Source: Isurus oxyrinchus (lineage: Eukaryota). Taken from it: DNA of 64,000 nucleotides. The position numbers were made by a program, and so were the translations under genes. The stretch lies in the NCBI GenBank assembly GCA_026770705.1, contig JANJGN010000005.1, positions 191,952,001-192,016,000 of the forward strand, given 5' to 3'. The notes beneath the pieces are model-generated. The model was not told where the DNA came from. It saw nothing but the letters and a program-made list of their open reading frames with translations, and did no database searches. Below are positions 1 through 64,000 of this stretch, piece by piece (position 1 is the stretch's first letter; each line of letters begins with the position of its first letter).

Positions 1-390
1 TCCTGCAACTCACTGCCACTTTCTGCTTGAACTAGACAGAACGCTGAAGACACTATAAGTGGAAACTCTGAAATTGACATTAGTTCTGATGGATAATGAT
101 CATCGCACTTTGGTCGATGTAAGCAAATGCCTGTCTTAAACATGCCCGGTTTAAGTGGTGGGGACTGTATCACATCTAGGGCTCTGGCTGTTACTCATCC
201 ATTACCATTATTGAGGTATTTTTCTCTCGTAACTTCAGTTCACTCCCACACCAGTTTCTCAAAGTAAAATTCATTCCAATTCGTTTTCCCGAGTTTCCGA
301 AAGAAATGGCGATCAGTTTTTCTCTGGCAGATCCTGACTCAGCCATGCAACCAGTGACTCAAGTTATTAGACTGCAACGTTATATTAAAC

Positions 391-670
391 CAGCGACCTC
401 TACCATCTAGAAGGACAAAGGCAGTGGGCGCATAGAAACACCGCCAGCTCCAAGCTCTCCCCAAGTCACTCACCATCCTGACTTGGAAATATATCGCCGT
501 TCCTTCACTGTCGCTGGGTCAAAATTCTGGAACTCCCTTCCTAACAGCACTGTGGGTGTACCTACACCACATGGACTGCAGCGGTTCAAGAAGGCAGCTC
601 ACCCCCACCTTCTCAAGGGCAATTAGGGATGGGCAATAAACTCATATCTCATGAATGAATGAATAAATAA
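391..670 (+). mobile_element. 3' end of a CR1-group LINE (family A)
   Basis: Encodes the ORF2 C-terminus ...RSFTVAGSKFWNSLPNSTVGVPTPHGLQRFKKAAHPHLLKGN*, then the tail AGGGATGGGCAATAAA and (GAAT)n. Near-identical copies at 23.7, 37.5 and 47.7 kb. Confidence 0.8.
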
Positions 671-1044
671 ATACATTGGAGTGGATTTTCTTGAGCAGTG
701 AGTTTGAGTGCCGTAAACTACCTCACTGTCCACTGTGGAAATCAGGCACAGGGCCTACTTTAACTCTGGAATTTCATTGGCTTTTTTCGACTTCCTGTCC
801 CAACCATTTGGAGTGCAGATTGGATGGAACATGACCACTGGCATCTGGAAAACTAGAAATCCAATGGTGGAGGTGGGTGTCTTATGAGAGGGAAGTCCAG
901 GGCAGGGGAGTTCTAAGCTTTTCCTGTGGTACCAGGAGGTGTATTCCTTCTTGTTGGGTAAGGATATAAGTGTTACAGAGCCAAGCCAGGTTGATAATGT
1001 AGAAATCAGCCATGATCAAAATGAATGGTTGATCAAACTTAAGA

Positions 1045-2362
1045 ATCTGCCACTTTCCAAAACGGTGCTTCTGACATGTCTAATTTCTTCCTTAATCGGT
1101 GTTTCCCACCCACTGTGGTTGACAGGGCCCTCAGTCGTGTCCGACCCATCTCCCCGCACCTCTGCCCTCACACCTTCCTCTCCCTCCCGGAATCATGATA
1201 GGGTCCCCTTTGCCTTCACTTTTCACGCGCCAGCCTTTATATTCGAAGGATCATCCTCTGCCATTTCCGCCAACTCCAGCATAATGCCACCACCAAACAC
1301 ATCTTCCCTTCACCCCCCTGTCAGCATTCCATAGGGACTGTTCCCACTGGGACATCCTGGTCCACTCCTCCATCATCCCCAACATCTGATCCCCTTCCCA
1401 CGGCACCTTCCCATGCAATCGCAGAAGGTACAACACCTGCCCCTTTACCTTCTCCTTCCTTACCATCCAAGGCCCCAAAGACTCCTTACAGGTGAAGCAG
1501 CATTTCACTTGCACTTCCTTCAGTTTGGTCTACTGCATTCACTGCTCCCAATGCAGTCTCCTCTACACTGGGGAGACCAAACGCAGGCTGGGTGACCGCT
1601 TTGCAGAACACCTTCGGTCTGTCCGCAAGCATGACCCAGACCTCCCTGTCGCTTCACATTTCAACACTCCACCCTGCTCTCATGCCCACATGTCTGTCCT
1701 TGGCTTGCTGCATTGTTCCAGTGAAGCCCAACGCAAACTGGAGGAACAGCACCTCATCTTCCGCCTAGGCACTTTACAGCCTTCCAGACTTAACTTTTAG
1801 TTCAACAGCTTCAGACCATAAACTCTCTCCTCTATCTTCAACCCATTTTTAATCCCCTTTTCAAAATTCTTTTTTATTTTTTATCCACTTATTTTTTATT
1901 TATTTTCATTTATATTCATTTATTCATTGTTTTATCCCCTTTCTAACCCCCTTTTTATCCCGTTTTCCAACCTTTCTCCCCACCACCAGCCCCACCCCAT
2001 CTGTTACTTGTTCCATGTTGTTCTTTCACAAAGTGCTTACCCTTGTTCTGCTATTATCACATTCTACATTCTCACCTTTCTGCCGCTATCAGCACCTTTT
2101 TTTTAGCCCTTACCACTACCATTAACCCTCCTTTCGTCTTGTGTCCGTGACACCTTTGTCAATCCATCCTTAGCCCCCACCTATCGCTGGCCTTCTATCC
2201 AGCTCCACCTGCCCCACCCCACTTAAACAGTATAAATTACATTACAATTCCACTTCTCTTCAGCTCTGAAGAAGGGTCATACAGACTCAAAACATTAACT
2301 CTGTTTCTCTCTCCACAGACGCTGTCAGACCTGTTGAGTTTTTCCAGCATTTTCTGTTTTTG
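1045..2362 (+). mobile_element. 5'-truncated Penelope-like retroelement (PLE) with GIY-YIG endonuclease remnant
   Basis: Frameshifted C-terminus ...QVKQHFTCTSFSLVYCIHCSQCSLLYTGETKRRLGDRFAEHLRSV...VASHFN...RKLEEQHLIFRLGTLQPS, followed by a pseudo-LTR tail. Inserted into a CR1 tail with TTAAGA duplicated at 1039-1044 and 2363-2368. Confidence 0.9.
2262..2300 (+). ncRNA. Decayed minimal hammerhead ribozyme motif in PLE tail
   Basis: AGCT-CTGAAGA-A-GGGTC-ATACA-GACTC-AAAA-CATT-AACT. Core CUGANGA and stem II are intact; GAAAC-GTT is lost through two CpG>CpA changes. Confidence 0.65.
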
Positions 2363-3040
2363 TTAAGAGGCCGAGTGACCTCCTCTGTTCCTGTGTTCAG
2401 CTCCTTACCCACAGAGGGAAATAAAAACACTCTTACCTATTCTCAGTTTCTTCCAAGGTTGATCCCCTTCTGTCCCAGGGTGTCGGGAGCAGGAGAACAA
2501 CAGTGGATTTACACCTTTGTTCCTTTGTTCACTGCTTCCACAACTTATGTTTCAATCTCAGACAAGCAATGAGAGAATATACGTATGAGAAATTAACCCC
2601 ATCTTTCCATTTGGCATTTTACAGCCATCCAGCCACACAACATTGGCCTGAATTTCCATACAGATGGAGAGGCATGAAAATGCTGGCACAGGCCTGAATC
2701 CAGAAGTCCCGCCCCCAACCCTGGCCTCCACCATTTTGACAGGGGATGGGGGTGGATGGTTGTGGTGGGGTGAGAGAATGTGGGTGGGTTCTAAGTCGCA
2801 CATCCGTGGTTCACCGAGGCAGCTTCCTCCATTCATGTGATTTTGATGACATAGGTGTTTCAAACCCAAAGTGTGCAGATTAGACCTGGTTGGACCAGGT
2901 CTGTTCTTCGTGGATTCATTTGGGTAGCCAGGGTCCCTTTTGAAGGGGTAGGGTACTCCTTTGGATTTGGTCCCAGGATACCTTTGGGAGAGGTAAGATG
3001 CCATTTGGGGGAAGTCAGGTGCCCTTTGCGATTGTTAAAA

Positions 3041-3841
3041 CATTATGGCACAGCTGATGGTAAATGCTGAGCTGTTCAAATCCCAGAGGGAAACTTCAAA
3101 CCACTGCCACACCTAATGTTCAATTTGTCTGTTCTGAGATGTGGACTTTGAATTCAGTAATAATAAGACCACTGAGTCTTAAGAGGTTTCTATAAAACTA
3201 AATTAAACATTTATTAATAAAAGAAAAGATTGTAAACACATACATATGTCTACAAACTACTACTATAACTAACCTCTAAATCCCCTAATTAATTTAACTC
3301 CCAGTTACACTTTTGTTAAGGCAACAGTAAGACCCATAGATTTTAAAAGACCCACGCAAAGTAAACGATACCCTGAACAGTTGAATTCAAAGTGAGTTCT
3401 CTTCACTTCAGTCCCTGGAGGCAGTAGCTTGGTACACACAGGCTGCAGGCTTTTCCCACTTGTTGGACCTTAAACTGACCCCCTTACAAACAGCCTTCTC
3501 TCCTTTATACATATTTTCCTCTTTGATTGCAAATTCCCATTGTTTCACTACGTCTTTTGAACTTTATCTCTCCACTAATAAAAAATCTATCATAGCACTA
3601 ATTCTACCAGTAATCTTTGGGAAAAGTAAATAAACACACTATTTCTAACTACTTCTGCTGGCTAGGTACACATTACACCCCCTCCTTTCAATTCAAGCCA
3701 CTATAGTTTGTTTAAAAATGCAAATGTTCCTTTTCACTTCACATTCCAAAACTTCCCCATGTTTACCTAATTAACATTTCAAACCTAACTTCTCTTCTTA
3801 CATCAAAGCACCCAGACTAGCTGCCTCTAATTCAATTAAGC

Positions 3842-3885
<44 letters not shown>

Positions 3886-3936
3886 TAGATAGACATGTTG
3901 CACTATTACTCTATTTTACAATAAATTCCAATAACG
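3041..3936 (-). mobile_element. Solo LTR (family 2)
   Basis: Reverse-complement homologue of 24576-26067 along its length. Contains a (CT)n(CA)n microsatellite at about 3842-3882. Confidence 0.7.
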
Positions 3937-4034
3937 TTATGGAAATTATTATATCTTCCTGTCAAAAAGTAGACATAAACGTGTGTATAAAGTGCATAAA
4001 CACATTGGAGCTGTCAAACTGTCAAATCAGAGTT

Positions 4035-4533
4035 GTTATGGTGCAGAAGGAGGCCAATTGGCTCATTGTGTCTGCACCAGCTCTCCAACAAGCAACTCAC
4101 CTTGTTCCATTCTCCTACCTTCTCCCTACAACCCTGTACCTTCTTTCTTTCCAAATAACAGTCTAATCCATTTCGAATGCTTCAATTGAACCTACCTCCA
4201 CCATACTTTTAGGCAGTGCATTCCAGCTCCTAACCCTCGCTGCATGAAAAAGTTTTTCCTCATCTCACTATTGCTTCTTTTACTAATAGCTTTAAATCTG
4301 TGCCCTCTTACACTTGATCCTTTTACAAGTGGGAACAGTTTCTCCCTATCTACTTTGTCCAGACCCCTCATGATTTTGGATACCTCTATCAAATCTCCTC
4401 TCAGCCTTCTTTTCACTAAGGGAAACAGTCCTAACTCCTCCAGTCTGTCAACATAACTGAAGTTCCTCATCCCAGAACCAATTCTGGTGAATCTTTTCTG
4501 CACTCTCTTCAATGTCTTCACATCCTTCCTAAA
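4035..4533 (-). mobile_element. CR1 LINE 3' fragment
   Basis: ORF 4192..4521: LKRVQKRFTRI...SYVDRLEELGLFPLVKRRLRGDLIEVSKIMRG...RGHRFK...RKNFF, the classic CR1 ORF2 C-terminus, plus a CR1-type tail. Confidence 0.9.
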
Positions 4534-4654
4534 GAAATATCAAACTGTTAAAGCTGTTGAAGAACTGTCAAAACTCACTGGAACTGTCAAAGCTCATTAG
4601 AACAAAACTTTCAAGGGATATAACTCTGCTGGTACTTTCAATTTAAAAAATGTG

Positions 4655-5215
4655 GGGCAGGATTTTGCCCTTGGCAAGCAGGGGGCGGGGCCTGCTCACT
4701 GACATGTAAAATGATGCAAGATGACATCAGGCGGAACCCCCAACGTCACCCCGCCCCATTTCAATTTTCAGGAAGGTGGGGGCTCAGCGAAATCAGCTGT
4801 GTGCCCATCAACCTGTCAGTGGCCACTTGAGGCCATTGACAGGGTCAATTATACAATTAAAGGACCCGCCCGTCCAACCTTAATGTCGGCAGGTCAGCCA
4901 GGAGTCCCGGCGGGGAATAGAGAAAACATGAAACCTCATCCACCGGCGGGACGAGATTTCACGTAGGGTTTTAAAAATTGTAATAAAGTTGTTATGGAAA
5001 TTATGAACATGTCCCAACTCACGTGACATTGTAAGGGGTCATATAAGGGAATTTTTTTTTTCTATTCTTAATATTTTTGAAAGTCCAGGTGATCTCCCTG
5101 AGGCTGCACTTAGCCTCAGGGAGATGAATGTGCTCTCTCGTGCAAATGCGGGAAAGAGCGCACTCTCGATTTTAGGGAATCCCCCCCCCCCACCCCGAGC
5201 CCACACAGGGAGCCG
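4655..5215 (+). mobile_element. Harbinger-type MITE, 3'-truncated copy
   Basis: Starts with TIR GGGCAGGATTTT, is colinear with 21700-22424, and contains the internal hairpins. Confidence 0.75.
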
Positions 5216-5984
5216 GGTACCTATTAAGTGAACAATTTAATTGACAGTTCCAAGTGGTTATAGAATAGAAATGTTTGCTTTCCTAAGAAATTAGTTGAAG
5301 GAATTTCAATGCATTGAATGTTTTTTAATCAACAAGAGTGTTTTTTTTAAATAATTAAGCCATCAATAGACACATAACTTTATTTTATATCTGCGTGGTT
5401 CCTGAAGTTTATCCACGTTAGATAATAGGTGAGTTGGCGTGGAGGAGGTAAGGGCAAAGGGTGGTGGGTGGGGGGGAAGGGGTTAGAATGAGTTGGCACC
5501 AAGTTGCCATAGAGGCTACAAAGGGCCATGGGGCTGGGTAGAAGGGCATAGGAGTATGAAGGGACACGGGGTGGGTGTGGGTATGAGTGGCATATGTTGG
5601 CATGGATTTGGCATAGGGAGTGTGTTGGGGGTGAGGGCTGATTTTTGTTTTATTCATTTTTTTCGATAAATTCAATGTAGTGCTGGTGCACCGAGGCAGG
5701 GTTTCTGCCCAGCCCTAACTACCCTGCAGCCTTTTAACTTATTCTGGCATGACCCGGTTCAACTCTCAGGGAACCCCACCATCCTGGAATGAAAATCCCA
5801 ACTCCTGGGGCACTTTCTCCCAGGTTAAAGTTTGTGGAGCTGAGAAATGTCCCAATTCTGCCATCCCAGCCCAAGAGTGAAAATTCAGGTCTTTGAGTTC
5901 AACAATTTCAGATGACAACCATTTCCCCATTTTCTCGGACAGTAGCAATTCTGCTAGTTCTCATTTCTACCTCCTGAGACTCAT

Positions 5985-6295
5985 ATTTTGCTTCTTTTCT
6001 TGTCCCATTTCCATCTCCTTTTGCCTTGCACCATCATCCCCTTAGTCATTTAATCCCTCTAGCCTTCCATCGCATCACAGACCCTCTCTTCTGTTAATTC
6101 CTCCCTTCCCCCTGCCTCTGTACTTGCTTAAAACCTGTGACAGCTCTTAACTTTTTTCCAGTTCTGGTGAAAGATCACAGACCTGAAACGTTAGCTCTGT
6201 TCCTGTCCCTAAAGATGATGCCAGACCTGCTGAGTATTTCCAGCATTTTTAGCTTTTATTTCAGATTTCCAGCGCCTGCAGTATTTTTCTTTTGT
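5985..6295 (+). mobile_element. PLE pseudo-LTR tail with hammerhead-like motif (6160-6196)
   Basis: AGTT-CTGGTGA-A-AGATC-ACA-GACCT-GAAA-CGTT-AGCT followed by the shared tail GATGCCAGACCTGCTGAGTATTTCCAGCATTTT. Confidence 0.75.
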
Positions 6296-6850
6296 AATAA
6301 ATGTAAATGTTGTTTGGTTTACAACATTCTGCAAAGGGATTCTCTCAGCAAGGTACTTGCCTTATATTGACTACCTCAGCTGCCTAAGTAGCTCCCTGCC
6401 CATCACACTTGGATCACATTCAGCCTGAAAGATGACAAGACGGAGAGGCAATCAGTTCAATATCAGCAAAGTAAAGCTGTTTCTGATTATCATATAGCAT
6501 TTCGCCCAGGCAAACCCTGATCCCTATAACTCCAACACAAGCAAAGAATATCTTCCAGCCAATGGAATTTATTACGATCCTTTCTCAAGTGTTAAGAGTT
6601 GTAGCTCAAGAATGCCACAGGTACAAGTGAGTTATTATGAACCGTCAGCTGTATGATAGAGAGCCGAGGATGCGCTGTCACAGCTTGAGTGCCCCGTTTG
6701 CCCGTGCAACTTGAAACCCAACACTTCACCAAGTCAGATCTGAAGGCCCTTAAATTTTGTAACAATCTTCACACATGGGCTGCACCAGTTCACTTACTCC
6801 GGTTAATTGAATTTACCTTGTGTGGGAGTTTAATTGCTGTGCTTAAAATC

Positions 6851-7288
6851 AGCCATGTCTCAGTGGGTAGTCAGTTTCACCTCTGAGATCAGCAGGTTCT
6901 GGCTTCAAGCCCCACTCCAAAAACTAGAGACAACCTAAGCTGATGTGCCCAGTGCAGTATTGAAGGAGTACTGCATTGTCGGAGCTGTCTTTAATCAGAC
7001 ATGCCAAACCAAAGTTCTGACTGCTCTCGCTGGTCTACGTAAACGATCTTGTGACAATAGCTGAAGAAGGGCAGGGGAGTTCTCCCTAGTGTCCAGGCCA
7101 ACATTCATCACTAAAATGGATCACTGCTCATTTATCTCTTTGCTGTTTATGGGAGCTAATTGTTGTGCATAAATTGCCTGCCATGTTTCCTACATTACGG
7201 CAGTGGCTAAGTTAATTCATTGACTGTAAAGCACCTTGGGATGGTCTGAGGCTGTGAAAAGCGCTATAGAAATACAAAGGCCTTTCTT
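6851..7288 (+). mobile_element. tRNA-derived Deu-domain SINE (SacSINE1/AmnSINE1-like)
   Basis: Decayed A/B-box head, central GGGGAGTTCTCCCTAGTGTCCAGGCCAAC block, and tail GTGAAAAGCGCTATAGAAATACAA. At least 9 homologous copies in the window. Family name from recall. Confidence 0.75.
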
Positions 7289-7743
7289 GTTAAAAACCAT
7301 TATCCAAGTGCGTAATGAAGTTCCAACACATTCTGCTCCCTACGAAAGAAGTTGTGAGAACTCAATGCTGAAGTTGCCATTGCTTCCAACACAAAACAAG
7401 ATGGAGACAAATTCAACCCAAAGCTGCCCAATTTTCTGGCATGGAATTGGCATTAGGCCTCCAGCTTTCTGTGGTGACCTCTCACCCCAGATGTGCGCCA
7501 AATGTCATATATTTAAGGTGCTATGCTCCTTCAACATGTGAATTGGATCCCAGATCAGGAACCTATATAGCTGATTTCACTGGCGATATTTAAATGAAGC
7601 ACCGAGCCAAGTCTCAGGGTTTAGTCTGGAACATAGAACCATTGCTTCACCAACTGTGTGCCCATTTTGGCTACAAATCTAATTTTTCCCCTATTTTGGG
7701 CAAGGTTTGAATTTATCTTCCATTTTGGGCACAAGTGGAATTA

Positions 7744-8052
7744 TGTGGTAATTATGGTTTTATGTAATGTGTGGTATACCATTAAGAAGGATGTTCTAAG
7801 GGAAGATCACATGATCTTATGTGACCAATAGCGGAGTAGTGCAAGCTACCTCAGTGGGCAGTAGTCTGAGTTAGCAAGGTGAAGTATGGAGACAGGGTTT
7901 GAGTTGAAAGCACACAAGTGTAGCTGCTGAGCACCTTTGTAAATAAACAGAATGTGTTCCACCGAAGAACCATTTGCTGATCAACTCTTGTCTATTGTAC
8001 CAACTCGACCATCCCACAACAAGCGTGGAACCTGGATCCATAAGTCCCAACA
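7744..8052 (+). mobile_element. Solo LTR of the Gypsy element found at 18.9-22.6 kb (family 1)
   Basis: TG...CA bounded with internal AATAAA. Reverse-complement match to 21595-22610 once the MITE there is removed. Confidence 0.75.
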
Positions 8053-8249
8053 AGCTGATGACTTGAATCCAACAAATTTCTGTCTTTTCTTGCCCTTTCA
8101 CTACATGGTATGGTGGTGAAGCAGCTTACAATACCTCCAGAAGACTGTGTTCAGGCACAATGTGTGTGCAAATGTCGCAATGTGCCATTTCTACAACTGC
8201 ACAAGCAGCAGAGATTAAATGACATTGGAGTGAAAAAGAAAGCAAGGTT

Positions 8250-8520
8250 AAAAAAGATTTAAAATGATAAAGGGATTTGAGAGGGTCAATAGGAACTAGT
8301 TCCTCTGGTGGGGGGAGTCCAGGACAGCGGGGGTTGGGGGGGTGGGGGGTAGAACCTTAAAATTAAGAGTTCAGGGGTAATACCAGGAAGCACTTCTTCA
8401 CGCAAAAGTGGAGTGGAAATCTGGAACACTCTCCCCCAAAAAGCTGTTGAGGCTGGGGAGGGTGGGTGGATTGGAGTTCGCAGGACTGAGGTGGAGAGAT
8501 TTTTTTGGGTAAGGGTGTCA
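8250..8520 (+). mobile_element. CR1 LINE 3' fragment
   Basis: AGGAAGCACTTCTTCACGCAAAA...GGAAATCTGGAACACTCTCCCCCAAAAAGCTGTTGAGGC (RKHFFTQ..EIWNTLPQKAVEA). Confidence 0.75.
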
Positions 8521-9249
8521 ATATTTTTTAGTGATTGTGAGGCGTGCATCACTTTGCTTTTGCCAATGTTTACTTTCATTCCAAAGACCCTACCTGCTGT
8601 TACTAGTCCACCTACTCGTTCTTGTAATCCTTTGTCGTGCTTGCTACAAGTGCTGTGTGATCTATATAGCTAGCTGATGTTATCATTCACCTCCACCCGC
8701 TCTCCGCCAATCTTCACACCAGATTCTGTGTCTTCAAACACTTCTTTGATCATTGTTTCTGCAGAGATGGATGAATAAGAACAAGGATAAGAAATGGGAA
8801 AGGCTGCGCTTGGTAAGAAGAGACAGTTGCTAACCAGAAATCTGAATGAAGCAGTCTGTAAAGAGCTTGATTTGGAGTGTTGTTTTGTGTGGGTGTGAGA
8901 CCCGGGCCTTACAGAAGGAGGAGATCAATTTGCTAAATGGCTTTGAAATGTGGGTTTGGAGGATGATGGAAAGGTTCAGCTGGACAGAAAAAGTAACCAA
9001 GTGATGAAGTGCTGAGGAGAGTGAACCTACAAAGAAATTTGCACAACGTAATCAGGAAAAAGCACATCTTACGAGGAAACAGACTTGTAAGGAAGGTTAT
9101 GGAGGGAAGCTTCTAAGGAAACGAGGAGGAGGGAGGAAGAGGATATTGATGTCGGATGGCTTGAAAATTGATGGAAGCTATTAATTGGCAAATGAAAAGC
9201 CTGGCACGGGATAGAGAGACACGGAAAGACAGTGAGCCAAAGGCCTGCC

Positions 9250-9870
9250 TTCTGGCAGAGCACGCGCCTGACCCAATCGGGAGTAAAATAATGCATGATG
9301 AGGTCGGGAAAGTGTCCTGACATCACCGCACACTCTGGTGATCCTTCAGTCAGCGGGTGTGCGCCAGATTTGGCAGCATGCCCACCCTCAGTTAAGAGGC
9401 CTGTTAGGGCCCTGAGTTGTATTTTTCACTGGCCGCTCAACAATTTGGTTGGCGGATGGGTGACTCATCCAAGTGGTCATTGCAGTTTTTATGAAACCTC
9501 ATCCACACAGGGGATGAGGTTTCCAATGGTAAATTTTTAAAAGATTTTAACATGTCCCTCTTCGTGTGACTGAGTCCCATGTGGGGACATGTTTATATCA
9601 TTTGTGAAGTCTTTATTTTTTTCATTTTAAAGTTCTTCAGCTCCCTTCAGGCACGTCAGGGGGCTTTCAGTGCGCAGTCCCCAGTGCATACGCACCCCTC
9701 AGCGCTCGCGTTCCTCCCATCCCCCACCCCAGCAGCACTGAGGCTCTTAGCGCTCGTTTCATGCCGGCTGGGCCGTTAATTGGCCAACCAGCGTGAAGTC
9801 ACAGTCGGAGTCCGATCCCGGGCGGCCATCCATTTCATGGCCACTCCCAGGCCAGCCCGGCGCATCCTGC
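9250..9870 (+). mobile_element. Harbinger-type MITE (subfamily 2, ends eroded)
   Basis: Shares the ATGAAACCTCATCC...GGATGAGGTTTC and CATGTCCC...GGGGACATG hairpins and the TAATTGGCC block with other copies. Its 5' part matches 12075-12220. Confidence 0.65.
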
Positions 9871-11334
9871 CTGTGGTGACGATGGTGATGACGAAGGATA
9901 TCGAGGAATATGAAGCAAAGGCCAGTAAATGGAACTCATGTGCAAATCAGTCCTGATCTTACTGAAAGGTGGAACATTCTCAAGGGGCTGAAAGGCCTCC
10001 TGATCCCTATGATTTAGAAGATATGAGATGGAGCTGTAGATGGACTGGGTCCCGAGATTAAATGCAGCACACCAGGGAAGAAGCCCAACTTCACTTTCCA
10101 CTCTCTCTAACATACAGAACTCTACTTGTAGAAATTATCAGCAAAATCAAAGGAGCTCTGCATTCTCGCCACTTGGGCTTGTGGTGAAGAAAACAATTTT
10201 TAATGTAAATAGAATGTCCTTCTGAATCTTGACATGGCTTCAGGAATAGCAGGGGTACTTCACCAAGATCCACCACGCCTTGTATCAACCTGCAATCAGC
10301 ACTCCCACCCAGCACCTCCCAGGGTTTACCCACCGTCAGGAATATAGGTGAGGGAGGGGGCTCCCACTATCACAGGGAGTTATTGAGACAAAGAAGAGCT
10401 AGATAAGAACATGAGGGAGAAAGGACTAGAAGGACACGATGAGAGGGTCTGATGAAGCTTTGTGGAGGGAGGTTTGTGTGGATCATAAACACCAGCACAG
10501 GCCAGGTCAGGCTGAATTGTCAATGATATAGATTCAAAGTAATTCAATGTAAATTGAAGCAGTGGCAATATGTGAGATGCAATGGGAGGTGATGGCAGCC
10601 GTCCCTAATTAATAACATTTACCCCGAATCCCAATTTCAGGGTGACCTCGGGACTGCAATCTCCATTTTCCAGTGTCCAAATCAACAGAGATCAACAGCA
10701 GGCCTTTTGAAAGTACTTAGAAGCTTTAGACAAGTTTTGTGCAGCCACTTAATAGGCTTCGAGGTAATGGCACCGTAAAAAAATTATAAGAAATTTCCAA
10801 TGGGAGTGTGGCATATTCTCCCTTCTCTCTTGCAGGTTTTAATGAGCTTCCGCAGCTGATTCTATCTGAGTGATTAAACAAGTACAGAGGTGAGAGAAAG
10901 GATGCTGTATGATTCTCATTATTAAGAAACTAAAGTCACTTTGTGCTTGCTGCAGAGATTAATCATCTATGTTGTAAGAAGTGAAGACCATTGATTGTTC
11001 AAGCCTTTGAATCATCATTAGTTAATAAACTATCTGTTGCAATTGATTATCACATCCCTGAACTAAAGAAATGCAGGCACCTGTCTCACAACATATAGAA
11101 GCTGCATTGTCAAAAGCTAAATTTGGCATGAGTGAGGAAATGCTTCATTGCCAGTGACAGAGTTGTGAGTAGGTTGCAAACGTTTTCTGCACAAGTGGAA
11201 TAAACGAGATACCTCATTATTACCTATTGAGCGCGTTTCTCCCCGAGCTGCAAAACCAAGAATTAATTAATTGTTTTGATTAATACTTTTGAGATGTCAA
11301 ACCATGACTGATACAGAGGGAAAGAAAACAAAAG

Positions 11335-11505
11335 AACTGGCATTTCTATAGCGCATTTCACATCCCCAGGGCGTCCCAAAGTGCTTTACAGTCAGTGAAG
11401 CACTTTTGAAGTGTAATCATTGTTGTAACGTGAGACACGTGCCAGCTGACTGAGCACAGTAAGATCCCACAAACAGGCAATCTGGTTTAGTGACGTTAGT
11501 TGAAG
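11335..11505 (-). mobile_element. Deu-domain SINE 3' fragment
   Basis: Reverse complement of the SINE tail (GCATTTCTATAGCGCATTTCAC...CCCAAAGTGCTTTACAG...GATCCCACAAAC). Confidence 0.7.
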
Positions 11506-11989
11506 ATTAAAGCGATGAGGTTGGCGCTGTATCTAAGCGGCGGTGCACTTGCCATGCATCAAATACTGTGCTGGGGCTAACAATTACCACCCAAATGTGG
11601 GATGTAACACATAAACGTTATATACCACATTCTCTTCTCTCCATTGAACAAGGAAAACCACCATTAGACAAACCTGTACAGGCAAATATTACTGGCTTGT
11701 ATCTATTTACAGGTCAATAAATAAAATATTCAAATACTAAATCAACGTGATATTGGAATCAGTCCAGGACATGAAGAATCTAATAGTGACAAAGGTTTTG
11801 GATGAGACGATCAGATTTATGTCTTGGTTTCCCTTCTGTTCTTCCTCCCCCTCCCGCTTTTAACAATATAAAACAAATCCCATTTCCACCTTCGTTTCCA
11901 CGGAAGCGGCCGGGGCTGCTGAGTATTTCCAGCACTTTCCGCTTTCTATCCAAGACCCGGTAAGCTTCCCAGATATGAGCTGAGGTAAC

Positions 11990-12973
11990 TTGGAGTGGGG
12001 GGGCGGGGTTTGGGGTTTGGGGGGTGGGGGAGGGGGGTGGGGGTGGGGGTGGGGGTGGGGGGGGTGGTGCAGGAGTGGGCACGCGCCTGACCTGATCGGG
12101 CATAAAATAGTGCGCAGCAATGTCAGGCGAGCTCCCCATCGTCATCGCGCACCCCCGGCCATATCTCGGTCAGTGGGCGCACGCCAGAGTTGGCAGTGCG
12201 CCCGCCGACAATGAAGAGGACCACTTACGGCCGTTAATGCGGTGACTGACCCGGATTCTTGGCTGCTCGCCCAACGTTACGGTTGGTGGCGGTTGAGGGG
12301 GGGGGGGTGCGGGGGTGGGGTGGGGGCGCGGGGGGGGGTGTGTGTGGGAGTGTTGGTGGGGGGGGGGGTGCCGAATCGGCCCAGGCGGCCTTTGGATTTT
12401 TGAGAAAACCTCTTCCAAGGGCGGGGTGAGGTTTCCAATATTAATTGTGAAAAAATAAATACATTTGGGCAGAATTTATACCGTCAATATGTTTAGGTGA
12501 GCGATTCTTAACAGGTGGAGGTTTTTTTTCCGGAATTTCAGGATGTTTGTTTATGGCTTTAAAATTCTTCAGGGAGCTTTCATCCGGCCCTCCCCCATTC
12601 CCGCTCTGACTTTCATCCCGCCCTCCCCCATTCCCGCTCTGACTTTCATCCCGCCCTCCCTCCTCCTACCTCCCACCCTGGCAGCGCCCAGCGCTCCAGC
12701 CCGGGTTTCCCTCTGTCTGCCCGTTGATTGTCCGGCCAGTGTGAAATTGCAATCATTTGGGGGGTGGGGGGGGGTGCGTTGGGTGGGGGGGGGGGGGGGG
12801 GGGGGGGGGGGGGAGGGGGGCTGTTGCGGGGGGGGGGGGGGGGGTTGTGTGTGGTGGTGGGGGGGGGGTGCTGGTCACGGGTGGCGGCCGGTTTCCCAGT
12901 CACTCCTGGGCCTGTCCACCGTCCCCGCCCAATAACCCGAAAACCCTGCCCACGGTCTATGTAAATCTCAGCC
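11990..12973 (+). mobile_element. Harbinger-type MITE with expanded G tracts
   Basis: MITE body homologous to 9250-9870, interrupted by G-run expansions (about 11995-12070, 12296-12370, 12759-12870) and an approximately 33-bp tandem repeat (12577-12660). Ends ...GTAAATCTCAGCC. Confidence 0.65.
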
Positions 12974-14289
12974 ATTGATCTCCACAGAGCCTGGGCACTC
13001 TGACAGGATTAAAACCCAGGGAGAAATCCTCATTATTTAATCAGCTCAAAAGCCGTTGCCAACCACGAATGATTATGATTTCACAAAGGTCTAATGATTC
13101 TTGAGGAGCATAACTCCTGCTCATGTCTTGGCCGAGTAGAATGAATGAGCACTTAAGCGCAGTGCCTCAGTGTTGAGGTTTTAATCAATTAACCTGACCT
13201 GGTCCTGCAGATAATTCTTCTTTAAGTATTCATTTCAAAACTTGGGTAAGGAAAGATAAGTTTCATTTTATTCTCTGGTTACTTCTAAACGATAGGAGTT
13301 AAAATGAAAGAATTTACCTGTTATTTCATCACAGTGCAAATGAACAGCTATGGCTCCCACTCCCAACCTCCTGCCCATCTACTTCCAATTGTGTGTCTCA
13401 TTGAGCTGGTTCCAAAGTTCTCATTAGAGCCATACAGCCATAGAAAAGTTACAGCACAGAAGGAGGCCATTCGACCCTCCTTGTCCATGCCAGCCCATGG
13501 ACACCCAGGAGCCCTTTCTAATCCCACCTTCCTGCACCCGGCCCATAGCCCTGCAACATATATCACTTAAGGTGCAGATGTAGGTGCTTTTTAAAAGAGT
13601 TTAGAGTTATAGAAACTTATTCTTCTTTTCAAATCTCCCCTCGGCATTGGCCCACCCTACTTTAGTGATTTTTCTATCCAAGTCAGTCAGCATACACTCC
13701 TTTGTCCTCTAACCTCTGTCCTCAATCTCCGTTCCATCGCTTAAACCACTTTATAAGCCTCTATGCTTCTGTCATCACGAGTTTTGTGTCCAGCTCCCAT
13801 CCCCTTGTCACCTTATTCCTTGCTTTCAAAAACTCTCGTGATAACTCTACCCCCCTCCCACCCTAATCTTCTCTCTTCACTTTCCCTTTCTGCTCCTATG
13901 TTGATGTCCACTCTTTCTCCACCTGAATGAGACATCTCCTTGAGACAGCTCCTTAAACAGCTTCTTGCATGGACAGAGGGTTATAAAAATATACTTTGAT
14001 ATTCTGTCTAGCAACAAATATTTAAATTACTTTCTCTGAGGCTTTTGGAAACAGAAGCCATTTAAACACTAATGATGATTGTTGTACTTGCATGAAATGG
14101 GAAACTATTGCTAGGCTCATGACTTTACTGGAATTGCTGCAAGCTTGGGGGCTAAACTACTGCTGCAACTTGCTACCAATCCACAGCACAAAATGTTCAA
14201 GTTTTACTGGTCTTCTGCTTACTTGGTAAAGAGGGTGATTTCATGACTCATGCACAACAGAAGAAAAGAAAGGGATAGGAAAGAAAGAT

Positions 14290-14725
14290 AAACTTGCATT
14301 TATTTACACCTTTCATGACTTCAGGACATCCTAAAATGTATTGCAGCTCATTACATACTTCTGAAATCTTCTAATGTAGGAAACATGGCAGCCAGTTTGC
14401 AGACAGAAAGATGCTGCAACAGCAATGTGATAATCATCTGTTTTAGCGATGTTGATTGAAGAATAAATATTGGACAGGAAACCATGGAGAAGTGCATGAC
14501 TCTTTTTGAAATTGATCCATGGGATTTCTTACACCTAGCTGAAAGGACAGACAGGGCCTCAGTTTAGCATCGTACCCAAGAGACAGTTCCCCCTACAATG
14601 CAGCACTCCCTCACGATTACAGTGGAAGTACCAGCCTGGATTTTGTGTTCAAGCCTCTGGAATGGGACTTGAACCCATAACCTTCTAGCTCAGGGGCAAG
14701 AGTGCTACCATTGAGCATGGCTGAG
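14290..14725 (-). mobile_element. Deu-domain SINE, near full length
   Basis: Runs from the tail (TTGCATTTATTTACACCTTTCATGAC) to the tRNA head (GGGACTTGAACCC...GAGTGCTACCATTGAGC) on the reverse strand. Confidence 0.75.
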
Positions 14726-14764
14726 CACTGCCCAGCCGCCATAGCTCAACTCTCAAACGTTTTC

Positions 14765-14950
14765 ATCACTTCACCTTTGGCGGCCATGTTTCCAGTTGCC
14801 TAGAACCTAAACTCTGGAATTTCCCCTCCAAACCTTCTCTGCCTCTCTTTCCTCGGTGTCACACTTTGTTTGATAAGACCCCTGTGGAGTTCCTTGGGGC
14901 ATTTAACTATGTTAAAGGCATTATATGAATGCAGGTTGTTGCTGCTGTTG
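14765..14950 (+). mobile_element. L2-clade LINE 3' fragment
   Basis: CCTAAACTCTGGAATTTCCCCTCCAAACC...GTTAAAGGCATTATATGAATGCAGGTTGTTG; homologous to 28520-28775. Confidence 0.65.
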
Positions 14951-15604
14951 AGTAAGGTTGAAATAAGTAGGGGAGACAGGCTGGTAATAGGGACAGTGCT
15001 GGGTCTACAGAACGTGCAGGAATAGCTGGAGGCAGGTCAGCGGCTTTGTTTGGTGGCTGATGGCTGCTGGAGGTCTAGTGGTTCAAGATGAATCACAAGC
15101 AATTTGGGTTCCATTCTCATAGACGTTTACAGTACAGAAGGAGGCCATTTGGCCCATCGTGTCTGCACCAGTCATCAAACACCTGACTACACTGATCCCA
15201 TTTTCCATTCCCGGGGTTATCCCTCCCCAGACACTCTCAGTGCTGCTCTCCCAAATCATGCCGGATGCCAACATTTCCCAATGCTCCAAACCTCTATCCC
15301 CGGTATTGTGATAGAGCTCAGACATCCTTCCTGCCTCTGGTCAGTCCCGAGGACACTACCTTCTCACGAGTGGTCATAGATTTCCTAAAGTGCATCACAT
15401 CACAACGCTCCCACACCCTAAGATCCTGGCTCCAGGAACCCTCTGCCAGTGACCTGGATGCTGAAATCTGCTCTGGTGTTCCTGAAGCCCCCCTTCTCTA
15501 ATATTCCTGGACACTTACCATGCTGTCTGACCTCAGGGACATCCCTGGATTTAATAATCAGCCCTGAGAGTTTAGACTGGTTATGCTGATTCCAGTGCAT
15601 CCTC

Positions 15605-16020
15605 AGTCCCCCTCCCTTGCTGCCCCCCCCCACCCTTCCATATTGACCCACCCCCTCCACTCTCCCCCCCACCCCCCACATTCCCCACCCCCCCACTTTC
15701 CCCACCCACAACTCTCCCAACAGCCCCCGACCCCTTCCACTCTCCCCATGCCCCCGCTCTCCCCCACATCCCCAACCCCCTCCACTCTCCTCAACACCCC
15801 CACTCTCCCCAAATCCTCCCAACTCCTCCACCCTCCCCCCACTCTCCCCGCCCCCTCCACTTTCCCACACCTCCGCCCACCCTCTCCACATCCCCCACCC
15901 TTCCACTCTCCCCCCAACCCCACTCTCCCCACCCCCACGCAACTCTCCCCACCTCCCCTAACTCTCTCCACACAGCCCGATTCTACCCCCTCTCGTCGCA
16001 CCCCTCCCTCCCTCCCCTCC
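15605..16020. repeat. C-rich low-complexity repeat (CCACTCTCCCC-like units)
   Basis: Degenerate tandem CCCTCCACTCTCCCC units. Explains the Pro/Gly-rich ORFs here. Confidence 0.85.
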
Positions 16021-16499
16021 CAGTGCTGCTGTTTCCCCTACTGTTGATGAATCTTGCTGCACCACTTCAGTTCTGAGTTAACATTTGCCTAGCTGCCAGC
16101 ATTATCACAGGCATTCCGGCTAAAAGTCATTGAATTATATAGCATGTTTGTTTTATTTTTAAAATTCAAGGCTGATGCCAGGAGTTTGTTTTTATCAGCA
16201 TCCCCTGTCTCATTGCAAAAAATTCAATAAAAGTGTGAATAACCTCAGGGAGACAGGAGCACAGCACAGCCTGCTGCTCCTGTTGAATAAACCCACAAAC
16301 ACAGGAGCTCTTTATTTGCTTTGCCTGCGATGTGTTCTCTGGGGCTATTCCACAAGTGCCTATCCAATTGATTCAGAAATAGCACTGAGATCCACAGTGC
16401 TCTTTAAACTTCCACACTTCTAGCATAACACCTTAAGAAAAGTTGCTTGCTTCTGATTAAAGTAAATCAATTAAAAACTTATTGAATGTGTACTCTGTT

Positions 16500-16840
16500 G
16501 AGTTTAGAGATGAGATGATCTAACTGAGGTGTTTAAGATGATCAGTGGCGTTAAGTGGCGTTCGATGGCGAGAAACTGTTGTAGGGGGGAGGGCAGAGTC
16601 CAGAACAAGGGGATTGAACCTAGAGCCAGGCAGTTCAGGGGTGATGTCAGGAAGCACTTCTTCACACAAAGAGGAGTGGAAATCTGGAACTCTTCACCCA
16701 GAAAAAGTTGTTGAGGCTGGGGGCCAACTGAAAATTTTACAAGTTGAGGTAGGCAGGCGGAGCTGAGATACAGATCAGCTATGATCTAATTCAAAGGTAC
16801 AATATGTTCGAGGGGCTGAATGGCTTATTCCTGTTCTTAA
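16500..16840 (+). mobile_element. CR1 LINE 3' fragment
   Basis: VFKMI...FRGDVRKHFFTQRGVEIWNS plus the tail GAGGGGCTGAATGGCTTATTCCTGTTC. Confidence 0.8.
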
Positions 16841-19084
16841 TTTATCCCAATATCCCTGTAAACTTTCAGACAAATGATTTTACCACAAAAAAAAGTTAGA
16901 CACTTTTTCTGTTTGCTGGTTATAAAAGATTATATCCAGAGTTATGTAACATTAGTCTAATTGACAATTCTGTTATAAAGAATTCTGTTCAACCTAATAG
17001 AAATGGCAGAATTGCACTCCAATCAATTTCTTTCCACATGAATACTTCATCTTGGGACTCAGACTTAATTAAAATGGAATTGATCTGCTCGCTAATCTTA
17101 ATTCCCGGTGATTCTAACATGTTATTTAAGGACATTCGACTTTGCTTGATATTTTCATCAGCTTGTGCAGAATATATCACCCTTAAACCCCTCAGAAAAG
17201 CACACACACACGCATGGCTGACCGTACAGCTCAGGTACAATAAGACTCTGAGAAGACAGGAGCTATGTTATTTTATTTTGCTCCATAGCACCTCAATCCG
17301 ACAATCATCTTGGAGCCATTCAGTCCCTCTGATTTGGTAGTTCAGGTATAAATAGTCAATGTGGAGGTTTGTTACCAGAATCCAGTAGCGCGATTGGGCA
17401 TTAATCCCAACAGTCATCCCCCACCTTGTGTGAGGGGCATTGATTCTGCGATCTCTCTGTTAAATCTACATTGGGTCTCCTCCTCCCCACAAACAGATGG
17501 AGCTCCAGCCTCAGGTAAACATTCTGTTAGGTTACACCAATCATCCTGGAGGAGCCTCAATGTGCACTCTCAGTCCTAGTCTTGGACATACATTAGCATC
17601 AATTGTCAAATGGATATAAGCCCAGACCTGGATTTAGATTGTGGTGTGAATATGCTTGCAGAAGAATGCGTAGTTAATGTGCTCACGTTTCTACCAGCTG
17701 GAACTGAATGCTCAGTTGGGAGGTTTTAACAATAACCGCTGCTGATGTGTTTTTTTGTTGAAAATGTCATTGTAGGATTGTCTCTGTTGATGAGCCTGTC
17801 TTCTTTAATAAAGTAATAGCTTTGGAAGGAGATGGGTGAGCCTTTCTTGATAATCACACCTCCCATCTCCAAGGGAATGGAAGTAAAACTGGAAAGGAAG
17901 GGTCAATAGGAAGCTTTCATGTTACAGGTTTTTTTAAAAAAACTATCAATGCAGTTGTTTTGCTCCCTTTAAATTTGAAAGGAAAAATGCAAGATAATTA
18001 CATGGTGTTCACCACAGAGGAGTGTGATAGCTTTGTCAGATTACAACAGCAATTCTGTGTTCTCAGGATCAGGCGATGACAATTTACAGCTGCCTTGCTT
18101 CTTCAATGTTAAAATGTCACATCGCTGTCAATTTAAAAATGTTCATGCTTGTTTCCAAATCCTTCTCTGGTCTGTTCGCTTCCTCTCTCTCTGCCACCTC
18201 CTCCAGTCCGACCAACACTCAAAATACCTGGCCTCCTGCCTGCCCACCACTACCCAACTCCTTGGCTCACCATTGCTGGCTGTGCTAGGCCAACAACCAA
18301 CAGTCCCAGCGTCACCCACAGCTTCTCCTGTCTGGCTACCGAGTATTTACTGATTTTCCTGATTATGTTCATTCAGTGCTGTCAGTTGTGGTGATGGTGC
18401 CTCTGGTCACAGTTCTCTCTCGCTGATTCAGTGTGATCATTCCCACTGCAGCAACAGGAATTGATGTGTCTTGCACTGCCCTCTGTGAGTGTGCCACTGA
18501 GGTGAGTGGTGTTGCTGCGCTGTCTCTCCAAGACTGTGAATTTGAGCTCCTGCAGTACATGGTGCAGTTGTATTTTGATCTATCAGCCTGGCCGCACTCC
18601 CTCCCACCCTGCACTCTCCATAAACTTGAGGTCATCCGAAACTCTACTGTCCATGTCCTAACTCACAGCGGATCCCAATCCTCGAGCACCCCTGTATTCA
18701 CTGACAGTTGTTGGTTGACACAGCAGCCATGAGGTTACTTGGTCTTCACAAAGGTCATCCTAACTGAATATCTCTGATTATGAATATTGCTGGTCCTGCT
18801 GCCCGGGTGCCTAGAGAAAGAATAAATCAGAGATTAGGAGGTTAGTTGTTGGATCTGGTGGATCATCTAAGGAAGAGAGAAACTCTACACCAACAAGTGA
18901 CTCCACCAGTGTCCACAACTGGGCCAACGTTTCCTGGTGACTGAACTCAATCCGGTACAGACATGTCTGATGTGTCTGATGTTCCTGTAAGAGTTGATGA
19001 TACAGAGCTGCAGGTGCCTTCTGAAGCACCTGATGTTCAGACAACTCCAGAGAAGGAGATTGCTAACAAAGCATCTGAAGTTGT

Positions 19085-19678
19085 TCCCATGAAAGGCCCC
19101 ACATAGACAATGTGTAATTGCACCTATGGCCTCCCTGGCCACTCCCAAGGGTGTAACGGAGCTGTTGATGGTAACTTTGCAGTTGCTGACATTGCACACA
19201 ATTCTTCACTAAATTCCCTATTTCTCCATCCATCCCAGGCCATCATAGATAGCTGTGTGTTATGGTCTTCATTCGGGAAATTCCTGGATGGGCATTGTGT
19301 TGTTCAATTAACAATGGCTCTCATCCCTTTGGAGGAAATATCACTTGTGCTCCCCACAATAAGATACCATCCTGGCTGGTTAATTTCACTGTTTCTGTTG
19401 AAATACAGTTTCATTTCATCAGATACAGGCTCTTATGGCAAAACCATGTAACGTTTGTTGTCGTACTTGGTCTGGGTCCTGACTTGTCTGGTCTCTGATC
19501 TGTCGAGCACAAAGCGGTGAGGAATCTAAGAAATTTAACAGTAAAACAAATGCCTGTGGAACTGGGACATGATCATCATTTTCTTGTAAAGGCAAATGAC
19601 TAAGGGCATTGGCACTTGCAGTTTTATTTCCAAGCCTATGTACAAAAGCATACTCGTATGCTGCCAGGATTAAAGCCT
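19085..19678 (-). pseudogene. Gypsy RNase H C-terminus and integrase N-terminal zinc finger remnant
   Basis: ALILAAYEYAFVHRLGNKTASANALSHLPL...DGILLWG...HPGISRMK...WWPGMD...CVQCQ...PLHPWEWPGRP, truncated just before the catalytic core. Confidence 0.85.
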
Positions 19679-19845
19679 TATTTGTGCTTCTGTATCTTCC
19701 TTCTAGCACTGGCCTTAATCTCAGCTTTCTTTTCAACTTCACTATTGGCCAGACTTCTCTCAGATGTAAGGTTTGACTTGAGTGAACTCAGTGGCTGAGA
19801 CTCCCAGAATTTCATCATCTGCCTCTTGGAAAATTCTGCGACTTT

Positions 19846-20223
19846 TGCTTCCAAAGCCTCTTTGGCTACGTTTAGCTGATTCTTCAGCTCTTCCGTCTCT
19901 TTTCTGTATTTGTTTGCTGCCTCCTGGAAAATTGAACAGTGTTGTGTCTTCTCTGCCAACTTATCCTTCAGTTTATTCAGAGAGGTGCTGAATTTTTTCT
20001 GTTTCTCTTCATAATTTTCCAGAGGTACAAACTTTGACCTGAGGGAATCTTGTCATGTGTGAAGGTCTTTTAACAGGTTTTCTTTTCCCCTGTGAAGGTT
20101 GCTCACCTCATCTCGAACTCTGTCATCAGGCAGGGTCTCTTCCAGTTTCATCAGCTGTTCCTCCAGGTTTTGGCTTAAGACAGCCTGCGTTTCTTCAGCT
20201 TGTTGAGTCCTTACACACTCCTT
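19846..20223 (-). pseudogene. Captured coiled-coil host-gene fragment, UACA-like
   Basis: KECVRTQQAEETQAVLSQNLEEQLMKLEETLPDDRVRDEVSNLHRGKENLLKDLHT*QDSLRSKFVPLENYEEKQK/FSTSLNKLKDKLAEKTQHCSIFQEAANKYRKETEELKNQLNVAKEALEA (one stop, one 1-nt frameshift). Aligns by eye to the recalled human UACA coiled coil; needs BLAST confirmation. Confidence 0.6.
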
Positions 20224-20279
20224 TTCCGAAACAGGAACACTTCCAGCTTCCTTTTGGAATCTCAGTGGTCACTCAAGGT

Positions 20280-20590
20280 TGATTTCCCTTGGCCAATTTC
20301 ACCCTAGAGGGCTTGGTCCTCTGCCTCTCAATACCAACACTGGTAGCTTTGCCAACTGACTTCCATAGTGGACAGTTACTCTGCTTTTGCCTTTGACTTG
20401 AAAATCTTCACCCATATATGTTTTTAGTTTAGCCTCAGTTTCTTCCACATTTAATTGCTGTTCACCATTATTCAGTTATCTGAAGGTATGTTCCCCAGTT
20501 ACTGTAGTGGAAGACCCCGTGTCCACTTCCACTCTAACAGATTTGCCATTTACTTTCACTGTGACAAATATTGGTTCTGTCTTTCCAACT
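20280..20590 (-). pseudogene. Gypsy aspartic protease remnant
   Basis: IFVTVKVNGKSVRVEVDTGSSTTV (DTG active site) and VVLRGRGPSPLG.NW, with stops. Confidence 0.8.
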
Positions 20591-20689
20591 TTCAAATTAA
20601 ACCACAAATAAATATCTGAATTTATTGTTTCAGGCTCTTCTACATTGTAGATCTCATTGGGTTTTTTCCTTTTGTTTGAAAGTCTGCCT

Positions 20690-21450
20690 GGCTCTATCCT
20701 TCACTGCCTCATTACATGTCCATTTCTATGGCAATAAAAACACTCGAACTTTTTAAACTCCAATCGTTAAAAGGCTGCTTGTTTCCACCTCTATTGAAAT
20801 TATTCCTTGTTTTCGCTGCTAAGTCATTTTTTTCTCTTTTTCCTGTTTCCTGCTTCTCGGCAAAGTCTTACATTTCCGTGTCCTTTTTGGCTGGGGCTTC
20901 CTGCCCAAAGTGGAGCTCGGTGCCATTTTGTGCTCCCCTGTGTAGCTTCTGAATCTTTCAGTGCACTTTCAATGGCCAGCGCTAGCTCTTGTGCCTTCTT
21001 AAAATCCAAATTTGTTTTGGATAACAATCTCTTCCGGATGGTGCCTTTATTCACACCGCACACTAAACGATCCCTGAGCGTGTTGTTTGGAGATGGACCA
21101 AACTTACAATGTTCCGTTAGCTGCTTCATACTTGGCACCAAACCAGCAACTATCTCCCCTGGGGCTTTATTTCCTGAGTTAAACTTGAAGCGTTGCATCG
21201 TTACTGAGTGCTTTGGCTGATAATGACACTTCATGTGGTCCACCAATTCATCAAGATTTTTCAAATCTGGGGCACTGGGTGCTGTCAAATTTTGAATCCA
21301 GCTGTAGGCTTTATTCCCACATCTAGATAAGACGACGCTCCCCTTTTCTCTTCCCCCGTAATCTTGTCCACTGGAAAAAAGAAGGTGAGGCGTTCAATGT
21401 AATGAGACCAGTTGTCCGTGGCTGGATCATAAGGATCAATTCTTCTGAAT
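20690..21450 (-). pseudogene. Gypsy gag remnant
   Basis: RIDPYDPATDNWSHYIERL...APSAPDLKNLDELVDHMKCHYQPKHSVTMQRFKFN...LTEHCKFG...LRDRLVCGV...IRKRLL, then a decayed zinc knuckle CFYCHRNGHVMRQ. Confidence 0.85.
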
Positions 21451-21699
21451 TGCAGAATTCTGAGAGAGAGTTATTTCGTCAATTTGAACTGAACTTCTAC
21501 TTACAATTACTGTGCCTCGATTTCATTTCTCTTGATTCCTTCCGTTAACTTGTTTTATCCTCGCTTTATCCTGGCTTTATTTTCATTGCCAGTTTGTTAG
21601 ATCATGTGGAACCTAGTCTAACGCTTGTTGTAAGTGGTGGCTGACTTGGTACTATAGATAGAGTTGACCAGCAGACACTTCTTCGGTGGAAAACATTAT

Positions 21700-22424
21700 G
21701 GGCTGCATTTTGCCGTCGGTGAGCAGGGGGTGGGGCCCACTCGCCGACGCACAAAATGACACAGGATGATGTCTGGGGGAACCCCCGATGTCATCCCGCC
21801 CCATTTAAATATTCAGGAAGGCGGGGGCACAGCAAAATCAGCTGTGGGCCCGCCGACCTGTCAATGACCAATTGAGGCTATTGACAGGATCATTAAAACA
21901 ATTAAAGGACCCGCCTGTCCAAACCTTAAGGTTGTCGGGTCGGCCAGGAGCCCTGGTGGAGAATAGAAAAAACATTAAACCCCATCCACCGGCGGGATGA
22001 GGTTTCATGTAGGGATTTAAAAAGTTCAATAAAGTTTTAGTGTAATTTATGAACACGTCCCATCTTGTGTGACATTGTCATATGAGGGGAACATATTAAG
22101 GATTTTTTTTCTATTATTAATGTTTATACAACAGTCAGCGATCTCCCTGAGGCTGCACTTAGCCTCAGGGGGATGTGCACTCTTTTGTGCACATGCGTGA
22201 ATGAGCGCATTCTCGCATTTGGGGAATCCCCCCCCCCCCAACCCCGCCACCCATGCCTGCACAGGAAGTGCACAGCGTTTCCCACCAGGCATCATGCTGG
22301 GTGGGCCTTAATTGGCCCGCCCACTTAAAATGGCGGCAGGGCCCACTTCTCTGGCGGGGATTGGCTCCCCGCCCGCCGGATATTGGGCCGGGTCCACCTG
22401 TCCGGCAAGCAGAAAGTTCTGCCC
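21700..22424 (+). mobile_element. Full-length Harbinger-type MITE inserted in the Gypsy LTR
   Basis: TIRs GGGCTGCATTTT / AAAGTTCTGCCC. 3-bp TSD TAT (21697-21699, 22425-22427), supported by the uninterrupted solo LTR at 7.9 kb. Confidence 0.85.
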
Positions 22425-22630
22425 TATGTTTATTTACAGAGGTACTCAGCAGCAACTACATGTGTGCTTTCACTTCAAACCCTATCACCATACTACTGAC
22501 TACTAACTAGCCCACGCTACTCCTCTATTGGTTTCTCAAGATCATTGATCTTCCTTTATAACATTCTTCTGAGAGGTATATTCACATTAGATAGAACCAT
22601 AATGACCACATTAGTGAAGGCTGTATTTAC

Positions 22631-22840
22631 AGAAGGAAATCTACCATCCTTACCTGGTCTGGCCTACATGGGACTCCAGACCCACACCCATGTGGTTGAC
22701 ATTTAAATGCCCTCTGAAAAAGTCCAGCAGGAGATTCAGTTATATTGATAAAGGAGCTCACCGTCACCTTCTCAAGGGGCAATTAGGGATGGGCAATAAA
22801 TGCTGGGCTAGCCAGTGAAGCCCACATCCTGTGAGTGAAA
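22631..22840 (+). mobile_element. SINE family B, 3' half, sharing its tail with LINE family A
   Basis: GAAGGAAATCTACCATCCTTACCTGGTCTGGCCTACATG...CTCACCGTCACCTTCTCAAGGGGCAATTAGGGATGGGCAATAAATGCTGG. Confidence 0.75.
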
Positions 22841-23059
22841 GTACTACTCTAAATCTGTGTTCACAGAAAAAGCAAGTTTGAAAGATGACAAATCTTTCCC
22901 AAGTTCACAGCAATAAACTGCAACTTTTCTACAGCAAATTTTATAACTGGTTAAAACATTGCTTTAAATAGTAAAACATGAATAGGTTGACACAGCGCTA
23001 CAGGTATTGGAACCATGATGAATGAAAGCTGAAGGTTATTGATGTCATTTTATTTTGGT

Positions 23060-23300
23060 TGTAACAACAACAAATTGCATTTATAAAGTGCCTTTATCAT
23101 AGTAACACCTCCTAAGGTGCTTCACAGGAGCATCATCAAACAAGATTTGTCACTGAGACACTTAAAAAGATATTAGGCGGATGAGGGTAAAGAATTAGAT
23201 TTTAAGGGGGGCCTTGATGTGGGAAAGAGAGGTAGAGAGGTGGAGTGGTTCAGGGAGGGAACTCCAGAGCTTAGGACCTTGACAGCCTTGACATGGCCCA
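23060..23300 (-). mobile_element. L2-clade LINE 3' fragment
   Basis: Reverse complement of the 28520-28775 tail (ACAACAAC...TTGCATTTATAAAGTGCCTTT...GGAGGGAACTCCAGAGCTTAGG). Confidence 0.7.
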
Positions 23301-23699
23301 TGTATAACGCAATATGCATTTCCAAGATAGTCCACACTAAGGTAAATCGTTGAATGTCTAAACAGCCGTTTGCTACATTTTGTTGCAATGAGGGCTGTTT
23401 AAGTGATTAAGAGAATCATCAGAATCACTCTTAGCATCACTTCCTACTCTGCACTTAAAGACATTTATTTCACAATGAGCTTGATTTAAGTCTGAATGAC
23501 TGTAAAATTTTCATCACAATAAAAATAACCTGTACTCTAATGCTTTCTTCCAAAATAATTGGGTTGTGTAAAAATGGAGGGGATTCCAGGCATATCATTG
23601 TCTTGTTCTCTTAATTGTTTCAAACTCTCTTACGCTTGTCCATAGCTGAAGAAAATGGCTTGCTCTAAAATGTATTTGAGCGTGATGTCTGTGGTCATT

Positions 23700-24036
23700 T
23701 TTTTTTATTCATTCATGGGATGTGGGCGTCGCTGGCTGGGCCAGCATTTACTGCCCATCCCTAAGTGCCCTTGAGAAGGTGGTGGTGAGCTGCCTTCTTG
23801 AACCGCTGCAGTCCATGTGGTGTAGGTACACCCACAGTGCTGTTAGGGAGGGGGTTCCAGGATTTTGACCCAGTGACAGTGAAGGAACGGCGATATATTT
23901 CCAAGTCAGGATGGTGAGTGACTTGGAGGGGAACTTCCAGTTGGTGGTGTTAACATCTATCTGCTGCCCTTGTCCTTCTAGATGACAGTGGTGGTGGGTT
24001 TAGAAGGTGCTGCCGAAGGAGCCTTGGTGAATTCCT
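23700..24036 (-). mobile_element. LINE family A 3' end
   Basis: Near-identical reverse complement of 37465-37785 (NSPRLLRQHLLNPPPLSSRRTRAAD...). Confidence 0.85.
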
Positions 24037-24575
24037 GTTTCGAAATAGTCCCTCTAAAGATGGCCTTACTTTCATTATCTTAGAAGAAATAACAAAAGTA
24101 CGTATACATTTCATAAATCGTGCCTGTATTATCATTGGTATGTAGAGGAGAGGGGGAGGTCATTAAGCCTCTTCCACCATTTAATTAGATCATAGTTGAT
24201 CTGCAGCTCAACTCAATTTTTCTGTCTTTACTACATATTCTTTAATAGCCTTACCCAACAAAAATCTCAGCCTTGAAATCTTCAGCTGACTCCCTGCCTC
24301 AACAATCACTTGTGGGACAGAGTTCCAGTTTTCCATTCCCCTTTGTGTGAGGAATTGCTTCCGGACATCACCCCTGAACAGCCTGGTTCAAATTTGAAGA
24401 TTGCTCCACCTAGTTTCTGGAGATGAGGCATGCAAGAAAATTCAGCAGTGAGGCCCATGACTGCCTAACCTGGATCTCCTTCACACCACCCCCCACTGGG
24501 ACCTTCAGACACTCCTCCTTCATCACCCACTTAATGCAAGAAGCGCCAGAGGGGGATGTCAGGAAGATATAATAA

Positions 24576-26067
24576 TGTTATTGGAATTTATTGTAAAATA
24601 GTGATACCTGTATCTATATATGTCTGTGCATGTGAGATTTAATTGGATTAAAGGCAGCTGGTCTGAAGGCTTTGACGTATTAGGAGCTGAGTTAGGTTTG
24701 AAGTGTTAAGTGGATAAACCTGGGGGAAGTTTAGAATGTGAGGCGTAAAAGAACATTTGCATTTTTAAATAAACCCGGCTAGATTGTTTTCAAAGGAAGG
24801 GGGTGAAATGTGTCACCCAGCCAAGTGAAGATCAGAAACAATGACCAGAATTTTTGGCTCGGCAAGTGGGGGTGGGGCCCACTCACCGAGGAGTAAAATG
24901 ACCCGGGGTAATGTTGGGTGTGCGTCCCGAGGTCACTGTGCGTCATTCAGGTTTTCAGTGTCAAAGGCCTATTAAGGCCTGTTAAAAACTAATTAAACTA
25001 ATAAACTGAGCTACCCATCCAATCTTAAGGTTGGGGGGCAGGCAAAGAGCCCAGGCGATGCTTACATTTTTAATGAAACCTCATCCACAGGCGGGATGAG
25101 GTTTCAGGAAGTGTTTAAAAATTAAATCATTTTTTTTTTTAATTCATTGGCATGTCTCAGTTCATGACACTGTCATATGAGGGGACATGTCTTAAAATTT
25201 TTGATTTTCTTTATTCAGATGTTTAAAAGTTAAATTAATCTCCGTGAGGCATGTGCGTAATAGAGCGCAGGCCCCGACTCGGGGAAACCCACACAGTGAG
25301 TGCTCAGCACTTCCAGGTGCACATCACACTAGGTGGGCCTTAATTGGCCGGCCCATGTAAAATGGCGGCACAGACCCGATCAGGGGCGCTGATCAAGTTC
25401 ACACCCGCTCCCACCCACCCCTGCACAACCCTCACGATGGGGGTGGGGGGTGGCGGACGGAATTCTCCCCAGTGTGTTTATTCTTCCCAAATATTACTGG
25501 TAAAATTGGTATAATGATAAACTTTTATGATCAGGGAGGTAAAGTCCAAAGACATAGTGAAACAATGGGAATTTGCATTCAAAGTGGAAAATATGTATAA
25601 AGGAGAGAAGGCTGTGTGTAAAGGCAGGCATTTTAAGACCCAGCAAGTGTGAAATGCCTTCAGCATCCAAGCCTCAAGCTGCTGTCTACAAAGAACTGAA
25701 GTTAAGAAAACTCACTTTGAATTGGATTGTTCAGGGTATCATCTTCCTTTGCCTGGGACTTTTAAAATCTATGTGTCTTACCGTTTCCTTAACTGAGGTA
25801 TAACTGGGTGTCAGATTAAGTAGGGGATTTAGAAGTTATTATAGTAGTAATTTGTAGACTTATGTATGTCCTTAAATCATTTCCCTTATTAACGAATGGT
25901 TAATTTAGTTCTGCGAAAAAATGTATAAAACTCAGTGGTCTTATTACTACTGAATTCAAAGCCCACATCTTAAAATATATAAATTGCAAAATTAGTTGTG
26001 CAAGTTGTTTCAAGTTTCACTCTGGGATTTGAACAACTCAACATTTACCATCAGCTGTGCCATAACA
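24576..26067 (+). mobile_element. Solo LTR (family 2) interrupted by a MITE
   Basis: TGTTA...TAACA termini and a TATAAA-like box near 25597. Homologous to 3041-3936; MITE inserted at about 24843-25469. Confidence 0.75.
24843..25469 (+). mobile_element. Harbinger-type MITE
   Basis: GACCAGAATTTT...GGAATTCTCCC termini and internal hairpins. The host LTR is colinear on both sides. Confidence 0.8.
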
Positions 26068-26719
26068 GGGATCTTGCAGAGTTGCCTAACTCTTGCCACT
26101 TGCCACCAGCATCATATGTTCAATGGCACTGGGAATGTGTGTACTACTAGAATGGAGGGACGAGATCTTCCAAAGTCCTCCTGTCCCTCAGCATCAGATC
26201 ATGCACTTAACTGGGCCTTGCTGGGGCCTTGTCTGAGAGCGCACTGATGTGGTCTTGGAGGTCCTTTGCTTCTGTAGGTAGTCCAGGCTGCAGCAGCATC
26301 ATGATTCTCCCTCTTGATGGCAGAAGCCCATTATCTGTACAGTGAATGACCCCTGAGCCAGGGAACTGGTACAGAGGGGTTTGACCCAGCACCAGCTCAG
26401 ACCAGAAGAGGGAAATCCAGCCCTAGGAGTGATAATCCTGTCTAATGCAGGTGAGAGAGGAGGCCAGTTAGCCATATCTTTATATCACATGAAGATTATA
26501 GCAGATAGCAGGCGGAATTTATTTGTCGCTCTCTCCCGTAGTGAGTTTAATGGCAGGCGGTGTGGGGGGAACAGTGTGGCAGGAGCTGAATAATCAGTTT
26601 CCCACTGGCATAAAATGATGGCAGGATCTTCTGCTCCCACCTGACATGGCAGCTCACCATTTCCACCAGAGGCTGACACAAAACCGCTTTGCATCCTGTT
26701 AATGGGATATAGGTGAAGG

Positions 26720-27690
26720 CTCGACTGGGATCTTCTCCCCCCACCAACCCCACCAACCCCCTGTCCAACTGGGATCTTCTCCCCCCACCCCACCCCACCA
26801 ACCCCCTGCCCAACTGGGATCTTCTCCCCCCACCCCACCCCACCAATCCCCTGCCCAACTGGGATCTTCTCTACCCACCCCACCCCCACCAACCCCCTGC
26901 CCAACTGGGATCTTCTCCCCCCACCCCACCCCACCAACCCCCTGCCCAACTGGGATCTTCTCTACCCACCCCACCCCCACCAACCCCCTGCCCAACTGGG
27001 ATCTTCTCCCCCCAGCCCACCCCACCCCCACACCACCAACCCCCTGCCCGACTGGGATCTTCTCCTCCTCCCCACCCCACCACCAATCCCCTGCCCAACT
27101 GGGATCTTCTCCCCCCAGCCCACCCCACCCCCACACCACCAACCCCCTGCCCGACTGGGATCTTCTCCTCCTCCCCACCCCACCACCAACCCCCTGCCCG
27201 ACTGGGATCTTCTCCTCCTCCCCACCCCACCACCAATCCCCTGCCCAACTGGGATCTTCTCCCCCTCCCCCCCCCCCACACCACCAACCCCCTGCCCGAC
27301 TGGGATCTTCTCCTCCTCCCCACCCCACCACCAACCCCCTGCCCAACTGGGATCTTCTCCCCCTCCCCCCCCCCCACACCACCAACCCCCTGCCCGACTG
27401 GGATCTTCTCCTCCTCCCCCCCCACACCACCAACCCCCTGCCCAACTGGGATCTTCTACCCCTCCCCCCACCACCAACCCCCTGCCCAACTGGGATCTTC
27501 TCCTCCTCCCCCCCAGCCGCCCGCACCATCCCCCTACCCGACTGGGAGCTTCACCCCCCGCCCCCCACCCCCCACCAACCCCCTGCCTGACTGGTATCTA
27601 CTCCCCTCTATGACCCTCTCCATGACCCTGCTGCTCGACTGGGATCTTCTCCCCCCTCCACAACCTCCCCTGCCCGACTGGCATCTCCCC
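26720..27690. repeat. Minisatellite, ~45-55-bp unit AACCCCCTGCCC(A/G)ACTGGGATCTTCTC+C-rich spacer
   Basis: About 20 tandem units, inside a probable TIR element starting GGCGGAATTT at about 26511. Confidence 0.95.
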
Positions 27691-28229
27691 CCATCCCCCA
27701 CCCCCGTCCAATTTTCCGTGACACCAGCCGGTTTTCACGCTGATTCAGACCACCTCTGGACCAATGTGGCGTGGACATGGCTGACTTACCCACAGGAAGG
27801 CCTGGCGCAGTCTACGGAGATCAGAAGGGAAGCTGGAGGCCTCCAGCGAACAGACTCTGGAACACCACGCGCAGCACTGGGTGGGTGGAGCATCTACCAT
27901 GTGGATCTTCTAACTTCTGGACCTTCCAGGAAGTGGATCTTCTCCTTCAACAGTGGGTAAGCTGATGTCCAGCGCCTTATAAATATGGCGCCCAGATATG
28001 ATGGCGATGTGCGCAAAACTTCGGGGAACGCCTGACTGCGTAATTAATTCGGCCAGCATCGCACAATAATGCGCAAATTCCCATCAGCCTTTACGGCAGG
28101 AAACTCTCCTCGTTCCCAGCCCCTCCACGGGCCTTAGTCCCAGGATGGAAAACCCCAACAAGCCACTGCCCCAGCAAGAATTCCACATGTTCACAATTCT
28201 GCTGGTGATTTAGTCCCTTGTGTTTTGAT

Positions 28230-28775
28230 TAACTGGTCTGGTCGGCCTCCCACCCACCTTGTGCTCTCCATAAACTTCAGGTCATATAAAACTCTGCTGT
28301 CCAGGTCCTAACTCACACCTGTTCCCCCATCACCCCTGTGCTTGCTGACCTATATCAGCTCCCAGTCCAACAGCACCTAGATTTTAAAATCCTCATTCTT
28401 GTTTTCAACTCCCTTCGTGATCTCATCCCTCCCTACCTCTGTAACCTCCTCCAACTCTCCCAGATCTCTGCACTCTTCCAATTCTGGCCTCTTGAGCATC
28501 CCCAATTTCCATCGCTCCACCATTGGCGGCTGTGCCTTCAGCTGCCTGGGGCCCTAAGCTCTGGAATTCCCTCCCTAAACTCCACCCCATCTCTACCCCT
28601 CTTTCCTCCTTTAAGATGCTCCTTAAAACTGGCATCTTTGACCAAGTTTTTGGTGACCTGTCCTAATATCTCCTTATGCGGCTCGGTGTCAATTTTTGTC
28701 TGATAACACTCCTGTGAAGCATTTTGGGATGGCTTAGCACTTTGAAGTTGCTATATTAATGCAAGTTGTTGTTAA
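28230..28775 (+). mobile_element. L2-clade LINE 3' end
   Basis: LHKLQVI.NSAVQVLT...PITPVLADLYQLPVQQHLDFKILILVFNSLRDLIPPYL (L2 ORF2 C-terminus) plus the tail GCTATATTAATGCAAGTTGTTGTT. A further fragment lies at about 18585-18720. Confidence 0.85.
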
Positions 28776-29494
28776 ATTCACAAATTTATGGAAAGCATGG
28801 ACCAGTGAATGGGTGCGTTGGTGGGGGTGAAGTGGAGAATATGGGGGCTCCCTGGACCAGTGAATGGGTGGGTTGGTGGGGGTGCAAAGAAGAGTATGGG
28901 GTCTCCTTGTGCTGTTGACCTACCTACACTGACATCTGGTGAAGCTTCATATAGAGACTAATTTCTCATCTCTAGCTCTGTACATGTCAAGACATCTGTG
29001 AGATTCAGATTGGTGTTATGTTTGACTTGTTTATGTAAATGTAGAAAGTGTGTTGTGAAATAATTGTTTTATTGTATGCTTACTGTTATGCAATGTGTCC
29101 TTGGGCCTTTCACTTTTCACTGCATTCTCTGGCTGAGCACGTATTGACACTTTTCAGGTCACCTCCAGTTTTAAAGATTTGGAAACATTCCTCTGATTTG
29201 TTAACCAATAATAAATGGTATAAACAGGAGATAATTGCACATTCCCTTCTCATCCCCTGCACGTTTCATTGCTTTATGATTTGAAACGGCTGGACAAAGG
29301 CAGCCAGATTCTACTGAATTTCCTTTCATGAATTAAATAAGCTGCCCGCCTAATTAGAAGTGAGAATTTACACAAAATATCCAGTCCCTTTGTTGCCTTG
29401 CTTTTAATGCAAAAAAACACAGAGCGAAGGATTGAGGGGCAGAAGTCCACAGAAAATGTGAAAGGTTCTAAAGGGAGATATCTGTGAACTTAGA

Positions 29495-29905
29495 TATGGC
29501 TCATTGGGTAGCTCTGGCCTCTGAGTTGGAAGACAGGGACTTGAGCCCGTGATCCAGGTTGACAGTCCGGTGCTGCACGGTCAGAGGTGCCACCTTTCAA
29601 ATAAAACAGGCCCCCCCTGCCCTCTCAGGTGAATGTAAACGATCCATGGCACTATTTGAAGAAGAGCAGAGGGGTTCTCCCTCACGTCCTAGCCAATATT
29701 TATCCCTCAGCCAGTATTATGAATGCAGTTATCTAGCCATTATTGTGTCACTGTTTGTGGGATCTTGCTCTGCACAAAGCGGCTGCCAGGTTTCCTGCGT
29801 TACAACAGTGACTACACCTCAAAAATGGAGCTCATCGGCTGTAAAATGCTTTGGGGTGTCCTGAGGTTGTGAAAGGCGCTGTAGAAATGCAAGTCTTTTT
29901 TTTTC
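29495..29905 (+). mobile_element. Deu-domain SINE
   Basis: CTCTCAGGTGAATGTAAACGATCCATGGCACTATTTGAAGAAGAGCAG...GTGAAAGGCGCTGTAGAAATGCAAGTC. Confidence 0.8.
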
Positions 29906-30035
29906 TCTCACTCCCGCATTGTTGCCCTTTCAATTTAAAATTTATTCCAGGACAACTCTTCATTATGTATCCCTTTCCCACAGGTTTTTACTGAACTGAA
30001 AGCCCAGCTGACGACATTGCAAACTGAACAGCGTG

Positions 30036-30390
30036 GGCCAGAATTTTCCCGTCGGCGATTTGGGGGCGGGGCCTGCTCGCCGAGGGGAAATTGATCGCGG
30101 GGTGACATCGGGAGGAACCCCCTGACATCATCCTGGCCCCTTTAAATTTTCAGGAAGGTGGGGGGACAGCGAAGTCAGCTGTCCGCCCACCAACCTGTCA
30201 GTGGCCAATTGAGGCCATTGACAGGATCATTCAGATCATTAAAGACCCTGTCCATCCAACCTTAAGGCTGGTGGGCAGGCCAGGAACCCCAGCGGGCTTC
30301 TGATTATACAGGAAACCTCATCCACTGGCGGGATGAGGCTTCATGTCCCTTTTTAGAAAGTTTAAGAAAGTTTATATCGTTTTTATTATT
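30036..30390 (+). mobile_element. Harbinger-type MITE, 5' half
   Basis: TIR GGGCCAGAATTTT; colinear with 21700-22050. Confidence 0.8.
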
Positions 30391-30640
30391 ACCTTGCACA
30401 AAAGGATGCCTGCAGTTACTGCAGTAAAATCCCCAGTGCACCTAACCGTAAACACAGGCTCTAAACAAGGGCACACATAGTTTCAGGGAAAGACATACTT
30501 GCCAGCAATTATTTGTCGAGTGATATTTTAACGTTTACTGTGATTCTGGTTGCAAAGTTAAATCCTGCCAATCGGCTCATGTTGTCGGTGAGAGGGAGAG
30601 AAAAAGGTCTTTGAATATGATTGGCCAAAATGAAACACAT

Positions 30641-30960
30641 GGGGCAGAATTTTGCCCTTGGTGGGCGGGCAGCCGAATTCCGCCGCTGGAACGGGGCCCG
30701 CTGCCAATTTAAGTGCCATTCAAAGCAGGGGCGATCTCCCCGGTGCCCCCTGGGCTAATATTTATCTTTCGATCAGTGTCATTAAGACGAATGATCTGGG
30801 CCATGATCACATTGTTGTTTCGGCAGGTGGCTGTGCACAAATCGGCTGCTGTGTTTCCCCCACACTACAACAGTCACTGCACTTTGAAAGTACTTCATTG
30901 ACTGGAGAGGACTTTGGGATGTATTGAGGCCATGTTGCTGTATAAATGCAAGTCCTTTCT
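30641..30960 (+). mobile_element. MITE left end fused to a Deu-SINE 3' half
   Basis: GGGCAGAATTTTGCCC start (about 85 bp), then SINE body and tail from about 30726. Confidence 0.6.
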
Positions 30961-31259
30961 CTATCCAGTCAGATACTGGCACCTCTTTCCAAATCTGTTA
31001 TTGTGGAGACTTCACTGAAAGCCTGGAGAGAATTGAAGGAGGTCAGCCCAGCCATCTGTTGAAATAATAGCTGTGTCTGTAGGACTTTCAAACAACATCC
31101 CCTGTTAAATAAAGAGTTGCTTGGAATTGTACCTCAACGTAGATAATTGAAAATTTAAAGAGTAAAGTTTGAAACTGAAGTGAAATATATCTGGCTGTAT
31201 TCATGGTGAGGGGGAGCTACTGAGATGTGATGTCATGGTGCTGCATTTAACACTTGTGC

Positions 31260-32065
31260 CAATGGATTCATGGAGTCCAATGATAGGTTGGAGTATAACA
31301 GTAAGGAAGTCTTGCTGCAATTATATAGGACTTTGGTGACATCTGGAGCACTGAGTACAGCTTTGTGATCCGTACCTAAGGAAGGATATATTTGCCTTCG
31401 GGAGGTGTAACAAAGGCTCACCAGGTTGATTAGTCTGAGAACCACGATGCGGGATTGAGTAGAACGACCTATCTCCCATGGAGTATGAAAGAGCGAGCGG
31501 TGATCTTAGTGAAATGTATTTGATTCCGACAGGGCTTTACAGGGTAGATGCTGAGAGACTGTTTCCCTTGGGTGGAGAGTCTAGAACATTCTTTTCCTTT
31601 ATTCTTCCATGGAATGTGGTAATCCCTAATTGCTGTTGAACTGAGCGGCTTGCTAGGTCATTTCAGGGAGCATTTAAGGGTCATCCACATGGCTGTGGAT
31701 CTGGAGTTACATGTAGGCCAGACCAGGTAAGGATGGCAGAGTTCCCTCCATATAGGGCATTAGTGACCCAGATGGGTTTTTAACAATAATCGATGATAGG
31801 TACATGGTCACCATTACCGAGACTGAGGTTTATTAACCGAATTCAGATTCCACCAGCTACCATGTGGGATTTGAATTTATGTCCCCAGAACATTAACCTC
31901 TGAGTTACTAATCCAGCAAGATTACCATACACCACCAGCTCCCCAAAGGCATAGAATCAGAGTCGGGGGTTTTCCATTTAGAATTGAGATGAAGAGAAAT
32001 GTCTTCAGAAATGTCTTTGCTGTGAATTTTTGGAATTCTCTACCCCGTTGTTAAATATATTCAAG
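31260..32065 (+). mobile_element. CR1 fragment interrupted by SINE family B (31590-31945, minus)
   Basis: CR1 ORF2 motifs (EVLLQLYRTLV...; GGAGAGTCTAGAAC) resume after the SINE at about 31950. A PLE tail follows at about 32065-32150. Confidence 0.7.
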
Positions 32066-33285
32066 TTCGATGAAAGGTTAACTCTGTTTCTCTCTCCAAA
32101 GATGTTACCTGACCTGCTGAGTATTTCCAGCATTATCTGTTTTTATTTATACTTTACAGAAGTTGATTTTCCAGCAAGAAGCCCACCTGATGGCCCTTGT
32201 TTTGTACAAGGTTACCAGTGAACACTTGCTTCCTACAGAGATGCCAGTGGTTTATGGGTTAAATATGTTAATAAAATCCACGGAATTTGCTGTCAGGCTC
32301 TGATTTCCAACAGACGGGTAAGAGGAGAGGAGAAATTATTATGATCTATTACCATGTTAATTAATTTACTTTAAATCAAGTCATTTTCTCTTGTTCACAG
32401 TGAGGCGTAATTTCAGCCGGGCCCCTGGAGGCTTTCACATCTGGCTCATATCTCAGCTCCAAGACTCGTGCTCCTTATCCTCCTCTGACCCCGTGCTCTC
32501 CACCATTTTAGATATTTCTGCTTCTCAGCACCACAGACAAAAACATTGAAATATAAAATTTAATGGCTTTGCCAGCGCAGATGAAATGTGGTGATGGCTG
32601 TGCGCCAGCGCTGCCTGCCAGCCGGAAATCTGTCTCCACATGCCTCCCTTTGGAACTGGCTGCTTCTGTGTAAAGGAAGTATTTCTGTGCCTCCTCCCAT
32701 GTTGAATCTGGAAGGTTCTGGAGCTCACTGCTGTTTTTCTGTTAAACACAGGAGAAGCTTGCGCTTATATCACACACATTGTGACCTCAGGGATATCCCA
32801 AACAACTTTACAGCCAATGAAATACTTTTGAAGTGTAGTCGCTGTTGTAATGTAGGGAACGCAGCGACCAATTTGAGCACAGCAAGTTCCCATCAACAGC
32901 AATCTTTTTTTTTGTGGCGTTGGATGAGGGATATAAGTAGGACAGGAATCCAGGAGTACTCCCCAGCTCTTCTTAGAGGCCCATCCAATCATCCAAGATT
33001 CACAAAAAGTGCGGTCACTGGCGTGAGAAAAGATGGTTTACCCACTGGCTGCATTGGAGGGATTTCGTCCCATCATTGCATCGGCCCATTCCCGGCGCGT
33101 CCCGCCTCGTTAATAACGCATTCACGGGGAACATGCCGGATCGCTGGCGGGCAGGCTTGGATTTACCCACCACGCTGTGACCTCAGCGCTTCCTCGCTCC
33201 GGACACCATATTTAAAGTGCACCAGAGCTCAGCCCACTTCACGTCTACAGACCGGGACCGCTCCAGGTGACAGGGAGTCCCAAAA

Positions 33286-34970
33286 GCAAAGAAGACGGCA
33301 GCCCCCAAATTTAGTGACGCCTCTCTGGGGTGTCTGCTGGATGTGCTGGAAGGATGTCGCTACGTTCTCTACCCCAGCTCTGGCCACAAGACGTCCACCA
33401 GAGTGACCAATCCGGTCTGGGAGCCGGTGGCAGTGGTGGTCAGTACCACCAGAGCACAGAGGAGGTCAGCCATCCAGTGCAGGAAGAGGGTGAATGATCT
33501 CATCCATTCCCCAGAGTAAGTCAACCACCTCATCACTCTCAGCTCACACACTCACCAATCCGTCACACACCCACAGGGACCTCACACCTCAAGGGACAAC
33601 ACCACTAACTCTCACACACACCCTCACATCTCCATCAGCCTCATATCCTCTGGAGCTCGTGTCCTCATCCTGTCCATGGCTCCTCTCACCACACAAACAG
33701 CCCACACAGTGCCATGTGTCCTGCTCACACTCTCTCCATCTGTTTCCATGCAGGAGAAGCTGGTTCATAGCAGCAGGGAGAGGTCCCAGGCTGGGGATGG
33801 AGTGGCCCACATTAGGCCCCTCACTCACTTTGAGGAGTGTGTCATCCCGCTGACTGGTGAGGACACGGACTCTGTCTGTGGCCACAGTGAGGTCAGAGGT
33901 GAATGCCCTCTTGGGGATCCTGCACCACATCATCCCCCTCTCAACACAACTGTGAGTGCGCTCTCTCTCTCTGTCTCTCTCTCTCCTGCTTTTGACTCTG
34001 CTGCCAGGCACTAATTATCTCTACTTTGGTTCACAGGGAGCTCTGCCAAGCGACCGACACCCTCAGCCAGGCAGTCCCTCAGCTCCATCCAGGTCCTCAC
34101 CTCCAGCCAAGAGAACACCTCCTCCATTGAACTGGAAATAAGCAGCCTGGAAGACCCGTCACAGCGCTTACCCACACCCTCCACCAGTGCAGAGACACAC
34201 ACCTCGGTGGGACCTAGATCTGGAGCAGGCTCGGGTTCACGATCTGGACACGTGTCTGCAGCAGGAGGAGGCAGGTTCAGCCGAGCTCCCCGGCACTCGG
34301 AGGGCTGCTGGGGAACAGGCATCAGTGAGGTCCCAGTCAGATGATGAACCTCTAGATTCAACCTTCCAACTCAACAATGGAGAGTCAGCAGGAGGTGGGG
34401 GAATGTCATGCAGAGCTGTTGGAAGCCCTCAACAGAGTGACGCACAAGTTGGAGGAATCCATCTGCCTGCTCTCTGACGAAGTTGTGCTCACATGTGTGC
34501 CTATGGAGGTCTCCATGGGAAGGATAGTGAACACCATGGAAACCCTTGTCCAGCAGAACGCGGAGCTGCACGCAGACCCGCCCTGCATTGCAGTAGCCAT
34601 TAGTGAGCTCCTGTAGTGGCAACATGAGAGGGAAACAGGGCACCTTGACATCCCTCTAGGTACTCCTTCCCCTCAAGGAGTCAGGCCGGGGCCCTCGGGC
34701 ACCCGAAGGGAGGAGAAGTGGCAGCTGGACATCCACTCGGGAATCTCAGAGGCTGTCCACTCCCGCACAGTCCCTTTTGCCTGTGACCCCTTTGACCTTG
34801 TCCTCTATCACCGCAGAGGGAGCAGCTGGCCCAGAGGAGGACAGCGAAAGCAAGCCGGGTCCCTCAAGGCCTCGGCTCTCCAGAGGAAGCACACCAAAGT
34901 CATCAGAGGCAACAGGGCCAACCCGACACAAGCTGTCTCCACCCCTGCTGCGGGTGTCAGGGCCGTATTA
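33286..34970 (+). pseudogene. Spliced Myb/SANT-like DNA-binding protein gene of Harbinger type (3 exons, decayed)
   Basis: Exon 1 AKKTAAPKFSDASLGCLLDVLEGCRYVLYPSSG...NPVWEPVAVVVS...RRSAIQCRKRVNDLIHS with donor GTAAGT at 33516. Acceptor CAG|33754 gives EKLVHSSRERSQAGDGVAHIRPLTHFEE. Acceptor CAG|34037 gives a S/T-rich linker and coiled coil (AELLEALNRVTHKLEESI). TATTTAAA at 33209-33216. Frameshifts and stops present. Confidence 0.8.
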
Positions 34971-35899
34971 GAACAAGTGGTGGGCTGAGGAAAGTTAAGA
35001 AATTCTGATCACAAGTGGCTGCACGGGTGAACATACTTTGTCACTTTATATCTGAAAATATATTCGCTTTCACTGAATAACGTGTAGTATTGTCTTTTAG
35101 CTTCATTGACAGGCATGGCAAACTCCCATTGCAAGCCCCCACTGGCAATTCAGCTGCACGTAGTCGGACTGCGAGTGATTCTGGAGGGAGGTGGGTGTGT
35201 GGTAGGGCCTTTCGGAGCCTTGTGCAAGCATCTCGCACACACCCAGAGCCTTTATCCATCACACTCAGCTCACTGTCCCGAGCACTTTCAATGCTGCCTG
35301 CTGAGGTTCTCTTTCAGTTGTCCATGTGAGCTGACCTGCGTCTCCACCCACCCACTGATCACACTCTCATGCAACACATGGCTCCGCTCACTTTCGATTT
35401 CGACAACCATGATCCTAGCGAAGTTTAGGATCAGTTCTCCCATCCTTTCTCCGTTCCCAGCCACCCATGTCCTTTCCCTGATCACTGTTGACTCCCTTGG
35501 CATCACCTTCCACCGTCACCAACCAACTCAAACCCTTGTCTTTCCAGGATGTCCAGGTGAACATGCATGTTCCCTACCTTCCTGAGAATCCCAGCCCCAT
35601 CCACATTGAGCTCCCCAACCTCCTGCTTTCCACCCCCAGGATCCGTGTCTGCTTCCAAGTCCCCACCAACCAGACTCACCGTCCCCTCTACTATTACTGA
35701 TGCACCCTCACCCTCCCATCCTACCAGCTCCCTCTGCCCCTTCTCACGCTCACCATTCCTCCCTACCACACCCGCCCTCAGTTCAGTCCCTGGGAGGCAG
35801 TCATTGACCCCACAGACCCCGCCCTTGCACGTTCACCTGAACATCCACCCCTCTGACTCCCTCCATCATCCTTACTCCCTCCTCCAGCCTTACTCCCTC

Positions 35900-36025
35900 C
35901 TCCCCCCAGACACCTTCCACTTTCCAAACTCCATCCTCCCCCCAGACACCTTCCACTTTCCAAACTCCATCCTCCCCCCAGACACCTTCCAATTTCCAAA
36001 CTCCATCCTCCCACCAGACACCTTC
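35900..36025. repeat. 33-bp tandem repeat (CCTCCCCCCAGACACCTTCCACTTTCCAAACTCCAT-like)
   Basis: About 3.5 units within the C-rich interior of the Harbinger-type element. Confidence 0.85.
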
Positions 36026-36934
36026 CCCTCTTCAAGCTTCTTCCTTTACATCTTCCTCCCCCAATTACGCCTACCTTCCCCCTTGCATTCTCCCGTTACA
36101 CCCTCGTCCCCCACATACCCTCCTCCTCCTCTCAACCTCACCTCCCCCAACACCTTTGTTCCCCCCCCCCCGCTTTCCAACCTCATACTCCCCACCCCCC
36201 AGTACACCTTACTCTTCTGCTCATAGCTAGACTTTCCTTTCCTCCCTTTGTCTGATCATCTGTAACAGCCCATGGCCAAGACCATGATGTCCCAAAGCAT
36301 CAATGGAGACCTCCCACCTTCCGTGAGCTGCTTCATGGTGGAGTCATGTCCACGAGAATCCACCCAGCGTGCGATGCATGTGTTCCTCCAGGGTCCGGTA
36401 GCTGTGAGAGTTCCAGCATCTTCTGCTCCTCAGAAGTTCCTCATTTGAACAGGATCGTAACAGTAAGTCCCAACTTCCGCATGTCACACTTGTCCAGATG
36501 TGTCCTGGGTGGAGTATTTTCCTGATGGTGTAATGGTAAATTGGGCTTGTGTGGACGATTCCGGTTGAGCCTCGGATCGACACCGTCATCCAGCGGGATT
36601 TGCGTTCCATCATGGTGGACACCATCGGATGATCCCACTGTGATTTCACACCAGCGTGAAATCAATTTCTGCCCCTCACGCCAAATTGTCCCCTCCCCCG
36701 CTCGCCATGACAACCACCGCCAAGGGGACTGAACAATTCCGCCCACGGTATCTTTTAGTTCCAATTGAGAGGGCAGACGGGGTCTCGGTTTAATCTCACT
36801 CAATAGGCGGTACCTTCAACCTCCAATAAGAGGGCCAGCCTGGATTATGTGCTTGTGTTTCTGGGCTGGATCTTGAACTCACAACTTCCTGGCCCAGAAG
36901 TGAGCGTGCGGTTCATTGAGTGACAGGAGACAAT

Positions 36935-37350
36935 TTTTTCTTTATTCATTCACCGGTGGCTAACAAAGCCAACGTCTGTTCCATCATTGACCTACAGAAA
37001 GTGGTGATGAGCCACATTCTCCAATACAACTGAGTGCCTTGCTAGGGCCATTTTCAGAGGGCATTTAAGAAACAACCACATTGCTGTGGGTCTGGAGTCA
37101 CACGTGGGCCAGATCAAGTAAGAATAGCAGGTTTCCTTCCCTAAAGGGCATTCGTGAACCTGATACGTTTTTATGACAATCCAATAGTTTCATAGTCACC
37201 ATTACTGAAATTAGCTTTTTGTTCCAGATTTGTTTAATTTATTGAATTTAAAATTCCCCAACAGTTGTGGTGGAATTTGAACTCATGTCTCTGTGATCAT
37301 TAATCTAAACCTCTAGATTAATAGTCCAGTGACATAACCATTGTGCCACT
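36935..37350 (-). mobile_element. SINE family B, near full length
   Basis: tRNA-like head (GGTTATGTCACTGGACTA...GAGTTCAAATTCCACC), central block and family-A-like tail, all on the minus strand. Confidence 0.75.
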
Positions 37351-37464
37351 ATTAAATTGAATAGGTTTCCACCAATTCCCACTGTCTCTCTTTCTTTTGT
37401 TGTGTTTCTCTTTAGTGAACTTTGAACCTCTGAATTAACTTTCTGTTCTTGAATTTCACTTGGA

Positions 37465-37785
37465 ATTCACCAAGGCACCTTCCAAACCCACAACCACTAC
37501 CATCTAGAAGGACAAGGGCAGCAGATAGATGGGACCACCACCACCTGGAAGTTCCCCTCCAAGACACTCACCATCCTGACTGGGAAATATATCACCGTTC
37601 CTTCACTGTCGCTGGGTCAAAATCCTGGAACTCGCTCCCTAACAGCACTGTGGGTGTACCTACACCACATGGACTGCAGCAGTTCAAGAAGGCAGCTCAC
37701 CACCACCTACTCAAGGGGAACTAGGGATGGGTGATAAATGCTGGTCTAGCCAGCAAAGCCCACATCCCATGAATGAATAATAAAG
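37465..37785 (+). mobile_element. LINE family A 3' end
   Basis: ORF 37449..37724: RHLPNPQPLPSRRTRAAD...RSFTVAGSKSWNSLPNSTVGVPTPHGLQQFKKAAHHHLLKGN*. Confidence 0.85.
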
Positions 37786-37954
37786 AAAAGAATTTGCGTC
37801 CTTTTACTTTCTATCTCTTTCATCACCCAGGAAGTTCTGGATTTGTTTGTGTGACCTTTCACCATCATGGGCATGTACCTCAGCTGGACCCAAACTAATT
37901 CCTCTTTTAAAGACAGCCCATGGGTCTGTTACAGTTTTGCCTGTAAATCTTGGA

Positions 37955-38400
37955 TTCCAAACTGGAATATTGTGTCCAGTTTTTGGCACTACACCACAGG
38001 AAGATGAAAAGAGTGCAGAAAAGATTGATGAGAATTGTTCCAGGGATGAGGATCTTCAGTTTAAATAGATTGGAGCAGCTGGGGCTGTTCTCCTTGGAGA
38101 AGAGAAGGTTATGAGGAGATTTGATCGAGGTGTTCAAAATCATGAGGGGTCTGGACAGAGTAGATGGGCAGCAACTGTTCCCATTGGTGGACAGGCACCG
38201 ATATAAGGTGAATGGCAAAAAATGCAAAGGCAACACTCTCAGCGAGTGGTTCGGGTCTGGACTGCACAGCCTGACAGTGAGGTGGAGGCAGATTCAATCA
38301 TGGCTTTCAAAAGAGAGTTAGATAAACACCTAAAGAGAGGAAAATTGTGGGGCTATGGGAAAAGCAGAGGAGTGGGACTGGCTGCATTGGTCCTGCGAGC
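37955..38400 (+). mobile_element. CR1 LINE 3' fragment (preceded by an inverted CR1-like piece at ~37805-37950)
   Basis: LEYCVQF...LEQLGLFSLEKRRL.GDLIEVFKIMRGLDRVD...VVRVWTAQPDSEVEADSIMAFKRELDKHL. Confidence 0.85.
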
Positions 38401-38519
38401 AGGATCTTCCCAGTCCTGTGGGATCAGGATTCAAAGTGAGACTGGGAGGAATTCGAGAGAAAGATACCCTGCAGGATCCAACACAATCCCACCTTTGGGC
38501 AATCTTCATGGAGCTGGGT

Positions 38520-40250
38520 CAACACCAGCAACAGCTATCTGCCCAGCAACAGCTATCTGCCCGGCAACAGCTATCTGCCCGGCAACAGCTATCTTCCCGG
38601 CAACAGGGACCCGCCCAGCAACACCCCCGGGCAGCAGCTACCCACCAGCAACACCCCCGGCAGCAGATACCCACCAGCAACACCCCCGGCAGCAGCTACC
38701 CACCGGCAACACCCCCGCAGCAGCTACCCACCAGCAACACCCCTGGCAGCAGCTACCCACCGGCAACACCCCTGGCAGCAGCTACCCACCGGCAACACCC
38801 CCGGCAACAGCCAACCACCCGGCAACACTCCCGGCAGCAGCTACCCACTGGCAACACCCCTGGCAGCAGCTACCCACCGGCAACACCTCCAAGCAGCAGC
38901 TACCCACTGGCAACACCCCCAGCAACAGCTACCCACCGGCAACACCCCCGGCAACAGCTACCCACCGGCAACACCCCCAGCAACAGCTACCAACCAGCAA
39001 CACCCCCGGCAGCAGCTACCAACCAGCAACAACCCCGGCAACAGCCAACCACCCAGCAACACCCCAAGCATTAGCTACCCACCAGCAACACCGCTGGCAA
39101 CAGCTACCCTCCGGCAACACCCCCGGCAGCAGCTACCCACCAGCAACACCCCCGGCAACAGCTACCAACCAGCAACACCCCCGGCAGCAGCTACCAACCA
39201 GCAACAACCCCGGCAACAGCCAACCACCAGCAACACCCCGAGCATTAGCTACCCACCAGCAACACCGCTGGCAACAGCTACCCACCGGCAACACCCCCGG
39301 CAACAGCAACCCACCAGCAACACCCCTGGCAACAGCTACCCACCGGCAACACCCCCGGCAACAGCTACCTACCGGCAACACCCCCAGCAGCAGCTACCCA
39401 CCGGCAACACCCCTGGCAACAGCCAACCACCCGGCAACACCCCCAGCAGCAGCTACCCACCCAGCAACACCCCCGGCAACATCTACCCACCAGCAACACC
39501 CCCGGTAACAGCCAACCACCCGGCAACACCTCCAGCAGCAGCTACCCACTGGCAACGCCTCCGGCTGCAGCTACCCACTGGCAACACCTCCGGCAGCAGC
39601 TACCCACCAGCAACACCTCCGGCAGCAGCTACCCACCAGCAACACCCCCGGCAGCAGCTACCCACTGGCAACACCCCTGGCAACAGCTACCCACCCGACA
39701 ACACCCCCGGCAGCAGCTACCCACCAGCAACACCCCCAGCAACAGCCAACCACCCTCGGCAACACCCCCAGCAGCAGCTACCAACCAGCAACACCCCCGG
39801 CAACAGCCAACCACCCAGCAACACCCTCGGCAACAGCCAACCACCCGGCAACACCCCCGGCAACAGCCAACCACCCGGCAACACCCCTGGCAACAGCCAA
39901 CCACCTGGCAACACCTCCGGCAGCAGCTACCCACCGGCAACACCCCCGGCAACAGCCAAACACCCGGCAACACCCCCGGCAACAGCCAACCACCCGGCAA
40001 CACCCCCGGCAACAGCCAACCACCCGGCAACACCCCTGGCAACAGCCAACCACCCGGCAACACCCCTGGCAACAGCCAACCACCTGGCAACACCTCCGGC
40101 AGCAGCTACCCACCGGCAACACCCCCGGCAACAGCCAACCACCCGGCAACACCCCCGGCAACAGCCAACCACCCGGCAACACCCCTGGCAACAGCCAACC
40201 ACCTGGCAACACCCCTGGCAGCAGCTACCAACCAGCAACACCCCCGGCAG
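38520..40250. repeat. Minisatellite, ~29-30-bp unit CAGCAACACCCCCGGCAGCAGCTACCCAC
   Basis: Over 50 tandem units with variant CAGCCAACCACC. Source of the 428-aa and 239-aa ORFs. Confidence 0.95.
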
Positions 40251-40439
40251 AGGCTGCCCTCCCAGCAGAGGCTATCTGACTGTCAATTTTGATTTATGGG
40301 GTACAACTTCTTTGCAATAAATCCCCAATCGTGAATTATGTAACAAATCATTGGTTCACACTAAACTTAACCATCAGGTAAGACTGAACACTTCAGATGG
40401 TAAATTCCAAAGACCTGTTGACAATTAAAAGGTAGAAAG

Positions 40440-41445
40440 TGTCATGAAAAGCCAATACTGCCACGAATTACTTACGGGCATATTGAACTTTTTAAGTGTT
40501 TTTAAAGAAATACCAGCAAGGACACTGAGCAAAAGATGGCTGATAATGTAAAGCGACCACTTTTTGGAAAATTCCTATGTGGATTACAGTGACAGACCTG
40601 CCCTGAGAGAACATGGAATGTGGCACCTGAAAAGGTCTCATGGCCTTCTTCAAGCAGAGAAACTTGAAAGGGAGATAGGAAAGATGCAAAAGACTGAACT
40701 TTAATCTCCTAGGGTTGCGGAGACGAAAGACTGATTTGCATGTCTCAGCAGACATCCAAAAATCCATCTCCTGTTGATTTATATCTCGGAATGTGTAACT
40801 AGCTCTGACATGAATGCAGGATGACTATTTCCTTTCCTGCAATACGCAGGAAACATTGCAGGCAAAGTTTCTCCCTCTCAGTCTCTCTCTCTCTCTCTCT
40901 GTTGCTGGAATAAGGCTCAGCAGAAGCCACAATCCAAAAGGAAACAGGACAGCCTCTTCAGTTACCCTGCAGAACCAAGTGTCCTCAAACCAACTGTGAA
41001 ACTACCAAAGTCAGCTCTACAGGAATTACTGAACTTAACAGCCGCAGCATACCGCCATCTATGCCTCATGGACAAGCCAAGGCTGATTCGTATATTTTTA
41101 AATTTTTATTTGGATTTTTAACTTATAATTTCTAACCTGTGTGTATGTATGTTGTGTTTTTATTATTTTTCTTGGGTTTTGGTAACTAAAAAACTCACTC
41201 TTCCTTTGACTCAGGAAAGCGTGGTTAAATTGGTTCCTTCCAAAAAATAAATACATGTGGACTGGGAAAAGGTATCCATGGGGTAAGGGATCCCTTTTAA
41301 ATGAACCTTGTTGCGACCAACCAAGGGAGTTGAATAAAGAAGGAGAGCCAACTCGTTCCTCCTCACTTGGGAAAATAATAAAATTGGGATCCGGTTCGGG
41401 AATTTAACATACTTGGGGGGCCTCGCCTGGGGATAGGTCATAACA
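40440..41445 (+). mobile_element. Solo LTR (family 3, 1006 bp)
   Basis: Termini TGTCATGA / TCATAACA (7/8 inverted match) with exact 4-bp TSD AAAG at 40436-40439 and 41446-41449. Strand is a guess. Confidence 0.65.
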
Positions 41446-42232
41446 AAAGGTAACAAGTTAAAAAGATAGAAGACAAGGTTTCAATTAACAGTAAAAGGGA
41501 AAAGCTTAACTTAACAACTGCACAGACTTCTCACTGCTTCCTTGGGTGATCAGGCAGAAGGCATGGAGTGAGGATCCCCCTCTGGTCACTCATTACGTGG
41601 ATAACAAGCTGACAAAATGGTTTCCCAAAACTTTCATACCCTCAGCTCACATTCCTAATCTTAACTTAGCCTAACTGTCGAACAATAATTGGTTAACTTA
41701 ATCGTCTGCTGATTTATAATTGGTTCCTGACACTTGTGAGCATCTTCCCATACAGTAACACAATGGCTACTCAAACTGTTTCATACTTGAATAATGCCTC
41801 ATTCTTCATCCATCTTCATGTAACTTCCCAAGGTCACAAAGGCTTTGGCTTATCTTTCCAGACTGGTTTGAAAAACACATTTCACAATGTACTCTCATAA
41901 GATTCAATTAGTATATTTAAAATCAAATGTTCATTATGAAAGGTAAAACATTATATACTTTCTGTTACAGGTTATATTTCCTACCTTTACCATTACATCT
42001 ATTGATTAATTACTTGTTCTTCAACTGTCTCACAGTCAAGGCTCACTACATGTCCAATCATCCCTGGCTGGTTTCCAATCAAGCAGTTAACTGGTTAGTT
42101 TTTAAAATGTCTCCTGGATTAGTTCAAAATGGTTTATGACCATGTTAGTTTACTGTATTAAATAATGTATTGGATCAGATGTCAAGATACTGAAGTCACA
42201 CTAAAATTATTGATTTTAAAGCTACCAACAGT

Positions 42233-43035
42233 CCAGCAGAGGCTACCCCACCCTCCAGCAGAGGCTACCCCACCCTCCAGCAGAGGCTACCCCACCCCTT
42301 CCCCTGGCTGAAGCTACCCCACAGCCCCCCACTCCCCCGGCAGAGGCTACTCCACACCCCCCCCCCCCCCCGGCAGAGGCTACCCCACCACCCCCTGCAG
42401 AGGCTACCCCACCCCCCCGGCAGAGTCTACCCCACCCTCCAGCAGAGGCTACCCCACCCCTTCCCCTGGCAGAGGCTACCCCACCCTCCAGCAGAGGCTA
42501 CCCCACCCCTTCCCCTGCCTGAAGCTACCCCACAGACCCCCATCCCCCCAGCAGAGGCTACCCCACCCCCCCGGCAGAGGCTACCCCACCCCCCCGGCAG
42601 AGGCTACCCCACCCCCACAGCAGAGGCTACCCCACCCCCACAGCAGAGGCTACCCCACACCCCCCCAGCAGAGGCTACCCCACCCCCACAGCAGAGGCTA
42701 CCCCACCCCCACAGCAGAGGCTACCCCACACCCCCCCCGGCAGAGGCTACCCCACCCCCACAGCAGAGGCTACCCCACCCCCACAGCAGAGGCTACCCCA
42801 CAACCCCCGGCAGAGGCTACCCCACCCCCACAGCAGAGGCTACCCCACACCCCCCCGGCAGAGGCTACCCCACCCCCACAGCAGAGGCTACCCCACCCCC
42901 ACAGCAGAGGCTACCCCACAACCCCCGGCAGAGGCTACCCCACCCCCACAGCAGAGGCTACCCCACACCCCCCCGGCAGAGGCTACCCCACTGCCCCACC
43001 ACCACCCCCCCCACCCCTGCTACCCCACCCCCGGC
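42233..43035. repeat. Minisatellite, ~22-26-bp unit CAGCAGAGGCTACCCCACCCC
   Basis: About 30 tandem units. Confidence 0.95.
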
Positions 43036-43680
43036 AGTGGTAGGTATGCAATCTGCATAATTAATGACCATTCTCGGGCTGTTTGGATGTACCACTGGCA
43101 CCTTCCCAGTGGCGGGTGGGCCCTACACTGAGGCAGGGGCCTGGGTGGGCGGGTGACTCCTGTTCTCACAATCCCTCCCACCAGAGTTACAGCCATCACT
43201 GGGCCACAGCTGCTGCAGGGGAGTTACCTGTCAATCAGGGCAGCCTAGGGACAGCTCCGGCCAGGCTTTATTCCATTAAAGTCAATACCTCTTGAGTGAG
43301 TGTCTCAAGATAAAGGCTCCCTCCTTATCGCCTTCCAACAGTGGCAGCCCCTGTCCTTCCAAAGCTGCCTGCCCTCTGGGTCTGCTCGCTATCATTTATT
43401 GGATGAAGGACTGGAGGTCTATTAATCCACTACCTCTGGGCTGATGTCTCAGGCAGGCAACCTGACAGTTTGAGAGAGATTGTGACCCAGAAAAGCTCCC
43501 GATGCACTCAGAAGACTCTGCCCAGAGAGAGATGGCACAAATGCGATGGGCCGAATGGCCTCCTTCTGTGCTGAAATTATTCGATGGTTCTAATTACCGT
43601 TTGTGTCCCATAACTTATGGTTTTATTCTCTCAGTCCTTTGGTAGTGCAGAACTTAAGTTTTGCTGAAAGGAGGCATTTT

Positions 43681-43712
43681 GTTGAAGTTTTTCATCTTGC
43701 ACTCATCAGGAC
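43681..43712 (-). ncRNA. Second type of minimal hammerhead motif (decayed)
   Basis: GTC-CTGATGA-GT-GCAAG-AT-GAAA-AACT-TC-AAC. Core intact; three transitions restore GTC/GAC stem I, GT/AC stem II and a palindromic AGCT loop III. Confidence 0.55.
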
Positions 43713-43727
43713 ATTCACAAGAAATCC

Positions 43728-44451
43728 AAAACAAAAATAAAAATACCCGGAAAAACTCAGCAGGTCTGGCAGCATCTGCGGAGAGGAACACAGTTAATGT
43801 TTCGAATCCATATGACTCTTCAACAGAACTAAGTAAAAATAGAAAAGAGGTGAAATATAAGCTGGTTTAAGGGGGGGTGGGACAGGTAGAGCTGGATCGA
43901 GGGCCAGTGATAAGCGGAGATAACCAAAAGATGTCACAGACAAAAGGACAAAGAGGTGTTGAAGGTGGTGATATTATCTAAGGAATGTGCGAATTAAGGG
44001 TAGAAAGCAGGACGAGCAAGGTACAGATAGCCCTAGTGGGGGTGGGGTGGGGAGAAGGGATTGAAATAGGCTAAAAGGTGGAGATAAAACAATAGATGGA
44101 AATACATTTAAAAATAATGGAAATAGGTGGGAAAAGAAAAATCTATATAAATTATTGGAAAAAAAAGGGGGGGATCGGAAAGGGGGTGGGGATGGAGGAG
44201 AGAGTTCATGATCTAAAGTTGTTGAACTCAATATTCAGACTGGAAGGCTGTAAAGTACCTAGTCGGAAGATGAGGTGCTGTTCCTCCAGTTTGCGTTGGG
44301 CTTCACTGGAACAATGCAGCAAGCCAAGGACGGACATGTGGGCAAGAGAGCAGGGTGGAGTGTTAAAATGGCAAGCGACAGGGAGGTTTGGGTCATTCTT
44401 GTGGACAGACCACAGGTGTTCTTCAAAGCGGTCACCCAGTCCGCGTTTGGT
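43728..44451 (-). mobile_element. PLE 3' end with GIY-YIG remnant and hammerhead-like motif (43792-43830)
   Basis: TKRGLGDRFEEHLWSVHKNDPNLPVACHFN...RKLEEQHLIFRLGTLQPSSLNIEFNNFRS*, the same family as 1045-2362. Motif AGTT-CTGTTGA-A-GAGTC-ATATG-GATTC-GAAA-CATT-AACT. Confidence 0.9.
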
Positions 44452-45499
44452 CAAGAATACTGATGTCAGGGGAAGCAACCACTTTATACTATATGAGAAG
44501 AGAACGCTGATTGGCCGGCAAAAAGCTTCCACAAAATGTTTTATTCTCTATGTTTTATCTGAGATGATGCAGATTGTTTTAAAATGTCTCCTCTGTAATT
44601 TCTGGTCATGGGTTTAATTTTAAACATTATCCTCTCTGGCTTTTTCCTCTGTTCTGTTACCACTGGACAGGCTCAGCACATGCTGGACTGCTTTCACTGC
44701 ACTCTCAAATGGTCACTGCTCACCCATGCATATTGAGCCATAGTTGTCTTCACGTCCAAGACTAATCCTGGCTTCTAACTGACATTCTATGTACATCTTC
44801 CAGCACAGGTCACAGGGGAGAGATCAGAATGAAGGTGGTAGATGCCCAGGACTACTGAGGCCCGTTGTGCCTTGGCTGCCTGAAGACCCTCAAAGCTCAC
44901 AGCTCAATGTGAGTCAGAGTGCTGGGCAGCACACTTAAACTCAGAGCTGTCAGGGAGGTGGGCTGTGAGATTGGCTTTCATTAAAGATTCACACAATCCA
45001 GAATTCATTCACGACTACAGGGTAATTATTTTATTTGGCATTGGCCTCCATGACTTCATGACAAAATTCTTCTGCAAATGCCGTGCTGTGCTTGATTCTT
45101 GGTTGGTGCCTTTTCCTGTTATTTTACAATTGATTGGTTTTTGTTTTGTTTTCATCTGTTGTATGGGGTAAGTTGATTAACTAAATCGGAGACCACGCTG
45201 TGCTGTGTCAAAAGTTAATGAAGGCTGTGTAAGGTACCTGTGTTATGTTTCTGATAACAGCTTCATTTATACCATTCAGAATACTGCTACTCAGCACATT
45301 ACCTTATCTGTTAAACAACTACCTCAGACCAAAGACTTGACATCAAATCAATTTCAGATCAAACATTAATGGAGCCGTTTATTAATTTCTTTCCTACTGC
45401 AAGCTGTTTAGTATCTCTAAGAATGAAGGAATGAATAGATTCATTACAGTCAATGGTATATTTTTCTTAAATACCCATCTTCATGAATATAGATTCCAT

Positions 45500-47406
45500 A
45501 GGCAGCATTTTCCTGTTGGCGAGTGGGATGGTGGGGGGGGTGGCTGCATGTGTGGGGTGGGGGGCTGGGGGGGGGTGGTGTGTGTGGGGGGAGGTGGGGG
45601 GCTGGTGTGTGGGGTGGGGTGGGGGGGGGTGTGTGGGGTGGAGGGGGGTGGGGGTGGTGTGTGTGTGGGGGGGGGGTGTGTGTGGGGTGGGGGGGGGTGG
45701 TGTGTGGGATGGGGGGGGTGGTGTGTAGTGTGTGTGTGTGGGGGGGCTGGTGTGTGGGGTGGGGTGGGGGTGGTGCGTGGGGTGGGGGTGGTGTGTGTGT
45801 GGGGGGCGGGTGTGTGTGTGGGGGGGGGTGTGTGTGGGGTGGGGTGGGGGGGGTGTGTGGGGTGGAGGGGGTGGTGTGTAGTGTGTGTGGGGGGGGCTGG
45901 TGTGAGGGGTGGGGTGGGGGGTGTGTGTGGGGTGGAGGGGGGTGGGGGTGGTGTGTGTGTGGGGGGGGGTGTGTGTGGGGTGGGGGGGGGTGGTGTGTGG
46001 GATGGGGGGGGTGGTGTGTAGTGTGTGTGTGTGGGGGGGCTGGTGTGTGGGGTGGTGTGGGGGGGGGTGTGTGGGGTGGGGGTGGTGTGTGTGTGGGGGG
46101 CGGGTGTGTGTGTGGGGGTGTGTGTGTGTGGGGTGGGGTGGGGGGGTGTGTGGGGTGGAGGGGGGTGGTGTGTAGTGTGTGTGGGGGGGCTGGTGTGAGG
46201 GGTGGGGTGGGGGTGTGTGTGGGGTGGGGGGGGTGGGGGTGGTGTGTGTGTGGGGGCGGGTGTGTGTGTGGGGGGGGGTGTGTGTGGGGTGGGGGGGGTG
46301 TGTNNNNNNNNNNNNNNNNNNNNNNNNNNNNNNNNNNNNNNNNNNNNNNNNNNNNNNNNNNNNNNNNNNNNNNNNNNNNNNNNNNNNNNNNNNNNNNNNN
46401 NNNNNNNNNNNNNNNNNNNNNNNNNNNNNNNNNNNNNNNNNNNNNNNNNNNNNNNNNNNNNNNNNNNNNNNNNNNNNNNNNNNNNNNNNNNNNNNNNNNN
46501 NNNNNNNNNNNNNNNNNNNNNNNNNNNNNNNNGGGGGTGTGTGGGGTGGGGGTGGTGTGTGTGTGGGGGCGGGTGTGTGTGTGGGGGGGGTGTGTGTGGG
46601 GTGGGGGGGTGTGTGTGGGGTGGGGTGGGGGTGGTGTGGGGTGGGGGGGGGAGTGGTGTGTGTGTGTGGGGGGGGTGTGTGTGGGGTGGGGGGGGGCGGT
46701 GTGTGTGTGTTGGGGGGGTGTGTGTGGGGTGGGGGGGGGGGGTGGTATGTGGGGGGGGGGGGGGTGCGGTGGTGTGGTCCCGCTCACCAACGCGTTAAAT
46801 GCCTCACGGTGATGTGGGGTGTGCATCCTGACATTACCACGCGCCATTCTGATCCTCAGTTCGGGGGGATCGCAGCCGTGTCGACTACACACCTGCTGAG
46901 CTGTCAAAGGCCTATGAAGGCCTGTTAAAGACTAATTAAAGTAATTAACGGAGCTGCCCGTCCAACCTTAAGTTTGGTGAGCGAGTGAAGATCCCAGGCA
47001 GCCTTCACATTTATCATGGAACCTCATCCACGGGCGGGATGAGCCTCCATGAATGGTTATAAATTAAATAAAAAATTTTGAAAACATTCCCTGACATGTC
47101 CCAGCTCATGTGACACTGTCACATGTGGGGATATGTTTCAAAAGTTTTTTTTTCCCTTTATTTAAATTTTAAAATCTTAAACTGATCTCCCTGAGGACCG
47201 TCCGGGCAGAGCACCCGCTCAGAGAATTCCTGCCCCCCTCTGCCCACACAGGGAGCCCTCAGCGCTTACGGGTGTGTGTCACGACGGGATGGCTTTAATT
47301 GGCCCGCCCACTTAAAATGGCGGCGCGTCCCTGATCGGGGGTGCCTATCGGGTTCATGGCCATCTGCCCCCACAAAAAACCCCCCAACAGGGGGAAATTT
47401 CTGCCC
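45500..47406 (+). mobile_element. Full-length Harbinger-type MITE containing a >1.2-kb G/GT expansion
   Basis: TIRs AGGCAGCATTTT / AAATTTCTGCCC and TSD CAT (45497-45499, 47407-47409). The MITE body resumes at about 46775. Confidence 0.8.
45530..46770. repeat. G/GT-rich low-complexity array with an assembly gap (N 46304-46532)
   Basis: (GTGTGTGGGGTGGGGG)n-like; 229 Ns. Confidence 0.95.
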
Positions 47407-47499
47407 CATCAGTGCTGGTCATTCAGAGGGACAAATCTAGTCAATTATTTTGTCTGATTCAAGTGTCAGAAATACTTATTCTGGCATTTATGCTAAACC

Positions 47500-48540
47500 T
47501 TTTATAAATCACTGGGTTTGGCCTCAGCTGGAGTATTGTGTTTAATTCTGGGCATCACAGTTTAGGAAGGATGTGAAGGCTTTGGAGAAGATGCAGAGGA
47601 AATTTATTAGAATGGTTCCAAGGGTGAAAGACTTCAATTATGTGGAGAGAGTGGAGAAGCTGGGATTGTTCTCCTTAGAGTTGAGCTTAAGTGGAGATTT
47701 AATAGAGCTGTTCTAAATTATGAGGGGTTTGATAGTTTTTTTTATTAATTTGTGAGATGTAGCATGACTGGCTGGGCCAGCATTTGTTGCCCATTCCTAG
47801 TTGCCCTTGAGAAGGTGGTGGTGAGCTGCCTTCTTGAGCCGCTGCAGTCCATGTGGTGTGGGTACACCCACAGTGCTGTTAGGGAGGGAGTTCCAGGATT
47901 TTGACCCAGTGACAGTGAAGGAACGGCGATATATTTCCAAGTCAGGATGGTGAGTGACTCAGAGGGGAACTTCCAGGTGATTTACTCATGTGTCTTCTAG
48001 ATGGTAGTGGTCGTGGGTTTGGAAGGTGCTGTTGAAGGAGGCTTGGTGAGTTGCTGCAGTGCATCTTGTAAATGGTACACACTGCTGCCACTGTGCGTTG
48101 GTGGTAGAGAGAGTAGCTGTTCGCGGTGGTGAATAGGGTGTTGATTTAGCAGCTGCTTTGTCCTGGTTGGTGTCAAGCTTCTTGTGTGTTGGTGGTGCTG
48201 CACTCATCCAGGCAGAGTGAAAAAGGAGTAACTGTTTCCACTGGAAGGAGAGTTGGTGACCAGAGGACACAAATTTAAAATAATTGGCAAAAGTGCCAGA
48301 GGAAAGATGTAGAGAATATTTTCCAGGAACGAGTTGTTGTGATCTGGAAGGTGCTGCCTGAAAAGGCAATGAGAGCAGATTCAATAGGAACTTGCAAAAG
48401 GGAATTGAATAAATACTTGAAAAGGAGAAACTTTCGGGGCTGTGGGGAAAAGCAGGATTAATTGGACAGCTCTTTCAAAGAGCTGGCACAGGCACAATGA
48501 GCTGAATGGCCTCCTTCTGTGCTGTGAGATTCTGTGATTT
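47500..48540 (+). mobile_element. CR1 3' end interrupted by LINE family A (47735-48220, minus)
   Basis: CR1 (RPQLEYCV.FWASQFRKDVKALEKMQRKFIRMVP...) breaks after GGTTTGATAG and resumes at AAAAGGAGTAACTGTTTCCACTGG. Confidence 0.85.
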
Positions 48541-48799
48541 CCTATTTTTTTATGTGCGTGATGAATATAAATTGCCAGTGCATGGATAAGTTGCACCTTC
48601 AATTCTACCAGACTCACTGCTGTGCGTTTAGCTCCCCATTCATTGTTAAAATAGATTGGTAGGATATGCAAATTCAGAGTTGTGTCAACACCACCCACTC
48701 ATGGTTCTGCCTAAAATTTCAGATGTGGGTATCCTCACAAAGACAATTCAGCTTTGACTTACCAGCTCCAAACCACTGACAGCAGTGATGTGCAACCTC

Positions 48800-49290
48800 T
48801 GTGTGTGTCAGTGTATCTGTGTGTGTGTGTGTGTGTGTGTGTGTCTGTGTCTCTGTGTGTATGTCTTTNNNNNNNNNNNNNNNNNNNNNNNNNNNNNNNN
48901 NNNNNNNNNNNNNNNNNNNNNNNNNNNNNNNNNNNNNNNNNNNNNNNNNNNNNNNNNNNNNNNNNNNNNNNNNNNNNNNNNNNNNNNNNNNNNNNNNNNN
49001 NNNNNNNNNNNNNNNNNNNNNNNNNNNNNNNNNNNNNNNNNNNNNNNNNNNNNNNNNNNNNNNNNNNNNNNNNNNNNNNNNNNNNNNNNNNNNNNNNNNN
49101 NNNNNNNNNNNNNNNNNNNNNNNNNNNNNNNNNNNNNNNNNNNNNNNNNNNNNNNNNNNNNNNNNNNNNNNNNNNNNNNNNNNNNNNNNNNNNNNNNNNN
49201 NNNNNCTGCGTGTGCCTCTGTGTGAGTCTCTGTATGTGTCTGTTTGTGCGTATGTATCTGTGTATCTCTGTATGTGTGTGTCTGTGATTC
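48800..49290. repeat. (GT)n-type microsatellite with an assembly gap (N 48869-49205)
   Basis: TG/TC repeats flanking 337 Ns. Confidence 0.95.
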
Positions 49291-49431
49291 TGAGTGTGAT
49301 TCAGTCATTTTTAATCCCATTGATGTGATAGGAACTGTATCATAAATCTTAGCACCAAAAGTTAGTATTTAAAAGAAGCATTCTTGTTCATTGCAGGGAA
49401 GTAACAAGTGATCAAACCTTATAAAGACCTT

Positions 49432-49689
49432 AAGATAAAAGCCAAATACTGCGGATGCTGGAAATCTGAAACAAAAACAGAAAATACCAGAAAAACTCAG
49501 CAGGTCTGGCAGCATCTGTGGAGAGAGAAACAGAATTAGCGTTTCTAGTCAGTATGACCCTTCTTCAGAGCTCTGAGCTTTGGTAGCTCTGAAGAAGAGT
49601 CATACGGACTTGAAACATTAACTCTGTTTCTCTCTCCACCAGATGCTGCCAGACCTGTTGAGTTTTTCCAGCGTTTTCTGTTCTTGTGT
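49432..49689. mobile_element. Inverted dimer of PLE pseudo-LTR tails with two divergent hammerhead motifs
   Basis: Arms about 49470-49572 and 49585-49688 are reverse complements. Exact 14-bp direct repeat CTTATAAAGACCTT at 49418-49431 and 49690-49703. Confidence 0.85.
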
Positions 49690-50823
49690 CTTATAAAGAC
49701 CTTCCTGTGTTCTCTGGCGGCCTATTGATGGCTCAGTTGTTAAGACGCCTTCTGCTTCCCTGATGGCAAGGGTGCAACAGAGTTTCTTGGCAGCCTGGTA
49801 TCTGATGCTTCTCCCCTGGAGGAGGATGTGCAGGCGGAGGACAATGTGTCTATAACTCGGATTTTATAGTCAGCGGCAATGGAACGGTCCTCATCATTCA
49901 TTACATTACAGCCGTCCACAAAATTTTCCCAGGCTTTTGAGTGATAGCTTATGATTGTTCGAGAGCTATTTCAGCATGGCACTCTCTGCAGGGGATTTAT
50001 GACGTGTGAACAGAGTAACCAACAGTGTCTCTTCAACCAATCAGACTGTAGAATCCACACTGAGACATGCAGAATCCAAACCATGTTTAGAATTATTATA
50101 TTTAATTCAATATAAACTCATATACAGAAAGTAAAATAAAGAGAAGAAAGAAAGATGGGATTAAGAGAGTAAGAGACAGATTTTTTAAACTCTCCAACAA
50201 TAAATTCTTAAAGATTATGACATGTAAATAGACCTTGACTGCCCTTCCAGAGCATTTCCATCCACTGTATCAATTTGCGATTCCCACACTGCAGGTTGAG
50301 GCTTTTGGAACTAAGTTTTAATTCAGAATGAAGTTCAACTGGTTGTGCTGAGTTTGGATTGAGACTCCACACTTGTGAAATGTAATTTTCAGGGCCTGAG
50401 AGGTTGTTTGTCAGTAAGTAAGATTTATTGCACTGTTAAAAGTTTGCTTACACCTGAATGCACCAATGTTAATGGTTTCAGACATGTTTAGTGGGTAAGT
50501 ACAGAAATTTCAAATCCTTCGATGGATATCAGTGCCAAGCCTCTCGATAAAGTGAAGTGCAGCTTGTGAAGGTGCATGACAAAATGACCAACTTCCGGAT
50601 TTTCATGTTTAACTGCACATGTATAGATGCTGGAAGTTGCTGTCTGATTTACTCCATAATAATGCTGAGCACTGATAGACTCACTGTTATTCCTATCGCA
50701 AAATCAGGTCCTGTGCTTTCAAACACTGCAGTGTATCCAAGATTTTAATGGGGGGAATGGGTGCTCCTGGTGACCTTATGATGATATAGCTTTGATCCAT
50801 CTTTTGAATCTTCCAAAGTCCAG

Positions 50824-51563
50824 GGGCTAAATTTTCCCACCGTTGGGAGGGGGCTTGTGCAGGGCTGGGCGGGAGCAAGTGTGAACCTGATTGCCCACCC
50901 CCCCCACCCCCCAAATTGGGACCGTGCCACCTTTTTACATGGGCAGGCCAATTAAGGCCCACCCAGTGTGATGCACACCCAGAAGCACTGAGCGCTCCCT
51001 GTGCTGGTGAGGGGAGTGGGGATGATGGGATTCCCTGAGTCGGGGCCTGCGTTCTTACGTGCATGCGCGTGAAATAGCACAGAAATCTCCCCGGGGCACG
51101 GAGGTGCCTCAGGGAGATTAGTTTAGGGGTTGAAAAATGTAATAAAGGTGAAATAAAATGTTAGGGACATGTCCCCTCATGTGAACCTGTCACACGAGCT
51201 GATAATGTCCATTAATTTTTTTCAAAAAATTTTATTTAATTTATAAACCCTTCATGAAGCCTCATCCTGGCCGTGGATGAGGTTCCATGAAAAATACGAA
51301 GGCCGCCTGGGCTCTTCGTCTGCCCCCTCGCCAACCTTAAGGCTGGACTCGCAGCTTTCTTAACAGCTTTAATGACTTTGTTAATGGCCTTACTAGGCCT
51401 TTGACAGTTCGCTGGGTGTGCAGCTGACGCGGCTGTGCACCCCCAAACTGACAATCTAAATGACGGGCGGTGACACCGGTACACCTGCCCCATGTCAGCG
51501 GGTGTCATTTTACACATCGGTGAGTAGGCCCCAACCTCGCTCGTCGACAGGAATATTCTTCCC
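50824..51563 (-). mobile_element. Full-length Harbinger-type MITE
   Basis: TIRs GGGCTAAATTTT / AATATTCTTCCC with flanks CAG / CAA. Reverse complement of the 24843 and 45500 copies. Confidence 0.8.
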
Positions 51564-51769
51564 CAAGAGAATCTGAACTGAAACTCAAGCAGACAAATTA
51601 TTCCCTGTATGTCATCCTTACCTATCCATCTCTGCCAAAGTTTAGCCACGGGCTTCACAAACTAATAGACAATCTGAAACTATTAACTCATTTGTTATTA
51701 GTTAATATATTTTAGTTACTTGGATACCCTGTTATGTAAGCAATAAGATACAAAACCTTAAAAGCAAAG

Positions 51770-52870
51770 ACAGGCTTGTATTTCTATTAGCATCTTTCAC
51801 AGCCTGAAGCCATCCGCAGTGTCTTACAGCCTGTTGTTTTTTTTTAAAGATGATGTCACTTTTGTAATCTAGGTAAATCTGCAGCCAATTTGTGCACAGC
51901 AAGCTCCCACAAACAATTATGCAATAATGGCGAGGTCACCTGTGTTTTAGTAGCATTGGTTGAGGGATAAATGTTGGGCAGAACATTAGCAGAACGCCTC
52001 TGCTCTTCCCTGAATAGTCTCATGAAATCTTTCACATCTACTGAAGATGATGAATGCAGTTCTAATGTCACTGGACTAGTAATCCAGAGGCCCAGGCTAA
52101 TGCTCTGGGGATATGTGTTCAAATCCCACCACGGTAACTGGTGGAACTTAAATTCAATTAATAAACCTGGAATATAAAGCTTGTTTCAGTAATGGTGACT
52201 CATTGATCATTGTAAAAAAAAACCCACCTGGTTCACTAATCTCCGTTAGGGAAGGAAAACTGCCATCCTTACCTGGTCTGGCCTACATGTGACACCAGAC
52301 TCACAATATTGTTTCAATGGAAAGAAACTGATCATGAAGCTCATGTATAGCCAAAACTGTGACAATGTTGTGGCTTTGGAAAGGGCACAGAAAAGATTTA
52401 AGAGAATGGTTCCAGGGATGAGGGACTTCAGTTACAAGGATAGATTAGAGGAGCTGGGGCTGTTCTCCTTAGAGAAGAAAAGGTTGAGAAGAGATTTGCC
52501 AGAAGTATTCTAAATCATGAAGGGTAAGGGCAGTGGAGAGGGAGAAATTGTTCCCGATAGCAGAATGGGCAGGAATCCAGACACACAAATTTAAAATAAT
52601 CGCAAAAGAACCAAGGGTGACATGAGGAAAAGCTTTTCTACACGGAGAGCGGTTAGGATCTGGAATGCACTGCCCGCGAGTGTGATGGAAGCAGATTTAA
52701 TCAAGGTCTTTAAAATAGAATTGGATAAGCACCTGACAGGAGAGAAATGCGCAGGGCTAAATGGGAAAAGACAGGAAGTGAAATTAGCTGAGTTGCTCTT
52801 GCAGAGAGCTGGCACAAACTCAACAGCCTGAATGGCCACTTTCTGCACTCTAACTATTTATGATTCCATG
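51770..52870. mobile_element. Retroposon cluster: Deu-SINE (51770-52045, -), SINE B (52060-52305, +), CR1 3' end (52365-52870, +)
   Basis: Each matches other copies in the window. CR1: ALERAQKRFKRMVPGMRDFSYKDRLEELGLFSLEKKRLRRDL...RAVRIWNALP. Confidence 0.8.
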
Positions 52871-53807
52871 AATATTTTGGAAGTTGCTCTCACATCCCAA
52901 CTGAACAACCTGAACAAAGAAGTAGATGAAAAAGCAGTTCATTAAAAAATATTCTTATTAAAAATAGGGAGGAAAGCTAGAGAGTACATCAGTTAGAAAA
53001 AGAGTAGAATGAAAGTTAAAATTAAAAAAGGGAACAGAGAGAATATTTCAAGTTTATAGCCAATATTAAAGTGATAAAGCCATTCCTAGCAATTCCCTAG
53101 TAAAGTTCTATTCTTGTCAGAGACTCACGGAACTGACAGGGCTTTGGTGCAAGGGTTAAACTTAATAAATTAACCAGTAGACAACCATCATTTCAGTAAA
53201 AAAAAAACACAGCAGTGTGATTGTTACACTGTAAAAAGAGCAGTATTCTATGTGGTGGGACTGTCATTCCATTTGATATAGTATTTATGATGACAGTTTT
53301 ATACAATGCAATTTGGATATCAGAGTGATGAAAATATGCTGACTGGCAGAATCTCCCATTACACTATCCACAGAAAGTTTGGCTTGAGCATCTGTTCGTA
53401 TCATAAAACTACGCATATGTGATGTTAAGGCAATCCGTCACATGAACACAGCTTTGTGCTTGTAAATTAGACAGTAAAATATCTCATCTGTTCATGTGCA
53501 CTTTGTAAAATAAGTTGTAAATTTTAAAACCAATGTTGCCCTTGAATGTGGACAGATGTTTCTCAGACAATGTTTTGTAGACTATTTAAAACAAATAGTG
53601 ATCTCAATTTGAAATATTAAAGAGCAATGTAAAATCGGTTTTTATATATTATTATTAAGCAAGTGGACACCAGGGTAAATTGATTCACATTTTATAACTC
53701 CATCTAGCAGCTTAATTCTCAACCTTTGTAGGAATTTATACTTCAGAATAACAGTTTTAAAACATTTTTTTTCAAATTCTAGTCATCAGCAAACAAATTA
53801 CAATATT

Positions 53808-54170
53808 AGCCATGGTTCAGTGAGTAGCACTCTTGCCTCTGAATCAGAATGCTGTGGGTTCAAGTCCCACTCCAGAGACTTGAGCACTTAATCTAGACAG
53901 ACAATCCCCGATTCAGTACTGAGAGAGTGCTACGCTGTCTGAAATGTTGCCTTTAGAAGAGGAATTAGACCAAGGCCCAGTGTGCTCTCTCTTGTGGACA
54001 TGTGGTACTACTGAAGAAGAGCCAGGAAATGTTCATATTGTTGTCTGTGGGATCTTGCTGGGATAAAATTGGCTGCTGTGTTTCCTATGTTACAACTCTG
54101 GCTACACTTTAAATATACTTCTTTGGCTGTAAAACGCTTTGAGATGTTCTGAGGTCACGAAGTGTAAGTT
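53808..54170 (+). mobile_element. Deu-domain SINE with clear tRNA-derived head
   Basis: A box TGGTTCAGTGAG and B box GGTTCAAGTCC, internal deletion, SINE tail. Confidence 0.8.
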
Positions 54171-55439
54171 CCCTATTATTAACAATTTTTGCCTGAAGGA
54201 TTTAAGCAGGAATGCATTAGCCTGATTATACACCAGTGACATTAAAAATAGAATTCCTACTGAAATCTAATTACTGCATATTGACTATGCAGTAAAGCAG
54301 CATTATTTTGAATACTGGGCTAGTGAAAGTAAGATACTTACACTTTGAAAACACTTAGAATGCAATTGAAAGAGCACTTTATTTTAAACCAATTGTTTCT
54401 TTGTTAAACAATTGAACATATCAGTAGAATAAACATGATACATTAGAATAAGGCATTAAATACTTGCATTAAATAGGTCAATATAAATTTAATACTTATA
54501 CAGTAATGTAATTGGTAGAGCTAATCATTGTTCATAACCTGCACAGGTTATATGGGTTCAGTGTCATTGGAAGGGGCTTGTATAGTTAATCTGCCAATGC
54601 AGATATCAAGACACAAGGACCAGGAATCACAAACAAGTTTAAATCTGTTTCATTCCTCAAACAATCTCCATCATAAGAAAGAAGATGTGGGCCCAGGGAG
54701 TGCTGAGTAAGTGTCCAGTTGCAGCTCCTCTGATGGAAGGAGCTTAGCGCCAGGGCAGAAGAGGCACATGGGAATAGAGAAGACGGAGGTCCTGTACATC
54801 AAAGTTGAGAGGCTGAGCTAAGAGTTGAGATGTCTGGGTGAGGATCTAATCTGCAGGATACTAGCTGCAAGCTGTAGGGGAGAAACAATGTACAAGGAAT
54901 TGGAGAGTGAACACAATGTGGTTAAACAGGAAGAGGAGTAGCTTCAAGAAGCAAGACTTATTAGAGGGAGGAAAATGTTGTGAATTATGTTTTGAGGATT
55001 CCTTACATAATTTTGTTTTTAATTATTATTGAATAATTCTCCTTTTAGGGAGACAAATCTTGGTAACCAGGTTTCTCCATAAAAGAAGCCACACAAGACT
55101 CACCCAAAGTCCTCAAAACCCTCACTCTACAATTATTGTCTCTAGCTAGTGGGACACACAAGAGGCAATGAGATGGAGCGTAACCCAAACCAGCTGGAGA
55201 ATGACCTAACTAGAATGGAGTGACACAACAGACATTTAGCACAAGTTTTTTCTTGTTGCAAGTGGCATATTTTTGTCATTGTATTTTTTGATGAATTCTG
55301 TGTACAGCCAGTGAAATTTGACTTCTTTGATTATTTAAAGACCATGAAGAATGTACAGCCCTAGTCATTGGTTTGTGTTTTAAGAACAATTGGATTTTAT
55401 CTATCAAAACAAATCTATATACTTAAGTTTAAGATAACA

Positions 55440-55445
55440 TTTATT
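55440..55445 (-). terminator. Candidate poly(A) signal AATAAA of the TMEM74 3' UTR
   Basis: Plus-strand TTTATT at 55440-55445 ends an AU-rich, UTR-like stretch about 1.46 kb downstream of the stop. Other candidates lie at 55868-55873 and 54378-54383. Confidence 0.4.
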
Positions 55446-56199
55446 TGCATATTAGTTGTGACAAAGAACAGCGATGTATAATTACAGTTTAGGAACAAAA
55501 TGGCACACTGATGGTACAGTCCTGCTCAACTAGCAATGACTTTTCTGGAGTAAGTGGTGTAAAATATGTATAGAAAACACAATCAAATGTATTCAAGATC
55601 CCTTTTAATATCAGTTGCAATTCTGGTGGATTGGAATGGTTAACCTGCAGCTATTTCAGCAGAGGTACTACAGACACTTGCGGGGTTGTGAATATCTCAA
55701 ATCAGTGGTGCACAAACTACACTCAGAAAACCAGACTTCACAATTTGTTAAATGAATTATAGAATCTCACAACTCAGAAAGTGGCCATCAGGCCCATCAT
55801 ATCGCATGTAGGAGTTTGAAAGAGTTATCCAATAAATGGCTTACTATCACTAAGTAATCATGTGGCTTTTATTTTATATAAATCAAGATTTCATAAAATG
55901 TTGGAGAGTTATTGATTTTCAGTTGGATTAGACCAAGGCACCATAGTTAAATGTATGTAAATGTGTGGGGGTTTGGGGAGATCCACAGCAAATAACTCAT
56001 TGATTCTCTCCACCCCTCAACTGCTGTGTGTTCTCAGCATTTCCTTTTTCTACCAGAGTTATATGTACTTGATGAATGAAACATTTTTGATTTTCTTTAA
56101 AACACAAATAAATGAAAAATTCTAAATGACAACAAGAGGAAATAACCTTTCCTTTTTAAAAAAAAAATGGAAAGGCTTACAAAATTTGAATTTAGAATT

Positions 56200-56596
56200 A
56201 ACGAGAAATTTGGGTGATGATCTAATTGAGGTAAAATTCGTAAATGATTTGATAGGGTTTATATAGAGAAACTATTTCCTTTGATGGGGGAATCCAGGAC
56301 ACAATGGGACAGAACCTTCAAATTAGAGCTAGGTCCATATGGGATAGAGATCAGGGAGCACGTTTTTACACAAAGAGGAATGGAAATCAGGAACTCTCTC
56401 TCTCTCATAAAAGGCTTAGGATGCTGGGGGTCAGCTGAACTCTTCAAGAATGCCAGGAGTTTTTTAATATCAGGGAAGGGTTTGAAGAGATGGGGATCAA
56501 AAGCAGTAATGGAGTTGAGGTAAAGATCAGCCATGGCCTATTTAAATGGTGGAAGAGGCTTGAGGGATTGGATAACCTCCTATTCCTGTCTTCCTA
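56200..56596 (+). mobile_element. CR1 3' fragment, antisense within the putative TMEM74 3' UTR
   Basis: EKLFPLMGESRT...IREHVFTQRGMEIRNSL plus the tail GATCAGCCATG...CCTCCTATTCCTG. Confidence 0.75.
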
Positions 56597-56908
56597 AAAA
56601 CAGACCAGACAGTATAAACTAACAAGAATAACATCAACACCTGCTGGGAGTGGAGCAGATTACTGGATTGCGAATCATTTCAAAGTTTAGAAATTGATAT
56701 AGTGACATGGTCTAGAGATATTCACTCAATCTGGATGAGAGGATGCGATGAGCTTTGCTCAGGACTACTCGTTTTGTCTTTCCTACTTTTCCTTACAGAA
56801 GACCAGAGGAGTGGGATGTTGTGGTTATTTCACAGTCGAAAGTTTTAGAATATTAACCTCTGTGAGGAATAAATTAAATATGTTTGAAGATTACAACATA
56901 CAATACCA

Positions 56909-57862
<954 letters not shown>

Positions 57863-57904
57863 CTATACAGGGAGACTCACAGCCCTCCATCGGTTCGGGA
57901 CTGA

Positions 57905-58825
57905 CTGCAAAATAAACCCTCAGGCAGCGCCGGCTTCCGGGGAGACCGTTAGCACCAGAATGTCTCCATGAAGCACAAAGTCAGCATCAATGCCTCCCCC
58001 ATCTCTCTCTCTGCTCCTGTCGCTTGTCACTGGAACATAAGTAATCCTCTGGCTGTGGGGAAATAGCTGTTAGCGGCGGGGCTGGTGTTAAATTGAGAAT
58101 TAACTGATTGGACACGTCTATCTGTTGATTTAAAAAAAAAGACAAGTTCATCAGAATAATCGGGTAATATCGAAAACTCACACAGATCCTTCACTTAAAG
58201 TGTGTCGCCACTAAGGACAAGAGGCAGCGGGCGCTCTGGATTTAACAGGATTCGAACTTGTATCAAGATCGCAGCCGTGGTTGGAAAAAAAAAGAGAAAC
58301 CTCATTCCCATGATCAGTCCGCTTTAAATCCTTTACAACAGCGGATAGAAACCATTAGCATGAAATCAAATTAGTTCTGGGCAGCAGATGGTGTTCTCCC
58401 TCTCACTCCTCTTAAACCGTGTGTTTGCAATGAGCTGGGTTTTAAACCTCGAAGCAAAGCAATTTAGATGTAGAAATACATCAGAAAATTAAGGGCTGAA
58501 ACTTTTCCCATCCTGCCACACAGAGCAAAATGTTTTTTTTATATATATGGAATTGTTACCCAATCAAAGGCGATAAAGTTCAAACCAACGCCCAACCTGC
58601 CTCTGCCAAGAACTCTTCTGCCAGAAACAAACATCTTGTAGTTTACTGACACGCTGCCTGGATTTATTCAGCTCTCTCCCTCTCTCTCTCTCTCTCTTTC
58701 TCTCTCTCTGCCTCCGAAGAACAGGAAAGAGTGAAAACATCTTTGAAAATAATTAGCACCGATCTCGCAATCGCACCAGCGAAGAGAATGCAACCAGAGC
58801 CAGCAACGCTCTTCCCCTGACATAC
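57905..58825 (-). other. Putative 5'-UTR intron of the TMEM74-family gene
   Basis: Minus-strand donor GAG|GTATGT (exon ends 58826) and acceptor GGTTTATTTTGCAG|TCAG (exon starts 57904). Mammalian TMEM74 is recalled to have a non-coding first exon. Splice use is inferred; an alternative acceptor CTGTATAG|GTG exists at 57863. Confidence 0.45.
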
Positions 58826-59100
58826 CTCCTCCAGCCTTTTGTGTGATATTTTGCTCCCGGCTTGTCCTCCTCAGTGTAATTGGGAGTGGAGCAGTGTCTG
58901 ATCAGCAGCACCCTCCTCGCTCTCGGCTGCTCCGCTAACATTCTGGACCTGATGATGTGTCAATCCTGGACTCGCAGCGGAAACTCGGGGCTCCAGATCT
59001 CCAGCAGGCCGAGCACTCTGGGAACTGGAGTCTCACCATTCCGCATACCAAAGCCCTCCCTTCCTGTCTGTGTAGCAAACTACACCTGGATTCACTGCTT
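58750..59100 (-). promoter_or_regulatory. Probable first non-coding exon / promoter region of the TMEM74-family gene
   Basis: Repeat-free and locally CpG-richer than the flanks, directly upstream of the GTATGT donor. No TSS can be fixed from sequence. Confidence 0.35.
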
Positions 59101-59219
59101 CAAGCCAGAAGCAGCTTTCAAAACCAGCTTGGATCTCATATTAAACACGTGCACAACCATTACTTGATATAAAGAAAGATTTCGATGCAGGAAGAAGCCT
59201 CGCCATCCCATGTCGTTCT

Positions 59220-61005
59220 ATCACAGAACGGTTACAGCCCAGAAGGAGGCCACTCGGCCCATTGTGTCTCTGCCGGCTCTCTGCAGGAGCAATTCACCTA
59301 GTCCCACTCCCTCGTCCTCCCCACCGCCCCCCGCCCCATTGCTCTACACATTTTCTCTTCAGGTGTTTATGCAACTCCCTTTTGAAAACCACAACGGAAT
59401 TTGCCTTCACAATTTTCCAATGGTTGAGCCAGTGTTTTATAAACATGCGACATTGTTTGTGCACTCTATTTATGCCCCTCTTTGTACATCCCAGGGTCCT
59501 TTATGCCTTTTTTCGTCACTTTCCCAATCTGCCCTGCTACTTTCACTGATTTGCACACATAAACCTCCAAGTCTCCCTGCACCTGCACCCTGTTCAGAAA
59601 TGTACCCTTCATGTTATATTGCCTCTCCTCAATCTTCCCACCAAAATCTATCATTTCACACTTCTCTGCATTAAATTTCACCTGCCACTTGCCCATCCAT
59701 TCCACCAGCCTATGTCCCCTTGAAGTTTTGGACTATTCCACTCACAGTTCACAATACTTTGAAGTGTAATAACATTTGCAAATCTTGAATTTGTGTCCTG
59801 CACACCCAGGTCTAGGTCATTACTATATATCAGGAAAAGCAGTGAGACTGACGCCAACCCCTGGAGAAGTTGTTCAACGCTAATCTGTTTTCTATCACTC
59901 AGCCAGCATTATATCCATGTTGCTGCTTCACCTTTTATACAACCAATGAAGTACCTTTGAAGTATAGTCACTGCTGTAATTCAGGAAACTTGGTGGCCAA
60001 TTTATAAACAGTAAGATCCCACAAGAAGCAATGTAATAAATGACCAGATAATCTGGTTTGGTGCTGGGGACAGATATTGTCCAGGGTACCAGGGAGAACA
60101 CACCTCCTATTTTTTTTAACACTGCCATGGGATCTTTTGCATCCACTATGAGAAGGCTTGGCTTAATGTCTCACCTGAAAGACAGCATCTCAGGCAGTGC
60201 AGCACTCCCTCAGTGCTGTCCGAGAACACCAGCCTAGATTTTGTGTTCAAGTCTCTGAGGTTAGTCAGGAATCCACAACTTTTGACTCAGAGACATTGAA
60301 TATGAAATGACATGTTAACATGTATAAAATATACTTTTTTAAATTTAGTAGTTTTATATGTATGGGTGTTCTTTGATCAAGCTTCTCTTACATTGAGTCT
60401 AATTTGGAAATAATACAATAAAACCAGGAACTTTTTCACAACTATACATCATAAAGTAAAAGCCAAATACTTCAAATGCTGGAAACCTGAAATAAAAACA
60501 GTAAATGTTGGAAAATCTCAGCAGGTCAGGCAGCATCTGTGGAGAGAGAAACAGAGTTAAATGTTCGAATCAAATATGATCCCTCTTCGGAGCTGAGGGA
60601 GAGTCAAACTAGACTCTCTCTTTCCATAGAATTGACCCTATTTGCTATCCCATTAATGAAATGTTTGCATTTCTATAGCACCTCAGGGAGTATTGTTGAA
60701 CTGTAGTCACTTACAATGCAGGAATTACCCCCAATGTGGGCACAGCAATGTCTCACAAGGAGTAATCTGACCAAACAATTTGTTTGGTTTTCACTGAGAG
60801 ATGAACACTGGCCAGATCTCCTTTACTCATTCTTTGAAATAGCGTAATGAAATCAATGTTTTACATCCATCTGACAAGGCAGGACTCCCTCAGCAGTCCA
60901 CTGGGTGCATTAACTTATGTTTTCATGCTGAAATCCTGCAGCAGGACTTGAACTTACAGCTTTACTGACTCAGAGGTGAGAGTGCTACCCTTGAGCCACA
61001 GATGA
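59220..61005 (-). mobile_element. Cluster: CR1 (59220-59925), Deu-SINEs (59930-60300, 60660-61005), PLE tail (60455-60600)
   Basis: CR1 RT C-terminus EWMGKWQVKFNAEKCEMIDFG...GDLEVYV and GLASVSLLFLIYSNDLDLG; SINE and PLE tails match other copies. Confidence 0.75.
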
Positions 61006-62175
61006 TTCCAAGGATGGCTCTGGATGCGGTTTTCCTTGAGTAGTCAAGCTTTCATCCACATTGTGATGAAACTGATGTATCAAAAATTGCCTATGTTATC
61101 TGGCGGGGGAGGGGAGGGTGGGGGGGTATCACTGCTCTCCCATCTCTGCTGGAGATTGATGATACAACCCTAACCATGATGGAGCCTTTAAAGAGGACAG
61201 GAGCACACCTTAAACGTCAAGGGGTTTCCTTCAATCAATACAGGCACTGCACTGTTAAAGCTGTGAGGAGGGATTGATGGGATCATTTGATCACATGATC
61301 TTTTACCATCTGTGCCTTGGGTTTTCATCATCTCATGCGTTGAATCAACTGCTGAAACGGGTTGATATCTGCTCCCTTTGTCGTGGTCAGTTAAACTGGG
61401 AAGAAGCGCAATGTCCACCCCTTTGATAATGTCCTGTCAATATAGCACCTTTACCTTTCTCAGGGGGAGTTATAGTTACTAAAGCGATCCCTAGCATTTT
61501 GCCATCGCAGTGCATTCACTTATTCTGGAATGCAAACGTACTATCCCCATTGTGCTGTTTTATATTCGACACATAACATGGAAATGCATTATTTCACGAG
61601 AGTACAGTGTGCAGTTTTCTAAGAGAATGCTAATGTGCAATAATGACTATTTTTACAGTTAGTGTCACGGCTAATACTACACGGTATAACAGATTATGTG
61701 TCGGCAGCAATAATCTCAGACCTCTCTTAGATTTCATTTTCATCTTCTAGCTAGCGAGAAATGTTGTATACCATTTCATTCCCTGTCTGGTGAAACCCAT
61801 CGCTACATCAAACTGCCATTTCATGGCAACAGCGAACTAGAGAAGTTGAAATGAGAGAAGTGGCCTGTCACGCCAAATGAATCTTATCAACACTTCAGAT
61901 CATACTAAACTCCCGCCGATGTTAGTCCTCCTTCAGCATCCAACCGCAGTTACAGAGCATTTCTGAGAATGAATTGCAGGATACCGAGAACTCGGTGAGA
62001 CTCGAAAGACTCAGTCTGTCAGTGATAGGTTCTCACTTACACACACTGTGGGATGGCAAAATTGCGTTAGTCCTGTGCAAGCATTTGTTTATTCCCCACA
62101 GGTGCTTTGATGGTAATTACTGAGAAATTACTCACTGACCCCTAATGTATTAAACTTCTGGTCAAAGCTTAATCT

Positions 62176-62630
62176 CAAACGTTAACTCTGTTTCTCTCCC
62201 CACAGAGGCTGCCAGACCTGCTTAATCTTTCCAACATTTTCTGCTTTTATTTCAGATTTCCAGCATCCACAGGATTTGGCTTTTGTGTAGGTTTCCAGCA
62301 TTCTAAAGGATGAATAATAACCTTGTGTAGAGGGACAGCTGTCATACCATGCTAGGCAGAAAGCACTCTCCCAGTGCATAAAGTATTTTGATAGTGAAAG
62401 TGTTTCCACTGGCAAGAGTGAAGTTCGGCACAAAAGCCAAAGGAAAGATGTGGAGAAATTCTTAAAAGCAGCAGTGAGTAATGATAATCCGAATGTGTTG
62501 TCCGAAAGGACAGTAAAAGCAGATTCAATAGGAACTTTCAAAAGGCAATTGGATAAATACTTGAAAAGGAATAAATTGCAGGGCTCTGAGGGAAAGGGGA
62601 CTAATTGGATAGCTCTTTCAAGAGCAAGGA
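62176..62630 (+). mobile_element. PLE tail (62176-62285) and CR1 3' fragment (62395-62630)
   Basis: AAACGTTAACTCTGTTTCTCTCCCCACAG...; KADSIGTFKRQLDKYLKR. Confidence 0.7.
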
Positions 62631-63224
62631 CAAAAAGAGAGGACATGTTGGGGGGAGTGCATTTGTGAAGCAGCCCATCAGGACTCACTGCTGCCCAATG
62701 CAGAATGAATAAGACAGACATGCCTGAGCAGGCGCAGCCAACAGCATGAATAGTGACTGTAGCTCAACAGTTATTGAATGGGGAATCAACCAGTATCCAA
62801 CTCTTGGTCAAGAGTTAACAGCCAGACACTGATACTAATTCAAGTGAAAGTCAGCAACCTACTGAATTTCTTTTGTTACTGAATCCTTGCAGATACCAAC
62901 AGAAGACATCACCACATTGGATCACAGAGGGAAGCGATAATCTGTTTTGACAGAGTTGCTGTTACTGTTAATCCTGCACTGCATAATACATTCTGTGTCT
63001 GCAGCAATGATCCTAGGCCTCTTGATGATCCCAAGTTACAACTTCGATTTGACTAACAAATAAGGGTCATCATAGTCCAAACAGTGCCTGAACATTTCTA
63101 GACCCTCATTTCTTAATCAAATATGACAAAAAGTGTTTCCAATTCCTGTGCCTGCATGTTATCTATTCCAGTTGAGTGTAAAGTTTCGAAGAATGGATAT
63201 AATCAGGGAAGAATGAACTGGCTG

Positions 63225-63740
63225 GGGCTTGTAGTCTTTAAAATGATGAAATGTTTTGAGAAGATAAATGTGGAGACATGGAGGAGCCCAAAACTAGAGA
63301 GGCCTTGAGAAAAATAAATCAAACCAGAAAATGCTAGAAATACTTAGAAAGTCTGGCTACACCTGTGGAGGGAAAGAGTTAATCTAGCAGAACTATGACC
63401 TTTCATCAGAGCTGGGAAAAGTTAGAAATGTAATAGTTTTTGAGCAAGTGGTTATAAATATTACGCAGTCTAATAAATCTACTGGGAAATTCAGAAGGAA
63501 CTTCTTTACCCAGAGAGCGGTGAGAATGTGGAACTTACTACCACCGGGAGTGGTTGAGGTGAACACTATAGATACATTTCAGGGGAAACTGGATAAACAC
63601 ATCCAGGAAAAAGGAATAGAAGGACATGTCAATAGAGTGAGATGAAGTGGGGTGTGAGAAGGCTCATGTGTAGCATAAGCACCAGCATGGACTGGTTGGG
63701 CTGAATGGCCTGTTTCAGTGTTTGTACATTCTATGTAACA
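63225..63740 (+). mobile_element. CR1 3' end interrupted by a minus-strand PLE tail (~63310-63445)
   Basis: FRRNFFTQRAVRMWNLLP...DTFQGKLDKHI and the tail GGGCTGAATGGCCTGTTTC. The PLE piece retains CTGATGA-A-AGGTC. Confidence 0.75.
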
Positions 63741-64000
63741 TTGGAGCTGAGAAGAACCAGCTCATGATCGTAGAGCAAGACAGTAACTGAGATCCCTCGT
63801 CCCTCTTTGATCCTATTTTTCTTTCATTTTCTCTCTGGAGAGACTGCATTCACTGCTTTGAGGATAATGGAGGTTAAGTAGATGGGTATAAAAGACTGAG
63901 GGAGTAATTTTAGAAATCGTACAAATCATAGAAATCAAAGAAATTCATGCCATAGAAAGAGGAGATTCAGCCAAACAGGCAAGCTTTTAACTCAATCAAA

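Follow-up and report, generated by a model that had tools for sequence, protein, structure and literature searches.

The window considered here, that is, the whole 64,000-nucleotide stretch of Isurus oxyrinchus DNA that was analysed, holds a Ty3/Gypsy element, presumably of the Mag-like clade, in which only ~590 nt lie between the end of the protease (~20272) and the start of the RNase H tail (19677), while its relatives have ~1.3 kb of RT/RNase H at that point. What stands in the place of the reverse transcriptase, by which route it arrived there and whether the element has made use of it are the questions raised by this locus. A reading made from the sequence alone had noticed the shortened interval, followed by the integrase zinc finger, and had explained it by the capture of a UACA-like host coding fragment. 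The replacement of RT/RNase H is confirmed, the element being non-autonomous, with no reverse transcriptase of its own and a coiled coil where it should be. On balance, the evidence favours an in-frame coil of UACA origin which, in a translated Gag-protease-coil protein, probably acted as an oligomerisation module.

The window copy and its insert

The element is read on the minus strand and consists of the following parts, given in its own sense:

22425..22610 (-): first part of the split 5' LTR, 74-76% to both LTRs of the full-length relative L057
21693..22424 (no strand assigned): later insertion (~730 bp) that separates the two parts of the 5' LTR and is bounded by short terminal inverted repeats; the relatives' LTRs are without it
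21625..21692 (-): last part of the 5' LTR; a TGG primer-site-like motif comes next, at ~21590
20856..21449 (-): broken gag, from the translation; Retrotrans_gag E 0.083 only, colinear with RT-bearing relatives
20700..20742 (-): broken sequence motif which we take to be zinc-knuckle-like
20272..20586 (-): aspartyl protease, interrupted by stops (Pfam Asp_protease_2, 24.5 bits, cut-off 24.3)
19880..20226 (-): captured UACA block 1 (host exon nt 1552-1898, ~aa 904-1020 of XP_078097328.1)
19790..19888 (-): captured UACA block 2, corresponding to the host exon from nt 2340 onwards
19720..19790 (-): spacer of coil-like sequence, derived from another LTR family, B (sequence match to B)
19678..19720 (-): Lys/Arg-rich tail and stop closing the gag-protease-coil frame
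19480..19677 (-): RNase H tail and linker, in a different frame
19081..19380 (-): integrase zinc finger (Integrase_H2C2, 40.7 bits) and the beginning of the core
18858..19084 (+): 227 bp from the 3' internal region of the element, inverted

The copy is broken off at 19081, and no 3' LTR was found near the inverted piece, the 5' LTR standing alone. The deletion of the integrase core, previously ascribed to the element as such, is a feature of this copy and not of the family, as the core is recognised in L057 (rve, 37.1 bits). The insertion that splits the 5' LTR is probably a small DNA transposon, and joints bypassing it occur in public contigs; a possible 3-bp duplication was seen, and sequences related to the insertion are found elsewhere in the window as well as, at very high depth, in public contigs. 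Elsewhere in the window there are a solitary older LTR at 7748-7988 (+), 68-78% to the element's family, an exon of a TMEM74/neurensin-family gene at 56909-57862 (-) (Pfam PF14927, 35.4 bits), and tandem arrays of 45-, 29/30-, 23/24-bp and G-rich units at 26689-27680, 38500-40290, 42245-43050 and 45500-46300.

Read in the sense of the element and in the protease frame, the 546-nt insert has one stop, at 20055 in block 1, against 14 in each of the other two frames. The 1-nt frameshift that had been placed within ...YEEKQKKFSTS... (KQK/FSTS) does not exist, since the DNA reads straight through there; a short out-of-register stretch lies later, at ~19835-19780. A Pfam search of the insert gave generic coil matches below the cut-off only. 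Over a 555-bp tract (19782-20337) which includes most of the insert, the window copy and L057 show only 13 mismatches, with flanks differing by 10-30%; L057 lies on the same contig, 1.9 Mb off and on the opposite strand, and has the insert's stop in common with the window copy. This looks like gene conversion between two old copies.

When 1.84 billion proteins were searched with the insert, five matches were obtained: two basking shark gene models, a ray UACA, a short unnamed protein and an unrelated bacterial repeat protein. The insert matches the shark UACA-like protein with E 1e-26 and 49% over residues 904-1030, and the parent was located in this genome as a 911-codon open exon on contig C25, 84% to the shark protein and, at nucleotide level, 73% to the insert over 297 nt. 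Thus, the host origin is upheld and narrowed to UACA itself. Ankyrin repeats, present in P0002, were not found in the insert, which is a derived fragment of UACA and not the intron-bearing gene; the UACA-derived piece sits inside one 2.7-kb exon, so that intron loss is uninformative for it. The last ~165 bp, suspected of being a second capture, turned out to be no such thing: 19888-19825 matches the same UACA exon, 450 nt further on, joined to block 1 by a 9-nt overlap which is also present in family B, and beyond 19825 the insert tracks family B sequence as far as 19738.

Copies, reading frames and the source of the coil

A genome search with the insert gave 4,038 first-look candidates, of which the best 40 were scored and found to be 87-95% identical. 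These copies, together with that of the window, are referred to as family or subfamily A. In all 29 of the other best loci examined, gag and protease come before the insert and the RNase H tail and integrase after it. Chimeric copies were counted with one 20-mer of the insert, which has 588 exact matches (control 0); as 6 of 10 integrase-anchored copies contain this 20-mer, family A is estimated at about a thousand copies or more. Among the first 30 matches by position, 27 have the order protease-coil-integrase, one also keeps RNase H and two are partial. When 29 loci were picked by the integrase region instead, at least 11 had the whole insert and 3 a part of it, and many others had RT/RNase H. 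Because these RT-bearing relatives, with the order protease-RT-RNase H-integrase, have LTR, gag, protease and integrase in common with family A, the insert cannot count as a regular component of intact members; it has no target duplication or poly(A) of its own and the same junctions across copies.

Full-length A copies measure 4.0 kb and have LTRs 85-91% alike, with ends of the TG...CA type. At the level of the family, LTR pairs are 84-91% alike in 8 of the 9 copies examined and 78% in the ninth, TGG follows the 5' LTR in 7/9, a purine tract precedes the 3' LTR, and the target-site duplication is an exact 5 bp in 4/9, with 4 of 5 bases in a fifth. No env-type Pfam match was found behind the integrase in the one copy scanned. 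Contigs of the family occur in two public runs, which were taken as RNA by guess and are no proof of transcription. Furthermore, in the white shark, a gene model that includes MHC class I-like parts, XP_041068262.1 (P0003), holds gag and coil pieces of the family in residues 355-439 (43% and 77% to the window, respectively), due to either exonisation or prediction error.

Frames were counted in 41 A copies, each scored where anchors aligned. The protease, whose catalytic Asp is retained in 54 of 62 family copies, is joined to the coil through a linker and is in frame with it in 27/35; block 1 continues in frame into block 2 in 40/40, a stop stands at the coil end in 30/37, and the integrase is out of frame with the coil in 31/37. 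Since the coil frame ends before the RNase H tail, the integrase is not fused, and the gag-pro-coil-integrase chimera of the sequence-only reading is not supported as a fusion. The internal coil stop of the window copy is found in 3/40 copies, while 23/39 have a protease stop at a CpG codon, as expected from decay after insertion. The gag-to-knuckle interval has an equal modal length in A, C (a sister subfamily described below) and RT-bearing copies, and is in frame in only 14/50 A copies, its many indels allowing continuity to be shown only poorly. A form retaining the RT thumb and RNase H (6/37) was considered as the ancestor of the window form and rejected, as the window tail matches subfamily C up to the stop.

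In a genome search with UACA residues lying outside the insert, 150 candidates were scored and yielded 239 matches, situated in LTR-bounded elements which constitute family B. The LTRs of B and A gave no match in four comparisons, and no match to A's gag, protease or integrase was found in B, so that the coil cannot have served a protease there. Family B carries ~1 kb of the UACA exon (~80% identity), an 87-nt spacer and two further host pieces, one from a third coiled-coil exon and the other from TPR. The parent of the spacer was not found, none of 150 scored matches having an open frame of >253 aa. The third piece comes from a 576-aa open coiled-coil exon (L164, G000:C19:47785259-47786986), with no Pfam or PDB match, which we take to be ninein-like. 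The TPR piece (Pfam, 31.4 bits) is 60% to shark TPR (E 2e-36). Over 282 residues the host TPR does not differ from its basking shark counterpart, from which the animal would be a lamniform shark. TPR exons 3-10 adjoin without their introns (0.1-8.5 kb) in 5/5 B copies tested, some exons being partly deleted, and this intron loss shows capture from mRNA.

Most host-host joints of B are overlaps of 6-24 nt, from which template switching in co-packaged RNAs may be inferred. One junction 21-mer has 189 exact matches. The junctions common to at least 2 of 24 B copies are in frame by majority in 14/14, and those occurring once are of mixed frames; this result is only supporting, because repeats among these genes are in frame in 60-86% of cases anyway (null for microhomology 0.60-0.86, p 0.001-0.12). 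From the gag-like start to UACA, B is in frame in 5/15, with variable lengths, and its coil has tolerated many in-frame deletions. No RT-bearing partner of B was found among 24 gag-anchored loci (flanks 1.5 kb), 22 of which carry UACA, the other two being deletion forms. Loci L054 and L055, in a small and a chromosome-size contig, are 100% identical over 9.7 kb, which reflects either duplicated assembly or recent duplication; L055 was left out of the counts.

The window insert is colinear with the B copy L054 for 490 nt, through an internal deletion into the spacer. Having B's rearrangements and nesting inside B, it does not support a direct capture of host mRNA by the window element; of the earlier proposal, capture at the RNA level is supported, whereas direct entry into this element is not. 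A search with a basking shark model revealed subfamily C and two intermediates (L208, L211), whose coils, like those of C, sit inside gag-protease LTR elements. Subfamily C (~3.1 kb; 108 exact matches to one 20-mer) has the order LTR-gag-protease-linker-coil-basic tail-stop-integrase remnant, without RT, RNase H or integrase core. In a tree of 348 nt and 25 chosen rows, the ladder order is host, B, three B copies, the intermediates, then C and A; A+C is sister to three B copies (support 97/93) and B monophyly is rejected (p-AU 0.006). Together, the common junctions and the tree show a transfer of the coil from B to a second Gypsy backbone, by which it reached family A second-hand. The basic tail ending in a stop is found in A, in the two intermediates and in almost every C copy, and the TPR and third-gene pieces have been lost from A and C. 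As A's tail is that of C up to the stop, A likely regained its integrase region, out of frame, from RT-bearing relatives; net divergence from these is near 0 for gag and integrase. A further locus, L142 (G000:C4:130409501-130419500), has LTRs of the A type around 5' sequence of the B type, a tandem repeat, the end of an A-type coil and some of RT/RNase H, and appears to be a recombinant of families A and B.

The history would then be as follows. An older LTR family, B, acquired parts of three coiled-coil genes, UACA, TPR and a third one, from mRNA, as intron loss shows for TPR, and a 0.5-kb part of its rearranged coil moved behind the protease of a second Gypsy backbone. This RT-less lineage split into subfamilies C and A, both of which presumably relied for their copying on RT-bearing relatives with the same LTRs, acting in trans. 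The hundreds of copies, the source family with three or four host genes and the protein-level selection on the capture had all been overlooked in the sequence-only reading.

Selection and the possible role of the coil

Branch rates were obtained from pairwise distances among 37 A and 11 B copies, five near-duplicate or partial copies being left out. On the A stem, the 0-fold/synonymous-capable site rate ratio was 0.39 (CI 0.22-0.65), compared with 0.78 (0.64-0.94) after insertion, and a second sample (28/29 kept, search motif masked) gave 0.35 and 0.79, respectively. Third codon positions were fastest for each of the four bases. Maximum-likelihood lengths by codon position were 0.139/0.203/0.461 on the B-to-A path and 0.085/0.096/0.114 at the tips, with the third position longest on each of the three parts of that path; on the shared branches, third positions of the coil were ~2.7 times faster. 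Selection went on along the A-only branch (0.022 vs 0.096). Moreover, the protease branch of C (0.055/0.030/0.246, with only 5 RT-bearing copies as third group) indicates that this RT-less sister subfamily kept its protease under selection. As coil and protease changed mainly at third positions, the fusion was likely made and useful to the element, Gag-protease-coil probably being a working, translated protein. Nevertheless, the test covers 116 codons, with codon-position rates rather than a codon model, and the coil is moderately constrained, at about half the neutral ratio, as might equally be the case for a harmless helical filler.

In the oligomerisation reading, the coil would hold Gag-protease molecules together where RT normally does, and would thereby aid protease dimerisation or co-assembly with helper particles. 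An engineered counterpart is the leucine zipper placed behind HIV-1 protease, which, according to the part of PMC3291649 drawn on here, raises Gag-protease multimerisation and cleavage but lowered particle yield; as in the shark element, a foreign coil stands directly behind the protease, but there by design and here by nature. More tentatively, and with rather less confidence than in that role for the window's family, it may be proposed that RT-less Gypsy parasites of sharks built a module from UACA, TPR and at least one more gene, relayed it between LTR lineages and came to depend on it as a stand-in for RT that held Gag-protease together.

Foremost among the alternatives, and unlikely as such, is that the fusion was translated with the coil as tolerated helical filler, the open frame and soluble tail stabilising Gag-protease and RNA without any binding. 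The moderate constraint and the deletions tolerated in B agree with this, and any soluble helix would be sufficient; yet a stop right after the protease would be simpler, while C, A and both intermediates retain the whole coil, the avoidance of stops could hardly by itself halve the amino-acid rate, and selection persists on the A-only branch. Rather improbable is a steering function, in which coil or basic tail would direct the particle or its RNA through nuclear import, RNA binding or docking to cytoskeleton, centrosome or nuclear pore. In its favour, tail and stop are conserved, and TPR, pieces of which B has, is by database name a nuclear basket protein, but A and C did without these pieces, and the tail is B's purine-rich sequence in a shifted frame, so that it may be basic by accident.

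That the insert is a neutral passenger, a purine-rich RNA whose frame and codon patterns arose from homology-guided template switching and mutation bias, is very improbable and already largely refuted: the microhomologies among these genes are mostly in frame and the insert is 63% purine as against 54% for the RT region, but the third-position excess is seen on three successive internal branches and not on terminal ones, for every base, and in two samples. Hardly credible, finally, is that the coil passed its long period under selection as a host gene, either a paralogue of UACA or a B copy that had been domesticated, and was then captured again, for, even if A's backbone is almost the same as in RT-bearing relatives and the coil has diverged widely, L208, L211 and C lie inside gag-protease LTR elements along the whole branch, and only a single long open UACA-type frame exists among 150 scored matches.

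If the oligomerisation reading is correct, this would be domestication in reverse, host sequence having been recruited and selected for the transposon. The graded series present in one genome, from host exon through source family and intermediates to two daughter subfamilies, offers a measurable signal of a captured host frame selected for the element's benefit, and allows one to test why gag and protease are retained by non-autonomous elements and whether the structural role of RT can be taken over by a foreign coil. In practical terms, the copies give hundreds of spurious UACA and TPR matches and have led to erroneous gene models in the annotation of the basking and the white shark (XP_078401457.1, XP_078395215.1 and the insert in XP_041068262.1).

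Comparison with known systems

No description of this shark family was found among the literature listings and abstract starts covered. Acutely transforming retroviruses have a defective genome in which a host coding piece is fused to the viral polyprotein, and they need a helper. In contrast to them, the shark element shows no envelope-sized frame and no captured signalling domain, has its fusion behind the protease and spread in the germ line.

RT-less LTR elements which keep gag or gag and protease have been defined in plants as TR-GAG (PMC6022998), with no host-derived module in the portion of that account considered here. Subfamily C fits their outline and comes close to their definition, whereas subfamily A, which keeps an out-of-frame integrase, is not a TR-GAG. 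Reshuffling among non-autonomous families has also been described in plants, to judge from the part of PMC13570524 consulted.

The mechanism would work like that of LTR-mediated retroposition and of maize Bs1. In LTR-mediated retrocopies, pieces of host mRNA replace part of the internal frame between the LTRs (Tan et al. 2016, PMC5131818, in the sections drawn on here and below). In the shark families, host sequence likewise lies in the internal frame, with intron loss in the TPR piece of B; the joining of several parent genes and secondary copying are common to both, as are, at most host-host joints of B, short overlaps. LTR gene capture is usually viewed as giving few young or dead chimeras; the retrocopies are young, with few copies where numbers are given, whereas the three shark subfamilies have at least 588 + 189 + 108 exact-motif copies. 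Also unlike the retrocopies, the shark coil moved between two LTR families and was selected along the element's own lineage. Two or three retrocopies with protein constraint are reported in the supplement of the same work, which may bear on the novelty of the present case. Maize Bs1, an LTR element with pieces of three host genes, partly in frame, was recopied after capture, reaching 1-5 copies with one piece out of frame (PMC5131818); the shark family, in comparison, is large, and all its identified pieces are coiled coils in their native frame.
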